Assembly (NCBI GenBank): GCA_903847095.1
Contig: CAINCQ010000029.1
Coordinates: 5,485-69,484 of the forward strand
Reading direction: 5' to 3'
Length of the DNA stretch: 64,000 nt
Source of the DNA: an uncultured bacterium
GTDB taxonomy: Bacteria; Patescibacteriota; Minisyncoccia; Minisyncoccales; UBA5738
This document shows, one piece after another, positions 1-64,000 of this stretch (its first letter is position 1; every line of letters begins with the position of its first letter). Below the pieces are notes generated by a model, which saw only the letters and a program-made list of their open reading frames with translations, did no database searches and had not been told where the DNA came from. A program made the position numbers and the translations under genes.

Positions 1-359
1 ACCCCATGCCCGCCTTCTTTGGTCCGCTCCAATCCGGAGCTATCGGCGTCAAACGGCACGTGCAGCCGGTTGATCAGAATTTCATCCACCAGCCCCGGAC
101 CTTCCGAAGCCAAAATTTTAGCCGCTGCCGGATTGCTCACCCCGGCACCCGCCGCCAAAATATCGGCCGCCAAGTCCTTTCCGTCATACACGATACCTCC
201 TTGAGCGTAAAACGTATTTGACTCCTGAAGGCTTTTGGCCCGCGTAGCCAAAATGACCCGCGCGCCTTCATCAGCCAACGTCAAAGCGGCTGTTCCGCCG
301 GCAATTCCGCCACCGATGATCAAAACATCGGTTTCGATTTTCTCTCGAGAATTTCTCAT
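1..359 (-). CDS. nadB: L-aspartate oxidase-like FAD flavoprotein, N-terminal part (gene continues past window start)
   Basis: Absent from ORF track because it runs off the edge. My translation from ATG 357-359: MRNSREKIETDVLIIGGGIAGGTAALTLADEGARVILATRAKSLQESNTFYAQGGIVYDG...VPFDADSSGLERTKEGGHG; GxGxxG FAD fold, YAQGGI and EGGH motifs of NadB/SdhA family. Confidence 0.65.
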   Translation of the reverse strand, partial: MRNSREKIETDVLIIGGGIAGGTAALTLADEGARVILATRAKSLQESNTFYAQGGIVYDGKDLAADILAAGAGVSNPAAAKILASEGPGLVDEILINRLHVPFDADSSGLERTKEGGHG

Positions 360-494
360 CGTGTCACCTTTGTCCGTTTTTCTTGTTCTGCTTTCGGTTC
401 AGCTTATTTTTTAAGGTACTCCCTGGATAAACCTTTTGAATAATACATATAAAACGTTTTTTTGTCAATAAAAAACCGGGTCTTATTTCCCGGT

Positions 495-887
495 CTACTT
501 CGAAGCTTTCTTGGCTTCCAGCCTTTTAATCATCCGAACGCTTAGGCGCCTCGCCTCTTCAATCCTTGAGAACGGATCCTTTCTCTTGTTAAGAACAGCG
601 AGGCCGAACCGGGCAATGGCGGAAACGACGTCCAAAAATCCGGCTTCCAGCACTTCCTCTTCACTTACTTCACTTATGCTAGGCGCTTCAAAAGTATCGC
701 CAATTTTCTTTAATGTTGTGACGATGAAGTAAAACCGGTCTCCTTCCTTTGCGTCCAATATCTCATCCATCAGTTTTTCGAACCGATCGTTAAATTCTTC
801 TTTAAGGATCGCTGGATCCCTCGTTGCCATCATCTTCAAGCAATCCACGAATTGCTGTTCCCGCACGGTTAGCTTCTTTTTTGCCAA
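495..887 (-). CDS. hypothetical protein, tandem paralog 1 (GDRxYFI ... FGLAVLxKxKDPFSR family)
   Basis: 130-aa ORF, TTG start 7-8 nt after GGGAGG; clear similarity to ORF 1098-1499; consensus promoter upstream. Confidence 0.6.
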   Translation of the reverse strand: MAKKKLTVREQQFVDCLKMMATRDPAILKEEFNDRFEKLMDEILDAKEGDRFYFIVTTLKKIGDTFEAPSISEVSEEEVLEAGFLDVVSAIARFGLAVLNKRKDPFSRIEEARRLSVRMIKRLEAKKASK

Positions 888-918
888 TATCTTACCTCCC
901 GGTAAGCTTTATTTATTT

Positions 919-946
919 ATTATACAGATTTTTCTCAATATGTCAA
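919..946 (-). promoter_or_regulatory. sigma70-type promoter (TTGACA-N16-TATAAT on minus strand)
   Basis: plus-strand tgtcaa at 941-946 and attata at 919-924, upstream of ORF 495-887. Confidence 0.6.
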
Positions 947-1097
947 CACTATTTAACAGCTCCGCCATAAAGACTAACAAAAGATAATTACCTGTTTGTA
1001 AGCTACGGCCGGCCGGCAATCTCCCGCTTGGTTGCGGAATAAAAACAATAAAGCCTCGTCGTTTTACCATAAAAAAAACCGGAAATATTATCCCGGT

Positions 1098-1499
1098 TTA
1101 TTCTGGCGTTTCCTCGGCTTTTTCAGCCGCGAAATATTTGGCCATCGATGCCACGGACCTGGTGGCTTCATCCAGTCGGGAAAACGGATCCTTCTTCTTA
1201 TCAAGGACGGCCAAGCCGAAGCGGCCAAAAGCGGAAATTACCTCCATAATACCCGCCAAAACAACCTCTTCGTCGCTCGAGTCCGGGGGCAGGCAACCCG
1301 AGAGGGCTTCACTTATCCCGTCGAGGGACAAAGCAATGAAGTAGAGACGGTCTCCTTTCTTGGCTTCCAACTCATTATCCATAAGATAATCGAGAAGCTC
1401 CTCCGTACCATCCTCTAAAATCTTTCTATCCCCGGCCGACATCATTTTAAGAACCTTTCTCCATTCTCGTTCCCTATCCGTCATCTTCGCTTTTTTCAG
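1098..1499 (-). CDS. hypothetical protein, tandem paralog 2
   Basis: ORF track starts at ATG 1484, but AAGGAGG (1507-1513) sits 7 nt before an in-frame CTG at 1497-1499; with that start the N terminus (LKKAKMTDREREWRKVLKMM) aligns position for position with paralog 1 (MAKKKLTVREQQFVDCLKMM). Confidence 0.55.
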   Translation of the reverse strand: MKKAKMTDREREWRKVLKMMSAGDRKILEDGTEELLDYLMDNELEAKKGDRLYFIALSLDGISEALSGCLPPDSSDEEVVLAGIMEVISAFGRFGLAVLDKKKDPFSRLDEATRSVASMAKYFAAEKAEETPE

Positions 1500-1797
1500 A
1501 CTATCGCCTCCTTTATGGAATTTTTTTATAGCAAAGAGAAGAAAATGTCAAACCCCGGATCGTTGATGGTTGTGTTGATATTGCAAAAAATAGCGCTTTA
1601 TGTTATAGTAAGGGTAGCGAAAAAAATTGTTCTATAGATTCCCGAAAAAATATAAATATATTTCGATGTTCTATAGAGTGCCGCCGATAACCGAACGGAC
1701 TACCCGAAAACGGATACGGCAACAGCAATTCTAAGAATATCGTTATATCTTAACTGGCCAGCCATTCTTTATATTTCGCGGGAAGCCAAAAAAATCT

Positions 1798-3027
1798 ATG
1801 AACAGTTACTCTCGTTTCGCGCGCAGCGCGAAACAAAATCCGCGTCGGACGCAAGGCGCCCGCACCGGAGGTCTTTATCGTTCGCGTTCAGCGGGCCGGC
1901 CGGCCAGATCCGGCGGCGGCTATCGCGAACACATCGATATCTCAAGGTTCGTAAAACAAGCCTCGACGTCGATAGAATGCCCACCCGTGCCGATTGTCAA
2001 TCGGTTCGAGGATTTTGATTTGTCTCCTATTCTGAAAAAAAATCTCGTCAAGCTCGGATTCGGCACGCCAACCCCGATCCAAGACCAAGCTATGCCGTTG
2101 ATCATCGAAGGCAAAGACGTGATCGGCCTGGCAAACACCGGAACCGGAAAAACGGCCGCCTATCTACTGCCGATAATCGAAAAGATATTGAAGAACAACC
2201 GCAGCGAAGCCGTTATCATTGCGCCCACGCGCGAACTGGCTTTGCAGATCGACGGTGATTTCAAAAACCTTTCCCGGGGAACGCGGATCGAATCCGCGGT
2301 CCTGGTCGGAGGAATGCCATCGCGCCCCCAGATGCAGCAATTAAGATACCGGCCCAATGTGATCATTGGAACCCCCGGAAGGCTTAAAGACTTCCAACAG
2401 CGCAATGTGGTTAATTTCTCCGGTTTTACGACGGTTGTTCTGGACGAAGTCGACCGCATGCTCGATATGGGTTTTATCAACGACATCAAAGAGATAATCG
2501 GACAACTCCCCCAGAAAAGACAATCTTTGTTTTTTTCGGCAACCATGCCTGACCGCATTCGTGTTTTGTCCGCCCAGTTTCTCCAAGATCCGGTGATCGT
2601 TTCCATAAAATCGAACCAGACCGCGGAAAACGTGGAACAAAACGTCATTAAGACCAACAGCGCCTACGAAAAACTCGACGAACTGAAAAAACTTCTGGCT
2701 AAGCCCGGAGTGGATAAAGTTCTGATCTTTTCCGATACCAAGCGCAGTGTGGAAAAACTCAGCGAGGAATTAAGGCGGGAAGGATTCAAGACCGAATCGA
2801 TCCATGGCAACAAACGCCAAAGCCAGCGGCAAAAGGCGCTTGATGAATTCAAGTCAAACAAAATCAGCGTACTCGTGGCTACCGACGTCGCCGCCCGCGG
2901 CCTTGATATAAAAGACGTAACGCACGTGATCAACTTCACCGTGCCTCACACCTACGACGATTATATCCACCGCATCGGGAGAACCGGACGCATGAATTGC
3001 AAGGGCACCGCTTATACCTTTGCCTAA
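1798..3027 (+). CDS. DEAD-box ATP-dependent RNA helicase with Arg/Gly-rich N-terminal tail
   Basis: 409 aa; motifs ANTGTGKTAAY (Walker A), PTRELA, LDEVDRMLDMGF (DEAD variant DEVD), SAT, HRIGRTGR. Confidence 0.9.
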   Translation: MNSYSRFARSAKQNPRRTQGARTGGLYRSRSAGRPARSGGGYREHIDISRFVKQASTSIECPPVPIVNRFEDFDLSPILKKNLVKLGFGTPTPIQDQAMPLIIEGKDVIGLANTGTGKTAAYLLPIIEKILKNNRSEAVIIAPTRELALQIDGDFKNLSRGTRIESAVLVGGMPSRPQMQQLRYRPNVIIGTPGRLKDFQQRNVVNFSGFTTVVLDEVDRMLDMGFINDIKEIIGQLPQKRQSLFFSATMPDRIRVLSAQFLQDPVIVSIKSNQTAENVEQNVIKTNSAYEKLDELKKLLAKPGVDKVLIFSDTKRSVEKLSEELRREGFKTESIHGNKRQSQRQKALDEFKSNKISVLVATDVAARGLDIKDVTHVINFTVPHTYDDYIHRIGRTGRMNCKGTAYTFA

Positions 3028-3032
3028 AAGAC

Positions 3033-3200
3033 TATTAGACCTACTGATCAAATATTTTCGTAGCGAAATTTCCAGATTCCGAGCGAGCCGAATGAAGAAC
3101 GAGGAGACATACTTAAGCTAAGTATGTCGACGAATGATGAATTCGGCGTAGCCGGAATATGGAAATTGCAGTAGGAAATATTTGATCAGTAGGTCTATTG
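3033..3200. repeat. 168-nt imperfect inverted repeat folding into a rod-like hairpin (possible structured RNA)
   Basis: about 22 bp basal stem (3037-3059 with 3074-3096), further 8-, 6- and 7-bp helices, 10-bp apical stem gacatactta/taagtatgtc (3106-3115/3119-3128, loop agc); mismatched segments on both arms are purine rich. Confidence 0.6.
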
Positions 3201-3206
3201 TAAGTT

Positions 3207-3242
3207 AAAACAAAACGGAGCCGTACGGCTCTGTTTTGTTTT
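3207..3242. terminator. bidirectional intrinsic terminator between convergent helicase and cupin operon
   Basis: aaaacaaaacggagccg-ta-cggctctgttttgtttt, 17-bp stem flanked by A-run/T-run. Confidence 0.75.
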
Positions 3243-3289
3243 AACCGGCTTGTCGCGATTTAAAAAAGAAAAAGGAAGTTTTCCTTCCT

Positions 3290-3640
3290 TTACATTTTCA
3301 CTACGTCGTAAGGCAACCACGGCGCCTTGATAATCAAAGCCTGCGCGTCTTGGCTCGCCCAAACGATTTGCGATGCCGAACCCGGCTTTTTAAATAAGAA
3401 TTTGCCGGACACCAGATGAATCTCCTCGCCGTCTATTTCGATCTTTAACGTTCCTTTAAGTACCATTATCACTTCATCGGTGTCTCGATGGGCATGCCTT
3501 TGGGACGGAACATCGTCCTTTCCGGTTTCCCAGACCCTGATACAAAATTCCCTTGAATCAAACAAGTCGCTTCGCCCAATCATTGTGCCAATCAAGAGTC
3601 CGCCCGGACCGGGCTCATCTATATCGCCGACAGCATACAT
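3290..3640 (-). CDS. cupin-domain protein
   Basis: 116 aa; HAHRDTDEVIMVLKGTLKIEIDGEEIHLVSG resembles cupin motifs 1-2 (H-x-H ... G-x5-G ... G). Confidence 0.55.
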   Translation of the reverse strand: MYAVGDIDEPGPGGLLIGTMIGRSDLFDSREFCIRVWETGKDDVPSQRHAHRDTDEVIMVLKGTLKIEIDGEEIHLVSGKFLFKKPGSASQIVWASQDAQALIIKAPWLPYDVVKM

Positions 3641-3641
3641 T

Positions 3642-4127
3642 TTATTTCCCTCCGGTTGAAAGCCCGAAAATCAAAGCATGGCCCCGTTTCCAGGCGACCC
3701 AATCCTCCGGAACGCAACAGTGAATGCGATCCATGATCTCGATCAGAGAATAACCCCTGTAATCGGCCAGCATCGTATTGGGAAAATAGGTCGGACCTTC
3801 CTTCCAATTGATCATACGGAAAAACCAATGCTGTTCCGCTCCTTCCTTGACCGAAAATCCCTTTCGGAAAATCACGGTATTATGGCCCGCCTCCTTCGGA
3901 AGGGCCTTAGCCATGATCTTTGTCCGGTAGCTTTCCCGGTATTGGTCCTGCACTACAAACTCGCAGTAGCTCCGGATCATTTCCAATTCCTCAACGGTCG
4001 GCATTAGCGAAAGGCGGTCCAACGACACGATCCAGTAAGTACCCGGCCAGGTCGAGTCGACCGGAATCTTAAAATTCGTCTGGATACGCTCGATTTCCTC
4101 GGCGTCCAATTGGTAAATTTTCGCCAT
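3642..4127 (-). CDS. hypothetical protein
   Basis: ORF track begins at 4277, but AAGGAGG precedes the internal ATG at 4125-4127 (MAKIYQLDAEE...); stop abuts cupin start (operon). Confidence 0.55.
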   Translation of the reverse strand: MAKIYQLDAEEIERIQTNFKIPVDSTWPGTYWIVSLDRLSLMPTVEELEMIRSYCEFVVQDQYRESYRTKIMAKALPKEAGHNTVIFRKGFSVKEGAEQHWFFRMINWKEGPTYFPNTMLADYRGYSLIEIMDRIHCCVPEDWVAWKRGHALIFGLSTGGK

Positions 4128-4221
4128 TTCAATCCTCCTTGTTTTTAACTTGCTAAAAAAGATTCTGATACAAAAACATAGCTTTGTCAAAAAAATTTGA
4201 ATCTTGGAGCTTCTTCGCGGA

Positions 4222-5862
4222 TCAGTCCAAAAAAAGCCGGGCAATTCGCAGCTCTTCGTAAGTTGCCTTTTCCCCAAGTTGCTCTTTGGCGCGGGCGAGC
4301 GGATATCCGCCTGTTTCGGTCTTGAATTTCAAAATAGCTTTTTTCATCATACCGATCCTCTTGGGACCGGCCTTTTTTTGCAGATACTCGATATCGGGCA
4401 GCCGCCCCTCTTTTTTCAGTTTTTCCAAATGCTCCAAAATCGTGGCTAATTTCAATTTCCGTTTTTTTACAATTTCCTCCAGCGGAGTCTTTCCTTCGAT
4501 CATCAAGCGTGTTTGCTCCATCGTCGATATCGCTTGCTTTTTATGCGATCGATGCGGTTCGGACAGATCGCTGGTCTTATTTTCCAATGGCGATCGGTCA
4601 ATCGCCTCGCGGATTTCTTTAGCGTCCCTTTCGGAATCTTTTTTTAATTCCCCGTCGAATTCCAGGACTTCCTCATCCACCTGTAAGGCGTTTTCGTTGA
4701 ATCCGACCAGCGTCAAACCTTCAAGCGACCGCACGCGCGACAAAGCCACATACCCCATGCCGCGCTCGAATGATCTTGTAAGGTCTATCTTGGCCGCGTC
4801 CAAACTCATTCCCTGGCTCTTATGAACCGTGATCGCCCAAGCCAGACGCAATGGATATTGGATGATCTCGGCTTTGACCTTGCCGTTCTCCTCGATCATC
4901 CAATTGGCCAAACCCACGTCGAACCGCCGGCCGTTATCCGCCAAAACCACGATCCGATTATTATCCAGTTCCTCGACGACCCCCAGCGTGCCGTTGACAT
5001 ATCCTTCCTCGAAATTGTTTTTCACGAACATCACCCTGGCCCCGACTTTTAGTTTTAAAACATCGGGCGCAAGGCATCCCCGTTTGACCACTTCGACCAG
5101 ATTGTTCCCGCCCCTCGCTTCCATTTTATATTCATACGCCTTGCCCGATATTTTCATCAACTCCAGTGAATTTTCCAGATCGACGTCGCAATTCAAACAG
5201 TAAAGCTTGGTTGGTTCCAAATCTTTTTTTATGCCGCATCCAACACGGTTTTCCAAATGCCGCCGCTCACGCCCTAAAACCGCGTTGCTTCTGATCGCGT
5301 TTAACACATCGATGAAATCACTGTCGTTCTGACGGTGCTGCTCGTCCAGATAGCAGATCTTCAGATCAAGTAATTGCCACGCCCGGGAATGATAAGCAAA
5401 GCGCGCTTTCGGTTCGTCTAACCGCGCCACCGGCGGCAACTGGAAAAAATCCCCACAAAGAATAACTTGCACGCCGCCGAACGGAAGAGTGTTTTGTTTG
5501 AATTCACGAAACAAATTATCGACCAGATCCAACCGGTAATGGTGAAGCATCGATATTTCATCGATCACCAAAACCTCGGCTTTTTTATACCGGCTCTTCA
5601 GATAGTATCTTTCCTTTAAATCTTTCAACGTCTGTTCGTCCAGGCTGTCGCGAATGCCAAGACCGGTCCAGGAATGAATCGTCATCCCGTTGATATGGGT
5701 TGCCGCTATCCCCGTCGATGCGGTTATCGCCGCTCCAATGTTGTTTTGCTTAAGATATTCGATATACCGGTTCAATAAAAAAGTCTTGCCGCTGCCCGCG
5801 GCTCCCGTAATAAAAACATTGTTGCCCCTTTTGAGGATTTCGTACGCTTCGTTCTGTGTCAT
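4222..5862 (-). CDS. PIF1/RecD-like SF1 DNA helicase with C-terminal HTH-like tail
   Basis: 546 aa; GAAGSGKTFLL Walker A, VLVIDEISM Walker B, GDFFQLPPV, AITVHKSQG, GYVALSRV motifs typical of PIF1/RecD family. Confidence 0.85.
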   Translation of the reverse strand: MTQNEAYEILKRGNNVFITGAAGSGKTFLLNRYIEYLKQNNIGAAITASTGIAATHINGMTIHSWTGLGIRDSLDEQTLKDLKERYYLKSRYKKAEVLVIDEISMLHHYRLDLVDNLFREFKQNTLPFGGVQVILCGDFFQLPPVARLDEPKARFAYHSRAWQLLDLKICYLDEQHRQNDSDFIDVLNAIRSNAVLGRERRHLENRVGCGIKKDLEPTKLYCLNCDVDLENSLELMKISGKAYEYKMEARGGNNLVEVVKRGCLAPDVLKLKVGARVMFVKNNFEEGYVNGTLGVVEELDNNRIVVLADNGRRFDVGLANWMIEENGKVKAEIIQYPLRLAWAITVHKSQGMSLDAAKIDLTRSFERGMGYVALSRVRSLEGLTLVGFNENALQVDEEVLEFDGELKKDSERDAKEIREAIDRSPLENKTSDLSEPHRSHKKQAISTMEQTRLMIEGKTPLEEIVKKRKLKLATILEHLEKLKKEGRLPDIEYLQKKAGPKRIGMMKKAILKFKTETGGYPLARAKEQLGEKATYEELRIARLFLD

Positions 5863-5936
5863 GGTCTGATCGTAAAGTTAACAGTTTTATTCTATCCTTT
5901 GATGCGGCGAGCCGCAAGTTAACGCCGAACCAAAAA

Positions 5937-5965
5937 AAGAGAGCTGTTTAAAAAACAGCTCTCTT
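5937..5965 (-). terminator. intrinsic terminator after ORF 5987-6514
   Basis: aagagagctgttt-aaa-aaacagctctctt with T-run on minus strand. Confidence 0.7.
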
Positions 5966-5986
5966 CCGCAAGACCAAAGTTACCGA

Positions 5987-6514
5987 TCATTGGTTCGATG
6001 TACCGGTAGCGCCGGTCAAGGAAAAACCATGAAACCTCATACCCGGCCCGGGTCTTCCGCTAAAACCACGCCCACCCATCATTAAATACTCTTGGGGAAT
6101 ATTATTGTCTTTTGCCCATTGCTTCAAGTCGTCCATTTGCGCCTTCAGCGCGGTGCGCTTTTCTTCCGCCGTCTTACCCTGCATTTCCGTTCTCAAGGTC
6201 TGCATTTTGGCTTGTTTGGTTGTGATAGCATCGGCTTGCGCTTGGATAAGCTTGCCACCAGCGACATCCGAGACCAGGCGGTCCGCGAAATTTTGTTGCC
6301 GCAAAACCTCCATTTTCGTCCTTTGTTCGTCAAAAACCTGCTGGACATCGTTGGTATTAAGATTGAACTTGGCCGCAATGGCCGAAATCAATCCGTTCAT
6401 CGGATTATTTTTCGCCGTAGCCTCGGTATCGGCGTAAACCGAACCGATTCCCGCGGCCGCGACCGTCAACGCTACCGCCAAAACCGCGGCGGCTTGTGAT
6501 TTTGTGATTTTCAT
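5987..6514 (-). CDS. secreted hypothetical protein (signal peptide, Gln/Ala/Lys-rich helical, Gly-rich tail)
   Basis: 175 aa; N-terminal MKITKSQAAAVLAVALTVAAAGIGSVYA signal-like segment. Confidence 0.6.
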   Translation of the reverse strand: MKITKSQAAAVLAVALTVAAAGIGSVYADTEATAKNNPMNGLISAIAAKFNLNTNDVQQVFDEQRTKMEVLRQQNFADRLVSDVAGGKLIQAQADAITTKQAKMQTLRTEMQGKTAEEKRTALKAQMDDLKQWAKDNNIPQEYLMMGGRGFSGRPGPGMRFHGFSLTGATGTSNQ

Positions 6515-7003
6515 ATTTTTTCTTTTACTATGGTATATGCGAAGCGATTATTCGCCATCCGGCCTGCGCCGCCGGATGTTGGAACTTCCCGGGTGTCCAT
6601 AACGTTACTACAAGCCCGGTAAGACTTTCTTTCAAAATCGTTTTTTCGGCGAGAATCGATCCAATTCCGTAAATTTTAACATCCGCCTTGTTTCCAGCCC
6701 CATTTATCTTTTCACAACCATATCCGCCGACGGACTTTTCGGTCCGAATATATGAGCTGATTCCGATTACCGTCCTTGGTACTATATGCGGCGCATGATT
6801 TTATGATCCCGCTTTGTTTTTCCGGTCTTATCGAGCCAAAAAATTTCCGCTACCGCTAAACTCAAGGCGTTAAGACAATGGTCAAATTTGTTTTTTGTCG
6901 CTTTTGAACGCAATAGTGTTTTTTTCCGATTATAACTTTCGACAAGAAAACATTGCATGAAAAAAAGCCCGTTTAACGCGCTTTAATTTACTTTGTGGCT
7001 ATT

Positions 7004-7047
7004 TTAAAAAAATAGAGAGACATTTTACCCGGATGGTAATTTGTCTC
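7004..7047 (-). terminator. intrinsic terminator after ORF 7051-7245
   Basis: gagaca..ttacc loop ggtaa..tgtctc stem followed by T-run on minus strand. Confidence 0.5.
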
Positions 7048-7050
7048 ACT

Positions 7051-7245
7051 TCATTGGTAGCCGTCCACAACCTCGTTTTTAACGTTGTAAATCGGCTTTC
7101 TTAGATATTCCATCATCTTGACTACCGCTGCTTCGGCGGCATCACGATCAAGGACTATCTCGGTTTCTTCGTCGCCTCGAATGGCCCGGATAATCAAATT
7201 TGGTCCGTCTATTTTCAATCCAATCTGATCAGCCACTTCTTTCAT
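7051..7245 (-). CDS. small hypothetical protein (64 aa)
   Basis: AAGGAGG precedes internal ATG 7243-7245 (MKEVADQIGLKIDG...), preferred over track start at 7308. Confidence 0.5.
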   Translation of the reverse strand: MKEVADQIGLKIDGPNLIIRAIRGDEETEIVLDRDAAEAAVVKMMEYLRKPIYNVKNEVVDGYQ

Positions 7246-7427
7246 CGACCTCACCTCCTTGCCTGTTTCATAACAATAACATCGTTTCCACAATTTGTCA
7301 ATAGACATACGCTGTTTGGCGAGTTTCCTCAGTATTTTTACCCTTTGGATATATTCGCAAATAATTCCTCATCCTTTAATGAGGCATGTTCTGCCAATCC
7401 GGATAAAATAAAACCATGATTTTTTGA

Positions 7428-7862
7428 TCATGGCCCATTAGCCTCCACTTCCTGCTCTTTCAGATAATTTATCACTTCCGATGCGGTCTCGTCCAGATTG
7501 CGATTATTCATTTCCGAAATCATTGCCGGCCCCGATTCGCCGATCAGGTTTTCCAGCCGCGCTATCGCAACCAGCGTGAATTTTCTTTTCTCCGTGGCCA
7601 ACCAGTCGACATCCAGATAGCATATTGCCGCCATCAGGTCCCCGACTAACGGTAGAGCCAGCCAAGACTCTTCGTCATTGAAACTCAGACGCTTGGAATA
7701 AAATACGAGGCCTTGCCGCGCGGCGTCCAATTCATAATATTTCATCTTTTGCCCTTCCGACCATTGGCTCGCCAGATCAAGGGCCTTTATTACGCTGGTA
7801 TCCCCCGCCATCGCTGTTTTTTCTACGCTTCGTCTTACCACTTTGGCGGCCACGGCAACCAT
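7428..7862 (-). CDS. hypothetical protein
   Basis: 144-aa ORF; no SD; lies 22 nt downstream of, and in frame with, the small ORF 7887-7967. Confidence 0.5.
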   Translation of the reverse strand: MVAVAAKVVRRSVEKTAMAGDTSVIKALDLASQWSEGQKMKYYELDAARQGLVFYSKRLSFNDEESWLALPLVGDLMAAICYLDVDWLATEKRKFTLVAIARLENLIGESGPAMISEMNNRNLDETASEVINYLKEQEVEANGP

Positions 7863-7886
7863 TTTTCTTGCCTGATCATTACCTGG

Positions 7887-7967
7887 TTAGACCTTCAATC
7901 CCGCCATGCAAACCATCAGCTTTAAACGGGCGGATGGTCTCATTTTGTCCAATTCAATTTTAGTCAT
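7887..7967 (-). CDS. 26-aa leader ORF (MTKIELDKMRPSARLKLMVCMAGLKV)
   Basis: my translation; strong AAAAGGAGG SD 4 nt upstream of ATG 7965-7967; directly downstream of promoter 7995-8023. Confidence 0.3.
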   Translation of the reverse strand: MTKIELDKMRPSARLKLMVCMAGLKV

Positions 7968-7994
7968 AAAACCTCCTTTTAAGGAACCTTCATT

Positions 7995-8023
7995 ATCATA
8001 ATACTATGCCTCCGATCAGTCAA
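7995..8023 (-). promoter_or_regulatory. sigma70-type promoter (TTGACT-N17-TATGAT, minus strand)
   Basis: plus-strand agtcaa 8018-8023 and atcata 7995-8000. Confidence 0.55.
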
Positions 8024-8438
8024 TAACTTCTACCAACCCCTTAAAGCAAGTAGTAGCGTTTGGCGGATTTTTTCTCCTTCTTTGCCGACTGCGCGGCGGC
8101 TCAGCGCGTCTTACCTTTAAAACCCCTGCCAAAGCCCGCCTATGCTCATTTAAAGCATCGTTATACCAGAATAGAGGGAAGAGGCCGTCTTTAATTATTT
8201 GAACGTCCTGATGCCTTTTTACTTCGAGTTTGCTGTTGTTGGTCGACTTAAAAAGCAGGTACGTTCAGCATTCTGCTTTATCGATTATTTATTTTTTCGG
8301 CGTTAATTTGAAACGATTCGTATTAATCGCCACTTTCCGAACTGATCGTTTTTCTCGACAGACTCTCTAAACTCCGCCGGGGATAATTTTAAGGAGTCCG
8401 TTTTTTGTCGATCTTGATCAATTTTCGCGATGTTTTTA

Positions 8439-8467
8439 TTGACAACGGGGTTTAAAAAAAGTAAAAC
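8439..8467 (+). promoter_or_regulatory. sigma70-type promoter (TTGACA-N17-TAAAAC)
   Basis: ttgaca 8439-8444, taaaac 8462-8467, upstream of ORF 8495. Confidence 0.45.
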
Positions 8468-8494
8468 CTATCCAGTGAAACCAAGCTTGCGGAA

Positions 8495-8920
8495 GTGGTA
8501 AAAGTGGCCTTTAAGCTTTTAATTAACTTGGGAAAATGGGAGCAAGCCAGCTACTATCCTTCGGACGATGAAACGCTGATCTCCGCGATCGCCAAAGCCA
8601 AAGAGGGAACAAAAATACATTGGATAGAAGTCGTTACCTTTTTAATTGGATTAGCTTGCTTATTTACGTTTATGGTCACGTTCTTATATGAACACGGCCG
8701 GCGCGTAAGCATCAAGGAGCTGAAACAATTGCGGGAATACCAAAGCAAAAAAACCGTGGAAGGCTTTCCGGCTCGGCAAGTTCCAATGGAGAAACAGGAC
8801 AATGAATATAGCGGAAGTTTAAGCACAGGCAGTATAGCCAAAAAATTATTCCTGCAATCGATGGCTTTTTTGATCGGCTATCTGGTCTTTTATATGCTCT
8901 TGATCATTCTCCACGTCTAG
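8495..8920 (+). CDS. membrane protein, hypothetical
   Basis: 141 aa, GTG start; two hydrophobic segments (VVTFLIGLACLFTFMVTFLY; MAFLIGYLVFYMLLIIL). Confidence 0.5.
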   Translation: MVKVAFKLLINLGKWEQASYYPSDDETLISAIAKAKEGTKIHWIEVVTFLIGLACLFTFMVTFLYEHGRRVSIKELKQLREYQSKKTVEGFPARQVPMEKQDNEYSGSLSTGSIAKKLFLQSMAFLIGYLVFYMLLIILHV

Positions 8921-9024
8921 GCCGATAATCCGGCCTTTTTTTATACTCCGTTGCCAAAAAAATCGCGAAAAAAGAAAAACCCAAGACAAATTTGGGTTTA
9001 AATATTTCAGCAAAAAGACTTGAT

Positions 9025-9453
9025 TCACTTTTCCACCGTAACGGTTATTTCTTCGTTTGGTACATCCGGCCAGCCTAACGTACACGCCCATCCTATTGCG
9101 ATCATCAACACGGTGCTAAAAAGAAAAATCGCTATAGGCCCTCCCTCCCTAAAAAGAGGAATAAAGATTCTTATCGGCATACATAAAACGGCATAACTTA
9201 AAAGAAGCGTCATCTTGTTCATCGGGATTTTAAACCCGCCAACGACAAAGCTGGATTCCAGGGGCTTCTTTTGTCTTACCTGTTTCGCGAAGATCCATCC
9301 CCGGACGGCGAAAGGAACGAGAAAAAAACCCAATCCCATGTAACATGTCGACAAGACCACAACACCGATAGAAGCGATCGCGGCCTCGCCTACCCAATAC
9401 ATTTCTTCCTGGCTTTGAACATAAGGTTTTTTAAAAGTTACTTTTTTGGCCAT
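9025..9453 (-). CDS. membrane protein, hypothetical
   Basis: 142 aa with about 4 hydrophobic helices. Confidence 0.55.
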   Translation of the reverse strand: MAKKVTFKKPYVQSQEEMYWVGEAAIASIGVVVLSTCYMGLGFFLVPFAVRGWIFAKQVRQKKPLESSFVVGGFKIPMNKMTLLLSYAVLCMPIRIFIPLFREGGPIAIFLFSTVLMIAIGWACTLGWPDVPNEEITVTVEK

Positions 9454-9615
9454 GAGGTCCTCCCCGGCTCCTGATTACCAATGAACTACTGTCTGTTTGG
9501 ATTATGCGATTTTTTTTCTTTATGTCAATTTTGCTCAACAAAAGCGAAAGCCGGCGATCATTTTTATCCCGCCGCGCCGCTTATTAAAAAAAACTAACCA
9601 TGGTAGTGGTTAGTA

Positions 9616-9873
9616 TTAATCGGAACTTAATGTTTTGTATATTCCGATAAAGGCCGGTACAAGCAGTAGCATAAAAGTCAGAAATTCGGCTACAATGCCC
9701 AAGGCCTTTAATGAAGGCCAACCCGGCACAGTCGTATAATTGACGATCCAGGCGTGAAGAACATTACCTGCGCCTTCGCATGACCAGAACATCAGGAACA
9801 ACGACACCAGGCATCCCAGTAAAGCCGGCAACGCAAGTTTTAAATGTTCCATTTCTAATCGGTATCTTTCCAT
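9616..9873 (-). CDS. small membrane protein
   Basis: AGAGG 7 nt upstream of ATG 9871-9873; two or three TM segments. Confidence 0.5.
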   Translation of the reverse strand: MERYRLEMEHLKLALPALLGCLVSLFLMFWSCEGAGNVLHAWIVNYTTVPGWPSLKALGIVAEFLTFMLLLVPAFIGIYKTLSSD

Positions 9874-9887
9874 TATCACACCTCTTT

Positions 9888-10154
9888 CTATATGCTACTC
9901 CCCCGATAATACAATCCCAGCCCGTCCAAAAGAATAGGCATTATAATCTCTCTGACGGCCCTTTCCACCTCCTCATCTCCTTTCTTGGTGATGTCTCGGA
10001 GCTTTCCGAAATTGAACGCGGCCATTACAAGACCGTTCAAATCATCTTCATTCCCGTAAGCCCTCAGGGCTTTATGGATATTCATCGGATTTCTTTCTCT
10101 CAAAACCATCGAGACAAATCTCTTTATCTCGTCCTCATATTTTTTTTCTACCAT
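9888..10154 (-). CDS. hypothetical protein
   Basis: ATG 10152-10154 after GGAAGGTG; co-oriented with 9616-9873. Confidence 0.5.
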   Translation of the reverse strand: MVEKKYEDEIKRFVSMVLRERNPMNIHKALRAYGNEDDLNGLVMAAFNFGKLRDITKKGDEEVERAVREIIMPILLDGLGLYYRGSSI

Positions 10155-10186
10155 TTTCGCACCTTCCAACTAAAGAAACTTACTTT

Positions 10187-10216
10187 ATTATAAACTATTT
10201 CCTCTTATTTTGTCAA
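10187..10216 (-). promoter_or_regulatory. sigma70-type promoter (TTGACA ... TATAAT, minus strand)
   Basis: plus tgtcaa 10211-10216; attata 10187-10192. Confidence 0.5.
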
Positions 10217-10275
10217 TAGTGAACAGTAACCGTCCCGCTCATTCGAAAAAACTAACCGCTTGAACGTTGATATGA

Positions 10276-10304
10276 TTGACTTTCTAAGGATAAGCATTTA
10301 TAAT
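10276..10304 (+). promoter_or_regulatory. consensus sigma70-type promoter (TTGACT-N17-TATAAT)
   Basis: ttgact 10276-10281, tataat 10299-10304, upstream of ORF 10360. Confidence 0.6.
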
Positions 10305-10359
10305 CCGAAGATAGCAATATCGTGCTCTTTAACTTAATAAGACAAGAGGAGGTATAGGG

Positions 10360-10686
10360 ATGACTTTTATGGTCGAACTTGAAAACGGTAAACGCCTCGA
10401 GTACCCCACTACGTATGATGAGTCCGTCAACGATAAAGACCATGATTTTTCAAAATCCTGGAACACAGTTCTTGTTTTAGGATTTATAGTCTTGGCGGGC
10501 GCGTTGGCAATAAGCTCCGAAGGCGCGTTTATCCTTGGCGTCTTACTGCTTTTTTCGGCATGGTATCTCCAGGGACGCTGTATCGCCAGAGAAACCAAGG
10601 TCAAGGAATTACAGGAATTTATCGAGCATCAAACTATCAATGGCATCAAGGCCAGGGTTGTTCCGCACCCGGAACATACCCATTGA
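10360..10686 (+). CDS. small membrane protein
   Basis: 108 aa; GAGGAGG SD; two TM segments. Confidence 0.55.
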   Translation: MTFMVELENGKRLEYPTTYDESVNDKDHDFSKSWNTVLVLGFIVLAGALAISSEGAFILGVLLLFSAWYLQGRCIARETKVKELQEFIEHQTINGIKARVVPHPEHTH

Positions 10687-10921
10687 AGCAGCTTAGCTGC
10701 TTTTTTTGTTTGCCAAAAAAACAACCGGCGGAAGTCCCGTCTTCACAATCAATTATTTATTTTTCCAAGGGAGTTTCGCCCGGCGTGGTCCAAAACCACA
10801 CAGGCGACCAGAGGACGTATCCTCTGGATTCTTCATTATTTTATGTTCCACGGACAAACCCGTGGTCTATAAAATAATAAAAATAAATTCCGGGGCTGAT
10901 TCAGCTTCCGGAATTTTACCG

Positions 10922-11161
10922 CTAACAACTAGTTTTAAACGGCAACTTGGGATCCTTGGAATCCGTTAACTCACATTTAAAGTCATTCATTCCCAACGCT
11001 TTTTCCAGCTGTTCCCGTTTCCAATTGCCCGAAAGGATCAGTACGCCCGGATGCATCGGATGGCTGTTCATTAAATAACACCCCATCCGCATTATCCGAT
11101 TCTGGTCTAAAGCAGACCAAGCGCCGTCCGTTTTGGTGATCACGGTCACGTCTTCGCTCAT
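10922..11161 (-). CDS. hypothetical protein (79 aa)
   Basis: AGGAGG precedes internal ATG 11159-11161 (MSEDVTVITK...). Confidence 0.5.
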   Translation of the reverse strand: MSEDVTVITKTDGAWSALDQNRIMRMGCYLMNSHPMHPGVLILSGNWKREQLEKALGMNDFKCELTDSKDPKLPFKTSC

Positions 11162-11274
11162 TTTACCTCCTGATTTGTTACGTAAATCATGTAACACTAT
11201 ATTATCCCTTAGTCAACTATCTTTAAGGATTCGGCCTCCTGCCGAAACTTATCTTGATGCGCGTCAATCTCGAG

Positions 11275-12303
11275 CTACTGCGCGCAATCGGAAAGCATGT
11301 CGCCCGGAATTCCATATTTTGAAAGGCCGCAAGGAATCGGGCCCTTTCCGTCAAAAACGATCTCCCATTTACCGCCGGTTTTTTTTGCGAAGAATATTCC
11401 TCCCGGCACTTCCGTATCCAGACTCAGGCTGCCGCGGATAAAGTCTTCCGTTCCTTTTTCCAAAACTACCGAAATTGTTTTGGCATATTTTGGATATTTC
11501 AAGGCAAATTGCTGCCTTAACGTTTCCTTTGTCGATTCATCCGGAACCGTGATTCCGATACAGCGCCATTCGATTTCTGCGGCCTTGGTCTCCTCGCTGA
11601 CAACGCAGACAGGATGGCATCCGGGTTTGGTCGCATTCAAATTGGCATCAAACCACCAAGTCTTGGTGGTCTCATTGCGCGAGCCCGGACCCAAAGCCTC
11701 TCCGCCTTTAATACAGGATTTTCCGGCAATGATCCGGGCCTCGGCCTCGCTCATTATCGGATTCGCCTCTCGCAATTGGTTATCGATGACCAGAAAATAT
11801 TTACTCATACCCACCGAAGGCGCATCAGCCATCGGTTCATCCGTTTTGCGATCCAGATAATTGACGACGATGTTCCCGCCGCGGTACTCGGTAGCTTGAG
11901 GAGCGATCCGGTCTCCCAAAAATAAGGCGTTGCTGCCAAAATACCCGCCTTTTCCGCTAAGCAGGGCGGCGACATAATAAAAAATCCCGGTTCCGCCGCT
12001 GTCTTGGGTCAAAAGAAAAGCAACATCATCAACGCCATCGCCGTTAAAATCTCCAACGGCCTCGTTACCAAAAAACCGCGTAATGGTCATTGAAACGGTA
12101 CCCCCTTCGATCCCCACTCTCGATTCGCCATTTTCAAGCTTAACCGGATTACCTTCAATAAAATAAGTGGCGTTTTTCGGATCCGGCGCTCTTTTTTGAC
12201 CAGGCGCGACATCTGCAAACTCCGGTGAAAGTAAAAAGATCAAACAACCGGCTCCACCCAAAACAACTAAAACAACGGCCAGCAAAATAATTTTTTTATT
12301 CAT
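11275..12303 (-). CDS. secreted/anchored protein with FG-GAP/VCBS-like segment and a conserved 4-Cys domain
   Basis: 342 aa; N-terminal TM (IILLAVVLVVLGGAGCLIFLL); GDFNGDGVDDVAFLL; CIKGGEAL...TWWFDANLNATKPGCHPVCVVSEE...WRC domain shared with ORF 20006-20713. Confidence 0.65.
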   Translation of the reverse strand: MNKKIILLAVVLVVLGGAGCLIFLLSPEFADVAPGQKRAPDPKNATYFIEGNPVKLENGESRVGIEGGTVSMTITRFFGNEAVGDFNGDGVDDVAFLLTQDSGGTGIFYYVAALLSGKGGYFGSNALFLGDRIAPQATEYRGGNIVVNYLDRKTDEPMADAPSVGMSKYFLVIDNQLREANPIMSEAEARIIAGKSCIKGGEALGPGSRNETTKTWWFDANLNATKPGCHPVCVVSEETKAAEIEWRCIGITVPDESTKETLRQQFALKYPKYAKTISVVLEKGTEDFIRGSLSLDTEVPGGIFFAKKTGGKWEIVFDGKGPIPCGLSKYGIPGDMLSDCAQ

Positions 12304-12412
12304 ATTTGGTATTTACCGAGTATCTTTTATTCTATCAAAAAAACCTCATTCGGGCGACTGATTATCAACAAACTTCCGCCCGCTAAGGGCCCGTTTCGTT
12401 CAGGTAAAGGCC

Positions 12413-12778
12413 TTAGGCCTCCCTTGCCCAAGAAGTAATCTCGCCGAGGTCGTCGGGAGATTTCGGAAAAAAAACCGGCAAGCCTTTCTTTTTGGCGAAT
12501 TCTATTTCCGCTCGCGAACCACTGGAATTTTCCCAGCCTGGAATCGCCATGATCGCATCCGCCGTTTTTTGTAAAAAGACCATGTCGAGCTCGCGATAAA
12601 AATTCTCATCCGCGTTGGCTTTAATTTCGAAATGCTCGGTATGATTATGAGGACAAAAAAAACCCATACCCGCGTTCGCCAGCGCGATCTGGTATTTTTC
12701 GGCGTGCCGGATGTTATCGTGGATCTTTGATCTGTCTCCGTTCCCGAAATAAGGTCCGGCGATAAAAACTATTTTCAT
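12413..12778 (-). CDS. DUF4406 / nucleoside 2-deoxyribosyltransferase-like protein
   Basis: 121 aa; MKIVFIAGPY...AIPGWENSSGSRAEIEFAKKKGLPVFF pattern as I recall for DUF4406. Confidence 0.55.
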   Translation of the reverse strand: MKIVFIAGPYFGNGDRSKIHDNIRHAEKYQIALANAGMGFFCPHNHTEHFEIKANADENFYRELDMVFLQKTADAIMAIPGWENSSGSRAEIEFAKKKGLPVFFPKSPDDLGEITSWAREA

Positions 12779-12839
12779 AAAGCGCTTTGATCGACTTAAT
12801 TAGCTTAATGGGCTTACCCCTCTTCTTGCTTACCCGCTT

Positions 12840-13328
12840 TTAGTCAGCCATCTTTGCAAACAAGACTACGTAGTTCTTGCCGTACGCTTTGGCGCATTTT
12901 GGACAGGTAGTATAGAAAAAATATAGTTTATCGGACTTCTTGTTTTTGCTTTCGACATATTTCTTCATCTCCTCCGCCCACTTTCCGGCATTTTGATAAG
13001 GCCCCTCGAACACTTTGGCGAGGAATGACCCGGAAATCTTGGCCATTTGCGCGCCCGGTACCTCCTTTGCCACCTCGATATAAATATCCGCGCCCCAAAG
13101 GGATTTTTCATCAGCCAACATCAAATGGTTCTTTGTTTTTGCCCCGGCCTTCTCGATCAGCGCCATATTCTTGACCATAATCCGGCCCATATTAAGGGGC
13201 ATATGTAAAAAGCTCGTGACGTGATCTTTAACGAAGATCTTATCGCGCCACACAACCTCTTTATCCTGCCATAACTTAGGATCGAACGGCTCACAACATC
13301 CGGTTGGTTTGATTGTTTGGTTTTCCAT
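12840..13328 (-). CDS. conserved hypothetical protein (CCEPFDP ... TTCPKCAKAYGKNYVV family)
   Basis: 162 aa; motif pattern recalled from a widespread uncharacterised family. Confidence 0.5.
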   Translation of the reverse strand: MENQTIKPTGCCEPFDPKLWQDKEVVWRDKIFVKDHVTSFLHMPLNMGRIMVKNMALIEKAGAKTKNHLMLADEKSLWGADIYIEVAKEVPGAQMAKISGSFLAKVFEGPYQNAGKWAEEMKKYVESKNKKSDKLYFFYTTCPKCAKAYGKNYVVLFAKMAD

Positions 13329-13466
13329 AATTTATTGATTGATCATTCAAAGTCCTTCCTTATTTTAACCTAAGGTTTTTTAAAGAAAAAATCAATAAAG
13401 CAAAAACCGGTAGGTTATAACGATACCGATTCGATGTATGGGTCTGTGACTTCTCGCTCTTCTCGC

Positions 13467-14918
13467 TTATCCCTGGCTTATCCTCACCCTCGGCCGAAAT
13501 CCCGCGTTCAAAACCGCGCGCTTCCAATCGGCGATCTTCATTAAAAAATTAAGCGAATTCACTTCCGACAAACGGCCGATCGTCCCCGATTTTCCGGGTG
13601 CCAGCCATAAACCGATCCTTTGCACATCCAACGTCTGGTTGGCCAGCTCGATCTGGCCGCGCCCGGCTTGTAAATATTTGGTTGCATTAATCGCCTGATC
13701 CACGGCGTAATTTACCGATTCCGGAGAACCGGTTTTGACGAAATACAAGGTTCCGTCTTTGAATAGATCCAGCTTGTTCACCCGGAATTTCTCGTTTATG
13801 GCCGCGAGCCCCAAACGGCAATCGGTGAAACCCGCTTTCGCCTGCGCTTCAATGAATTCCTCCTGACCGCCCGCCGCCATGCCACTGTCTTTTTCGATGG
13901 TAACCGTATCGGCCTCGCGCCGCAGAAAATTCAGGAACGACTGGTTATAGCGATACCATTTTCCGTCGATCAAACAGGTTCGGTTTTCCCCGTCGAAATA
14001 ATCGATCATCGCCTTGAAATTCTTGGAACGCTCGTGCCCTTTCGGGTCATATACTCTCACTTTGATATCGTTAAGTTGCTCCATCAGATTAACGTTCTCC
14101 GTATTCATAAAATTCTGCAAGGCCAGCTTGTTCATCTCCCCCTTGTCGGAAAGGTTGCCATAGGAACCTTGCAGGTAAAAAGAGTATTGGCAATCGTCAT
14201 TGGCGATCAACGCCACCCTATCGGACTCGTTGCTGGATAACACCTTGACCAATGACGCATCCAAGTCTTTTAACAGAATCGAGTCGCGTATCGAAACCAC
14301 TTTGGGCAGGCCGATGCGAGCCGGCTGGGTAAGAACCTCCTCGATCCTTTTAATGAACGGCGGCAGTTGGTCCGGGCCGATATCCAAAGAAAATTGCACC
14401 GCGGTGCCGAAATTCGCCTCGTTGCCCCACAATGCCGGATCAACCGTCGCGGCGCGGATCATATCCAGCGATTCGCCGCTCTCGAATTCTATCCGGTTTC
14501 CCGACTGGTAGGTTGAAGCCACCCGGTTGCGGCGCGACTTGTAGAATTTGGAATTTTTTATCTTCACATGATCGCTGGCGATGCGCTCGGCCATATTTAT
14601 CCCGAAATCCGGGTCGCAATAGTTTTTTATCTGGATAAAAGTCTTGCCCAGCGCCGCCGCGTAGCAAAAAGTATCGCCATAAACAAAAAAAGCCGCGCAA
14701 TGAACCACGTTCTTGGGCGGCTCGACGCCCTCGAAGAAATCCCGGTAGGTTTTGGTCCACCAGATATCGCTACCGTCCGGTACCCGCGAATACATGAATT
14801 CAAGCACGCAATCACCTGTCTCAACCTTCTTGGCCGATTCCAGCCCCGCCGCTCTCAATTTCCCGATCAACTCAAACCTCTTTTCCGGAATTATCCGGTA
14901 CAGATTGTACTTTGCCAT
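13467..14918 (-). CDS. TIGR04141/DUF6119-like sporadically distributed protein (putative PD-(D/E)xK-type C-terminal core)
   Basis: 483 aa; size, MAKYNLYRI start and C-terminal KLDLFKDGTLYFVKTGSPESVNYAVDQ (D ... hhVK ... Q) fit my recollection of this family. Confidence 0.5.
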   Translation of the reverse strand: MAKYNLYRIIPEKRFELIGKLRAAGLESAKKVETGDCVLEFMYSRVPDGSDIWWTKTYRDFFEGVEPPKNVVHCAAFFVYGDTFCYAAALGKTFIQIKNYCDPDFGINMAERIASDHVKIKNSKFYKSRRNRVASTYQSGNRIEFESGESLDMIRAATVDPALWGNEANFGTAVQFSLDIGPDQLPPFIKRIEEVLTQPARIGLPKVVSIRDSILLKDLDASLVKVLSSNESDRVALIANDDCQYSFYLQGSYGNLSDKGEMNKLALQNFMNTENVNLMEQLNDIKVRVYDPKGHERSKNFKAMIDYFDGENRTCLIDGKWYRYNQSFLNFLRREADTVTIEKDSGMAAGGQEEFIEAQAKAGFTDCRLGLAAINEKFRVNKLDLFKDGTLYFVKTGSPESVNYAVDQAINATKYLQAGRGQIELANQTLDVQRIGLWLAPGKSGTIGRLSEVNSLNFLMKIADWKRAVLNAGFRPRVRISQG

Positions 14919-15091
14919 AAATTATATACTCGTTTATAACGCGTAAGTTATACCAAAAAAAACAAAAACGGGTTCGTAACCCGTAATCATTTTAAACCAT
15001 TTCTTAAAACCAATCAAAAAATCTTCCAAACATGCTTTCCTTACCATGGCGAGTTTTATCCGCGCCAACTCTAGGAACCAATTGACGGTAT

Positions 15092-15508
15092 CTAGCTCTT
15101 ATATTTTTTTCCATCGACCACGTAAGATGCGTATTTTATAGGAATCCGGCTGCCGCGCTTCCAATAAGCGGCCACGGATTTACCGACATATTTTTCGCGA
15201 AGTTCATCCGTCGCGACCTCACCCTCGAAATAATACTTGCCCCACTCGTCCGCTTTCAGCCACTGGGAAACAATATAAATTTCTTTGATAAATCCTTGAT
15301 AAACGGCGCAAGCGATCCTTATTTTTTGGGCGCGTTTGATATTTATTGATAAAAGGGATCTAGTTGCTTCATACAAAAAATCTTTACCCATGCTCGGCTG
15401 GTAAAGCTGGCCAAGGTTAATAAGGATCGCCGGCTCGCCAAAAACCGCCTCCTCAAGATCCTGGTCCTCAACCTCTTGATTATGCTCAATGCCGTCTTTA
15501 TACTCCAT
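15092..15508 (-). CDS. hypothetical protein
   Basis: 138-aa ORF between TIGR04141-like and DUF2779-like genes; acidic N terminus. Confidence 0.5.
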   Translation of the reverse strand: MEYKDGIEHNQEVEDQDLEEAVFGEPAILINLGQLYQPSMGKDFLYEATRSLLSINIKRAQKIRIACAVYQGFIKEIYIVSQWLKADEWGKYYFEGEVATDELREKYVGKSVAAYWKRGSRIPIKYASYVVDGKKYKS

Positions 15509-15642
15509 AATTTTACTTCTATCCCGTTATATAAATTTATTTAATTTCTTAATGTATTTCGACACCGCAGGGCATTAACCCTTCTGATCGACCAAAGGAG
15601 TAGCTCCTTTGGAATCCTCGAATTTCAAAACATCCGCCACGC

Positions 15643-17112
15643 TTATAACTTCTTTAAGACTTCCAGGATTTCTACCATCGCCAGGGTATCCAACCGGCAA
15701 TAGGCCAGCATATCTTTGGCCAAATCATCTTTTTCTTTCTGACCGATTTTTGGATCGTTTACTTTCAACCAGCTTTCCGAAGCGGTGCCGCCTTCCTGAA
15801 TGTTTAGATCTTTATAAGACAACTTGGGAACCATTACCGGCAAGACGCGTTTGATCGAAGCGCTTCCTTTAAAATCTTTGTGCACGTAATAGCCTTTTTT
15901 GAAACATTGCATCAGGTCGTACATTCTGTCGTTTACGGATTTTAAAAACAGGGCGTGTTGTTTTTTTCTTTCCCTCATTTCCTTGTTACAACCCATTTCA
16001 AAGCTTTTATTCCACGAAATAAGGCTCCCTTTTTCTCCCACGAATTTTGATAGCGATCCGAGCAGCTCGGATGTCGGGTCTTTGATGCTGGCACACAAAT
16101 ATTGATAATGCTCCAATAGGGCATCCGGCGATCTTTTAATATGCAACGAGTATTGAAAAACTATCCTTTGGTAGGGCTTATAACCGTCAAACAGCGGAAC
16201 AGCCGGACCAAAGGTTTCGTAATCCAAGAAATATAGAGGATACTCCAAAGACGATAATTCCTCTTTGATCGCCAAGGAATCGATAAAAACTTTTTTGCTT
16301 TTTACCGCGTTAATGTATCCCAATCCGCTCTTATTGGTAACTATTCCTTCGGGGATATCTTTTATTTCCAAGATCCCTTGGTCGAGCAGCATTTCCAATT
16401 TTTCCGTACTCAACCCTCCGGCAATGCCATAAATGGAATCTTTCGGCAAATGTTTCCGGCAATGATCGCTGAATTCGCAATCGTAGGGCGAATGACACTG
16501 CTTTAATATCTTTACCTCCGGCTCGTTTTTATTTTCCAAAATTTTATGGGCCATTTCGATATCCAGGCCCACCTTTTTGATCAAAGCTTCCACGGCTCGC
16601 GTAACGTCAACGATTTTTAAAAACTTTTTAGGGTCTATGGGTCCCCGCCGCAAAAATTCACCGTTAACGCAAATAACGTAAAGCTTTCCGATCTTTAACC
16701 AATTTTCTTCAAAACAGATCTTTTGAAAAGCCAGATCGATCAAATGGATATCTTTGACTTGGGTTGAACTTTTTACCTCATAAATATCCCAATTGCCGCT
16801 TTTTGTATACCGCCTGATGATATCCGCCCGGCAAAAAACCTTCCAATTGGAAATCGTGGGCTGAAAGATCGTTTTCTGGCGCGCCTTGACCAGTTTCTTG
16901 GTCTTGGCTACCGCCTCGGCAATATCCTTATCGTAGGCACTAACGCCGGCCGGAAAAAGTTTATAAGCGTAATTCTCCACTTCATAACCTTCGTCAAAAA
17001 TCCGCTTCAGGGCGGATTTTGCTTCCGGCGATACCAGGTCCTGCCGGTATTTATGAAGCCAAAGATATTTATAGCACTGCGTATATTTTAGAAAATCCGA
17101 TTTTGTAAGCAT
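15643..17112 (-). CDS. DUF2779-like protein (Cas4/RecB-like Fe-S nuclease N-domain plus DxE exonuclease-like C-domain)
   Basis: 489 aa; MLTKSDFLKYTQCYKYLWL start, Cys cluster QCHSPYDCEFSDHC, YFLDYETF motif. Confidence 0.65.
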   Translation of the reverse strand: MLTKSDFLKYTQCYKYLWLHKYRQDLVSPEAKSALKRIFDEGYEVENYAYKLFPAGVSAYDKDIAEAVAKTKKLVKARQKTIFQPTISNWKVFCRADIIRRYTKSGNWDIYEVKSSTQVKDIHLIDLAFQKICFEENWLKIGKLYVICVNGEFLRRGPIDPKKFLKIVDVTRAVEALIKKVGLDIEMAHKILENKNEPEVKILKQCHSPYDCEFSDHCRKHLPKDSIYGIAGGLSTEKLEMLLDQGILEIKDIPEGIVTNKSGLGYINAVKSKKVFIDSLAIKEELSSLEYPLYFLDYETFGPAVPLFDGYKPYQRIVFQYSLHIKRSPDALLEHYQYLCASIKDPTSELLGSLSKFVGEKGSLISWNKSFEMGCNKEMRERKKQHALFLKSVNDRMYDLMQCFKKGYYVHKDFKGSASIKRVLPVMVPKLSYKDLNIQEGGTASESWLKVNDPKIGQKEKDDLAKDMLAYCRLDTLAMVEILEVLKKL

Positions 17113-17566
17113 AATTTTTTACCGCCCGGCTTCCATCGCCGTCCGAAGCCGCAAGTCCGCTCCTCTTGAACTCGGTTGAATCGATAAGCTTCTTTTACCA
17201 TAACCTTTACGTTAAAAATGTCAACATTTGATAGCCCGAAAGCCCCGATCACCCGGGAATAGATTCAATTTTTGGGACTAAAAACCCCGTCTGCCGGGCA
17301 TCGGGGTTTTAAGTCAAAAAATTCTACCTCGCCTTCCGCCGAAGGCCGTTGATCATTTCTTTCTTCCTTTGGATCCGGGATGCTCAAGGCGCGCGGTCAA
17401 ATTTTGGGACCGTAAACCGGACTGGGTAATTTTAAGAGTCGGTTGAGTCTGTAAGTCGGCTTGTCCGATTGGCACCCTATAAACCTTATTCGTCGCTGCG
17501 GAAATTCCGTCAATCAAGATTGATCCTCTTCTCGCTTACTAGCTCACCCCGCCCGGTTAGCTTGCC

Positions 17567-18106
17567 TTAATTCATCATCCAAATCGTATAGTTCAAAAAA
17601 CCGGCGAAGGTCACCCACAGGATATATGGTATCAGCAAACAGCCCGCGAGCTTCGATACCCGGTAGAAATTAACGATCGTGTATAATATCGCGACCCAAA
17701 GCATTAAAAGCTCGAAAAAAGCCAAACCCGGAAATTCCAGCGCGAAAAAACAAATTGACCACAAGACATTCAATCCCAATTGGGCGGCGAAGATAATAAC
17801 CACATTCTCTTCCCGCCAAGTCCCCGTGAAAAGTTTTTGCGAAAACCGGTTCCAGGCCTTCAACGCCCTGCCTTGCGCTGGTAATTTGACTTCCCAGTTT
17901 TTTGACCAGACCAGATACAACGCGATCCCCATCAAAAGGAACAAAACGGTCCAAACCGCTCCGATCAAAGAACCGGGCGGCGTAAACGAGGGCTTGTTCA
18001 AAGTCGCGTACCAACCGTTTATCGCCGGGGTCGTAAAAACCGCGCCGATGATCCCGGCCAGCTGGCAGATAACAACGCTTACTATGAGTTTAGATATGTT
18101 TTTCAT
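17567..18106 (-). CDS. tspO: TspO/MBR family tryptophan-rich sensory protein
   Basis: 179 aa, 5 TM; WYATLNKPSFTPPGSLIGAVWTVLFLLMG and Trp-rich helices. Confidence 0.85.
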   Translation of the reverse strand: MKNISKLIVSVVICQLAGIIGAVFTTPAINGWYATLNKPSFTPPGSLIGAVWTVLFLLMGIALYLVWSKNWEVKLPAQGRALKAWNRFSQKLFTGTWREENVVIIFAAQLGLNVLWSICFFALEFPGLAFFELLMLWVAILYTIVNFYRVSKLAGCLLIPYILWVTFAGFLNYTIWMMN

Positions 18107-18210
18107 ATGTTTTTTCCGTCAATCTTATTTTAGCGGATTTACCGGAAAACGCCAAAACAATCTAACATTCGGCGGGATGTGAGAATGTTTTTTTAATATT
18201 GGTCAACAAG

Positions 18211-18240
18211 ATCAAAAAAATAACCAATTTTATGGTTATT
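18211..18240 (-). terminator. intrinsic terminator overlapping stop codon of ORF 18236-18664
   Basis: aataacca-atttta-tggttatt plus T-run on minus strand. Confidence 0.65.
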
Positions 18241-18664
18241 CTGGGACGGAAGCGGCATAATTTTGGGTTTTTTCCCTGACCCTGACTGTCAGGTTTTTGA
18301 CCCTTTCGATGCGGTTGTTCAGCATTTCGGCCTGCAGGGAAAATTCATGCAAGCGGCTGAGTAAAGTCTCAACGTCGATATTGGGATATTCCCGGCCTCC
18401 AAGCTGGAAAATCAGCTGGTCTATCGACCTTTTAACGCAGTATTCGATCGCCGTATTTATAAAGTCGCAACAACGCTCCAATGAATTATGATGAGCGCAT
18501 TCTTCCAGCAAAGCTGCTTTATTCAACGATAAAGGCACAAACCGCTGGATCTTTCTCGCATTATCTTCCAAATATGAAACCGTTAACTGAGCATCTTTTA
18601 AATTTTTTTCGATTTGAGAAACTTTACTCCAGGGACTTTCCGGCGAAACTATAAAAAATTCCAT
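18236..18664 (-). CDS. hypothetical protein, tandem paralog B1
   Basis: 142 aa; shares PW..., TV..LE.NAR.IQ and AEML..RI.R strings with ORF 18773-19201. Confidence 0.55.
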   Translation of the reverse strand: MEFFIVSPESPWSKVSQIEKNLKDAQLTVSYLEDNARKIQRFVPLSLNKAALLEECAHHNSLERCCDFINTAIEYCVKRSIDQLIFQLGGREYPNIDVETLLSRLHEFSLQAEMLNNRIERVKNLTVRVREKTQNYAASVPE

Positions 18665-18742
18665 CAGGTAAACCTCCTTTAATTGAGCTTGGTTAATTAT
18701 AAACTAATAATGATTTGGGGTCAAGATACAATCACGGCTTCC

Positions 18743-18771
18743 CGAAAAAAAATAACCAATCTGCGGTTATT
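18743..18771 (-). terminator. intrinsic terminator after ORF 18773-19201
   Basis: aataacc-aatctgc-ggttatt plus T-run on minus strand; homologous to terminator 18211-18240. Confidence 0.6.
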
Positions 18772-18772
18772 C

Positions 18773-19201
18773 TTATCGCTTAGCGGCTATAGCGAGTGCG
18801 AAATCGAAAATTTTTTGGTCAGCCAGATTGAACACGCGCTCGGCCCTGTCGATCCTGCCGTCCAACATCTCGGCGCATAAAACGATCTCCCACAATTCAT
18901 CCAGCGCTGCTTGAGGGCAGACTAGAAAAAACTTTGGGTCTTTCAGGAGCTGGAATAAATCTTCTACCGGCTCGCGGATAAACTTACGCCCGGTTTCCCG
19001 CTCCATCGAACACATATCTTTCAATACGCTTGGGTACGGGCGGCCGCTGAGCGCCGACAGGGCTTCTTTTAGCGACGGCCCGGTAATCATCGGCTGGATC
19101 ATCCTTGCATTGTTTTCCAATATGCCAACCGTCACTTCCATCATTTTCAACGATTGCTTCACTCGGGCAATCATGCCCCATGGGTCGTTCGATTCCTTCA
19201 T
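18773..19201 (-). CDS. hypothetical protein, tandem paralog B2
   Basis: AGGAGG 7 nt before internal ATG 19199-19201 gives 142 aa, the same length as B1. Confidence 0.55.
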   Translation of the reverse strand: MKESNDPWGMIARVKQSLKMMEVTVGILENNARMIQPMITGPSLKEALSALSGRPYPSVLKDMCSMERETGRKFIREPVEDLFQLLKDPKFFLVCPQAALDELWEIVLCAEMLDGRIDRAERVFNLADQKIFDFALAIAAKR

Positions 19202-19323
19202 TGACAAGCCTCCTAATTCGTCAGAGCTGACCGTTATCATAAATTACAATTTAATTTTTGTCCACTTATTGTTAAAAATTTTAACCGTTAAAAAAAGGCC
19301 GTGTTTTTCACGGACCCTTGGAG

Positions 19324-19860
19324 TCACATCCTGCAATATCTTTGATCGGCTCTCAAACCACGCATTTCTTCGGCGGAAGACTGGTTCAGGGCTATTTCAA
19401 AACAAAGCGTAAATGCGGCTTTTCCCGGATAGACGCGTGCCGCGTATATCATTTCATCCGGGACAAGGTTGGCGGTATCAGCCACTATCATCAGCATCCG
19501 GATCGGTATCCCGCCCAAACCCTTCGCGGTCTGATTCCTTAAGAAAGCCCGGCCTTTGACCGGCCAGCTGTCTTTCTTAAAATCCCCGCTAGCCGCTTCT
19601 TCGGCCGTTTGAAACCCATTTTTTTTCTTCTGGGCCTCGATAGCCAACGAGATGTTAGCCGGCATCGAATCAAGTACTTTTATTGTAAAACCCTGACGGC
19701 CTTCAAGCGGGCTTACTTCCAATTCGTAAAAAGTCTCGTCTTCGGGTAAAACAAGAAATTCCTGGGTAAGTATGGCCAAGATCATTGTTACCACCTCGCC
19801 TCCGCTTGAATGGCCTCTCTCGACATTCATCTTACAGTTGCACAAAGTATCGGCTGCCAT
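19324..19860 (-). CDS. hypothetical protein
   Basis: GGGAGGAAG SD before internal ATG 19858-19860 (MAADTLCNCK...). Confidence 0.5.
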   Translation of the reverse strand: MAADTLCNCKMNVERGHSSGGEVVTMILAILTQEFLVLPEDETFYELEVSPLEGRQGFTIKVLDSMPANISLAIEAQKKKNGFQTAEEAASGDFKKDSWPVKGRAFLRNQTAKGLGGIPIRMLMIVADTANLVPDEMIYAARVYPGKAAFTLCFEIALNQSSAEEMRGLRADQRYCRM

Positions 19861-20005
19861 TTTCTTCCTCCCTAAATTGGTAAGATCTTTCAGGACAATA
19901 ACATTTTTTATATTTTTTGTCAAGCCACGCCACTTGGCACTCGGCAAAAAAAACCGCCTTCCGGCGGCTTTCTGGCATTTGAGTGATATTAACTCCGGCC
20001 GTTCC

Positions 20006-20713
20006 TTACTTGCATTCCCCGGCCGCGTAGGTTTTAACCAGCGAATTCAGGCAGGCAACGCACGCGTTGGAAAAAGTTTGTTTTAACGGTTCGCACGGCG
20101 CTTTCAGGCATTGGATTTCCACGGTCGCGCACACGGGTTCATAAATTTGGGCGCAAGCACCGACTTTCCGGGATTCCTCGGAACAAGTCATGATTTCGGC
20201 AAACGGCTCCGTGAATGTTTCGCCATCGGCTACGCACTGCGCCGGATTGCTGTTCAGAATAGGATTTCCCGCGGCAACACATTCTTGGAAATTAGCGATC
20301 TTGCTTCCGGAGCTGGGCATAATCGCCCCGGTACAGCGCCAGTTGATCTCCGCCGCCATGGTATCCTCGCTGACAACACAAGCCGGATTGCAACCGGGTC
20401 TCGTCGCATTCAAATTGGCATCAAACCACCAAGTTCTTGTTATTTTATTGTAAGTACCCGGCTTCAGCGCTTCACCTCCTTTTATACAATCGCGCTCCGC
20501 GATCGTTTCAGCAACTTGTTCGGTCAAGGCCGATACTTGGTCGGGAACAATCAGCGGTTCGGGCTCCGCGATCGGCGGTTCGGGCTCCGGAACAACGATA
20601 TTGTTGTTCGCTAAATTATTTTGGTTATTTCGATCGTCAATGTACCAAGCGACGGAAACAGCGGCCGCAAAAAGAATAATACTGGATAACACAGCGATAA
20701 TTTTTGTCGACAT
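20006..20713 (-). CDS. secreted protein: shared 4-Cys domain plus C-terminal Kazal-like Cys-rich module
   Basis: 235 aa; N-terminal TM/signal; CIKGGEAL...TWWFDANLNATRPGCNPACVVSED...WRC; C terminus CAQIYEPVCA...TFSNACVAC...GEC. Confidence 0.65.
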   Translation of the reverse strand: MSTKIIAVLSSIILFAAAVSVAWYIDDRNNQNNLANNNIVVPEPEPPIAEPEPLIVPDQVSALTEQVAETIAERDCIKGGEALKPGTYNKITRTWWFDANLNATRPGCNPACVVSEDTMAAEINWRCTGAIMPSSGSKIANFQECVAAGNPILNSNPAQCVADGETFTEPFAEIMTCSEESRKVGACAQIYEPVCATVEIQCLKAPCEPLKQTFSNACVACLNSLVKTYAAGECK

Positions 20714-20771
20714 AATGTTTCTAATATCTTAATCTGTATCAAATTTAGCTTTTTTTGGTGCTCCTGGCAGT

Positions 20772-21305
20772 TCAAGAATAAGTTTCTCTTAGCTCGTGGA
20801 TTAAATTATGCAGCTTATCGTGCTGTTCCTTGCCGATAACCTCTCTTTCCATGTGTAAAAATCCCCCTTCGAGCTCTTTTTGCTCATCATCGGTCAATGA
20901 TCTTTCCACCATCGGAAAAAGGACGGTATTTTCCTTGAAGATATGCTGGTCGATAAGTTTTACGTAATCCAAGGAATTTCTTTTGAACTTTTCCATATCG
21001 TTGGACGAAACGGCGTCCGCCATGTTTTGAGCCAATACCCGGCCGGCTTCATGTTCTTTAACCAACTCATCGACTAAGCCGTTGTCGCGGATATTACTGT
21101 TTCTTTTCATGATCACGAAAAGCACGCTTTCTTCCTTGCCATGGTGGCATTTGTCGGCAAACTCGCGGATAAAATACATCGCCTGCTCCAGTTCACTCTT
21201 GTCGAGATCTTCCTTTTTATCGATTTTTTCACACATTTTTTCCAATACGCGAAGAACCATTTTTACCGGCCCGTGTTCTTGGATCAATTCGGCTACTGGT
21301 CTCAT
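20772..21305 (-). CDS. hemerythrin-like (HHE cation-binding) domain protein
   Basis: 177 aa; LIQEHGPVKMVL, FADKCHHGKEE, LVKEHEAGR, IDQHIFKEN His/Glu helices. Confidence 0.7.
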   Translation of the reverse strand: MRPVAELIQEHGPVKMVLRVLEKMCEKIDKKEDLDKSELEQAMYFIREFADKCHHGKEESVLFVIMKRNSNIRDNGLVDELVKEHEAGRVLAQNMADAVSSNDMEKFKRNSLDYVKLIDQHIFKENTVLFPMVERSLTDDEQKELEGGFLHMEREVIGKEQHDKLHNLIHELRETYS

Positions 21306-21519
21306 AGGTTTAATTTATTTAATGAATTTACTTATTGTTTTTCAAAACACGAACCCGTTAAGTAATGGATAATTTGGGAATATTCCCTCCGACCCTGCGG
21401 GATATGGGGTAGTATCGAAAAACCCTATAATTGATTTTACCATAACCTTGCCCATCCGATAATCCTTTGGCCAATTAACCTTTTTTTGATGTTCAAAAAA
21501 AGAAACTGGTTTTCCAGTT

Positions 21520-21729
21520 TCAAGCCCAAGCCAAGTCCAGCGCGACCCCGTAAAGGGAACAAGACAGGATTGCGGGATTAAACGCTTTTTTCTTGCCATC
21601 AACTATGGCAACCACAAAAAAAGGCGCGATATCGTCAATGACTCTGACGACCCCGATTTCTATTTCTCCCTGAACAATACCCAGTTCGTTGGCAATCCTG
21701 ATCGCCGTTAATGGGTCGAATTTCTTCAT
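21520..21729 (-). CDS. small hypothetical protein (69 aa)
   Basis: AAGGAG SD upstream of ATG 21727-21729. Confidence 0.45.
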   Translation of the reverse strand: MKKFDPLTAIRIANELGIVQGEIEIGVVRVIDDIAPFFVVAIVDGKKKAFNPAILSCSLYGVALDLAWA

Positions 21730-21792
21730 CCGGTAACTCCTTTTTTCTTTTTTACACTATAAAATTTAAAAATTCAATCAAGGCTGGCCGCC

Positions 21793-22413
21793 TCATTTCA
21801 CGAATAGATTGCAAAGGCAGTGTCCGTCTTTTTCAATTTCCGCGCGGTGATAAACGCAAGGACAAATATTTTTGGCATCCTCCTCAAGATTTCCGGACAC
21901 GCGCCGGCAAGGACAATAAATTTTGCCGTATTTCTTTTCGTTCGCCAAGAGACCATTAATGATCTTTTTTACGCTTTCTTCGCTTGGGTTCAATCTGAAT
22001 CCGTTCTTTTGGGAGTAGTCGGCATATTCTTGGGCTAAAACCTCAACATTGTCTTGCGCCTTTTTGGCCGGCACGGCAACCTTTTTTTGGGCCTCCTTCA
22101 GAAACTGCTCAAGCCATTCCCTTACCACCTCTTCGGGCCGCGCCCCGACAAATCCGCTTACCGGCGAACCGTTGCCGAACAACACTACGGTCGGAATTTG
22201 GTTAATGCCGAACTTCTGGGCCGTCAGGGGAATATCGTCCAAATTCGCTTTGGCAAAAATAAGTCTTCCTTCGTAGTCTTTTGCCACTTTCTCCAATATC
22301 GGGCCCAATACGGAACAGGGTTCGCACCAAGTCGCGTAAAAATCCACTAAAACCGGCCTATCCTTGCCGCCAATCTCGGCCTCAAAATTTTCATCGGTAA
22401 TTATGATTGCCAT
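21793..22413 (-). CDS. thioredoxin fused to ferredoxin:thioredoxin reductase catalytic-subunit-like domain
   Basis: 206 aa; N-half VLVDFYATWCEPCSVLGP (Trx, WCEPC site); C-half YCPCRRV...ICPCVYH...GHCLCNLF (CPC/CPC/CxC pattern of FTR beta chain). Confidence 0.7.
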   Translation of the reverse strand: MAIIITDENFEAEIGGKDRPVLVDFYATWCEPCSVLGPILEKVAKDYEGRLIFAKANLDDIPLTAQKFGINQIPTVVLFGNGSPVSGFVGARPEEVVREWLEQFLKEAQKKVAVPAKKAQDNVEVLAQEYADYSQKNGFRLNPSEESVKKIINGLLANEKKYGKIYCPCRRVSGNLEEDAKNICPCVYHRAEIEKDGHCLCNLFVK

Positions 22414-22538
22414 TTGTTTGTTTGTTTGTTTTATTATTCGGTTTGGTTGATAAAACTATTCTGGCTTTTTTGGCTTAATTTTGCAAACTCAAAGAACATC
22501 TCACGCCCGCAACGGAAAATTTGCGATACTCTAAATGC

Positions 22539-24386
22539 CTACATCTTCCCGGGAACTTTTATCCCCAGTAACGATAACCCTTTTTTTATGACCAAAGCAA
22601 CGGCTTCAACAAGCTTTATCCGCGATCCGCGAAGTTTTTGATCCTCGGTTTTGATTATCGAAACCTCGTTGTAAAAACTATTGAACAGCGTTGCCAGCTC
22701 TTCAAGATAAACCGCGATATAGTGGGGATAATCCGCTTGCTGGGCTTTTAAAATAATATCGGGAAAAATCATCAGTTTTTTGGCAACGTCAAATTCGATT
22801 TGGTTCTCGAACGCAATCTCGCTTCGCGGACCGCCTGCTCCGCCTTCTCCGCCGGCTTCGTTTAGTTTCTTTAAAATCGACTGTATCCGGACATAGGAAT
22901 ACTGAAGATAAACCGCGCTCCCGCCTTCCAGATCAAGCATTCTTTTCCAGTCAAAAGTAATGTTATTGGTTCTCGACTGCCTCAGGTCGTTATAAACGAT
23001 CGCGCCAATACCCACTATCCCGGATACGGTCTCCATATCGGAAGACTCCATGGCTGGATTTTTTTGTATCAGGATTTCCTTGGATTTTGCGATCGCCTGC
23101 GTCATCAATTCCTCCAAGCCAACGGCCGTTCCCTCTCTGGTCGACATTTTCTTTCCGTCGACGAGCACCATGCCAAAACCGATATGCCTGGCAACCACGT
23201 TTTCGTTAAGATATCCCATAATTTCCGCCAACGCGAACATTTGTCGAAAGTTTAATTCCTGCTCGCTACCGACTACATAGAGAATCACGTCGGGATCAAA
23301 TACGTCAACCCTGAATTTCAACGCCGCCAGATCACGGGTCAAATAAAGGCTTGATCCGTCTTGCTTTCGCAGAAGGAACGAAGGCAAACCGTCAAGACCG
23401 TCAACGATAATCGCTTCGGACGCAACGTCTTTTTGGCATAATTTTTTTCCAAGGCAAAGCTCCACAACCTCATTGGCCCGGTCGGAAAAATAGCTCTCCC
23501 CGATCGCCGTATCGAATTCAACACCAAGCTGTAAATAAATTTTTTGAAAATCTTTGAGGCTCAAATCCCGGAACCGTTTCCACAAAACCACGAGTTCCGG
23601 ATCTTTGGCTTCAAGCCGCGCAAACAATTCCCGCGCCTCATCGGCGGCTTTAAGATGATCTTTGGCGTACGCGTTGAATTTCACGTACAGATCTTTTAGC
23701 GCTTCCACCGGATGATCTTTAAGCATTTCTTCTTTACCCCAATGCTGCCACGCCCAAATCAGCTTGCCGAATTGCGTGCCCCAATCGCCGACATGATTAT
23801 CCTTTACAACCGCATATCCCGTCTCATTATAGATATTGGCCAACGCCTGACCGATGATCGTTGACCTTAAATGACCAACGCCGATCGGCTTGGCAATATT
23901 CGGGGCGGAAAAATCGATAACGGCCGTCTTACCGGCGTTTACATTGCTCTCCCCATACCTGGCGCCAAGCTCTTCTATTTCCGCCAAAATCTTTCGGTAG
24001 AATTCGCGCTTCTTTAATTCGACATTCACAAAAGCGCCAACCGCCGCCGCCCGTTCGATGCATTGCTTTAATTCACCCTCATTGATGAAACCGGCGATCT
24101 TTTTGGCTATCGTATTGGGATTCTCACCGATTTTTTTGGCTAAAGAAAAAACTTCCAGCGAAAAATCTCCTCCGATATGAGCCGGCGGAACAGCCAGTTC
24201 AATCTGCCCGATTTCTGCGCCAAGCGCTTCCCAAACAAATTTCCCGATTTCATTATTCAGTTTTTTCCAAAGATAATCATTAAAGTCGGCCCGGCTTGCG
24301 CCCGGCTTAATGCCTTTCAATGCGTTATTTACCGATAAATCAACTTCCTTTCGGTATTTATCGAATTCGTCTTGTGTTTTATTCAT
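22539..24386 (-). CDS. argS: arginine--tRNA ligase
   Basis: 615 aa; SAPNIAKPIGVGHLRSTIIG (HIGH region), KMSTREG (KMSKS), ArgS-type N-domain and DALR-like C terminus ending in M. Confidence 0.92.
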   Translation of the reverse strand: MNKTQDEFDKYRKEVDLSVNNALKGIKPGASRADFNDYLWKKLNNEIGKFVWEALGAEIGQIELAVPPAHIGGDFSLEVFSLAKKIGENPNTIAKKIAGFINEGELKQCIERAAAVGAFVNVELKKREFYRKILAEIEELGARYGESNVNAGKTAVIDFSAPNIAKPIGVGHLRSTIIGQALANIYNETGYAVVKDNHVGDWGTQFGKLIWAWQHWGKEEMLKDHPVEALKDLYVKFNAYAKDHLKAADEARELFARLEAKDPELVVLWKRFRDLSLKDFQKIYLQLGVEFDTAIGESYFSDRANEVVELCLGKKLCQKDVASEAIIVDGLDGLPSFLLRKQDGSSLYLTRDLAALKFRVDVFDPDVILYVVGSEQELNFRQMFALAEIMGYLNENVVARHIGFGMVLVDGKKMSTREGTAVGLEELMTQAIAKSKEILIQKNPAMESSDMETVSGIVGIGAIVYNDLRQSRTNNITFDWKRMLDLEGGSAVYLQYSYVRIQSILKKLNEAGGEGGAGGPRSEIAFENQIEFDVAKKLMIFPDIILKAQQADYPHYIAVYLEELATLFNSFYNEVSIIKTEDQKLRGSRIKLVEAVALVIKKGLSLLGIKVPGKM

Positions 24387-24533
24387 AGACCGCTTTGATT
24401 TTCATCTTCCCGATCCGGCTAATAATGGTTTTCCAATATTAACGCCCTAATTTTTCGCTTACTTAACTCCCATAACATATTTTACCACAAATCAATATCA
24501 ATCCCGTTTTTCCAAAAAAAAGAGGCTGGCTGC

Positions 24534-24806
24534 CTAAAAGCTCATTACCGCCTCGTATACTTGTTTTTTGGGAACTTCAACCGACTCCCAAAACTCTAAT
24601 TCATTTTTGAAATCGTAGAGAATAAAAACCCTCAGGTCATTTGGATCCGGATCCAGAGTAACTTCACGTGCAGTCCCATCGGGATCCTTGATGAAATCCT
24701 TAATCAGCCCCAAGGCTTCATCTTCGGCGATACTCCACTTTCCGGCATTGAATTTTATCCGTGCCAAAACCAAATATATTACTGGTTCGGGGAGCAAGTA
24801 ACTCAT
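24534..24806 (-). CDS. hypothetical protein (90 aa)
   Basis: TGGAGG SD before ATG 24804-24806; TTGACA-type promoter at about 24820-24850. Confidence 0.45.
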   Translation of the reverse strand: MSYLLPEPVIYLVLARIKFNAGKWSIAEDEALGLIKDFIKDPDGTAREVTLDPDPNDLRVFILYDFKNELEFWESVEVPKKQVYEAVMSF

Positions 24807-25355
24807 AAATCCTCCATTCGGAATCATATCATCAATATTGAATATGTCAATTCTTAGTCATTCGGCGGCCGACAAAAAAAACGGGGAAACCGAAATTCCC
24901 CCGCTAACGACCGAAAAATCATTAGAATCTATTTTTTATTGCGGTGTTTCTTTAAAAATCGGCGGCGCGCGGTTTTATTTCTGTTTTGGTTCGGATTGTG
25001 AGAATTTTTCATCTTTTTTAATTTATGTTAGACCCTTTCTTTTTTTGATCGGTTAAGGAAATATGAACGGCCGGCAGAGCTTGTCCAAAGGCCAGTCGTC
25101 GCCCGTAAATTCGTCATTCGATCTTATGCTAAATTTCTTGAAGCAACCCATTCGCGGAATGCGGTGAAGGGATCCCCGGAATGAACACCTCCAACAGAAG
25201 TTGCAAATCTAAACAAAAAGCGACTTTGGGGCCGCGTGAGTTGCAAATACCATATTTTTCTGATGGATGGATATAGGTATATCTATTTGTGACCGAACTC
25301 GTATGTCTATATATTACACTTTAATCCAAAAAAAACAAGGGCTTAAGCATTACTT

Positions 25356-25383
25356 AAAAGCGCCCCGACATCGGGGCGCTTTT
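25356..25383. terminator. intrinsic terminator downstream of cspA
   Basis: aaaagcgccccga-ca-tcggggcgctttt. Confidence 0.75.
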
Positions 25384-25394
25384 AATAGTCTCAA

Positions 25395-25592
25395 TTACGC
25401 GCGGGAGACATTGGTAGCCGCGGGTCCTTTTTCGCCATTAATGACATCGAAAGTTACGGTATCTCCGACTTTCAATTCATCATATGTAACGCCTTTCAAT
25501 TCCTTTGAGTGGAAAAACAGATCCTTGGATTCCCCTTCGCGGGAAATGAATCCGAATCCCCTGTCCGTGAGTGTTTTGATAGTTCCGTCCAT
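25395..25592 (-). CDS. cspA: cold-shock protein
   Basis: 65 aa; GTIKTLTDRGFGFISREG...DLFFH (RNP1/RNP2 motifs). Confidence 0.9.
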   Translation of the reverse strand: MDGTIKTLTDRGFGFISREGESKDLFFHSKELKGVTYDELKVGDTVTFDVINGEKGPAATNVSRA

Positions 25593-25887
25593 TTTTTTGT
25601 TTGATTTATTTTCTATGGGAAAACCGACTATTTTTTCCTTCTTAAGCCATTATATACCATAAATCGTTTTTTGACAATCCCTCCAATGTTAAAACGGGTT
25701 TTGGCTCCATAATTACCCCAAGACTACCGCCACCGCCATCAAAAATAGCGTCAACCTATTTGACCCGGCTATTTGATCGTATAATTTCGGTTACGCACAA
25801 TGATTCATTAAATCAAGCGAAGATATCCGCTAATCCCGGGATTTTTTACGCGTTTTAAAATTTTAAATTCAAAATATAATACTTGAC

Positions 25888-26358
25888 ATGGTTGGATCAT
25901 TAACACACAATATGAAAGTGGTATCAATGATCGAACCAACGGAATACACCAAACGCCTGATGGAAGAAAACCCCAGGCTCCTAAAGCCTTTCAATAAGGC
26001 CGGGGATTTGATCGAAGACGCGAGGGATCTCTTAGACGAGGCGAACGACGAAACAAATCGCGCCCGAGCCACGGAATTGCTTTTCGAAGCGGCGGCTCTG
26101 GTCTTAAGGGATCCCGATATGTGGGACCTTAAACCATATCTGGATGCGGAGTGGACCCGGATAAAAATTACCCAGATAGAGGAAATGATACGGAAAGCCA
26201 AACGGCTTTTCCTTGAAGGAGGCGAAGAAAAGAACGCGGAAGCGACGGCTATAATCGATGAAGCCAGAAAAATACTCTTCGCCGACAAGGAAAAGCAAAG
26301 ATATCCGAATGAGCTTGTTGCGGCCTTCCTCAAACTGACCGAGACGTTTCAAACATAA
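25888..26358 (+). CDS. hypothetical helical protein (start uncertain: 25888, 25912 or 25927)
   Basis: charged helical sequence; TTGACA at 25883-25888 overlaps first ATG; two plus-strand terminators downstream. Confidence 0.5.
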   Translation: MVGSLTHNMKVVSMIEPTEYTKRLMEENPRLLKPFNKAGDLIEDARDLLDEANDETNRARATELLFEAAALVLRDPDMWDLKPYLDAEWTRIKITQIEEMIRKAKRLFLEGGEEKNAEATAIIDEARKILFADKEKQRYPNELVAAFLKLTETFQT

Positions 26359-26418
26359 GCCCAAAAACCAAAAAGCAACACCTAGCCACGTATAGATTTT
26401 TACGGCGCTCGTTTATTT

Positions 26419-26445
26419 ACCAAAGGTCCAACCTTTGGTTTTTTA
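26419..26445 (+). terminator. intrinsic terminator
   Basis: accaaaggt-cca-acctttggt + tttttt. Confidence 0.7.
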
Positions 26446-26462
26446 TACCTGATTTTTGAACT

Positions 26463-26491
26463 AAAAACACCGCGTCGAGCGGTGTTTTTTT
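26463..26491. terminator. bidirectional intrinsic terminator
   Basis: aaaaacaccgc-gtcga-gcggtgttttt. Confidence 0.7.
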
Positions 26492-26510
26492 GAAAGCGGC
26501 TGAACTAGAA

Positions 26511-27083
26511 TTACTTTTTTTTCTTTTTGGAAACTTTTATTTCCGCTTTTGCGGCAACTTTTTTAATCTTAGCGGCCAAAACATCCTTGGCTGCCTCCTT
26601 AGCCGCTTCTTTGACTACCGGCTTGGGCGTTTCTTTAACAATTACATCGGCTACCAATGGCTTGGTGTAAGCCATGGCTTCTACCGCTTTGATAAGCCGG
26701 TCCATTTTCGCGTTCAACATTTCCAGTTGTTTTTTTAATTCATTATTACTGCCCTGGCCGGCATTGCCCGAAAAATCAGGCTTGGCAAAAGTTTTATTGG
26801 CGCCAAAATCCCTCCGCGGAAATCTATCTTGACCCCTGTCTCCCCCGGTTTCTCTCTTGCTTTGAAAACAATTGGCACAATAAACCGGCCGGCCGTCAAC
26901 CGGGCGAAAAGGCACCTCGCAAGAACTCCCGCATTCCGCGCAAGTGGCCTGATGCATGGTAACCGGACCGCGGTCCCGATCGCCTGATCCGCCAAAGCTT
27001 TGTCTTCCTTCATCGCGCCTGCCAAATCCGCCTCCATGACCTCCGCCAAAACGTTTTTCCCTGCCTTGTTTAAAATCTCCCAT
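26511..27083 (-). CDS. CxxC-x17-CxxC zinc-ribbon protein with RGG-like N region and Lys/Ala-rich tail
   Basis: 190 aa; CAEC-GSSCEVPFRPVDGRPVY-CANC is exactly CxxC-x17-CxxC. Confidence 0.75.
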   Translation of the reverse strand: MGDFKQGREKRFGGGHGGGFGRRDEGRQSFGGSGDRDRGPVTMHQATCAECGSSCEVPFRPVDGRPVYCANCFQSKRETGGDRGQDRFPRRDFGANKTFAKPDFSGNAGQGSNNELKKQLEMLNAKMDRLIKAVEAMAYTKPLVADVIVKETPKPVVKEAAKEAAKDVLAAKIKKVAAKAEIKVSKKKKK

Positions 27084-27219
27084 ATATTTATATTCGTATT
27101 TATATTCGTAAATTATTGCGTTAGGTTTTTAATTATGCAATATTTTTGTTAAAAAGGCAAGAGATGACACTTATTTGCGACTTAGGGCGCGTTCAAAACC
27201 GGTTCCAACGTTCAAAAAG

Positions 27220-28149
27220 CTAATCAAAAAAAGATATCAGGTATTTGTCGATCTCGCGCTGGTCAAGGTCGTAGAAATTTATGCCTTCTTCATGCAATTT
27301 CGAAGCCAAATCCCGGCCCACGAACCTCCAATGCCACGGTTCATATTGGTAATACGCGTTGCCTTGCGGATAAGAAAGAACAAATCCGTATTCGAAAGCA
27401 TTTTCTTGCAACCACCGATAGGCTTCTGTTTTATCGAAACCTATAAAACTGGCTCCGACTTGCGGCGTGGTCAAGTCGACGGTCGTCCCAAGCTGATGTT
27501 CCGAATAACCCTGGTCCGCCGAAAATTTGTTGGCTCCCGACCCGTACATCACCTTATATGACGACTTTAAACCGCTCTGGGTGCCAAACGACCGGTAAGC
27601 CGAGATTATTTTGAGATCGATATCGTCGTTTTTGGCGGCCGCAATCAATTTATCCAAAAAAGGCCAGACTTTAGAATAAAACAAATAGTCGTCTTTGGGA
27701 TTAAAGGTGTAATCGGAATCGATCTTAACGAATGATTCGGGAACGAAATTCTCGTTCAAAAAATATACTTTTGAATATTTCTTAAGCAGCTCCGGATCGG
27801 TCTGGCTCAGTTTTTCCAAGGTACCTACCGTACCCTGGATATCGCTGATCTGCGAATAGAAATCATCCATTCTCTTTTTTTCAAGATCATATTTAGTTTT
27901 AAAATCATCCCTTTCGGCCGTTGTCGTCGCCAGCTCCTCTTTGGTCGAATCGATAACCACATTAAGATTTTTAATATCATTATTCATTTTTTTTGACGTG
28001 GCGGTAAAGTCATTCCTGACCTGGTTGACCTCATTACCGCAAACCAGCACGTCCGCTTTCAATAAATAATTATTGTAAGCGAAATAAGCGGTAATGCCTC
28101 CGCCTACCGCGACCAACGCGACAAAAAAAGAAAATGGCTTATTCATCAT
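27220..28149 (-). CDS. VanY-type D-alanyl-D-alanine carboxypeptidase (peptidase M15B), membrane anchored
   Basis: SYRSFGTQ, SEHQLGTTVDL (H-x6-D), EPWHWRFVG; start taken at MMNKPFSFFVALVAV (28147-28149), track start 28221 also possible. Confidence 0.8.
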   Translation of the reverse strand: MMNKPFSFFVALVAVGGGITAYFAYNNYLLKADVLVCGNEVNQVRNDFTATSKKMNNDIKNLNVVIDSTKEELATTTAERDDFKTKYDLEKKRMDDFYSQISDIQGTVGTLEKLSQTDPELLKKYSKVYFLNENFVPESFVKIDSDYTFNPKDDYLFYSKVWPFLDKLIAAAKNDDIDLKIISAYRSFGTQSGLKSSYKVMYGSGANKFSADQGYSEHQLGTTVDLTTPQVGASFIGFDKTEAYRWLQENAFEYGFVLSYPQGNAYYQYEPWHWRFVGRDLASKLHEEGINFYDLDQREIDKYLISFFD

Positions 28150-28317
28150 TCGTACTATATCATTTTGCCGAAAAAAGAGAAAATGCCAAAAACCGCCCTT
28201 TCCGCGATTGCCGCCAAACATCTGGGCAAATTTGCTTGAATATGCAACACTGAGGCAAGCTATAGCTGGCTATAGAATAAAGGTCAAAAAGCTAAAATTA
28301 ACAACGAAACAAAACCC

Positions 28318-28665
28318 ATGGAAAAAGATAATAGTAACAGTGGAGTAAGGTTTATCACAATGGCCGCCTTTTTCGCCCTAGGAGCCGTTACTACGATGCT
28401 GTGTTCCCGCCGAACGCGCCAGAAAGCCTGCCGCTGGACCGACGAAATGCGGGAGGACGTGATGCGCCAAACCCGGGAAACCAAGGACATAACCCAGGAA
28501 AAATATAACCAGATCGTCGACGATATCCGCTATCGATACGAAACAATGAAAGACGTAAGCTCCCGGGAAATGAGCGGCCTCATCAACGAATTAAAAACAC
28601 ACTGGAAAAATATTTCCCAGGAAATTAACAGCGAAACCAGCGACTCTGGCCAGAAGCACGAGTAA
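28318..28665 (+). CDS. YtxH-like small membrane-anchored helical protein
   Basis: 115 aa; one N-terminal TM then charged helices. Confidence 0.45.
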   Translation: MEKDNSNSGVRFITMAAFFALGAVTTMLCSRRTRQKACRWTDEMREDVMRQTRETKDITQEKYNQIVDDIRYRYETMKDVSSREMSGLINELKTHWKNISQEINSETSDSGQKHE

Positions 28666-28898
28666 GAACAGCGCCAATCACCGATAAATCATATACGCGA
28701 TAAAGCATTGGTTTGCCACCCGGAAAGCGCCCTAAGCGGCGTTTTTTGGTTTAATCGATCAAGTAAAATTTAATTGTCGAATTATGATGAATATGTTAAA
28801 ATCAAGTTGCAACTAAATAAATACAAGGCGGTTGTCGAACCGCACAGCGGTCGTCGTAACCGCCTTTTCTATTATAAATATCAATTATTAATAATAAA

Positions 28899-29255
28899 AT
28901 GGATTCTTCCAACTCTCCCTCGACCAAACCGATATACCGAGGCACTCAAATTGCCTGGTATCTTTTGTATTGCGTGGAAGTATTATTGGCAATGAGGTTT
29001 GTCTTAAAACTGCTTGGAGCCAACTCCCAAGCCGGACTTGTAAGCTTTGTCTACGCCATAACATCGGTCCTGGCCGCTCCTTTTTTGAGCGTTTTTGGCA
29101 AAACCGAAGTGCTGGGCAGCGTTTTTGAGTGGACCACGCTTCTGGCTATGTTGATCTACTGGATTATTGTTTTATCCATAGTCAAACTTCTATTGATCGG
29201 TAAAACCGTTTCCACGCCGGAAGCCGCGGCAAAGTTAGACAAAGAAGATAAATAA
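28899..29255 (+). CDS. YggT-family membrane protein
   Basis: 118 aa; layout and LLAMRFVLKLLGAN ... EWTTLLAMLIYWIIV resemble YggT repeats. Confidence 0.55.
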   Translation: MDSSNSPSTKPIYRGTQIAWYLLYCVEVLLAMRFVLKLLGANSQAGLVSFVYAITSVLAAPFLSVFGKTEVLGSVFEWTTLLAMLIYWIIVLSIVKLLLIGKTVSTPEAAAKLDKEDK

Positions 29256-29275
29256 AAACATTAACCGACAAACTT

Positions 29276-29521
29276 ATGTCAATTCTTGTATATATAATTT
29301 TTGGCGCGTTAGTGGGCTGGGTCGCCTCTATAGTTATGGGCGGAACGAACGGATTATTGATCGATATCATCGTCGGTATCATTGGCGCCTCATTGGGCGG
29401 TTGGATCATGGATTTTTTTGGCAAGAGCGGCGTAAGTGGTTTTAACGTGTACAGTTTTCTGGTCGCGTTGCTTGGAGCGGTTGTATTGATCGCCGTTGTA
29501 AGAGCGTTGCAACGCGGCTAG
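29276..29521 (+). CDS. GlsB/YeaQ/YmgE-family stress membrane protein
   Basis: 81 aa; IIFGALVGWVASIVMG ... IVGIIGASLGGWI. Confidence 0.8.
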   Translation: MSILVYIIFGALVGWVASIVMGGTNGLLIDIIVGIIGASLGGWIMDFFGKSGVSGFNVYSFLVALLGAVVLIAVVRALQRG

Positions 29522-29553
29522 AGTTCGCCGACAAATCATGCCTTTGCCTTTTT

Positions 29554-29584
29554 AAAAAACCACAGACTTGTCTGTGGTTTTTTT
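29554..29584. terminator. bidirectional intrinsic terminator
   Basis: aaaaaaccacaga-cttg-tctgtggtttttt. Confidence 0.75.
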
Positions 29585-29628
29585 GATTGTCGTTCTGTCC
29601 CGTGAATTTTTTTTAGCGACGGATGACT

Positions 29629-30123
29629 CTAACCCGATCCGTTGAATTTTTCCAGCGTTTTGGCGGCCACTCCCGGATTAACCAGTTCGTTAAGTTTTTT
29701 CCGATCGTTGTTCTTGGCGGCGAATCTCGCGGCCGTCGAGGACATTTTTTCAAAAATTCTAGCCGCGATGATGTAGTGATAATGGGTAACGCCGAAATTG
29801 TCGCGGTTATAAATCATGACATTATTTTCGTAAATGATGTCGTTGTTGTCGCGGATGCCTCTGACCATAATGACCAGGCTTTTTTGGTCGCGGTCTTTCA
29901 AAAATTCTTCCAGGGTCGCCACTTTGATCTTTCCGCCAAGATCATAAGTTTGCCACATGGCCTTACACTCTTCGGGCGTGAATATGTTTTTTTCCTCCTT
30001 CACTGGATTTACCGAACAAACCACCGTGATTTCGCCGAAAGCGGCCGCGGCCTCTTTGGCCAAGGCGACGTGCCCGTAATGCGGCGGACAAAATGTCCCC
30101 GGATAAATATATATTTTTTTCAT
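29629..30123 (-). CDS. cytidylyltransferase-family adenylyltransferase (CoaD-like size; NaMN adenylyltransferase role not excluded)
   Basis: 164 aa; YPGTFCPPHYGHV (GxFxxxHxGH) and MSSTAAR (ISSTxxR-like). Confidence 0.65.
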   Translation of the reverse strand: MKKIYIYPGTFCPPHYGHVALAKEAAAAFGEITVVCSVNPVKEEKNIFTPEECKAMWQTYDLGGKIKVATLEEFLKDRDQKSLVIMVRGIRDNNDIIYENNVMIYNRDNFGVTHYHYIIAARIFEKMSSTAARFAAKNNDRKKLNELVNPGVAAKTLEKFNGSG

Positions 30124-30145
30124 CGTTAGTGCTTAATATTCATTC

Positions 30146-31531
30146 TTAATTCTTAAAACTGGTAAGCGGAGGCGGAATCTGACCCTTGCGCCAAATCAAG
30201 CCATCGGATTTTTCCTTATGAACATCGATGATATAAGCGCCGCCGAGCAGACCACCCCAGGAAACATAGTCCCCGGCAATTTTGCCCGGTACCGGAATGA
30301 TTCTCACTGCCGTGGTCTTATGGTTCATTACGCCGATCGCCATTTCATCGGCAATGATCGCGGCAATCGTCGTCGTTCGCGTATCGCCGGGAATCGCCAC
30401 CATATCCAAGCCAACCGAACAAATGGCGGTCAACGCCTCCAGTTTATCCAAGGTCAAGCATTTTTTCTTGACCGCGTCCGCCAAGAACTTATCCTCGCTT
30501 ACCGGGATAAACGCACCCGATAAACCGCCGATATTGGCCGACGCCATAATCCCGCCTTTCTTGACCGCGTCGGTCAGAAGCGCCAACGCCGCGGTTGTGC
30601 CGTGCGTACCCACGGTTTCCAACCCGATAAGTTCCAACACTTCTCCCACGCTATCGCCCACCTGGGTCGTGGGCGCCAGCGAAAGATCGACACTGCCGAA
30701 TTTCACCCCTAATTCCTTGGCTACCTGCCGCCCGATCAGCTCGCCGGCGCGGGTGATTTTAAAAGCCATCTTTTTTATCTCATTGGCCAGCTCTTCCAGT
30801 GGCAAATCCTTAGGTAAATCGGCAATGGCCGAACGTACCGCGCCCGGACCGCTGATCCCGACATTGATCACCGAATCCTTGCCGGTTATACCGTGGAACC
30901 CGCCAGCCATGAACGGATTGTCATTGACCGAGTTGGCAAAAACCACCAGCTTGGCGCAACCAACCGCCTGTTTTGACTGATTGGCGGTTTCCAAAATGAT
31001 CTGACCGAGGTGCGCCACCACATCCATGTTGATACCCGCCTTGGTTGAAGCCACATTAATGAAAGCACAAACTTTGTTGGTTTTGGATAGGACCTCCGGC
31101 AAAGATTCAATGATCATTTTATCCGCGTAAGTAGTACCGTTTTCAACCAGCGCTCCGTACCCGCCGATAAAATCAATCTTTAACTCGGTAGCGATCTCAT
31201 CCAAATTCCGGGCGTAATCCAAACAAATTTTTAGATCGTTTACCCGGTCGTTCCTGAATAAATTGGCGATCACCAATGTAGCGGGCGTCAAAGTGATCCG
31301 CTTGTTGATGATCGGAACGCCAAACTCATTTTCCACTTTTTGAGCCTTTTGATTGAATTTTTTGGCGAGCGCAAAAAGGCGCTTTCGGATAAGCGCGTTG
31401 GTCTTTTCGATGGTATCGGAAACACAAGAAATGATCTCTATGCCCAAAGTCACGGTACGGATATCGAACTTATCGCGCGCCGTCAGCTGGACCGATTCAT
31501 AGATCTCATTTAGCGATAACCCTTCTTTCAT
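30146..31531 (-). CDS. UPF0210 (PFL-family/DUF711) protein
   Basis: 461 aa; DIRTVTLGI start region and the conserved pairing with an upstream UPF0237 ACT protein. Confidence 0.75.
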   Translation of the reverse strand: MKEGLSLNEIYESVQLTARDKFDIRTVTLGIEIISCVSDTIEKTNALIRKRLFALAKKFNQKAQKVENEFGVPIINKRITLTPATLVIANLFRNDRVNDLKICLDYARNLDEIATELKIDFIGGYGALVENGTTYADKMIIESLPEVLSKTNKVCAFINVASTKAGINMDVVAHLGQIILETANQSKQAVGCAKLVVFANSVNDNPFMAGGFHGITGKDSVINVGISGPGAVRSAIADLPKDLPLEELANEIKKMAFKITRAGELIGRQVAKELGVKFGSVDLSLAPTTQVGDSVGEVLELIGLETVGTHGTTAALALLTDAVKKGGIMASANIGGLSGAFIPVSEDKFLADAVKKKCLTLDKLEALTAICSVGLDMVAIPGDTRTTTIAAIIADEMAIGVMNHKTTAVRIIPVPGKIAGDYVSWGGLLGGAYIIDVHKEKSDGLIWRKGQIPPPLTSFKN

Positions 31532-31824
31532 ATTCGGTTCATCGCCGTGAATATGCGCTGGTTGTAAAGCGAAATATCCGCGCCGATCTTTTTTCCCAGA
31601 GTCTTTAGTTCCCGCGAAAGCGCCTCGAAATCGACACTGGACGCGGCCAGGTCAACCGCCATGATCATAAAAAAATTCCCTTTGATCACTCCCTGGCTGA
31701 TCTCCTCGATATTGATCATTTTTTCCCAGAGCAAAGAGCTTACCTGCGCCACGATCCCGGGCTGGTCCTTGGCGATTATCGCGATAATCGGTAAATCATT
31801 TCGGCCATTTTCTATTTTTTTCAT
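31528..31824 (-). CDS. ACT-domain protein (UPF0237)
   Basis: 98 aa; IIAIIAKDQPGIVAQVSSLLWEKMINIEEISQ; 4-nt overlap with UPF0210 gene. Confidence 0.75.
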   Translation of the reverse strand: MKKIENGRNDLPIIAIIAKDQPGIVAQVSSLLWEKMINIEEISQGVIKGNFFMIMAVDLAASSVDFEALSRELKTLGKKIGADISLYNQRIFTAMNRI

Positions 31825-31834
31825 GGGAAAATTG

Positions 31835-32167
31835 TTATTGAAAATTATCGAGATTTATCGAGTTGAGGGATTGGTTGACCAAATTGATCAATGCGACAGT
31901 GAACCAAATCGAAGCCACTATTGATATTATGGTCAGGACTACGGCGGTTAGGCCGATCTTTCTTAATTCCTGATCGCCCTTCTCCAGGTATTTCCAGGCA
32001 TACCAAAGTCCGAAAGGCGGCAAAAACAAACTCACAAAATAGATGGTAATTTGCTTTGATAACGACGTTGAGAGAGGTTTATTCTTTTGCGGTTTTCCGC
32101 AATTGGGGCACGCCTTGGCCTCATCGGAAATTTCGTGCCCGCACTCTTTGCATTTTAACAGCGCCAT
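31835..32167 (-). CDS. zinc-ribbon membrane protein
   Basis: 110 aa; CKECGHEISDEAKACPNCG then two TM helices. Confidence 0.6.
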   Translation of the reverse strand: MALLKCKECGHEISDEAKACPNCGKPQKNKPLSTSLSKQITIYFVSLFLPPFGLWYAWKYLEKGDQELRKIGLTAVVLTIISIVASIWFTVALINLVNQSLNSINLDNFQ

Positions 32168-32408
32168 ATTATTGATATATTTAACTTTCCGCTCTTATAA
32201 AAACCGCCGGCTGTCATATTTATCCATCCTGACCCAAGCAGGTTTATTATTTTTGGAGGCCCGCGCAAGATAAGGGTAATTACATTATGAGGCTATATTT
32301 CTTTTAGTTTACCATATTTTTTAAGGAAGTTTGTTTATCCCCCATAAACTAATTTTTTGTTATTGTTTTACTCCTATTCAAAAATCAGCAACAATCCTTT
32401 AATGCTTA

Positions 32409-32436
32409 TTGACAAATTTAGTAAATGTGCTATTAA
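32409..32436 (+). promoter_or_regulatory. sigma70-type promoter of the four-gene operon (TTGACA-N16-TATTAA)
   Basis: ttgaca 32409-32414, tattaa 32431-32436, about 60 nt upstream of ATG 32497. Confidence 0.55.
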
Positions 32437-32496
32437 CTTCCACAGCTGTTCTTTGTCAATTTATGAGCAGACTTAGCAGGAGGAATAAGGGATTCT

Positions 32497-33318
32497 ATGG
32501 AGATAGTTAACGGATCTAGCCGCTACGAAATCGGTAAGATGGTGGCGGAAACAGAAATTTACCGGCTTTACCTGTGCCAACAGGATGGCGCAAAAAAACA
32601 GTGCCTAATGCAAATCGCGGCATGCGTGGAACAAAACAGCATTCTTACCCGTTCCGCGTTCCGCCTCAAAAAGCTGGAACAAAGCGCTTATGAGGTTGAA
32701 GAGGAATTTGCGCGCCTGAATCCGGGATCAAAAACCCGGCTGGACTATCAGTTGGGATTTCCCGAAGTGATAGACAGCTTTGTCAGTGTTGAACAAGGCG
32801 AACGGCAAATCAACATCCTCGGATTCCGAAACGTGGAATTCGTTCACCAGATGGTGCCGCTCTCCAATATTACCCAAAAAGACAAGGCGCGGATAGACCT
32901 TAAAACCAGCGCCTGGATTCTTGGTAAAATATTGAAGGAGTTGGTATTCATCCATGGCGAGGGATATTCTTTCGAACAGCTTGACGGCGACAGCATTCTG
33001 ATCGAGCCGGTCCAGCACTACGCGATGATCTTTGACTGGTCTTATATTGAACCGGCCACGGACACAAAGCGCCGGCGGGACATTTCGCAGGTTGCGAAAG
33101 CGGTAATGCTTGCTTTGGGATTCGACCAAAAAACGGGAACTTTCCCGCCTGATGGCGACGAACATTTCGAGCAGTATACCGGTTTTATCTTAAAGCTGGC
33201 GCGCGGAGAAATGACTAGCGCCAAAAAGGCGCATGAGGAATTCTATGGTATCGTCTACTCCATCTGGGAGCGAACATACCACGACTTCACCGAAATCCCA
33301 TTAGAAAGGAGGAATTAA
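32497..33318 (+). CDS. protein-kinase-like fold protein with degenerate catalytic motifs (operon gene A)
   Basis: 273 aa; order of segments resembles a kinase: CLMQIA (VAIK position, Lys to Gln), FIHGEGYSFEQLDGDSILIE (HRD loop position), MIFDWSY (DFG position). Confidence 0.6.
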   Translation: MEIVNGSSRYEIGKMVAETEIYRLYLCQQDGAKKQCLMQIAACVEQNSILTRSAFRLKKLEQSAYEVEEEFARLNPGSKTRLDYQLGFPEVIDSFVSVEQGERQINILGFRNVEFVHQMVPLSNITQKDKARIDLKTSAWILGKILKELVFIHGEGYSFEQLDGDSILIEPVQHYAMIFDWSYIEPATDTKRRRDISQVAKAVMLALGFDQKTGTFPPDGDEHFEQYTGFILKLARGEMTSAKKAHEEFYGIVYSIWERTYHDFTEIPLERRN

Positions 33319-33320
33319 AA

Positions 33321-34514
33321 ATGGTCAAAGGAAGAACTTGGTCAACGACCGCGTACGAAAAAGTCAGCACTAAAGCCACGAAAGGCGGTACGGTAAGCGC
33401 TACAAGCATTGCCGAGCAACGGATGCTTCAAGGAGAAACCTTGGATCCAATGGTCGATCCGAAAGGAACAGCCACCCTGGGATCGATCCGCCGATCATTG
33501 CCCCGCTTCGAAAAAGAAGGCTCATACTGGAAGTTGCGATACGGCGTGCCTATGGCGATAGAAACAGCACTGGATACGACCGGCTCAATGGGAGATAACG
33601 TTGATCTGGCTTTCGGAGCCTTGCCACAATTTTACGACATGCTTAAGGTAGGCAGAAATCCTATCCTCGCCCAATATGATCCGCACATCATGACGACAAT
33701 CTTTAATGACGTCATGGATTTCGTCCATAGTAACGGAAAAAAACCGGTGATGTGCCGAACCCAGTTCGAGATGGATGAGAGGATTGCCGAGCAAATGACC
33801 AACCTCGTTCCGGGAAAAGGTGGCTGTGGCAACGGGAAGGAAGATCCGCAATATGCGCTTTTCGGCGCCGCGTATCTTACGAACGCCGCGATCCACACCA
33901 GGTGGGACCTGAAATCCTATCACTTTACCAGCTCGGATGAACCGACGGACATAACCGTCGCCCGGAAATGGCTGGAAGAGATTTACGGTCCGGACGTATT
34001 GGAGAGATGCAAAGAGAACGGTTACAACCTTGACTCCGGCAACCTTCCCGATACCGCGGAAATAATCGCGGAGCTGAAAACAAAAGCTCACGCGTTCTTC
34101 CTGCAAGTACCGGGATCGTATGACCGGACCGTCAAAGAGCAGTGGACCGATCTCTACGGACCGGAACACTTCGTCCGAATTCCCGGCAGCACAAGGTATT
34201 TGCACGCAGTGCAAGCAACCATTGTCGGGTTGACGGAAGGAGTAATCACTCTGGACAGCTCAGAAGGATTCCTTTTGGAACACAGGGTACCGAAATCACA
34301 AGCTCGACTCATAGTGGAAGCGGTAGAACATATTCCGCTGGCCGCGCAAACCCTGCATCCGAACTTCAAACGCCTGCCCAAACCCGGCGATCTATTCGAG
34401 AAAAAAACCGACCTTTGGCCAATTGATTCGAGCAAAATCAAGCCGAAGATGATCCCGAGCAAAATCGGGCCGAAAATCATCGACCTGGAAAAAAAAGGGA
34501 CTACCTGGCTGTAG
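33321..34514 (+). CDS. von Willebrand factor A (vWA) domain protein with MIDAS-like motif (operon gene B)
   Basis: 397 aa; AGGAGG SD; VPMAIETALDTTGSMGD (D85-x-T-x-S) at the start of an alternating strand/helix region. Confidence 0.7.
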   Translation: MVKGRTWSTTAYEKVSTKATKGGTVSATSIAEQRMLQGETLDPMVDPKGTATLGSIRRSLPRFEKEGSYWKLRYGVPMAIETALDTTGSMGDNVDLAFGALPQFYDMLKVGRNPILAQYDPHIMTTIFNDVMDFVHSNGKKPVMCRTQFEMDERIAEQMTNLVPGKGGCGNGKEDPQYALFGAAYLTNAAIHTRWDLKSYHFTSSDEPTDITVARKWLEEIYGPDVLERCKENGYNLDSGNLPDTAEIIAELKTKAHAFFLQVPGSYDRTVKEQWTDLYGPEHFVRIPGSTRYLHAVQATIVGLTEGVITLDSSEGFLLEHRVPKSQARLIVEAVEHIPLAAQTLHPNFKRLPKPGDLFEKKTDLWPIDSSKIKPKMIPSKIGPKIIDLEKKGTTWL

Positions 34515-34524
34515 CGAGACGCCC

Positions 34525-35910
34525 ATGACCGAAAAGATCTACGTTATCACTGATCTGGGCCAAGGCGATGGCGGAAAAGGCACGGTGGTGCATAAAGTCG
34601 CCACCATGACCGATGCCGTTTGTGTAGCGAAAACAGGCGGCTTCCAAGGCAGCCACGGCATGCGGAATTCGGACGGACAGCATTTCGGGTTCAGCCAATT
34701 CGGCTGCGGCACCTTCGAGGGAATCAAAACTCATATTACTCCCCTGATGGTCGCTTCCCCGGAAGGCTGGCTGAACGAAGGAAACGCCCTCCGGTATCAA
34801 TATGGCATACACAACGCTTTCGATCTGCTTACGATAGACGAAAGAGCCTTGTGCGCTACACCGTACCACGGAATCGCCTCGCGCCTCAAAGAACTGGCGC
34901 GCGGCAATAATCCCCGGGGAACGGTGGGAACGGGAGCGGGAGAAACGTATCGCTATTCGCATAAGTATCCCGATCTTACGATCAGGGCCGGCGATCTTTT
35001 AAGATCCGACCTCAGAGATCGACTTATCGACATTCGCGAACAGATACGCGAAAACCTCGACTCCATCATCAAGGAAGAATTTCTTCCCGCGGATCGCGAT
35101 ACTGCCGAAAAGGAAATCGCTTTGCTCTACGATGACGGTTTTTTAGACTACATCGCGGGGCGGTTTCAAAAAGCGGGCCGCGAAGCAAGTATTGTCGACA
35201 GCGATTATTTCGAACGGGAAATTCTTTCCCAAGACGGAATAGTGGTTGTCGAAAGATCGCACGGAGTGCTGACTCACCCTGAAAACGGGTTTCATCCGCA
35301 CACCAACGCGATTCCGACACTACCCTGCTTTGTGCGCAATATGCTTAAAGAAGCCGGCTATGACGGACCCATTGTGGATATCGGGGTAACCCGAGCCTAT
35401 GCGATCAGCCACGGCGCCAGACCTATGCCAACCGCCGATCCGGCGATGGCGGAAAGTTTGCTGCCCGGCAGCCACAAAGAAAAGAACCGTTATCAAGGAG
35501 AAGTGCGCGTAGGACCGCTTGACCTCGTTTTGCTTCATTACGCAATTGAGGTATGCGGAGGACCAAGCGCGTTCGCTGGCCTGGCCATAACCTGGTTTGA
35601 CCAGATCCAGGCCAACGGAAAATGGAACCTTTGCGATAGGTATCAAAACGCGGATAACCGGATATTTTTCACGCCTTCGGGCGCGATCAAAGTCCGGCGC
35701 GGTACGGACGAAAAACAACTGGAATACCAGGAGGCTCTGGGAAACGAACTTCTAAGGTGCAAACCGGAAATCACAACTCTTGCATTGCCGCCGACCGCGA
35801 TTCGGGAAGAACTCTTCTCGTTTTGCGCCGGTGTCTTAGAACCAAGACTGGGGGTTCCAGTCCGCATGGTCTCGTTTGGTCCAACGGAGTTGGACAAAGT
35901 CTGTATATGA
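34525..35910 (+). CDS. adenylosuccinate synthetase (PurA) superfamily enzyme, divergent (operon gene C)
   Basis: 461 aa; ITDLGQGDGGKGTVV (cf. GxQWGDEGKGK), TGGFQGSHGM (cf. QGGHNAGH), RGTVGTGAGETY (cf. GTTxxGIGPxY), HGARPMPT (cf. GxGPFPT), YQGEVRVGPLDLVLL (cf. TGRxRRxGWxDxV). Confidence 0.75.
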   Translation: MTEKIYVITDLGQGDGGKGTVVHKVATMTDAVCVAKTGGFQGSHGMRNSDGQHFGFSQFGCGTFEGIKTHITPLMVASPEGWLNEGNALRYQYGIHNAFDLLTIDERALCATPYHGIASRLKELARGNNPRGTVGTGAGETYRYSHKYPDLTIRAGDLLRSDLRDRLIDIREQIRENLDSIIKEEFLPADRDTAEKEIALLYDDGFLDYIAGRFQKAGREASIVDSDYFEREILSQDGIVVVERSHGVLTHPENGFHPHTNAIPTLPCFVRNMLKEAGYDGPIVDIGVTRAYAISHGARPMPTADPAMAESLLPGSHKEKNRYQGEVRVGPLDLVLLHYAIEVCGGPSAFAGLAITWFDQIQANGKWNLCDRYQNADNRIFFTPSGAIKVRRGTDEKQLEYQEALGNELLRCKPEITTLALPPTAIREELFSFCAGVLEPRLGVPVRMVSFGPTELDKVCI

Positions 35911-35925
35911 AGGAGGCAAAAGAAA

Positions 35926-37164
35926 ATGGAAGAATTTGCAGAGAAGAAAGAGGAAAAGATTGTAACACCCGAAAAAGTCGGAACAACCGCCGCACTTGTA
36001 ACAGTTGCGACAGTTGACCCCGTAGACGCCAGATTAAAGGAGCTGGGCGTCGCTGAAGAACTGATCCCCAAGATCAAAGCGCTGGGCGTAGAAACCTTGG
36101 AAGATCTGGACTACCTCAATGCGGAGCGGCTCAGCACTGTCGGAATGCAGCCAATCAAGGCTGATAAGCTTCTGGAAGCCCTCGGAAAGCTGAAGCCCGC
36201 GGCCGCTGCCGTCGCAAACTCACCCGCGGCTCCTACCTTCAACGCCATGTCTCTGGACGCCATTCTGCCGGCAGCCTTAAGCGATGAATCCTGGCTGACG
36301 GCGCTGAAAGTCGGCGGAATAAGCAAAGTTGACACATCAACGGTCATCTCCGCTATCCGCGCGGCCCTGGCTCACAAAGCCGGCCTCTATGAAATACCGG
36401 ATAAGCTGATCGTCTTGATGGAAGCTTTCGCCGAACAGGCGGAAGAACCGGTCCCCAGGGACTATTTCAAGGTCCGCAAACAGATAACAAAGCGGACATA
36501 TGCCGAGATATTCGAGGCAATTGATGATCTGGATAGCACCTATGTCACAAAGGAGCGGAAAAAGGCGCTCCTTGGAAAATTAGACCGATATCTCTGGCCG
36601 GCGATCATCGAATTCAATAATCGCCTGGTAGCCTGGCAGGACGCCTGGATGAAGACCACCTTGAACCCCGCGTTCTTCATGGGCCAGATGGGAGCGGCAA
36701 TGAGCCACACTGGCGCTATGCCCTCTGCCGCGTTAACTCCGCCGGATGTCAGCCCGCTTCGGGACGCTGCCGAGGCCGTGGCGAATGCCATTAATAAGGT
36801 ATTCTCCGGTACCGGTGTACCGATCGCATCTGCCTTGGCCTATGATGCCCTAAACATCAAGCAGACGCTTATGAATGACGGCTTGCCGGCAATGATTGGC
36901 GCCCCCAATCGCGACCAAATGTTGCGCATGTTGGATGCGGCCGTACCAGCCACCTACCCGCGAATGGAAATAAACGTTACCAGATACGTCCTCGCCATCA
37001 TGCAAATCAAGGACGTACCGTCCGGCAATGAGGAGCTGCAGTATTTCAACGCCCTTTATGGCCTGGGCTCCCAGATCGCCTGGGACCAAGTAACGGGACC
37101 TCTCGCGAAAGGCCCTACCGGCATCGGCGATAACGGCAAGAAAGCCGGCAATAAGATATTTTAG
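35926..37164 (+). CDS. orphan Ala-rich protein with N-terminal helix-hairpin-helix-like repeats (operon gene D)
   Basis: 412 aa; GAAGGAGG SD; LKELGVAEELIPKIKALGVETLEDL ... LSTVGMQPIKADKLLEAL; rest unrecognised. Confidence 0.65.
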   Translation: MEEFAEKKEEKIVTPEKVGTTAALVTVATVDPVDARLKELGVAEELIPKIKALGVETLEDLDYLNAERLSTVGMQPIKADKLLEALGKLKPAAAAVANSPAAPTFNAMSLDAILPAALSDESWLTALKVGGISKVDTSTVISAIRAALAHKAGLYEIPDKLIVLMEAFAEQAEEPVPRDYFKVRKQITKRTYAEIFEAIDDLDSTYVTKERKKALLGKLDRYLWPAIIEFNNRLVAWQDAWMKTTLNPAFFMGQMGAAMSHTGAMPSAALTPPDVSPLRDAAEAVANAINKVFSGTGVPIASALAYDALNIKQTLMNDGLPAMIGAPNRDQMLRMLDAAVPATYPRMEINVTRYVLAIMQIKDVPSGNEELQYFNALYGLGSQIAWDQVTGPLAKGPTGIGDNGKKAGNKIF

Positions 37165-37188
37165 ATCTTTTGATCCGAACGTATATAG

Positions 37189-37217
37189 AGCCAAGCAAAT
37201 ATGCTTGGCTTTTTTTT
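37189..37217 (+). terminator. intrinsic terminator of the four-gene operon
   Basis: agccaagca-aata-tgcttggct + tttttttt. Confidence 0.75.
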
Positions 37218-37218
37218 A

Positions 37219-37248
37219 CAAAAAAACCGCGGGTCTTAACCTGCGGTT
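37219..37248 (-). terminator. intrinsic terminator of the NTase gene (overlaps its stop codon)
   Basis: aaccgc ... gcggtt stem with T-run on minus strand. Confidence 0.55.
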
Positions 37249-39169
37249 ATCTTTTTTTTGGAACCGGAATCTTTGGCAAGAATACTTGGCTTATGAAAAG
37301 CCTTGTCGCCAATTGCCGGTAACCCGAATCCCAAAACACACTTTGGCCGTCAATTCCCTCGGAATGAGAAACATGGATGCCACCGTACGGCGGGTAAAAA
37401 TTCTCATACCCCTTATGCATCAAACGGAATTGAAGCGTATCTCTCTCCAGCTCTTCCAGATAGACGCTTCGCGCGTCGTATCCGTCGATTGTTTTTCCGG
37501 TGTCGTAAAGGTAGGAAGCCAGCAGTTTTTCCGCAAGCTCGCTGATTACATCCTCCTCCCCCAGCCACGCCGCGCCAAACAGGATATGGACCCAATAACT
37601 TTCGCCAAGCGCCGCATCCGGATCCGGAAAATCGATTATTTCCAATCCATCGGAGCAATCGCTAAGCCAGAACTCGACGATCTTGTCCCTGACTAGTTCA
37701 TGGCCAAAAGTTTCGTCGAGCAGTTCCTGAAGTCTCCGGCGTTCTTCAAAAGGCGTCCCCGGCCTGACGAATACCGCCAGGTCGATATCGGCGTTATGAG
37801 CGCCGTATCCTTTAAGACGGGAGCCGAATACCAGGACTATCGGATAGATAAGCCGCGACAGCTCTTGGTGTTTCGCGATTGACTCTGTCATCGCTTTAAT
37901 ATCATCGATCTCCTCCCGGATTAATTTCAGATTCTTGGAAAAAGGACCGGCCAATTCGGGATTGGCGATTTCCATTTCCGCCAGCAACTTCTCGTTCACG
38001 ATGCCCAGCCTAAAAAATCGGCGGAAGGTTTTTGAAAGCGCCTCCCTTACTTCTGGATTATCGTTCTCGAGAAGTTTAAGCAATACCTGCTTAAAACGCG
38101 CATAGAGCTTCAACGCCCTTTCGGAATCGGCGCTCTCAACGGTTTCGATCGCGTTCCGGATCCCCTCGATCAACGCGACGCAACTTTCGCCGCCGGTATC
38201 ACTCGCAGTCAAACCACTTACAACCTCTTTTGCGAAACTTCCGGCCACAATGGCATCGCCGATTTCCTTACCTGCTCTCTCGATCGCTTTGCGTTTCATC
38301 TCGCGCTTCAGCCACTTCTGCCGCTTTATCGGCAAGTCGCCGAAATCTTGTGTTTCAGGGCGCGAAAACGTGGCCGCCAATTCTTGCTGGACGGAATCAC
38401 ACGTTATGGCTTTTTTGGACCTGGCTTCACTTTCGGATGTTTTTCTTTTGCCGAAAACGATGCTCTGAGCCACACCCCGAACCAGCCAGTCATCGGATTC
38501 TTCCATCGACTCAAGTTCTTCGTCGGAAAAATATCCCAGGCCGGCAAGAACAGGAAGCGTGTCCGCAAGGCTGTCCCTCAATACGGGATCCTTGCTTTCT
38601 TCCAACAGCATTACCGCGTCTTTAGCCTCCATCAAACCGCTTTCTACAAGTTTAGGTATGAGATGGGCGGCAATTACTACCCGCGACAAATCCCCTGTTC
38701 GATGCGACATTTCGATTATGTCGCCGTCCACAAAATTAGCGCGGACGTCGCGCACCGAAAGAAGACTTCTCCACGCCTCCAGGTACGCATGCCTGAAGCG
38801 GCTTGCCGCGTACCCTAAAACGCCCGAGGGACGCCAATTTTTGTTTGGCAAAAATTCGAACGGCAGATAAAGCGCGAGGCGCCGGTAATCTAAATCATCC
38901 AGCAATTCGCTTAAAGAAACGTAAATTTCCGCCACTTGCGCTTCGGCAACATGGCCTTTTTCGATCGCCATTTCCAACGTCATATCCGGCCGTGGCAACA
39001 AAACCAAAAGGCTATTGAGCTGCCGCCTGAACCGCTTGCGCGCCGCCGCTTGTTCCAAAAATGCTTCATTGGAAGCGATACTTTCCGGCCAGAACCCGCT
39101 CGCATTCAAGGCGCAAAAGAATGATTCAACGACAGGCGCAACAATCGATATTTTCCGGTCAATTGCCAT
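37247..39169 (-). CDS. HEAT-like helical-repeat protein fused to a Pol-beta-superfamily nucleotidyltransferase domain
   Basis: 640 aa; VLVFGSRLKGYGAHNADIDLAVFV (G-S-x10-D-I-D) encoded about 37780-37845; N-terminal repeats such as NDNPEVREALSKTF and SKDPVLRDSLADTL. Confidence 0.7.
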   Translation of the reverse strand: MAIDRKISIVAPVVESFFCALNASGFWPESIASNEAFLEQAAARKRFRRQLNSLLVLLPRPDMTLEMAIEKGHVAEAQVAEIYVSLSELLDDLDYRRLALYLPFEFLPNKNWRPSGVLGYAASRFRHAYLEAWRSLLSVRDVRANFVDGDIIEMSHRTGDLSRVVIAAHLIPKLVESGLMEAKDAVMLLEESKDPVLRDSLADTLPVLAGLGYFSDEELESMEESDDWLVRGVAQSIVFGKRKTSESEARSKKAITCDSVQQELAATFSRPETQDFGDLPIKRQKWLKREMKRKAIERAGKEIGDAIVAGSFAKEVVSGLTASDTGGESCVALIEGIRNAIETVESADSERALKLYARFKQVLLKLLENDNPEVREALSKTFRRFFRLGIVNEKLLAEMEIANPELAGPFSKNLKLIREEIDDIKAMTESIAKHQELSRLIYPIVLVFGSRLKGYGAHNADIDLAVFVRPGTPFEERRRLQELLDETFGHELVRDKIVEFWLSDCSDGLEIIDFPDPDAALGESYWVHILFGAAWLGEEDVISELAEKLLASYLYDTGKTIDGYDARSVYLEELERDTLQFRLMHKGYENFYPPYGGIHVSHSEGIDGQSVFWDSGYRQLATRLFISQVFLPKIPVPKKR

Positions 39170-39270
39170 CAGAACCCCCTATTGTTCCCGTATGTTCGCT
39201 ACTCTATTCATCCAAATTGTTAAATAGCAGCTTTCTTACCCCAATTCCTCGGCTTAAGAAAGTAGCTTTG

Positions 39271-39298
39271 ATTATAAAATAAATAGGTTCAAAGTCAA
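39271..39298 (-). promoter_or_regulatory. near-consensus sigma70 promoter of NTase gene (TTGACT-N16-TATAAT, minus strand)
   Basis: plus agtcaa 39293-39298, attata 39271-39276. Confidence 0.6.
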
Positions 39299-39363
39299 GG
39301 ATAAAACATTGGAATCCCCTTAACTCAATACTCCGATGCATAGCCTGCGGGGTGTTTCGCTAA

Positions 39364-39391
39364 TCAAAAAAATTCTGCGCTTGGCAGAATA
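39364..39391 (-). terminator. intrinsic terminator after HD-GYP-like gene
   Basis: attctgc-gcttg-gcagaat with T-run on minus strand. Confidence 0.65.
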
Positions 39392-39395
39392 TTTT

Positions 39396-40025
39396 TCAAA
39401 CAAAGATACCGGCATTGTACAACTTTCCGATCAGCTGGGACTGGTCGAGATTCAATGCGAACATTTTATTCCGGATCTGACTGCTATCCAAGACTATACC
39501 TTCGGGCCACGCGTTGTTTCGATGCAAGGCGTCGTAACAGTCCGCCAAGGCAACAATTCGGCCGCAGAACCTGACGCGATTTAGATTGTGACTATAATCA
39601 GGCTTGGGTATTCTTCTGGGATAGCGCGGGATCTGAAACCAATGGTGAAACACCATAATGTCCGCGGCATCCGCAAGACCGCACTCCTTTAACATCCGGT
39701 AGCCAGTCAATACATGCCGCTTCATGATCGTCCGGTCGTTATTCGTCCAAGTTCCGGTTTTTTCCAAAATCCTTAGGGGAATTTTTACCTTGCCGACATC
39801 GTGCAAATAACCGCCTGCCAACAGGTCGTCGCTTTCAATCCCAAGAAAGCGGTCAATGATCCCCACTAACGAGCCTACGCGTAAACTATGATAAAATACG
39901 CGCGTTCCCTTTGCCTCCAACTTTTGGAAAAGAGCGGAAACAGCCATCCATTGATCTTTAGGTAAAACATCGATCATGGCGTATGCCTCATCTTTTAACA
40001 TGCTGTCGTATAAAGCGCTCTCCAT
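39396..40025 (-). CDS. HD-GYP-like metal-dependent phosphohydrolase
   Basis: 209 aa; GGYLHDVGKVKIP, LTGYRML, VFHHWFQIPRYPRR (variant of HHExxDGxGYP). Confidence 0.7.
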   Translation of the reverse strand: MESALYDSMLKDEAYAMIDVLPKDQWMAVSALFQKLEAKGTRVFYHSLRVGSLVGIIDRFLGIESDDLLAGGYLHDVGKVKIPLRILEKTGTWTNNDRTIMKRHVLTGYRMLKECGLADAADIMVFHHWFQIPRYPRRIPKPDYSHNLNRVRFCGRIVALADCYDALHRNNAWPEGIVLDSSQIRNKMFALNLDQSQLIGKLYNAGIFV

Positions 40026-40179
40026 GTTAATTTACTCCCGCAATGCAGATTGCTCATTCAATTTAAGGAATTTGAGGATTTTGTCAATGGAAGAAAGACA
40101 TCGGCACGCCCGTTGTTTGCCATATGATAATATTGGGTAAAAAAAGCCCGGCTGATTCCAGTCGGGTATTTTCACTAAT

Positions 40180-40749
40180 TTATTTCGGCGTATTGGTTAC
40201 GATTACGCCTGCCCTCTCAAGCTCCACGATTGCCTTGCCGATGTCGGTATCTTCCATAACGCAGCAGGCATTCCAGGGAAGATAGGTTTCAAAACCCGCG
40301 GCAACAGAGCTCATCGCCGTTAAACTCGGACAAACCGGGATCGCCGAACCGGCCACAATGACTTTGTCGGGATCCAACATCTTGATAAACTGCTCAAAAT
40401 GCGGGATCTTGAAAGAATCGTAGACATCATCATCGGGATCGATACCCTTCTTAAATTCTACGTCGATATGGCCTATATCCAAATCCGGGTCATACATCGC
40501 TCCGCTGGTGCCCGGAACGCAGTGCTGTCCCCATTGTTTAAAGCTGATATGGGATATAGGTTTCAAGGGATGCCAATCAACGGTCGCTACGACATACGGC
40601 CTTCTAGCCATAATTTTATTGATTTCCGAAATTACCGCGGCGCCATTTATTCCAAACTTGCCATAAATCCTGGTGAAATCTATTTGCGCTTCTATCACCA
40701 AGAATACCGTCCTCGACGTTATTCTTACTTCTTGTATTTTTTGTGCCAT
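40180..40749 (-). CDS. pncA: isochorismatase-family nicotinamidase-like protein
   Basis: 189 aa; FLVIEAQIDF, ATVDWHP, ISFKQWGQHCVPGTSGA, Cys in VCPSLTA. Confidence 0.7.
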   Translation of the reverse strand: MAQKIQEVRITSRTVFLVIEAQIDFTRIYGKFGINGAAVISEINKIMARRPYVVATVDWHPLKPISHISFKQWGQHCVPGTSGAMYDPDLDIGHIDVEFKKGIDPDDDVYDSFKIPHFEQFIKMLDPDKVIVAGSAIPVCPSLTAMSSVAAGFETYLPWNACCVMEDTDIGKAIVELERAGVIVTNTPK

Positions 40750-40761
40750 TCTTACCTCCTT

Positions 40762-42249
40762 TCAGTCAATGTTCATGTCCAGTTCCGGACCTTCGTCTTC
40801 CATCATGCTATCCGCTACTTGCTTGATCAAACTCTTCAGTTGCTCGCTTCTCTCGATCGGATACTGATCTAACGGACAAACAAATTCCGCCTCCTGCTGT
40901 CGGACAGATTCCTTTAGCTCTAAAGCGGGTAAATCTTCGAACGGCTCCGCTTCCTCGTAGCCCCACAACGGAACCAACAACGGCACTGCCTTAACGATAC
41001 CTTCACCGGTTGGAGCTTCTTCGCTTTCCAACGCGACAACGTCTTTGAAAGCCAGTAGCTTTCCGCTTTTTTCATCCTTTCTGTAGCACCTCCAAACCTG
41101 CGCTTGACCCGGGTTAGTTTCTTTGCCGGCAGTGTCGGACAGCTTCATTACCGGAATTCCCGCGATTTCGCAAAGTTTAAATATAACTCCCGCCACATGG
41201 CGGATTTCCGCGGCCAGCTTTGTGCCAACACCGAATCCCATGATCGGGAAATCAAGCGCCGCGACGATCTCGGCTATTTTTTCCGCGTCCAGATCGCCGG
41301 TCAGGATAATGCCGACATCCTGGAAACCGTGCTTATCCAGTAATTTCCGGCAAAATCTTGCCGACTCTATCAAATCGCCGGAATCGATACGTATTCCTTT
41401 GAAGGCTTTGCGCCGCTTCTCGCTGCTCATTGCCGCCAATATCGCGTGCTTGATTCCAAGCAAGTAAATGATCGTGTCGATGAGAAGGATAGTACCGTTG
41501 GGATTATCATCCAGCCATCGCTCATAAGCCACTTGCTGAAAATGTTTTTTTTTGCCGCTGGCATCACGTTCGGGCCGATGCATATACATAATAAATGCCA
41601 TGACCAGATAATGCGCCATCGTTCCAACGCTCGCCACACCCAACCGGAAAGCCGCTTCCATATCGGAAGTATCGTCGAACCCTCCGATTATTGCCGCTTT
41701 CGTCACTTCTGCGGACCGTTCAACATCGCCATCTCTTCTTAAAGAAAATACCGACATGAACGGCTGAACGCCGGGACTCTTTTTTCCCGCCGCCTTGCAC
41801 ATTTCCATCGCGTTGTAAGCAACCGTGATAGTCAGATCAAACGCGTGGATCGCGGCCACTTCGATGAGGTGAGCCTCCCATAATTTGCCTTCGACATACA
41901 TAAAAGGTACGCCGGCGAACATAATTGTTCCTTGCTTGACGCCTTTGATCTTTCCCCTAAAACTACTATTGCGCAAAAGCCTGGCCGCCAAACGAGTCAA
42001 GCAAGCCCGGTCCTTGCGCAAAAATTCCGCGTGCGGTTCATCCAGTTGAGGGTTCGCCAATCTCGCAAACAACTTGCCATGACCGATCACCGGCCCATAA
42101 CGGCATTTTCTCTGCGTAAGGTAATAAACGGCAATTTCCTCACCGAGCATGTCTCCGGTCGGCGTTGTCGCGTTATCGCCAAGGAAGAAATTTGCCATTA
42201 CCGCGTGATAACGGTCCATCAGGAAAAAATACATCCATAACCAATTCAA
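40762..42249 (-). CDS. pncB: nicotinate phosphoribosyltransferase
   Basis: 495 aa; TTG start 8 nt after AGGAGG; SVGTMAHYLV, IRIDSGDL, GVGTKL motifs. Confidence 0.85.
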   Translation of the reverse strand: MNWLWMYFFLMDRYHAVMANFFLGDNATTPTGDMLGEEIAVYYLTQRKCRYGPVIGHGKLFARLANPQLDEPHAEFLRKDRACLTRLAARLLRNSSFRGKIKGVKQGTIMFAGVPFMYVEGKLWEAHLIEVAAIHAFDLTITVAYNAMEMCKAAGKKSPGVQPFMSVFSLRRDGDVERSAEVTKAAIIGGFDDTSDMEAAFRLGVASVGTMAHYLVMAFIMYMHRPERDASGKKKHFQQVAYERWLDDNPNGTILLIDTIIYLLGIKHAILAAMSSEKRRKAFKGIRIDSGDLIESARFCRKLLDKHGFQDVGIILTGDLDAEKIAEIVAALDFPIMGFGVGTKLAAEIRHVAGVIFKLCEIAGIPVMKLSDTAGKETNPGQAQVWRCYRKDEKSGKLLAFKDVVALESEEAPTGEGIVKAVPLLVPLWGYEEAEPFEDLPALELKESVRQQEAEFVCPLDQYPIERSEQLKSLIKQVADSMMEDEGPELDMNID

Positions 42250-42469
42250 TCTTCCACCTCCTGTTTGTTCTCGATTGCCTGGTTTCGTATTTTGTTGTTA
42301 AGGTTCTTTCTCTTTTTGCTCTAATTGTATGACATGTTATTTTATTAATGTCAATCAAGTTAACGGCCCAATATTTGACAAATAACTTTCTTTATTTTAG
42401 AAAATAGATGCGGCGAAACCCGCGATCTAAGAAACGCAAGAACATTAACAATTTACAAAACGGAGGTTT

Positions 42470-44443
42470 ATGAATAAAAGTGGTTTTGGCTTTCTCCGCG
42501 CTGCCGCGGTAAGCCCCAACACAAAATTAGGCAATTCAATGCAGGCGGCAATCAAAATTACGAGTCTCGCCCGAAAATACGCGAAAAAGGGCGCGAGATT
42601 AATCGTGTTTCCCGAATTGTGTTTGACCGGCTACACGATCGCCGACCTGTTCAACCAGGAACTGGTCCAAAATCAGGCCTTAAAAAGCCTGGAATATCTT
42701 TGCCAAAAATCGGTCGAGATCGACGCCTTGCTGGTTGTCGGCCTGCCTTTAACAATCAATAACGCCATGTTCAACGTGGCGGCCTTGATCGACCGGGGTG
42801 TTATAAAGGGTATCGTGCCCAAAAGTTATATCCCGACAAGCAATGAGTTCTATGAAGGCCGCTGGTTTGCCGGCGCGGATCGCTTAACTGTTAAGGTTGT
42901 GGAAATCCTGGGCCAAACGGTGCCGATCGGTACCGACATCTTGTTCGTCTCGGAACAGGATGATACGGCCGTGGTTTACATCGAAATCTGCGAAGATCTT
43001 TGGGTACCGGTCCCGCCGAGTTCGTCGGCGGCAATTGCCGGTGCCACCGTAATCGTCAATCCGTCGGCTTCCAATGAATTGGTCGGCAAATCCGATTATC
43101 GGCGCGCTCTGGTCGAACAACAATCCGGCCGCTGCATATGTGCTTATGTTTATGCCAGCGCGGGCGCCAACGAATCGACGGTAGATGTTGTTTTTGGCGG
43201 CCACTGCATAATCGCCGAAAACGGCGTTAATCTTCGCGAAAACAAGCGTTTCGTCCAAGGTTCAAGTGGAATAATCGTCGATCTTGATACCCAAGCATTG
43301 GTTCAAGAACGTATCAGAACTACCAGCTTTACCCAAAGTTCGCGCGAAATCATAAATTGCGAATATCGCCGCGTCTTGGTCAATCTTCCACCGGCGGCGC
43401 CTGAAGTTCTGAAACGGCCTAATCCCCTTTCCCCGTTCGTGCCCAAAGATCCGGCGCGGCAGGCAAAAGTTTGCCAAGAAGTGTTTTCGATCCAGTCGGC
43501 AGGCTTGTCCGGAAAATTAAGATCGATAAAGCGGGAGATGGTCAGAAACGGATTGCCCGGCGATCCTCATGTCGTTATCGGCGTTTCGGGCGGATTGGAT
43601 TCAACTTTGGCACTATTGGTCTGTAATAAAGCGTTCAAAGATCTGAAATACGATCCGACCAATATTCACGCCTATTCGATGCCAAGCGTCTGCACCAGCC
43701 GCCGAACCAAATCCAACGCCCAAATGCTTACGGAGGCACTGGGAATAAAACTCGAAGAAATCGGGATAAACGCACTGGTAAACCAACTATTGGCCGCAAT
43801 CGGTCACGATGGAATTACCCAGGATATTGCGTATGAAAACGCGCAAGCCCGGGTCCGCACGCTGATCCTGATGCAAAAGACCAATATGTTCATACCGGCG
43901 ATCGTGATCGGTACCGGCGACCTTTCCGAATTAGCGCTTGGCTGGTGCACCTTTAATGGCGACCACATCAGCCATTATAACGTTAATTGCGGTGTTCCCA
44001 AGACGCTGATCCATTATGTAATCGCGTGGCGCGCCAAAACCGGCCGTCCAAAGTTGCGTCGGGCGCTAAAATCGATCCTTCGCACTCCGATCAGCCCCGA
44101 ATTGACTTCCGCGATTGACGGCGAGATTACCCAAATTACCGAAGAAAAGATCGGTCCCTACGCCCTCCACGATTTCTTCCTGTACCATTTTTTCCGGCGA
44201 GGCTGTACTCCCAGAAAAATATTGTACTTGGCCAAGCTGGCTTTCAAGAATAGGTACATTGAGAAAGAAATCGAACATTGGCTCAGGATTTTTATCATCC
44301 GGTTCTTTGTCGCCCAATTCAAGCGGTTAGTGACACCTGAAGGTCCAAGGGTCGGCCTAGTCGATTTGTCGTCGCGTGGCGGCTTAAGGATGCCCTCCGG
44401 CATATCGCCGGAACAATGGCTATCCGACCTCGACGATCGATAA
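42470..44443 (+). CDS. nadE: glutamine-dependent NAD+ synthetase (nitrilase domain + NAD synthetase domain)
   Basis: 657 aa; CN-hydrolase half (FPELCLTGY ... EICEDLW) and GVSGGLDS PP-loop half. Confidence 0.9.
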   Translation: MNKSGFGFLRAAAVSPNTKLGNSMQAAIKITSLARKYAKKGARLIVFPELCLTGYTIADLFNQELVQNQALKSLEYLCQKSVEIDALLVVGLPLTINNAMFNVAALIDRGVIKGIVPKSYIPTSNEFYEGRWFAGADRLTVKVVEILGQTVPIGTDILFVSEQDDTAVVYIEICEDLWVPVPPSSSAAIAGATVIVNPSASNELVGKSDYRRALVEQQSGRCICAYVYASAGANESTVDVVFGGHCIIAENGVNLRENKRFVQGSSGIIVDLDTQALVQERIRTTSFTQSSREIINCEYRRVLVNLPPAAPEVLKRPNPLSPFVPKDPARQAKVCQEVFSIQSAGLSGKLRSIKREMVRNGLPGDPHVVIGVSGGLDSTLALLVCNKAFKDLKYDPTNIHAYSMPSVCTSRRTKSNAQMLTEALGIKLEEIGINALVNQLLAAIGHDGITQDIAYENAQARVRTLILMQKTNMFIPAIVIGTGDLSELALGWCTFNGDHISHYNVNCGVPKTLIHYVIAWRAKTGRPKLRRALKSILRTPISPELTSAIDGEITQITEEKIGPYALHDFFLYHFFRRGCTPRKILYLAKLAFKNRYIEKEIEHWLRIFIIRFFVAQFKRLVTPEGPRVGLVDLSSRGGLRMPSGISPEQWLSDLDDR

Positions 44444-44456
44444 AAAAATTATTATG

Positions 44457-44482
44457 GCGCGAATTTATTGTTCGCGCTTTTT
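44457..44482 (+). terminator. intrinsic terminator after nadE
   Basis: gcgcgaa-tttattg-ttcgcgc + ttttt. Confidence 0.7.
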
Positions 44483-44514
44483 CTTTGGTTGAAAATAACA
44501 AAAAAGACCGAAGG

Positions 44515-45276
44515 TTAGCATGTTGCTCCTTGGTCTTTAAAGATTTTATACATCGTGAGCGCGAGCGCTGTTTTTGCGTCCGGTATAAGTCCCGCTTCTT
44601 TGATCGGAAGAACTTCGATTCTTATTTTTTCGCCCTTTTCCCTTAGACCGGCAAGCCGGTTATTCAGTAATCCAATATCTTCACCGGCCATTTTTTTCAC
44701 GCAAGCGAAAATCCAAAAAACCTCATCCGTGCCGCCGGGCGACGCGTAAATGCCGGGACAATTTTCTCCGTAAATCAGGGCCGTCAGATCGATCAACTCG
44801 TTGCAATCGATCGTTAACCCGGTTTCTTCCTTGGCTTCCTCGATCGCTTTTCCGACAACGTTTCCCGCGCCGTCCAGCGTGCCCGCCGGAATCTCGCGAA
44901 ATTCATAGTCGCCCGTCGGAGCTCTCGGCTGCCTGGTAATGACCACGTATTCTTTGCCGGTTTCGTCGCGCAAAACAATCAGTATCGCGACCGATCCGCC
45001 TCGCAAGAAAACGACTCCGGGAATGGTATCCCCTTCTTCGTCCCAAATCACGGCGGTTATTTCCATAAACCCGATCCGGCTACCAAACATAGTAATCGAT
45101 TGGATGGATATGATTTGCACATTAAATCTCTCATCCATGCGCGCGCAATAGTCCATAAACGGCTTGAAATCGGTGATTTTTTCCCAAGTCTTTTCCTCGT
45201 TAAAATTCTCATCAAGTACCGATCCGGGAAAAATAACCGGAACCATTCTTTTTCCTATTTCTATCGTTTGAAACAC
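44515..45276 (-). CDS. NUDIX hydrolase, ADP-sugar pyrophosphatase-like, with about 100-aa N-terminal extension
   Basis: 253 aa; GTLDGAGNVVGKAIEEAKEETGL matches Gx5Ex7REUxEExGU. Confidence 0.8.
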   Translation of the reverse strand: MFQTIEIGKRMVPVIFPGSVLDENFNEEKTWEKITDFKPFMDYCARMDERFNVQIISIQSITMFGSRIGFMEITAVIWDEEGDTIPGVVFLRGGSVAILIVLRDETGKEYVVITRQPRAPTGDYEFREIPAGTLDGAGNVVGKAIEEAKEETGLTIDCNELIDLTALIYGENCPGIYASPGGTDEVFWIFACVKKMAGEDIGLLNNRLAGLREKGEKIRIEVLPIKEAGLIPDAKTALALTMYKIFKDQGATC

Positions 45277-45527
45277 ACAATTCCTCCCGGCCTTTCTTTT
45301 TAAATGAACGTTTATTCTTCCTCTTAAACAGGCAACTTATTTTATATATTATTTCTAAAGAATGTCAATAACGAGAACAATAAAAACGTGGTGCCGAAAA
45401 GTACGGCGGTTAACCAGTTGAAACGATTACTGATCAGCCCCAACTTTCCAATCGGTTTAACCGTTTGCAAAAACAAACATCGGGAAAATTAAGCCGGACA
45501 AAAAAAGACTGGAAGTTCATTCCAATC

Positions 45528-45794
45528 TTATGCCGACATTTCTTTGCCTATTTTCTGGTATCGCATGCTCGCCGGAAGCCGCTCTATCTGCCGTGGCTCA
45601 AGAGTGTTTGATTCTCCGCACTCGCATCTCCAAAACGGATAATAGATCGTTTTGCCATCGTCCAACAAATTGGCAACATCGTCCTGCTGCACAAAATTAT
45701 GTTTGTGCATACCTTTTATATGCACATACCACAGGTCACTGAATGCGCCGCCCATTCCACCGAAGATGTTTCTAATCCCACTGAAGATATCCAT
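45528..45794 (-). CDS. small hypothetical protein
   Basis: AAAGGTGA before ATG 45792-45794 (MDIFSGIRNIF...); WRCECG Cys pair. Confidence 0.45.
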   Translation of the reverse strand: MDIFSGIRNIFGGMGGAFSDLWYVHIKGMHKHNFVQQDDVANLLDDGKTIYYPFWRCECGESNTLEPRQIERLPASMRYQKIGKEMSA

Positions 45795-45931
45795 TATTTC
45801 ACCTTTAAATATTAATAACATAAATTATAATTATTGTCAAATCGAAAAGAGGTGAAAAATTTGACAAAAAACCCAATATTTGGTTAAATATAAGCGTCAT
45901 CAATCAACCTATCGGTTGAGGAGGAAACAGA

Positions 45932-46462
45932 ATGGCTGAAAATGGAGCGGATTCTTCCCAAAAAATCACCATCGGTCTTTTCGGTACCTGTGGCGGAAGC
46001 AAGTGGAGAGATCCGTTCATGTCGGAATATAAACGACTCGGAATAAATTATTTTAATCCGCAAATCGAGAACTGGCACGAGTCTTGCGCCGACATAGAAG
46101 CGCAACACTTGGCGGACGATCAAATAATATTGTTCCCGGTGACCAGCGAAACATACGCGGCCGGATCGCTGGCTGAAGTCGGCTTTTCGATCCTGAATGC
46201 TATCAGTTTGGATGACCGGCGCTATTTCGTGATCCTGATCGTCATGGAGCTAGATTCCCGTTTGGATAATGAAGTTGCCCGAAAGGAATCATTGCGCTCG
46301 AGAGCGCTGGTCAAGCAGCATCTTAAAAAATTACGGCTCTCGAATCTCTATTTGGTCGACAGCCTCGAGGAAATGCTGGCCATAAGTTTAAAACTGCACG
46401 AAGCAGTAAGCTTGACCGAACCCCTCAAAAGATACAATCCGCATAACCGGATAAAACTATAA
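45932..46462 (+). CDS. nucleoside 2-deoxyribosyltransferase-like (Nuc_deoxyri_tr2-type) protein
   Basis: 176 aa; GAGGAGG SD; ITIGLFGTCGGSKWRD ... YFNPQIENW ... AGSLAEVGF. Confidence 0.5.
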   Translation: MAENGADSSQKITIGLFGTCGGSKWRDPFMSEYKRLGINYFNPQIENWHESCADIEAQHLADDQIILFPVTSETYAAGSLAEVGFSILNAISLDDRRYFVILIVMELDSRLDNEVARKESLRSRALVKQHLKKLRLSNLYLVDSLEEMLAISLKLHEAVSLTEPLKRYNPHNRIKL

Positions 46463-46637
46463 AAGCGCAAATCAATTTGCGCTTTTTGATTGTCCAAAAA
46501 ACAGCCTCAACATTTGGCTTATTAATTTTATATTTTCCAAATGTTTTTTCGCCAAGCGCAACATGACAACCTTAGCGCCAAAAATGCCGCTTTAGCGGCA
46601 TCGAGGAAGTATCCTCCAACCGCAGGATGCGGCAAGG

Positions 46638-47198
46638 TTAACAGTTTTCTTTGGCGCGCAGCCAAAGACTGACGACAAATCTTTTCCCCGCCTCCGTCCT
46701 GAACCGTGGTATCCGCCTTTTTTGGAACGAATCCAGGAATTTTTCCCGGTCTTTTCCTTTGAAGGTCGACTTCACTCTTTCGATATCGATCTGGCCGAGA
46801 CTATCGGCTTCGAATAAAAGGATCTCATTTTTGGTCGAAAGAATTTCCAGCTTGTCATGGATCGCAACCAGACGGACGATCTCTTTTTGCTGACCTTGTG
46901 AAAGCGGAAGGTCTTTTACCAGTTCGCCGGCCATTACCGCCCCTTTGGCCATATGGTCGCTTTTGGCTTGATGGATCCCATCCCAGTCATTGGTAAACTC
47001 GACCAGGGAATATCCGATATCGTGCAAATAAGCGGCGCAAACCAATACCAGTTCATCGCCGCTTTCGCCAGCCATCAATTCTTTGATCCAGTAAACCGTG
47101 GCCAAAGTATGCGGAATATCCCATTCCGGCCGTCCCGATTCAAGGATTCCGATTACCCGGTCCCTGAATTTTTTTTCGTCAAAATCTTTGGGCTCCAT
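46638..47198 (-). CDS. HD-domain phosphohydrolase
   Basis: 186 aa; IPHTLATVYW ... AAYLHDIGY ... VAIHDK. Confidence 0.7.
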   Translation of the reverse strand: MEPKDFDEKKFRDRVIGILESGRPEWDIPHTLATVYWIKELMAGESGDELVLVCAAYLHDIGYSLVEFTNDWDGIHQAKSDHMAKGAVMAGELVKDLPLSQGQQKEIVRLVAIHDKLEILSTKNEILLFEADSLGQIDIERVKSTFKGKDREKFLDSFQKRRIPRFRTEAGKRFVVSLWLRAKENC

Positions 47199-47694
47199 GG
47201 TTGGACCTTAATTTTTCGAGAATTCCGGACGCGACCTTTTTCGCACCATAATTCGCGTCGATTGAAACTTCGGCCCATTTTTCATACAAAGGCACTCTTT
47301 CGGTAAAAAGACAGCCGAGTGTCTTACCCTTTAAACCGACTATGCCGCGCGGAACGTTTCCGAGGCGTTTTTCTATCACCGCCAGAGGGGTCCTAAGGTA
47401 AAAGATCGTTGAAATCTCTTGGAAGTATTCCATCGCCTTGGGGCAATAGATAATGCTCCCGCCCGGCGAGATCACCAGATTGTTTTTCCCTTTGGTAGCC
47501 GAGATAGCGGTGTCTTCCTCTTTTTTCAAAAACCGCTCCTCACCGCTCTTATCCAAAATAACCTGCAACAGGCAGGCGTATTTTTTTTCCATCAACCGGT
47601 CCGGGTCGATGTGCTTGTAATCCAGCATTGCCGCCAACTCCTTCCCCACGGAAGTTTTGCCGGATCCCGGCATTCCTATTAATGTAATATTCAT
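47179..47694 (-). CDS. aroK: shikimate kinase family protein
   Basis: 171 aa; NITLIGMPGSGKTSVGKELA ... DPD ... SGEERFLKKEE ... ISPGGS. Confidence 0.7.
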   Translation of the reverse strand: MNITLIGMPGSGKTSVGKELAAMLDYKHIDPDRLMEKKYACLLQVILDKSGEERFLKKEEDTAISATKGKNNLVISPGGSIIYCPKAMEYFQEISTIFYLRTPLAVIEKRLGNVPRGIVGLKGKTLGCLFTERVPLYEKWAEVSIDANYGAKKVASGILEKLRSNHGAQRF

Positions 47695-47811
47695 AAATGG
47701 TTCGTGTAACCCATACTACACGCATTCTCTTCAAAAAAGCAATACATGGCAACAACAAATGCGCGGCAGACCGCCGCGAGGCAAAATGGCAACGGGCTAT
47801 TTCCCCGAAAG

Positions 47812-48366
47812 CTAAAGCAATTTTCTTGGTTGCAGCAAAATTCCGAAGAACGAGACCAAAGCCAGCGATCCCATACAGATAAAAAGCCACCGAAAACCAA
47901 AAATTGAAACAATACAACCGCCGGCGATCACGCCAGCGGCCGTCAACATATTTGAAACGATCAACCAGGATGAATATTCCCGGATATGTTTCCCAAAGTC
48001 CAAATTTTCGGCAAAGATCGCGTTGAACGCAGGCGATCCGGCGGCCTCGCCCAGCCCCAGCAGTATCTGCAATAAGATCAGCTGGAAAATATTGCCGATG
48101 GCGATATATAAGAACCAAGCGATCGCTCTTATCAAAAATCCCGCCATCAGCAAATATTCCTTTTCTTTGACAAGATCCCCTTTTTTTAAAACCGCGTAAG
48201 TGAAGATTCCGGTTGCCATCAGGCCAACCGCCCACGTTGCGCAAATGGAAAAAATGTTTTTATCCAGCATCCCCACGTACACGGCATAAAGCGGACCAAG
48301 CAGATTGGACGCAAAAATAAAAATCCCGTTATAGATAAATAGCACTTTTAAAGATTTATTCTTCAT
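47812..48366 (-). CDS. half-size (6-TM) MFS-like membrane protein, possibly truncated
   Basis: start taken at MKNKSLKV (48364-48366); six hydrophobic helices only; 117 nt later aroK begins. Confidence 0.5.
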   Translation of the reverse strand: MKNKSLKVLFIYNGIFIFASNLLGPLYAVYVGMLDKNIFSICATWAVGLMATGIFTYAVLKKGDLVKEKEYLLMAGFLIRAIAWFLYIAIGNIFQLILLQILLGLGEAAGSPAFNAIFAENLDFGKHIREYSSWLIVSNMLTAAGVIAGGCIVSIFGFRWLFICMGSLALVSFFGILLQPRKLL

Positions 48367-48827
48367 CGTAAAAACTTGTCTTATGAAATTTCTCCACAAA
48401 CCACTGTTTGATTATAAACATCCCGAAGCCCGAAACACCCTGGATCAGCGGCTTTATTCGCGATAAAAATATAATCCGGAAAAAAGCTTTTGCGTTATTT
48501 AATCCTAACACTTTTAAAAAACGCGGAAAACAAAGATGGATCTTCCCATTCCCGGTTTTTGGTAAAAAAAACCGGGCAAACACCCGAGTTCTTCGAAAAG
48601 CGGACCTTGCCGCCTTCGTTCAAAATAACTTGCAATAGCCAATGGACCGTGGATTCTCCGGTTATCGGCTATGTTCCCGCCAGCGACAGGACACGTGAAA
48701 ACATACCGCATGACGCACCCCGTAAAACGATATTCAGAACAGAATCAATGACCGGATATAACTACAATACACGAGCTAAAATCCGAAAAAAACCAAAAAA
48801 AAGCGGCCATGATGTTTGCCGCCTTGC

Positions 48828-49487
48828 TCATAAAAGCGCTTCGAGTCTTTGTTCCAATCTATGCACTGCGTCATCGTACCCGCCTTGCTCGTAATCCTCA
48901 CCAGGAAGAGCAAAGATACTCAGCCAAGCAGCTTGCTCGCCAAACCATGCCGCCCGTTTAATATTCTCTTCCCCTCCAATATCTAAATATTCATGGGCTT
49001 TTCCGACCATTCCGCTCTTCAATGTTTTTTTGGCCGCAATCACCCGTTCATTCTCTTTAGACACACCGGTATACAGCAACATCTTGGCAATACTGTACCA
49101 TAGACAAGCGCGGACCAGTAAGTCATCGCTTGTTTTTTGAAGCGACTCTTCCAAACCAGTCAATACTTTATCGGATAATCCTTCATACTGGCCACCCAAA
49201 TCAGCCGTTGTCCACAACGCCACAACCTGAATGGCTAACCAAGCCGCTTTCTCTAAGCCTTTCTCCTCATCCCCGAGGCATCTGCTTATCTCATCAACCA
49301 CGGGAACAATCAACTTTTTGCCTGCCTCAGCCAACTGTTTTTTTGAATTCTTGGAACCCTCCATTTCAGCCATTTTCTGCGCATTCTTATACTGCAGAAC
49401 TAACAGCTGCACCGAAGCCGTTCCCGAATTCAAAAGCTCGTTTAAACGACGCAGCGAGACTTCAAAATTACTTTTACCCGACATCAT
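48828..49487 (-). CDS. hypothetical helical protein
   Basis: 219-aa ORF with terminator hairpin at about 48797-48825. Confidence 0.55.
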   Translation of the reverse strand: MMSGKSNFEVSLRRLNELLNSGTASVQLLVLQYKNAQKMAEMEGSKNSKKQLAEAGKKLIVPVVDEISRCLGDEEKGLEKAAWLAIQVVALWTTADLGGQYEGLSDKVLTGLEESLQKTSDDLLVRACLWYSIAKMLLYTGVSKENERVIAAKKTLKSGMVGKAHEYLDIGGEENIKRAAWFGEQAAWLSIFALPGEDYEQGGYDDAVHRLEQRLEALL

Positions 49488-49611
49488 TTCACCTTAAAAT
49501 ATAATAACTCATTTAAAATGTTTTGTCAAGGTATGAGAGACCTCAGCAAATCAAACTTAGATGTCGCCGAGGGCCTGCAGTGCATTATGTTATAGCTAGC
49601 TTGGCGGATAC

Positions 49612-49643
49612 AAAAACGAGTTCGCTTTTGGCGAACTTGTTTT
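49612..49643 (-). terminator. intrinsic terminator of tRNA cluster
   Basis: aacgagttcgc-ttttg-gcgaacttgtt with T-run on minus strand. Confidence 0.7.
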
Positions 49644-49664
49644 GCCCGAGACTCTACTGCTCTG

Positions 49665-49739
49665 CGGACCCGACGGGAGTTGAACCCGTGATCTCCTCCG
49701 TGACAGGGAGGCGTGTTAACCAGGCTACACTACGAGTCC
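49665..49739 (-). tRNA. tRNA-Asp (GTC)
   Basis: hand-folded cloverleaf: GGACTCG acceptor, anticodon arm CCTCC-CTGTCAC-GGAGG, T arm ACGGG-TTCAACT-CCCGT; 75 nt, no encoded CCA. Confidence 0.9.
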
Positions 49740-49854
49740 AAAATTTTAATGACAGTAACTTGCTACCTTAAAATCGGTCCCAGCGCAATATTCCTCGGCG
49801 GCATGTCAATAAAATCCGCCCTGGGTAGCTCAGCGTCCCTCGCACCACATTGCG

Positions 49855-49929
49855 TGGTGCCGACGGCTGGGATCGAACCAGCGACCTCGGCCTTATGAAG
49901 ACCTCGCTCTACCGCTGAGCTACGCCGGC
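49855..49929 (-). tRNA. tRNA with CAT anticodon, elongator Met (or Ile2 if lysidine-modified), CCA encoded
   Basis: GCCGGCG acceptor, D arm GCTC-AGCGGTA-GAGC, anticodon loop TTCATAA, T arm GCTGG-TTCGATC-CCAGC, 3' ACCA. Confidence 0.85.
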
Positions 49930-50039
49930 AAAAAATTCTTACGAAAATTTTTCCGCTAACTACGGGCCGCGCGCCAAATACAAATTTGTAGCTTGCCCGA
50001 TTAATTTGCAGTTAGGAAAATTTTGCTACGCAAAATTTG

Positions 50040-50110
50040 TTGCGGGGCCTGGAATTGCACCAGGGCCTCCAGCTTATGAGACTGGTGAGATACTACTTCT
50101 CTACCCCGCG
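50040..50110 (-). tRNA. initiator-like tRNA-Met (CAT) with atypical D and T loops
   Basis: CGCGGGG/CCCCGCA acceptor gives C1xA72 mismatch, A11:T24 pair, loop CTCATAA; but D loop AGTAGTA lacks GG, T loop TGCAATT lacks TTC, anticodon stem lacks three G:C pairs. Confidence 0.6.
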
Positions 50111-50235
50111 ATAGACGAAACTGTGGACAAACATAAGTATACAACAATTCAAACAAAAAAACCAGAGTGATCGGTCCGCTCTCTTGTATCACGTTTAAGT
50201 TTTAACTGAAATCAAGCAACTTGTCAAACAAATCG

Positions 50236-50751
50236 CTAGAACGCGTCCAACTCCGTTAACGCCCGTTCGAATTCCGCGATTATCCTTTTGGCATCGGACT
50301 GCGTCAAATGATAGCTTGTATCGTAGACCAAATTCTGGTAAATCTGGTCGGCTTCCTTGAGAAGCTGAAGCTCCTTAAAAACTTCGGGTTTTACACGTTC
50401 CAGTTTTTCGCTCAAATTCTTCCCCTCGTAGCCCAGGCGCTTCATCACGTCGTTCAACAGAAGATCCGCTTCGATCACCGATAGCTTATACTCGGTCTCG
50501 AGTTCGCTTTCCAGGCGCTGAAGGATCTTCATCCAGTTTTTATCAATCCTTTTGATGATGTAGGGGCGGAAAGTGAAAAATTCCATCCAATCCCAGATGA
50601 TCAGCCTTTTCAGCCAAGGCGTGGTAACCCAGACGTAAATGATGAAAATAATAATGGAAGCGGAAACCAAAATAAAAAAGATCTTTGCCGCCAAAAGCCA
50701 GCCCACCATCGGCGGAAACAAAATGGCATTTATCTTTGCTTGTGTAAGCAT
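50236..50751 (-). CDS. membrane-anchored hypothetical protein
   Basis: 171 aa; N-terminal TM segments then helical domain. Confidence 0.55.
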   Translation of the reverse strand: MLTQAKINAILFPPMVGWLLAAKIFFILVSASIIIFIIYVWVTTPWLKRLIIWDWMEFFTFRPYIIKRIDKNWMKILQRLESELETEYKLSVIEADLLLNDVMKRLGYEGKNLSEKLERVKPEVFKELQLLKEADQIYQNLVYDTSYHLTQSDAKRIIAEFERALTELDAF

Positions 50752-50760
50752 TGTTTAGGT

Positions 50761-52179
50761 CTATTCTTCAAGGTCCTTGGCTATGGCAAAAATCTTTGCT
50801 TCCTCGAAGGGTTTGGCAATCACCTGCAAACCGACCGGTAGCTCCCCGATCTTTCCGCAAGGAATCGAAATCGCCGGGATACCGGCCAAATTAACGGACA
50901 CGGTGAAAATATCGGACAAATACATTTGCAACGGATCCTGGGTCTTCTCCCCGATCTTGAAAGCCAAACTTGGAGAAGTGGGCGTAAAAATAGCATCGAC
51001 TCTTTGGAACGCCTCGTCAAAATCCTGTTTGATAAGCGCCCGAACCTTTTGGGCACGCAAATAGTAAGCGTCGTAATAACCGGCCGAAAGGACGTAAGTA
51101 CCCAGCATGATACGGCGTCGCACCTCGGCCCCGAAACCTTCGCCCCGGCTCTGCAGGTAAATTTCCAGCAAGTTTTTAGCCTTCTTGGCAGAATAGCCGT
51201 AGCGGATCCCGTCAAACCGCGCGAGGTTAGCGCTCGCTTCCGACGTTGCCACGATGTAATAACACGCCAGGGCGTATTCGGTATGAGGCAGGCTTATTTC
51301 TTCGATCTTATGGCCAAGACTTTCGTATTGGCTGATCTTGCCCCTTATAATTTTTTCAATTTGAGGGTCGATCCCTTCGATGAAGTATTCCCTGGGAACG
51401 CCGATAGTGAATTTCTTATTCGAATAATCCTGAGTCGATTCTATTTCGCATGACGTGCTATCCAGCGGATCACGGCCCGAAATCGCGTTAAAAACGATCC
51501 GGGCATCCTCAACGGTTTTAGCCAGCGGCCCGATCTGATCCAAGCTCGACGCGTAAGCCATCAATCCATAACGCGAAACCGCGCCGTAGGTTGGCTTCAA
51601 CCCCACCACGCCACAACAAAAAGCCGGCTGCCTGATCGATCCGCCGGTATCGGAACCCAAGGCGTAAACAGTCTGGTTGGCAGCGACCGCCGCGGCCGAA
51701 CCGCCCGACGATCCTCCGGGAACGCGCTCAAGATCCCGCGGATTATGGGTTATACCGAACGCCGAGTTTTCCGTCGAGCTCCCCATGGCAAATTCATCCA
51801 TGTTCGTCTTGCCAAGGATTACCGCGCCCAAGTCTTTCAATTTTTTGACCACCGTGGCGTCATAAGGCGCAACGTAATTTTCCAAGATCTTGGACGCTGA
51901 CGTGCATTTTACGCCATCAACCATCATATTGTCCTTGATGGCGCAAGGTATGCCCGCCAGAAGCGGCAAGTAAGCGCCTCCGGCTATCAATTCATCAACC
52001 GCCTTGGACTGGGCCAACGCCAAATCTTCGGTGATAGTCAAAAAAGCGAAAATATTTTTATTCTCTTTCTTGATGATTTCCAAATGCGTTTTGGCCAGCT
52101 CACAGGCGGAAAATTCTTTTTTTACCAGGCCTTCATGCGCTTCTTTGATCGTAAGTGATTCGTTTGTCATACTATTCAT
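50761..52179 (-). CDS. gatA: Asp/Glu-tRNA amidotransferase subunit A
   Basis: 472 aa; amidase signature GGSSGGSAAAVA, overlaps gatC by 4 nt. Confidence 0.92.
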   Translation of the reverse strand: MNSMTNESLTIKEAHEGLVKKEFSACELAKTHLEIIKKENKNIFAFLTITEDLALAQSKAVDELIAGGAYLPLLAGIPCAIKDNMMVDGVKCTSASKILENYVAPYDATVVKKLKDLGAVILGKTNMDEFAMGSSTENSAFGITHNPRDLERVPGGSSGGSAAAVAANQTVYALGSDTGGSIRQPAFCCGVVGLKPTYGAVSRYGLMAYASSLDQIGPLAKTVEDARIVFNAISGRDPLDSTSCEIESTQDYSNKKFTIGVPREYFIEGIDPQIEKIIRGKISQYESLGHKIEEISLPHTEYALACYYIVATSEASANLARFDGIRYGYSAKKAKNLLEIYLQSRGEGFGAEVRRRIMLGTYVLSAGYYDAYYLRAQKVRALIKQDFDEAFQRVDAIFTPTSPSLAFKIGEKTQDPLQMYLSDIFTVSVNLAGIPAISIPCGKIGELPVGLQVIAKPFEEAKIFAIAKDLEE

Positions 52180-52466
52180 TCAAAAACGGACTTAACTTTC
52201 AAATAACCATCCTTTTGATCGGGCATAAGCTTGATGAGCTTTTCGGTTTGTTCTTTATTCCGCGGCTTAACCTCGTCGAGGCGCGTAATATTGGACATCT
52301 CAACCGGATGCGTGAACGGCTTGATGTTTCCGGTATCGACTTCCTTCAGTTTTTCGATGTAATCCAAAATAGAGGACAAATCCTTTTGATATCTCTCTAT
52401 TTCTTCCTCACCCAAACCCAGACGCGCCAATCCGGCAATATGTTCGGTTTCTTCTTTGGAAAGCAT
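52176..52466 (-). CDS. gatC: Asp/Glu-tRNA amidotransferase subunit C
   Basis: MLSKEETEHIAGLARLGL... typical GatC start; track start 52487 also possible. Confidence 0.8.
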   Translation of the reverse strand: MLSKEETEHIAGLARLGLGEEEIERYQKDLSSILDYIEKLKEVDTGNIKPFTHPVEMSNITRLDEVKPRNKEQTEKLIKLMPDQKDGYLKVKSVFE

Positions 52467-52582
52467 ATTAGAACAGCCAATAAGCAAGCAAGCTTGCTAA
52501 GCTGGTAAGTTAATTAAGTAAAATTCAATAAAAAAATACGTTAGCTTCATGAATTATAGCAGAATTTAAACATTTGTTAATC

Positions 52583-52611
52583 TTGACAAAATACAATATT
52601 TATGCTATAAT
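52583..52611 (+). promoter_or_regulatory. consensus sigma70 promoter (TTGACA-N17-TATAAT)
   Basis: ttgaca 52583-52588, tataat 52606-52611. Confidence 0.65.
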
Positions 52612-52642
52612 TATAACAGAAAATCGATGGAGATTGGTATTT

Positions 52643-52969
52643 ATGAATTGCGCGCTTGGCATTAATTTATTGGAAAGATATCTGATGGTTGAAATCCTGG
52701 CTATGCTCTTCAGGCTCGGATTCTGGCTTGACGGCAGCTGCAACACGTTCCACGGCGAGTTGAAATACGACCTCGCCGCCCTAATGAAAGTCTGGTCGCA
52801 CTTCTCCGGAAGCAAAGTCCGGATAGAAACAGCAGCCGTGCTGCAGCCAGACTACGCCAGAGCAATGGGTTATGACGTTTGCCCGGCTTGCGGTTGGGCA
52901 ATCGATGGGAACAACACGCATCCCTTCTGCGAAAAAAGAATGCAGGAGATGCAAAAAATCGAAAGCTAG
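52643..52969 (+). CDS. hypothetical protein (108 aa) with CPAC ... C Cys motif
   Basis: ATG 52643 lies downstream of the promoter; the track start 52574 lies upstream of the -35 box. Confidence 0.45.
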   Translation: MNCALGINLLERYLMVEILAMLFRLGFWLDGSCNTFHGELKYDLAALMKVWSHFSGSKVRIETAAVLQPDYARAMGYDVCPACGWAIDGNNTHPFCEKRMQEMQKIES

Positions 52970-53234
52970 ATCCGATACGGACTAGCTTTTTATCATATTT
53001 ATACCCACATTACTTGACACAATTAATGTTGTTCGTTATTATCCGCTTAATGCGCGGAGGTAAGAAATGGTTAAAACAAAGTGAAAATGCGAAGATTGTA
53101 AAAAAACCGGAACCGTTGTTATAGATATGTTCGGAGAAGCATCGGCTCAAATGGAAAAAATTACTTCAGCCCATTTCGCTGAGTCTCCCAAGTGTCCAGG
53201 AAAAAGGCTGGCAGTAGAATTAGGGTGATTTGAA

Positions 53235-53624
53235 ATGGTTAATCTCTTAAAAAAAGCCAAAGTATCCGATCCGCAAAAAATCATCAAACATCTTGCTGCG
53301 AAAAAACGGATCGCGCAACTGGTGAGCATCGGATTTCCGGAAATTATTCTGCAAAGTGGCGATGACGGCGATTTGATCGCGGTAGCTTTCACCAAGAAAG
53401 CGGCCGAAATCTATCAAATAGCCGCTTTAAGCATTACTCTCGAGCGACCGATACTTTATCTCATTGACGGAAAAATAATCAAGATCGCTCCGGATACCGA
53501 TCCGCGAGAAATCTGGAAAGACGTAGGACGGTATAATTGTTACGCCTGCAAAGACACGCTAAAAGTGGGCGGCCTGGAATGCCATAATTGTATCGGACAA
53601 CTAAGCCGGAGAACCAATCAATGA
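53235..53624 (+). CDS. hypothetical protein with C-terminal zinc-ribbon-like CYAC ... CHNC
   Basis: 129-aa ORF; terminator accgcg-aattac-cgcggt+T-run at 53647-53669. Confidence 0.5.
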   Translation: MVNLLKKAKVSDPQKIIKHLAAKKRIAQLVSIGFPEIILQSGDDGDLIAVAFTKKAAEIYQIAALSITLERPILYLIDGKIIKIAPDTDPREIWKDVGRYNCYACKDTLKVGGLECHNCIGQLSRRTNQ

Positions 53625-53670
53625 ATCATTTGATCTTCATTGAAATACCGCGAATTACCGCGGTTTTTTC

Positions 53671-53699
53671 TTGACTAAGAAAATATTATGTGTTAATAA
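53671..53699 (+). promoter_or_regulatory. sigma70-type promoter with extended -10 (TTGACT-N17-TGtTAATAA region)
   Basis: ttgact 53671-53676; tg at 53691-53692, taataa 53694-53699. Confidence 0.5.
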
Positions 53700-53724
53700 A
53701 AATAAAGAAAAGGAGGTTAAAAAA

Positions 53725-54246
53725 GTGGAAATCTTTACCCTGATTGCCGCGTTCTTGTTTGGAATACTGATAGCGCTCGGCGGATTCATTATCGGCTTAA
53801 AAAAACCGCCACTGACCATTCTGCCCGCCGGCGCTTATATGTTTTTTGCAATGTTCGGATACCCATTCTCGGCTTTTCAGGTTTGGCCGCTCGGTTATGC
53901 CGTACTTGCCGGAACCATAGTAATGGTCATATATTGGCTTGCGACGCAAAAGAACTTCGGCAAAGAAAAAGAAATTGAATATAAGGTCAAAGCGGTCAGA
54001 AGAGGCCATTACTACCCCGGCACCAACGGAAGGCATCCGATCGCCGGAAAGATTTACCAAGTAATCGCGGAAAGAACCGCGCTTTATAAGGATAGCTCCT
54101 TCGCGCCCGTAGGACACGAGTGCGGTACTAGCCCATGCCCGGTTTGTGAGAGCCTACCGGATGTGCTTCTGGCAGAAGTCCGAATTTACGACCTCGAAGG
54201 ACATGCCTATGGCTGGCAGCCAAAAAAGAACTTCGTACCGATATAA
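53725..54246 (+). CDS. membrane protein with cytoplasmic C-domain, hypothetical
   Basis: GTG 53725 is 8 nt after AAGGAGG; track start 53671 is the -35 hexamer itself. Confidence 0.5.
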   Translation: MEIFTLIAAFLFGILIALGGFIIGLKKPPLTILPAGAYMFFAMFGYPFSAFQVWPLGYAVLAGTIVMVIYWLATQKNFGKEKEIEYKVKAVRRGHYYPGTNGRHPIAGKIYQVIAERTALYKDSSFAPVGHECGTSPCPVCESLPDVLLAEVRIYDLEGHAYGWQPKKNFVPI

Positions 54247-54362
54247 TGACGGATAAGCCGTCATTTTCTTTTTTCGTATTCTTGTATTAAGGATTGCAAA
54301 AAACCCGCGGGTTCCCGCCGGCTTTTTTGTTTGATTTGGTTTTTTTGATCCGTTTTTCTTGC

Positions 54363-55469
54363 TTACCTCGGCGGTTCCAATTCCTTGGTTTCGATCAAAA
54401 CTTCGCGCAATTTGTCCAGATTTTCCAGCACCATTCCCGCCCCCCGGACGACCGCGGTCATCGGATCTTCCACCACTTTGACGGCAATCCGGGTTTCTTT
54501 TTCTATCAGTACGTCTAGCCCGCGCAACTGGCTGCCTCCGCCCGACAGATAGATGCCGTTGGACATGATGTCGGCGATCAGCTCGGGCGGCGTCTCCTCG
54601 ATAGCCATTTTTATTTCGGCCACAATTTGCTTTATTGATTTTTCGATTGCGCGCCTGATCTCGTCTTCGGAAATCACGATCTCTTCGGGTAAACCGGTAA
54701 CAAGATTCCTTCCCCTCATTTTAAAGTCGCGGCGCGGCGGTTTTTTAACGCCAACCGCGTTTTTTTGAGCGGCGTTCCCCTGGTCAACCTGGTAAGCCAA
54801 CCCTATCCCGATCTTGATATTCTCGGCCATGCGCTCTCCGATCAGAAGCTTGTATTCCTCCTGAACGAACTGGATGATATCCTCGCAAAGCTTATCTCCC
54901 GCGATGCGCAAACTTTTTCCCAAAACAATCCCTCCCAAAGATATCACCGCGATCTCGGCCGTTCCGCCGCCGATATTCACGACGAAATTTCCCACCGCCT
55001 CCTGGACCGGCAAACGCGTTCCGATAGCCGAGGCCATCGGCTCATCGATCAAAAAAACCTCGCGCGCGCCAGCCGAAATTCCCGCGTCGATCACCGCCTT
55101 TTTTTCCACTTCGGTAACTCCGAAAGGAACGCCAACAATCAACCGCGGCCGGATATTGAAGATAAGTTTTTTCTTGCGGGCCTTTTCGATGAAATAACGA
55201 AGCATCTGCTCCGTCACTTCGAAATCCGAAATCACGCCCGAACGCAGCGGCCTTACCGCTACGATGTGGGACGGGGTACGGCCTACCATTTTCTTCGCCT
55301 CTTCGCCCACGGCTAAAATCTGCCCGGTTTTCTGGTTCACGGCCACTACCGACGGCTCCTGGATGACGATCCCCCTGTCCCTGACATAAACTCTCGAATT
55401 GGCCGTGCCCAAATCGATCGCCATATCCTCGGAAAATAGTTTTTTGAAATTATCCCAAAATTTAAACAT
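54363..55469 (-). CDS. mreB: MreB-like actin homolog (paralog 1, with N-terminal extension and internal insertion)
   Basis: 368 aa; MAIDLGTANSRVY, EPSVVAV, VNIGGGTAEIAVISLGG, LSGGGSQLRGLD. Confidence 0.85.
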   Translation of the reverse strand: MFKFWDNFKKLFSEDMAIDLGTANSRVYVRDRGIVIQEPSVVAVNQKTGQILAVGEEAKKMVGRTPSHIVAVRPLRSGVISDFEVTEQMLRYFIEKARKKKLIFNIRPRLIVGVPFGVTEVEKKAVIDAGISAGAREVFLIDEPMASAIGTRLPVQEAVGNFVVNIGGGTAEIAVISLGGIVLGKSLRIAGDKLCEDIIQFVQEEYKLLIGERMAENIKIGIGLAYQVDQGNAAQKNAVGVKKPPRRDFKMRGRNLVTGLPEEIVISEDEIRRAIEKSIKQIVAEIKMAIEETPPELIADIMSNGIYLSGGGSQLRGLDVLIEKETRIAVKVVEDPMTAVVRGAGMVLENLDKLREVLIETKELEPPR

Positions 55470-55478
55470 TGATGTTTG

Positions 55479-56567
55479 CTAGAAAAGTCTTGAAATATCA
55501 CCGATGGTGGCAAAGATCGAAAGACCCACCAGAATAAAGAAAAAAACCGCGGTTATCGTTTGTTCGACCTTCTCGGAAACCGGCCGTTTTCTTACCGCCT
55601 CGATCCCCAAAAAAACCAGTTTCCCTCCATCCAAAGCCGGAATCGGAAGAGCATTGAAGATCGCCAAATAAACGGAAATTATCGCGATAAATTGAAGATA
55701 ATAATTCACGCCCATCTGAGCCGCCTGGTTCAGCAAATTGCCGATACCGATCGGTCCGACAAACTGGGCTCCCGGCGGCATACCCTGCCCGCTGGTCAAG
55801 CGTCCGATGATCTGTCCCCAGCCCGAAAACAGGTTAACGGTCAGATCCCAAGTCGTTGTAACGCTTTTAACGACCGCTTGCGGAAAACCGTAAGATACCT
55901 CGGCCGCCCTCACCAAAGAAACCCCTACCGCCCCTTGCCCGTTTGGAGGATTTTCCCGCGGCGTCAAATTTAAAACCAGCGTCTCGTTCATTCTTTGGAC
56001 TTCGACGACAACTGGTTGCCCTTTATGGTTGCCGGTAAAATCCTGAACTTGCCCCACTTTATCTACCGTTTGAACATTAGTTGGACTATCGGCCAAACTC
56101 AAACTTTTGATGAAATCGCCGGGTTGGATTTTGGCAATACTGGCCGGGGAATTGGCGGAAACAGCCGTCACTTGCACCTTGGCATTTGGCACATCGTCGG
56201 TATCGAGCACGGGTTGGATCGTCCCGGTCGTAAAAACATAAGCAAAGATCACAACCGCGATCAGCCAAAAAGAGATCACTCCTCCGGCAACGATCAGCGC
56301 TCTTTGCCAAACCGGTTTTGAGGCAAAGCTCCGCGAATCCTCCGTCCGTTCATCCTCGCCATAAAGTTTTACGAACGCGCCCAGCGGCAAAACGTTCAGC
56401 GAATAGATCGTTTCCCCGAATTTTTTGCCATAGATCCGCGGAGGCAAAAAAATCCCGAACTCCTCGACCTTCACGTTAAAAAGACGAGCCAGGATAAAGT
56501 GCCCAAACTCATGGAGTGTGATCAACCCGATCAAACTGAGAAAAACGATAATGATTGTTATTGCCAT
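55479..56567 (-). CDS. rseP: RIP metalloprotease RseP (site-2 protease, M50) with PDZ domain
   Basis: HEFGHF zinc motif, PDZ-like middle, NALPIPALDGG; start taken at MAITIIIVF (56565-56567). Confidence 0.85.
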   Translation of the reverse strand: MAITIIIVFLSLIGLITLHEFGHFILARLFNVKVEEFGIFLPPRIYGKKFGETIYSLNVLPLGAFVKLYGEDERTEDSRSFASKPVWQRALIVAGGVISFWLIAVVIFAYVFTTGTIQPVLDTDDVPNAKVQVTAVSANSPASIAKIQPGDFIKSLSLADSPTNVQTVDKVGQVQDFTGNHKGQPVVVEVQRMNETLVLNLTPRENPPNGQGAVGVSLVRAAEVSYGFPQAVVKSVTTTWDLTVNLFSGWGQIIGRLTSGQGMPPGAQFVGPIGIGNLLNQAAQMGVNYYLQFIAIISVYLAIFNALPIPALDGGKLVFLGIEAVRKRPVSEKVEQTITAVFFFILVGLSIFATIGDISRLF

Positions 56568-56717
56568 CTGAAGTAACCCCGAATGTTTCAAACTAGAAAC
56601 CCGAAACAAGTTAAAATAACCAAATTTCCAATGCTTAAAACGAATTATTCGCTTTAAGCGTTAGAAGTTTTCGATTTTGATCACTACTTCGGATTTCTCG
56701 TCCCGTCCCTCGGGTTT

Positions 56718-57275
56718 TTATAAAGAAATTTCTTTTTTCTTGCGTTCGCCGCTCTCCTCGATCTTCTTCCCGTATTCATCGACCAGCTCCTGCAACTCAT
56801 CCTTGGCCTTGAATTTATCGTCTTCGCGGACCTCGCCTTCCCTTTCTTTTTTCTGGACTTCCGACCAAATCTGGTCCCTCAAACGCCTTATAGCCTGCCT
56901 TGCTTCTTCCTGGGCTCTTGAAACAACCTTAACCAGATTCTGGCGATATTCACTGGTCAGATCGGGCATTGAGATCCGGATGACGTTCTGGTCCACCACG
57001 GGCGCTAACCCAAGCTGTGATTGCGAAATAGCGTGTTGTATCCCTTCAAAATAGGATTTGTCCCAGGGCTGGATAACGATCAGGCGCGGCTCGGGAACCG
57101 AAATCATGGCCAATTGTTTTAGCGGCATTTTTTGGCCGAAACAATCGACGACCAAGTCTTCGACGATCGAAGCGCTCGCCCTTCCGGTATGGATCTTGCC
57201 CAACTCCCGATCAAAGTATGTGATCGCTTTATCCATTTCCGGCTTGCTTTTTTTGATGATTTCTTTGTATTCCAT
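56718..57275 (-). CDS. frr: ribosome recycling factor
   Basis: 185 aa; full-length Frr pattern (GRASASIVEDLVVDCFG ... IPEPRLIVIQPWD ... MPDLTSEYRQNLVK). Confidence 0.92.
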   Translation of the reverse strand: MEYKEIIKKSKPEMDKAITYFDRELGKIHTGRASASIVEDLVVDCFGQKMPLKQLAMISVPEPRLIVIQPWDKSYFEGIQHAISQSQLGLAPVVDQNVIRISMPDLTSEYRQNLVKVVSRAQEEARQAIRRLRDQIWSEVQKKEREGEVREDDKFKAKDELQELVDEYGKKIEESGERKKKEISL

Positions 57276-57502
57276 GTTATTCCGAGATTAATTTAGGCTT
57301 TCCTTGAGCCTAGCTCAAAAGAAAGCCACACACTAATTATCTAACAAAATTAATAGGGTTTGTCGAGCTATCTTCCTGGCTTAAGGGCGGATTAACCGAC
57401 GAGCGGAGAATTTGTTATAATATAATCAGCAAAACGTCAATGATGGCCCGGAACGCTTAATAAATCCGTATAACTGTAACTTAAACGTAGAAATTGAATT
57501 AT

Positions 57503-58144
57503 ATGAAAAAAATAAAATATGCCGTTTACGCGATACTTACTTCGGCTGCCATAATGCTCGGAACCATGGTCTATTGGTTCCAATATTACAATATTTTTTC
57601 CATCCAGGAATGGACCGGTAATTTTATCGACACTGTTGAGTGGATATTTTTCGGAGGATTTAACTTTGCTCTTTTGTCCCTTGGCGAATTTTCGCCCGGC
57701 AGTATCACTCTTTGCGCGGCGGCGACGGCGGCCATATTGGCTTTTTTCTGGCTGGTGGAAACAAAACTATTTAAAGACAGGAAATGGGCTTTTTTAACCG
57801 CCCCCTTGGTAACATCAGCGCTTCTTCTGGCTTTTTCTTTAGGAGGAAGCGTCATCAGCAACCTGATCAGCGCAAATCTTTCTAATATCCCGCCTTCATC
57901 CGGTTGCATGAACATTTTTTACGGGAACAACAGTTTTGACTTCTTCATTACGCTTCCTTACGCTTTCTCTATGTTCATCCTGGAGGCGGCTTGCGCTGTC
58001 TTCCTTCTGCTTATTATCTACGGCGCCATCCAAAAGAAAGGGTGGGACAAATTCCTTGTCGTCAGCGCTCTCCTGCTGATCCTGGCACAGCTGATATATT
58101 ATCTTATCCTTCCTTTGATCCTGGGGTCGCTGATACAGGCTTGA
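57503..58144 (+). CDS. polytopic membrane protein, hypothetical
   Basis: ATG 57503 (MKKIKYAVYAIL...); about 6 TM helices. Confidence 0.5.
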   Translation: MKKIKYAVYAILTSAAIMLGTMVYWFQYYNIFSIQEWTGNFIDTVEWIFFGGFNFALLSLGEFSPGSITLCAAATAAILAFFWLVETKLFKDRKWAFLTAPLVTSALLLAFSLGGSVISNLISANLSNIPPSSGCMNIFYGNNSFDFFITLPYAFSMFILEAACAVFLLLIIYGAIQKKGWDKFLVVSALLLILAQLIYYLILPLILGSLIQA

Positions 58145-58160
58145 AACGCCGGACAAAAAA

Positions 58161-59150
58161 TCAGATCTCGAGCATCAAGGTTTCCAACGCCAGTTTTTCA
58201 TTAACGTTGGTCGCGAATAAAATATAATTAAGCTGTTCTATTTTTTTTAGAATCAAGGAAATTTTATCCAAAGAAAAAGCGCTATTTGTAGTTTTGGAAA
58301 ATTCAAACTTTTTGGCATCCCCTAAATTTACGGCCGGCTCAACGCCTTTTTCTTTTTCTTTCAGCGCCTCCATCAACAAACCCCGGAAGTAGATTGACCA
58401 AATTTCAAGAATCTCGCCGATTTTTTTTTCCTCGGAAATGTTTTTAACGTATTTGAAACGTTCCCCTAAACCGCCCGATACCGCCCGCGAAAGATCTTTG
58501 ATCTCGTTCTGCCAAATTTTCAACTCTTCGGGATTGGAAATGAAATCAACCGCGCGCCCCGGACGCCCAAAAGACAATCTGGTTATTTCCCCGATATCGG
58601 CAACCCCGGGATTGGCGCCAAATTCATTATTCAAGTAATCGCCGATTTCATTTGGCGGAACGAAATTGAACCTTACCGTTTCGCATCTTGAAACAACGGT
58701 CGGAAGCAGCAAGCGCGGATTTTGGACGGTCAAAATCAATAAAGTCCTGCCATTCGGCTCTTCCAAGGTTTTCAAAAGGCAATTTTGACTATCGGCAGTC
58801 ATTAAATGCGCGTTATCGATCACCGCCACTTTCAGAGGCGCTAAAACCGGCTTTAGCGATAATTTCCAGATAAGGTCACGGATTTGCTCTATTTTGATAT
58901 TGTTTGTTTCCGGATCCGCCTTAACGTAAAAAAAATCCGGATGGACATTGCCTTCGCGGATCTTGGAATCGAAAAGAAACGATATCCATTCCAAAGCCGC
59001 GCTCTTTTTTCCGACTTTTTCGGGACCAGTGAACAAATAAGCGTGGGAAATCCTGTTCGCCGCCGCCGATCTCTTCAAAAATTCCCGTTGTTTTTGGTGA
59101 CCGACCATTGCCATTTTTATTAACGTCAAAATAGAATTTTCAATGATCAA
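58161..59150 (-). CDS. holB: DNA polymerase III delta-prime subunit
   Basis: 329 aa; GHQKQREFLKRS..SHAYLFTGPEKVGKKS, LLKTLEEP, SRC motifs; exact start uncertain. Confidence 0.8.
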   Translation of the reverse strand: MIIENSILTLIKMAMVGHQKQREFLKRSAAANRISHAYLFTGPEKVGKKSAALEWISFLFDSKIREGNVHPDFFYVKADPETNNIKIEQIRDLIWKLSLKPVLAPLKVAVIDNAHLMTADSQNCLLKTLEEPNGRTLLILTVQNPRLLLPTVVSRCETVRFNFVPPNEIGDYLNNEFGANPGVADIGEITRLSFGRPGRAVDFISNPEELKIWQNEIKDLSRAVSGGLGERFKYVKNISEEKKIGEILEIWSIYFRGLLMEALKEKEKGVEPAVNLGDAKKFEFSKTTNSAFSLDKISLILKKIEQLNYILFATNVNEKLALETLMLEI

Positions 59151-59191
59151 ACACTGATTTCCGATTGAAAATTTATTGAAAATTAAACATT

Positions 59192-60190
59192 CTACTTCTT
59201 ATTCATTATGCTCTTCTTGTAGAATTCGAGGTTTTCCAAAACCGCGCCCGTACCTTTAGCCACGCACAAAAGCGAGTTATCGGCCACGGTACAAGGCACG
59301 CCTATGGATTGCGTTACCAGCTCCGAGAGATTTCTCAATAAACTGCTTCCCCCCGATAAAACCATACCCTTGTCCATAATATCGGCGGAAAGCTCCGGAG
59401 GCGTGTCACGCAAAACGTTTTTAATGGTCTGCACTATCTCGACCAAAACATCGGAAATCGATTCGCTTACCTCGTTGGAAGTTATTTTAATGTTCCGCGG
59501 CAACCCGCTGATCAAATCGCGGCCCCGGATCTCCAGAACCTTGGGTTCTTTGTCCGGCATTGCCGTTCCGATATTGATCTTTATCTCTTCGGTAGTCTGA
59601 TCTCCGATGGCCAGATTATGTTTTCTTTTGACGTAATCGGCAATAGCCGAATCCATTTTATCCCCGGCCACCCGGAGCGACTGAAAATTAACGATACCGC
59701 CAAGCGAGATTACCGCAACCTCCGCCGTCCCCCCGCCGATATCCACAATCATGTTTCCCGAACAGGAATGGATAGGAATTCCCGCGCCAACCGCCGCCAG
59801 GATCGGCTCTTTACAAAGATAAACCGCTTTCGCTCCGGCGTTCATGCCTGCTTCGATCACGGCTCGGCGCTCCGTGGACGTTATACCGGCCGGAACGCTG
59901 ATCACCAGTTCGGGTTTGAAAAATTTAACGCGCCCGGCGACCTTATTGATCAAATAATGAAGCATCGCCTGTGTCACGCGAAAATCCGCGATCACCCCGT
60001 CGCGCATCGGACGGTACACCCGGATGGCGTCGGGAGTCCGGCCCATCATTTCATTCGCTTCCTTGCCCACGGCCAAAATCTTGTTCTCATCCAAATCCAC
60101 GGCAACCACCGACGGCTCCTGTAAAACCACCCCTTTTTTGGGGATAAAAACTACCGTATTCCTTGTGCCCAGATCAATACCTATCTTCAT
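59192..60190 (-). CDS. mreB: MreB rod-shape protein (paralog 2, canonical length)
   Basis: 332 aa; IGIDLGTRNTVVF, VDIGGGTAEVAVISLGG, LSGGSSLLRNL. Confidence 0.9.
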   Translation of the reverse strand: MKIGIDLGTRNTVVFIPKKGVVLQEPSVVAVDLDENKILAVGKEANEMMGRTPDAIRVYRPMRDGVIADFRVTQAMLHYLINKVAGRVKFFKPELVISVPAGITSTERRAVIEAGMNAGAKAVYLCKEPILAAVGAGIPIHSCSGNMIVDIGGGTAEVAVISLGGIVNFQSLRVAGDKMDSAIADYVKRKHNLAIGDQTTEEIKINIGTAMPDKEPKVLEIRGRDLISGLPRNIKITSNEVSESISDVLVEIVQTIKNVLRDTPPELSADIMDKGMVLSGGSSLLRNLSELVTQSIGVPCTVADNSLLCVAKGTGAVLENLEFYKKSIMNKK

Positions 60191-60307
60191 AAATGTTTAA
60201 ATAATGAAAATCTTTCGATACGCGCCTTCTCGTGATTTCACTCTATACTATTTGAAAAAAAATGGCAAAACCAAGATCCGGATAAAAAAAGAAGCCGTTG
60301 TTCGCAA

Positions 60308-60856
60308 CTAGCTTCTAAGATAGGCCCTAAGCACCGTTTTGGTCAAATACTCTTCATCCTCACCCCCGGCCAGCCGGTATCCTTGAAGAATCTTGCTCAT
60401 TTTTACCCAGTGCAATTCTTTCGACTGGTTTAAAGACAACCCAAGAAATCCGGGCAAAAACGCGATCGGGATAACACAGGCAATTTTTAAGTGGAAAGTC
60501 CGAAGGTTGTGCTGTCCGCCGGAAGGAACCACCAAGAAAGCGGTTTCCGAAGGATCGATTAGCGCCGACTCGGCCATGAACTTTTCCGTTAAGGAATGCG
60601 CTATCAGCGGCGTCACCACCTGCGCGACCAACGGCTGCATAAAACGATCCAGCTTACTTGAAATCCTTGGATTTCCCCTGGCTTTTGGATTGATGCTCAC
60701 GCATAAATTTCCCAATGTGCTCGTCTCGTCCGGCTGATTTTGCAAAAACAGCAAAATTTTTTCGTTTCCGTCCGTTCTCGGTTCATCGCCGGCGATAATG
60801 GTGTAAACCGTGATATCGCTGATCGCCGGCGTCTTTCCGTAATATCTTATTTCCAT
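60308..60856 (-). CDS. hypothetical protein
   Basis: 182-aa ORF, no recognised motif. Confidence 0.5.
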   Translation of the reverse strand: MEIRYYGKTPAISDITVYTIIAGDEPRTDGNEKILLFLQNQPDETSTLGNLCVSINPKARGNPRISSKLDRFMQPLVAQVVTPLIAHSLTEKFMAESALIDPSETAFLVVPSGGQHNLRTFHLKIACVIPIAFLPGFLGLSLNQSKELHWVKMSKILQGYRLAGGEDEEYLTKTVLRAYLRS

Positions 60857-60988
60857 AACTCAATCCTCTTTTTTGGTTTTGAATATTTTTAATAAGCTGA
60901 CTTTTTTGTATTACATTCCTGGCCGTCCGTCAAACCGGCTGACCGGTTGTTGTAACAAAAAAAACGGCTTGACGGCCGTTATTTCGGT

Positions 60989-61552
60989 TTAACACTTGCG
61001 TTTACGCTTTAAATCCGGGCCGGACAGGGACTTTCCCTTTGATAGTTCCAAAATCATCAGATTGCCCGGTTCCGATCGCTGGACATAGATCCGGTGGCAC
61101 CCTAGAATACATAACATTCCCTGCTCCCCTTCATGAACCAATCTCGCAAAAAGATCCATGTTTTCCACGCAGCAATCGGGAATCGCGCCTTTTAAAAGTG
61201 CGGGCGCTCCCTGTTCATCACAACCCTCGTAATAAGGAATCCTCCGATAGACCAGCTTTCCTGTTTCGGCGCGGCAATAACCCTGACTTGTCCGACACCT
61301 GTCGCATCTGTCTCCGCCTACCGGACCAAAGACCGGACATTGCTTCATACCCGGCTGCCTCTCATGTTCCGCATAAGGATATAAGCAACACCTATCCGCC
61401 AGTCCGCATTTTTCGCATTCCAGCAAATTCGGACATTCTTCCACGTGGCCTATGCAACCGTTCATCACTTCACCGCCTTGCGCTTTTTTCTTGTGATAGA
61501 CTTTCTTTAAATCATAAATATCGCCACTTGTCAAACACCTTACCCGGACCAC
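60989..61552 (-). CDS. Cys-rich hypothetical protein (start uncertain, 61552 or about 61465)
   Basis: 187 aa with more than 15 Cys in CxxC-like pairs (ECEKCG, CDRCR). Confidence 0.45.
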   Translation of the reverse strand: MVRVRCLTSGDIYDLKKVYHKKKAQGGEVMNGCIGHVEECPNLLECEKCGLADRCCLYPYAEHERQPGMKQCPVFGPVGGDRCDRCRTSQGYCRAETGKLVYRRIPYYEGCDEQGAPALLKGAIPDCCVENMDLFARLVHEGEQGMLCILGCHRIYVQRSEPGNLMILELSKGKSLSGPDLKRKRKC

Positions 61553-61554
61553 AA

Positions 61555-62781
61555 TTATTCATCCGCCTTTTTTGTTTTCTTTTTGGCCAAATCGGCCAGC
61601 ATTACGCTACCGATAATCAAAACACCAGCCAGAACGAATAGCCAGCGATATCCCAAAGGCCCGATCAACACTCCTCCGAGCAAAGAACCCAGCGCCACCC
61701 CAAGCGGGGAAAATACCGTATCGAGCGCCCCGGCCTCGCCGGGACTGCCGCGCAACCGCCGGTTCAATAACGCCGACCGTCCGGAATTGCATAAAAAGGA
61801 TCCGGTCCCGCGAAAAAAATCAAACGCGAAAATACTCCCAAAATTAAGCATTGGAGCGAACACCCCGAATAAGATCGCGAAAATTCCGGCGACTAAACCG
61901 CCCTCCCTCACGTTTTTCTCCGGATCGTCAAGCTGGCGCCTTCTGATCAGGACAACATAGGCCAAAACGAAAAAAGCGGAAGAAGCGGCGCTGTAAAATA
62001 TAACCGCGTTCCTGCTCCAGGCTAAAACATCCTTTAAAAACAGGATGAAAAAAGTAAAAAACCCGCCGGATAACAGCACTGCAAAAGAAATAAGAACCGA
62101 AAAACCCAGATCACCCTTAAACACGATTCTTGCCCCGTTTAACCATCCCGAAAAGAAAATACGGAAAGACAGTCCTTTTTTCGCCACCACGACCGGAATC
62201 TTTAAAAGAACCGCGGCGCAATAGACCGCGGCGACCGCTTGGATAATAACGCTTGACATGAACGCGGCGGGAAATCCTCCCGCAAGAATAAGCAAAGCGC
62301 CCAAAAACGGCGCCAAAGCGTCGGCCCAAAGCGGCGCGTTGTAAAACCAGGAAAATCCCCGCTCGGAATTGGCCATCGGAAAAGACATCAGCATGACGCG
62401 CGAAGCGGTGAAGAAAAACGAAGCCGAGATCCCCAGCAGAACCTGCCAAAGGAAAAATTGTCCGGGCTCGGTAATGAAAATCATGCCCAGCCCATAAGCC
62501 GCGTATCCTAAAACGCCAAGCGTCATTATCGCTGCCGGATGAGTTTTGCGACTTGCGTACCCGGCAACCGGCGCGAACAGGGCGATCGGAAGATAGATCA
62601 GCAGATAAGTCCAACCGACCTGCGGAAGAGTAAAATTACGCGCCACCAAAAAAAGCGGAAAATAAAGAGAAAAAAGCTTGTAACCAAACATCAGCAAAAA
62701 ATGCGTGATCGTTACTCCCCGGATAATATGCAACTTATTATTATTTTTATTTTCACTTCCCATAATTATTGATTTTACCAT
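61555..62781 (-). CDS. MFS transporter (12 TM)
   Basis: 408 aa; hydrophobic profile and loop motifs typical of MFS. Confidence 0.75.
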   Translation of the reverse strand: MVKSIIMGSENKNNNKLHIIRGVTITHFLLMFGYKLFSLYFPLFLVARNFTLPQVGWTYLLIYLPIALFAPVAGYASRKTHPAAIMTLGVLGYAAYGLGMIFITEPGQFFLWQVLLGISASFFFTASRVMLMSFPMANSERGFSWFYNAPLWADALAPFLGALLILAGGFPAAFMSSVIIQAVAAVYCAAVLLKIPVVVAKKGLSFRIFFSGWLNGARIVFKGDLGFSVLISFAVLLSGGFFTFFILFLKDVLAWSRNAVIFYSAASSAFFVLAYVVLIRRRQLDDPEKNVREGGLVAGIFAILFGVFAPMLNFGSIFAFDFFRGTGSFLCNSGRSALLNRRLRGSPGEAGALDTVFSPLGVALGSLLGGVLIGPLGYRWLFVLAGVLIIGSVMLADLAKKKTKKADE

Positions 62782-62847
62782 TATTCCCGGCTTTTGATAT
62801 CTTGGTTTTTTAAGCCAGAAAAAAACCGCGTTTGTTCGCGGTTACTT

Positions 62848-63402
62848 TTAATAGCATTCGGCCAGTTTTCTTCTCGCCAAACTGGCGGAGTCGGGATCCA
62901 TGCTCCCGACAAGCGCAAGTGTTCTAAGGCACATACGGCACATCCGTTTTCCGAAACCGCTGACAAGCTGATTTCCTTTGGGCTCCTCGCACATGGCCAA
63001 CAGTTTAACGGTGTCGACATACCGCCATTCGCCGATGGTCGGTTCCACGTCGTAACGGCCGATAACGATCAAAAATGCCATATCGCTGCCGCCTTTTACG
63101 ACAACCGGATACATGGCTGGCATATTATCGATATCGCAAAGATCAATATCGATGCCGGTTTCCTCGAAGACTTCCCGCTTCAGGGCTTCTCCGATAATGC
63201 GCTCATCCATTGCTTGAGCCATCTCTTTGGCGTTCAAAGCACCGCCGGGTAAATCCCAGTCGCCCGGGAACGTCTCCCAGGGCTGCCTCCTTTTGACCAA
63301 CAACTTTCCGAATTTATTGGTAATACCGGCGAATACGCCAATGGTCGGTTTTGCCTTTTCCTCTCGCTGCTTTGGAACAACTTCCCCTTTTATTTCAGCC
63401 AA
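62848..63402 (-). CDS. NUDIX hydrolase
   Basis: 184 aa; WDLPGGAL...IIGEALKREVFEETGI Nudix box with an insertion. Confidence 0.7.
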   Translation of the reverse strand: MAEIKGEVVPKQREEKAKPTIGVFAGITNKFGKLLVKRRQPWETFPGDWDLPGGALNAKEMAQAMDERIIGEALKREVFEETGIDIDLCDIDNMPAMYPVVVKGGSDMAFLIVIGRYDVEPTIGEWRYVDTVKLLAMCEEPKGNQLVSGFGKRMCRMCLRTLALVGSMDPDSASLARRKLAECY

Positions 63403-63540
63403 ATCATCACTCCGCTCCGATTATTAAGGAACCTTATCATTATATAATAAAAATAATGTTTGTCAATTTTTATGATTGATTAGAAAGCCTTAATAAGATA
63501 CACTGGATTTGTTAAGCTATACGATTAAACCAAATATTTA

Positions 63541-64000
63541 ATGACTGCGATAAGCCGGAAAATTTTGTTTTTGACCTTTTTTTTCATTTTTTTGCTGGCA
63601 GCACCAACGATCATCCTTTACTCCCAAGGATACCGGTTGAGCATCCCGCCTCAAAACGGCAAGATCCTCGTCAAAACCGGGGGGCTTTTTGTTAAAGCCT
63701 ACCCCAAGCAGGTTGATATCTACATCAACGGTAACCTGGCCAAAAAAACGGATATCTTTTTTGGTTCCAATCTGATCGAGAACCTGATGCCCAAAAAATA
63801 CGAGATCGAGGTGAAAAAAGACGGCTACCACACTTGGGAAAAACAACTTGAGATCAGGGAAAAACAAGTGACGGAAGCAAAATACGTCATGCTTTTCCCC
63901 GAAAATCCGTCTTTCGCCATCGCGGCCGAGGGCGTTAATCGATTTTGGCCAAGCCCGGACGGAACGAAAATCATCCTTTACAGCGAAGCAACCGATGGCT
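63541..64000 (+). CDS. PEGA-domain membrane-anchored protein, N-terminal part (continues past window end)
   Basis: Absent from track (open at window end). My translation: MTAISRKILFLTFFFIFLLAAPTIILYSQGYRL...GGLFVKAYPKQVDIYINGNLAKKT...KYEIEVKKDGYHTWEKQLEI. Confidence 0.65.
   Translation, partial: MTAISRKILFLTFFFIFLLAAPTIILYSQGYRLSIPPQNGKILVKTGGLFVKAYPKQVDIYINGNLAKKTDIFFGSNLIENLMPKKYEIEVKKDGYHTWEKQLEIREKQVTEAKYVMLFPENPSFAIAAEGVNRFWPSPDGTKIILYSEATDG

Follow-up and report, generated by a model that had tools for sequence, protein, structure and literature searches.

Five adjacent genes on the minus strand of a 64-kb stretch of DNA (the window) from a member of the Paceibacterota, a streamlined bacterium of the candidate phyla radiation (CPR), raise the question of whether they form a defence island or a looser assembly of accessory genes. 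An initial annotation of the sequence described them as a possible accessory nucleic-acid-targeting island, and all five open reading frames (ORFs) that it named are present at exactly the following coordinates, together with a set of signals between two of them.

12413-12778, minus strand: DUF4406/DUF1937/DUF7768 protein, 121 aa (ORF list and Pfam)
12840-13328, minus strand: Bact_hydrolase (PF20603) protein, 162 aa (ORF list and Pfam)
13467-14918, minus strand: DUF6119/TIGR04141 protein, 483 aa (ORF list and Pfam/NCBIfam)
14955-15017, minus strand: promoter-like site, hairpin and T-run (sequence inspection)
15092-15508, minus strand: stand-alone homologue of the CMoRE/PD-T4-3 sensing domain (the reader), 138 aa (PADLOC, phmmer and Foldseek)
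15643-17112, minus strand: DUF2779 protein with a Cas4-like N-terminus, 489 aa (Pfam and PADLOC)

The five ORFs are genuine genes and not chance ORFs; four of them score well over curated Pfam/NCBIfam cut-offs and homologues of all five exist in other assemblies. Their shared strand says little, since nearly all genes within 10 kb on either side are co-oriented. The 64-kb window around the block is of housekeeping character and contains no methyltransferase or Res genes according to Pfam and PADLOC. Outside the block PADLOC matches only generic helicase models, and its sole specific match inside is a partial PD-T4-3 profile. A defence island was defined operationally as known defence systems clustered within a variable region, and the block was rejected as one given this single partial match, its syntenic order and the presence of only cassette-level changes in relatives. 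The variability that had been proposed for the block is thus seen at the level of cassettes, but the overall gene order is syntenic in the available relatives. The island itself is not borne out, as the five genes make no coherent island or system, their surroundings are housekeeping and DUF2779 is widespread in CPR; they are a loose accessory cluster and not one machine. The explanation preferred here, an accessory slot with a reader recognised by homology and a DUF6119 effector linked to restriction-modification (R-M), is given a probability of roughly 0.55. Homologies, domain make-up, genomic neighbourhoods and sequence signals are observed here, whereas binding of a modified base by the 138-aa protein, nuclease activity of DUF6119 and any part in phage defence are inferred. 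The region would accordingly be a small, loosely organised slot within a housekeeping region, holding independently transcribed nucleic-acid genes instead of a single multi-gene system, in which the reader and DUF6119 are defence-flavoured and DUF2779, the nucleoside 2-deoxyribosyltransferase-like DUF4406 and Bact_hydrolase are probably general DNA/nucleotide-metabolism genes.

Three independent tests agree in identifying the 138-aa protein as a stand-alone homologue of the C-terminal domain with which CMoRE/PD-T4-3 senses base modification. CMoRE/PD-T4-3 is a 5hmC-dependent type IV GIY-YIG restriction enzyme of E. coli with proven anti-phage activity, and its C-terminal domain has been shown experimentally to sense modified cytosine, namely 5-hydroxymethyl- and glucosyl-hydroxymethyl-cytosine (PMC12923530). 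The 138-aa protein matches the PADLOC PD-T4-3 HMM (PDLC04031) with an E of 1.8e-14 over profile positions 115-193 of 256, and phmmer against the PDB aligns it to residues 140-259 of the 262 of 9U7U (E 7.8e-9), with 9U75 also matched. Its AF2 model (pLDDT 83.7) resolves to the same domain, the best four Foldseek matches in the PDB all being CMoRE (E 3e-9 to 2e-8, TMq 0.64-0.70) and all later matches having E>0.1. Searches of Pfam and NCBIfam yielded no match. In sequence and fold the protein corresponds to this domain of the CMoRE structures (PDB 9U7U, 9U7Z, 9U75, 9U8D), and the family-invariant residues L29, Y46, E47, W83, F94, G96 and Y107 are common to fused and stand-alone forms, although identity is just 24-26%. 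Unlike CMoRE, a single-component enzyme with its nuclease in the same chain, the 138-aa protein has no Pfam GIY-YIG/LEM-3 match and no nuclease domain, and the 134-bp spacer upstream of its gene contains no GIY-YIG remnant. It is further set apart by its CPR host and by an acidic tail (9 D/E versus 1 K/R in the N-terminal 24 residues) that corresponds to the linker between the domains of fused forms. The suggestion that this ORF might be a partner or immunity component is therefore replaced by a different identity, as the protein seems neither immunity-like nor a clear partner.

By homology, the reader would bind DNA or a nucleotide that carries a modified base, in the likeliest case a hypermodified cytosine, and since it has no catalytic domain it could act only by binding or via a separately encoded effector. 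The sensing domain of CMoRE was crystallised with the free nucleotide 5hm-dCTP, the 5-hydroxyl of which is contacted by the main chain of Y127 (PMC12923530). The position of Y127 lies N-terminal of the region that aligns confidently with the 138-aa protein, and the 5hmC specificity of the latter is for this reason only putative. The modular logic of a small reader with interchangeable effectors is the same in the PUA-like modified-base readers (YTH, SRA, EVE and ASCH) that modification-dependent restriction enzymes such as VcaM4I carry. YTH domains, VcaM4I and the PUA-like Lon-N/ATP-sulfurylase folds are also the next-best folds for the model, at a non-significant E of 0.15-1 and a TM of about 0.3; none of the Pfam models of the YTH, SRA, EVE and ASCH families matches the protein, and PUA-like kinship is a lead only.

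No homologues of the sensing domain were reported in the 2026 structural paper on CMoRE/PD-T4-3, which presents every system as single-component (PMC12923530). The family that this domain defines now numbers about 3,000 clusters (3,044 at E<=1e-3), in which it is joined to many effectors. Within the best 148 of the 3,044 clusters, 59 are GIY-YIG fusions, other fusion partners are HNH, HEPN_Swt1, Pkinase, HSDR_N, HD, NucS_C, PDDEXK_4 and MmeI_N, and 35, roughly a quarter, are stand-alone with no effector at all. At one locus (L072) a stand-alone reader of 130 aa overlaps a ResIII-DEAD-RE_endonuc gene, start to stop. The behaviour of the reader domain is that of a mobile module, and the 138-aa gene, in a small defence-flavoured slot, encodes a known sensor in a new, stand-alone form. 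Intact stand-alone ORFs with a proper start and a length of 125-141 aa occur in at least six lineages and fall into two paralogue groups; beyond the clade of the window, stand-alone readers are orphans that lack DUF6119. Relatives of the window carry one or two paralogous reader copies, which share 54-61% identity with the window reader as against 74-84% for the flanking genes, a pattern of allele turnover within a conserved frame. Stand-alone readers raise the question of whether modified DNA is sensed in trans or whether binding alone is protective, and they could yield compact reagents for the detection of hydroxymethylated or glycosylated cytosine. A gene listed as 156 aa in a further lineage (L007) is a 5'-truncated GIY-YIG fusion and a clear decay intermediate.

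The 483-aa protein belongs over its full length to TIGR04141/DUF6119, described as a "sporadically distributed protein", and lies above both curated cut-offs (Pfam DUF6119 68.7 bits against 27, residues 42-416; NCBIfam TIGR04141 59.2 bits against 35), in agreement with the original family call. Ninety-four full-length homologues were found. A D...K...Q arrangement quoted as KLDLFKDGTLYFVKTGSPESVNYAVDQ is present at residue 382 and had been considered compatible with a PD-(D/E)xK-like core. The conservation of this motif holds, since D384, K395, D407 and Q408 are invariant among 54 homologues, but the canonical acidic position of (D/E)xK is occupied by F393, and D407 and Q408 sit on the next helix. 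The AF2 model (pLDDT 81) gives a weak best PDB fold match to the CdiA-CT(TA271) toxin, a PD-(D/E)xK-type DNase (4g6u_A, E 1.3e-3, prob 1.0, 183 columns), and FokI follows at E 0.14. TM is just 0.18/0.35 and identity 14%, and no sequence or profile match to 4g6u or any other PDB structure was obtained. The aligned region is not reported, and the match is accordingly read as a hint of a restriction-endonuclease-like fold and not as membership. From the motif and the model, the C-terminal domain may be a PD-(D/E)xK nuclease of variant type. Neither PADLOC nor PHROG matched the protein; PADLOC contains no DUF6119 model, which makes a defence reading of DUF6119 guilt by association.

This association is found in distant phyla, where DUF6119 lies in translational coupling between the type III Mod and Res genes and overlaps both (L021, L022, L036), overlaps Mod with Res beginning 10 bp downstream (L043) or adjoins HsdR (L023, L032, L063). 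Its 71 immediate neighbours include eight with ResIII, four with N6_N4_Mtase and three with HSDR_N, and closer CPR homologues adjoin an Eco57I-type methylase, an S subunit or a Dam-type methylase. Elsewhere DUF6119 is sporadic, as the initial annotation had stated, and the Mod/Res or HsdR neighbourhood marks it as an R-M-associated protein. The Mod-DUF6119-Res arrangement is not found in the window, where the 64-kb Pfam and PADLOC listings hold no methyltransferase or ResIII gene. PrrC is an effector encoded inside a type Ic R-M locus (PrrC/EcoprrI), and DUF6119 likewise sits between type III subunits or beside HsdR; the likeness is one of gene placement alone, and the window itself is without any R-M system. 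This placement suggests that DUF6119 most likely serves restriction systems as an accessory or back-up effector, with a C-terminal domain that may be a nuclease of the variant type above. A search of the literature on DUF6119/TIGR04141 found nothing relevant, and neither the R-M association nor the conserved leader hairpin described below appears in the literature searched; the placement between Mod and Res in several phyla is a first functional lead for an orphan family.

The 489-aa protein passes the profile tests for DUF2779 with a Cas4/RecB-like Fe-S N-terminus, as had been proposed, and the quoted motifs QCYKYLW, CHSPYDCEFSDHC and FLDYET are found at residues 12, 206 and 295. Pfam DUF2779 (PF11074) scores 133 bits against a cut-off of 23.3 over residues 294-419, and PADLOC Cas4 matches residues 3-220 (E 1.4e-6). 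With C13, C206, C212, C218 and D97...E112-V-K114 in the N-terminal part and D297-x-E299 and Y471-x3-D475 in the C-terminal part, the protein combines a Cas4/RecB-like nuclease with an RNase H-like 3'-5' exonuclease (DEDD). It is related to the TM0106 family of RecB-like nucleases (TIGR03491; 31.1 bits, cut-off 97.45) and to the UU173 family (54.8 bits, cut-off 225) but is a member of neither. The same architecture is found in the solo-Cas4-exonuclease fusion MMSYN1_0389 of Mycoplasma (PMC13621843; PMC3985635), which has two Fe-S cysteines whereas the window protein keeps all four. The Mycoplasma homologue is quasi-essential (PMC13621843). Over 6,989 homologues of DUF2779 are spread among CPR phyla; in the sister species the gene carries a frameshift, and it is hence not essential here. 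The 489-aa protein probably has a general role in processing DNA ends and does not belong to a defence unit.

For the 162-aa protein the label "CPKC-family" corresponds to no database family, and the protein is instead a full-length match to Pfam Bact_hydrolase (PF20603, E 3.5e-64). The PDB gave only non-significant matches, which were to CdiI (E about 0.5). The closest other species has a DUF7919 gene in place of the Bact_hydrolase gene, and no homologue is present at any of the other loci examined. The DUF4406 call for the 121-aa protein is upheld by Pfam (DUF4406 36.5 bits, cut-off 22; DUF1937 34.3, cut-off 23; DUF7768 33.3, cut-off 26). Nuc_deoxyrib_tr stays under its cut-off (16.9 versus 28.8 bits), PHROG 355, "nucleoside 2-deoxyribosyltransferase", matches with E 8.5e-18 and PDB 1t1j with E 0.009. 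The protein probably belongs to the nucleoside 2-deoxyribosyltransferase-like superfamily and would be an enzyme with nucleosides or nucleotides as substrates. At L009 a copy that is 80% identical lies directly beside a reader homologue and an HsdR gene.

The gap between the reader and DUF6119 is 173 nt long and contains, on the minus strand, a promoter-like site (TTGATT-17-TAAAAT, 15017-14989) and a hairpin (ACGGGTT-ACG-AACCCGT, 14984-14968) followed by a T-run to 14955. The same unit precedes DUF6119 at L013, L074, L075, L014 and L018, and L016 and L019 have hairpins of other sequence at this site; one compensatory pair, A-U to G-C, is seen in the hairpin. The predicted promoter accompanies DUF6119 even at loci that lack the reader. 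The unit may either separate transcription of the reader from that of DUF6119 or constitute a 5' leader of DUF6119, which would be expressed from its own promoter behind the hairpin and T-run. Both key genes thus appear to carry their own promoter or terminator signals.

The order of reader and then DUF6119 is kept in the window, L013, L074 and L010/L075, all four visible lineages of the clade. This could reflect functional pairing and not shared ancestry, and it counts against the preferred explanation. The pair may be an unrecognised two-component, modification-dependent restriction system of CPR, a split type IV system equivalent to CMoRE in two genes, in which the reader recognises hypermodified phage cytosine and acts in trans to recruit or license the DUF6119 nuclease, itself also a back-up weapon of R-M systems. 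Besides the conserved order, the usual fusion of the reader family to nucleases, its translational coupling to a helicase-nuclease at L072 and the invariant D...K...DQ, weak PD-(D/E)xK fold match and R-M link of DUF6119 are in favour. Such a system is nonetheless considered unlikely. The two genes are adjacent in one clade only, to which all four lineages belong (DUF6119 at least 79% identical where measured), and of 56 DUF6119 genome loci just that of the closest relative has the 138-aa, DUF2779 or DUF4406 genes as well. At the other 55, among them those of CPR relatives at 61-75% identity, no reader lies within 8 kb, and readers elsewhere stand without DUF6119. The terminator-like hairpin and the separate predicted promoter, which stays with DUF6119 at loci without a reader, also speak against a joint unit, as does the exchange of the reader allele (58% identity) while DUF6119 stayed 83% identical. 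If the pairing were real, DUF6119 would represent a new effector family with a variant fold, one that also joins type III and type I R-M operons, and the CMoRE sensing domain a general, exchangeable "specificity subunit" able to act in trans.

CPR cells depend on salvaged nucleotides, and the five proteins could instead help the cell to degrade acquired DNA and to handle modified (deoxy)cytidine nucleotides, with no part in defence. This would suit the match of DUF4406 to phage and cellular nucleoside 2-deoxyribosyltransferase-like families and its position next to a reader homologue at L009, the binding of free 5hm-dCTP by the CMoRE domain in the crystal, the near-universal occurrence of DUF2779 in CPR, the syntenic housekeeping setting and the location of orphan readers among metabolic genes in other bacteria. 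It is rated slightly below the split system. Against it, DUF6119 occurs sporadically and is found time and again inside R-M operons, the fusion partners of the reader family are overwhelmingly nucleases and other effectors of the defence type, the pair at L009 adjoins HsdR and the reader fold has no known enzymatic residues; fast turnover of reader alleles and tandem duplication also fit an arms race better than metabolism. It is very improbable that a CMoRE-type gene lost its GIY-YIG domain and left the 138-aa ORF as a non-functional remnant among unrelated neighbours. The homology of its tail to the interdomain linker and the truncated fusion at L007 would agree with such decay, but the spread of intact ORFs over two paralogue groups, the share of stand-alone clusters and the short upstream spacer do not, and the 138-aa protein retains every family-invariant residue in a confidently modelled fold.

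The five genes of the block occupy one strand of the window from an uncultured Patescibacteriota bacterium, and an ORF listing returns minus-strand ORFs of 121, 162, 483, 138 and 489 aa exactly where the initial annotation had placed them:

12413-12778, minus strand: DUF4406 gene, 121 aa
12840-13328, minus strand: Bact_hydrolase gene, 162 aa
13467-14918, minus strand: DUF6119 gene, 483 aa
15092-15508, minus strand: gene of the predicted modified-base reader, 138 aa
15643-17112, minus strand: DUF2779 gene, 489 aa

The motif strings quoted for these proteins were likewise all located in the window sequence. The genes are real, since the block with an identical 483-aa protein recurs on at least 16 metagenome contigs; one homologous locus, L001, matches the window at 99.991% across 21.4 kb. 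Judging from the names carried by close homologues and by the nearest genome, the organism belongs to Candidatus Paceibacterota / Patescibacteria, within the candidate phyla radiation (CPR). Co-orientation carries little information because nearly all genes within 10 kb share the same strand. The remainder of the 64 kb is housekeeping (MreB, RRF, ArgRS, amidase, DNA polymerase III delta' and others), and the aggregated Pfam and PADLOC listings for it contain no methyltransferase or Res gene. All larger genes of the block belong to families that are already known, though uncharacterised; new here are two things, that the CMoRE sensing-domain family is broad and has stand-alone members, and that DUF6119 is associated with restriction-modification (R-M).

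For the reader, a 138-aa protein, Pfam and NCBIfam give no match, but PADLOC returns its PD-T4-3 model (E 1.8e-14), with only profile positions 115-193 of 256 covered. PD-T4-3 is CMoRE, a type IV restriction enzyme in which an N-terminal GIY-YIG domain cuts DNA and the C-terminal domain senses 5hmC or glucosyl-5hmC (PMC12923530). In a phmmer search of the PDB sequences, residues 24-127 of the ORF align with CMoRE residues 140-259 (9U7U, E 7.8e-9). The AlphaFold2 model of the protein (pLDDT 83.7) has significant PDB fold matches to four CMoRE entries only (E 3e-9 to 2e-8, query TM score 0.64-0.70), and the next matches, to YTH domains, VcaM4I and Lon-N, have E>0.1. As these three lines of evidence agree, the ORF is, judging from its sequence and modelled fold, a stand-alone copy of the CMoRE sensing domain without the nuclease. 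Its N-terminal tail is acidic, with 9 D/E per 24 residues, and aligns with the interdomain linker of fused forms. The 5hmC-contacting Y127 of CMoRE falls outside the confident alignment to the window reader, and 5hmC specificity can therefore not be inferred.

The CMoRE sensing domain is a widespread, exchangeable sensor module that is covered by no Pfam model. The CMoRE paper reported no homologues of it (PMC12923530), whereas a search of 1.84 billion representatives with a profile built from 25 homologues recovers 3,044 clusters at E<=1e-3, of which 1,848 reach E<=1e-10. Architectures were tallied on the best 148 of the 3,044 clusters, where 35 are stand-alone (170 aa or shorter) and 59 are fusions to a LEM-3-type GIY-YIG domain; other partners are HNH, HEPN_Swt1, protein kinase, HSDR_N, HD, NucS_C, PDDEXK_4, MmeI_N and HTH, and some proteins carry two or three tandem copies. 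Stand-alone readers are found as orphans among metabolic genes (L100/L101) or adjoining VapBC (L103). Translational coupling of a reader to a helicase-nuclease is clear in one case only, L072:657-1049. This gene encodes a 130-aa protein 56% identical to that of the window and shares 4 bp with each of its neighbours, a Bro-N-domain gene upstream and an 872-aa ResIII-DEAD-RE_endonuc gene downstream. A further locus, L007:7713-8471, adjoins a DUF4365/Mrr-like gene, VRR_NUC and RusA and was considered as a split pair of sensor and Mrr-like nuclease. This was rejected because the supposed 156-aa reader gene is a GIY-YIG fusion truncated at its 5' end, which has lost the GIY motif behind a stop codon and kept the YIG half and the linker; it shows how decay could give rise to stand-alone forms. 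The 189/193-aa gene beside the reader in L004 and L010 was similarly rejected as a candidate for a nuclease missing from the window, as its product has no Pfam match and carries a signal peptide or is a membrane protein. A viral origin of the reader or DUF6119 was also discarded, since a pattern scan of IMG/VR found no relatives of either and a BFVD fold search of DUF6119 gave no significant match.

Reader genes of the clade fall into two paralogue groups, a and b, that often stand in tandem (125-136 aa plus 138 aa). The loci compared were:

Window 15092-15508, minus strand: single-copy reader
L013:7379-7795: reader of the sister species
L010:6001-6834: reader locus
L069:4202-5082: reader locus
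L075:155-1030: reader locus

The window reader is a third allele that is equidistant from both groups (54-61% identity). When the window is compared with L013, identity is 74-84% for the flanking proteins and only 58% for the readers. The reader allele has thus been exchanged inside a conserved frame, a pattern that fits an arms race and is typical of specificity determinants.

DUF6119 is the family of the 483-aa protein, which scores 68.7 bits against DUF6119 and 59.2 bits against TIGR04141, as the initial annotation had proposed. PADLOC and PHROGs hold no model of the family, and the protein has no sequence relative in the PDB. The suggestion of a PD-(D/E)xK-like core fared less clearly: D384, K395, D407 and Q408 are invariant in the family alignment, but the canonical acidic position of the (D/E)xK motif is occupied by F393. 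In the fold search the CdiA-CT(TA271) DNase ranks first (E 1.3e-3), and FokI is also matched, at E 0.14. Taken together, a variant PD-(D/E)xK nuclease is plausible for the C-terminal domain. A second invariant block, K121 to S150, lies in a segment with AlphaFold pLDDT below 50; residues 121-151 (KIKNSKFYKS ... ESGES) are the most conserved DUF6119 stretch, with many invariant residues, and may be a functional loop that orders only on a partner or nucleic acid.

Genomic context, surveyed at 56 genome loci, is more telling for DUF6119 than sequence or fold. In four phylogenetically distant genomes DUF6119 overlaps the upstream type III Mod gene:

L021:7989-9497: DUF6119, also overlapping the downstream Res
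L022:4307-5815: DUF6119, also overlapping the downstream Res
L036:8001-9497: DUF6119, also overlapping the downstream Res
L043:8001-9488: DUF6119, with Res beginning 10 bp after

DUF6119 adjoins the type I HsdR gene in three further genomes (L023, L032, L063), and its immediate neighbours (n=71) include ResIII (8), N6_N4_Mtase (4), HSDR_N (3) and T5orf172/MUG113 (3). Where CPR homologues have 61-70% identity, the adjoining gene encodes a methylase, of Eco57I or Dam type, or an S subunit. Among the culturable hosts seen, the HsdR neighbour was shown in Legionella nagasakiensis (L023) only; the family also occurs in Chryseobacterium, Paenibacillus phytohabitans and Thermodesulfovibrio thiophilus, and none of the cultured hosts seen had the order Mod-DUF6119-Res. 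No published description of DUF6119 with Mod/Res or HsdR was found in the searched literature, and searches for DUF6119, TIGR04141, PF20603, DUF4406 and DUF1937 gave no relevant description.

The 173-nt spacer between the reader and DUF6119 contains a promoter-like site and a perfect 7-bp hairpin with a T-run:

Window 14955-15017, minus strand: DUF6119 leader unit, promoter-like site TTGATT-17-TAAAAT, hairpin ACGGGTT-ACG-AACCCGT, T-run

The leader from the T-run to DUF6119 is about 35 nt in the window and 10-50 nt in the relatives aligned. The unit precedes DUF6119 in Patescibacteria loci (window, L013, L074, L075, L014 and L018) and travels with it whatever gene is upstream, being kept in L014 and L018, which represent lineages without the reader; in L016 and L019 the hairpin at this position differs in sequence. 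Only one compensatory pair (A-U to G-C) is seen among five sequences. The unit could act as an attenuator or as a 5' leader to hold down expression of a toxic gene. The spacer between DUF2779 and the reader (window 15552-15626, minus strand) holds a small hairpin, AAAGGAG-CTA-CTCCTTT, and its sole Rfam match, Clostridiales-2, is sub-threshold (23.1 bits against a gathering score of 58.6, E 0.09) and probably due to chance.

The 489-aa protein matches DUF2779 with 133 bits at residues 294-419 and gives weak Cas4/TM0106 matches at its N-terminus; the initial annotation had called it a DUF2779-like Fe-S nuclease. Its four cysteines (C13, C206, C212, C218), D97...E112-V-K114 and the exonuclease signatures D297-x-E299 and Y471-x3-D475 agree with the published architecture of DUF2779, in which a solo-Cas4 is joined to a 3'-5' exonuclease of RNase H-like type (PMC13621843, PMC3985635). 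The family has >6,989 homologues, spread across numerous CPR lineages; in L069 the gene is missing from its place between TspO and the readers. The window copy is intact; four independent assemblies of the sister species lack 1 bp at a poly-A tract that lies 60 nt upstream of the A6 to A7 change that frameshifts the gene in the otherwise identical strain L001:

Window 15895-15900 and 15960-15973, within the minus-strand DUF2779 gene: frameshift sites
L001:7806-9276: frameshifted DUF2779
L013:5160-6628: frameshifted DUF2779

Errors of assembly, gene decay or phase variation at the homopolymers may lie behind these frameshifts. The gene first labelled a CPKC-family protein exists, and profile searches identify its 162-aa product as a full-length PF20603 Bact_hydrolase (3.5e-64). 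A role as immunity protein for a CdiA-like DUF6119 was rejected, since its matches to CdiI fall short of significance (E about 0.5) and a DUF7919 gene takes its place in the sister species with DUF6119 unchanged. The DUF4406 call for the 121-aa protein holds, with DUF4406, DUF1937 and DUF7768 all above cut-off; Nuc_deoxyrib_tr is sub-threshold, and PHROG 355, 'nucleoside 2-deoxyribosyltransferase', matches at 8.5e-18.

Together, the five genes probably do not form a single system. A reader, DUF2779 or DUF4406 lies within 8 kb of DUF6119 in 1 of the 56 loci, that of the nearest relative L013, a count to be read with all relatives being metagenome-assembled and contig ends limiting absence calls. 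DUF2779 is moreover widespread and frameshifted or absent, Bact_hydrolase is replaced, stand-alone readers elsewhere are orphans or have other neighbours, the spacer carries a promoter-like site and a hairpin, and the surroundings are housekeeping. Two observations speak against complete independence: the order reader then DUF6119 is kept wherever visible in the clade (window, L013, L074, L010/L075), and in L009 an 80%-identical DUF4406 gene has a reader and an HsdR gene immediately next to it. The defence island of the initial annotation is hence only partly supported: the family assignments and the R-M association of DUF6119 favour it, the probable lack of a single system and the housekeeping window do not.

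The best-supported reading, with a probability of roughly 0.55, is a loose accessory slot holding two defence-flavoured, independently expressed genes, in which the reader would be a trans-acting or autonomous reader of modified bases, DUF6119 an R-M-associated putative nuclease, and general DNA and nucleotide enzymes would sit alongside. The conserved gene order would also suit a genuine type IV system with two components, the reader and DUF6119, which is unlikely given a leader that follows DUF6119 into lineages without the reader. Somewhat less likely still is a nucleic-acid scavenging or nucleotide-sanitation cluster, to which the NDT-like DUF4406 enzyme, the ubiquity of DUF2779 and the crystallisation of the CMoRE domain with a free nucleotide point. 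That the reader is a decayed remnant is highly improbable, as it is conserved in at least six lineages and retains the family-invariant residues.

No mobile-element boundaries were found around the block: there is no tRNA near it (the nearest is at 49.6 kb), no GC anomaly and no flanking repeat bar one of 161 nt. A helicase of the PIF1 family that bears HTH_40 at its C-terminus (window 4222-5862) lies 3-8 kb from DUF6119 and is also found near it in distant Patescibacteria at 54% identity (L014:3572-5284, L015:634-2367, L019:3204-4916), at loci without reader, DUF2779 or DUF4406; this may be a wider conserved neighbourhood or merely lineage synteny. The block itself is bracketed by paralogous secreted or membrane-anchored Cys-rich proteins of 342 aa (11275-12303) and 235 aa (20006-20713), whose genes contain the two copies of the 161-nt repeat (11555-11715 and 20328-20488, 77% identity), and the sister species has a single copy of the Cys-rich gene in the region examined.
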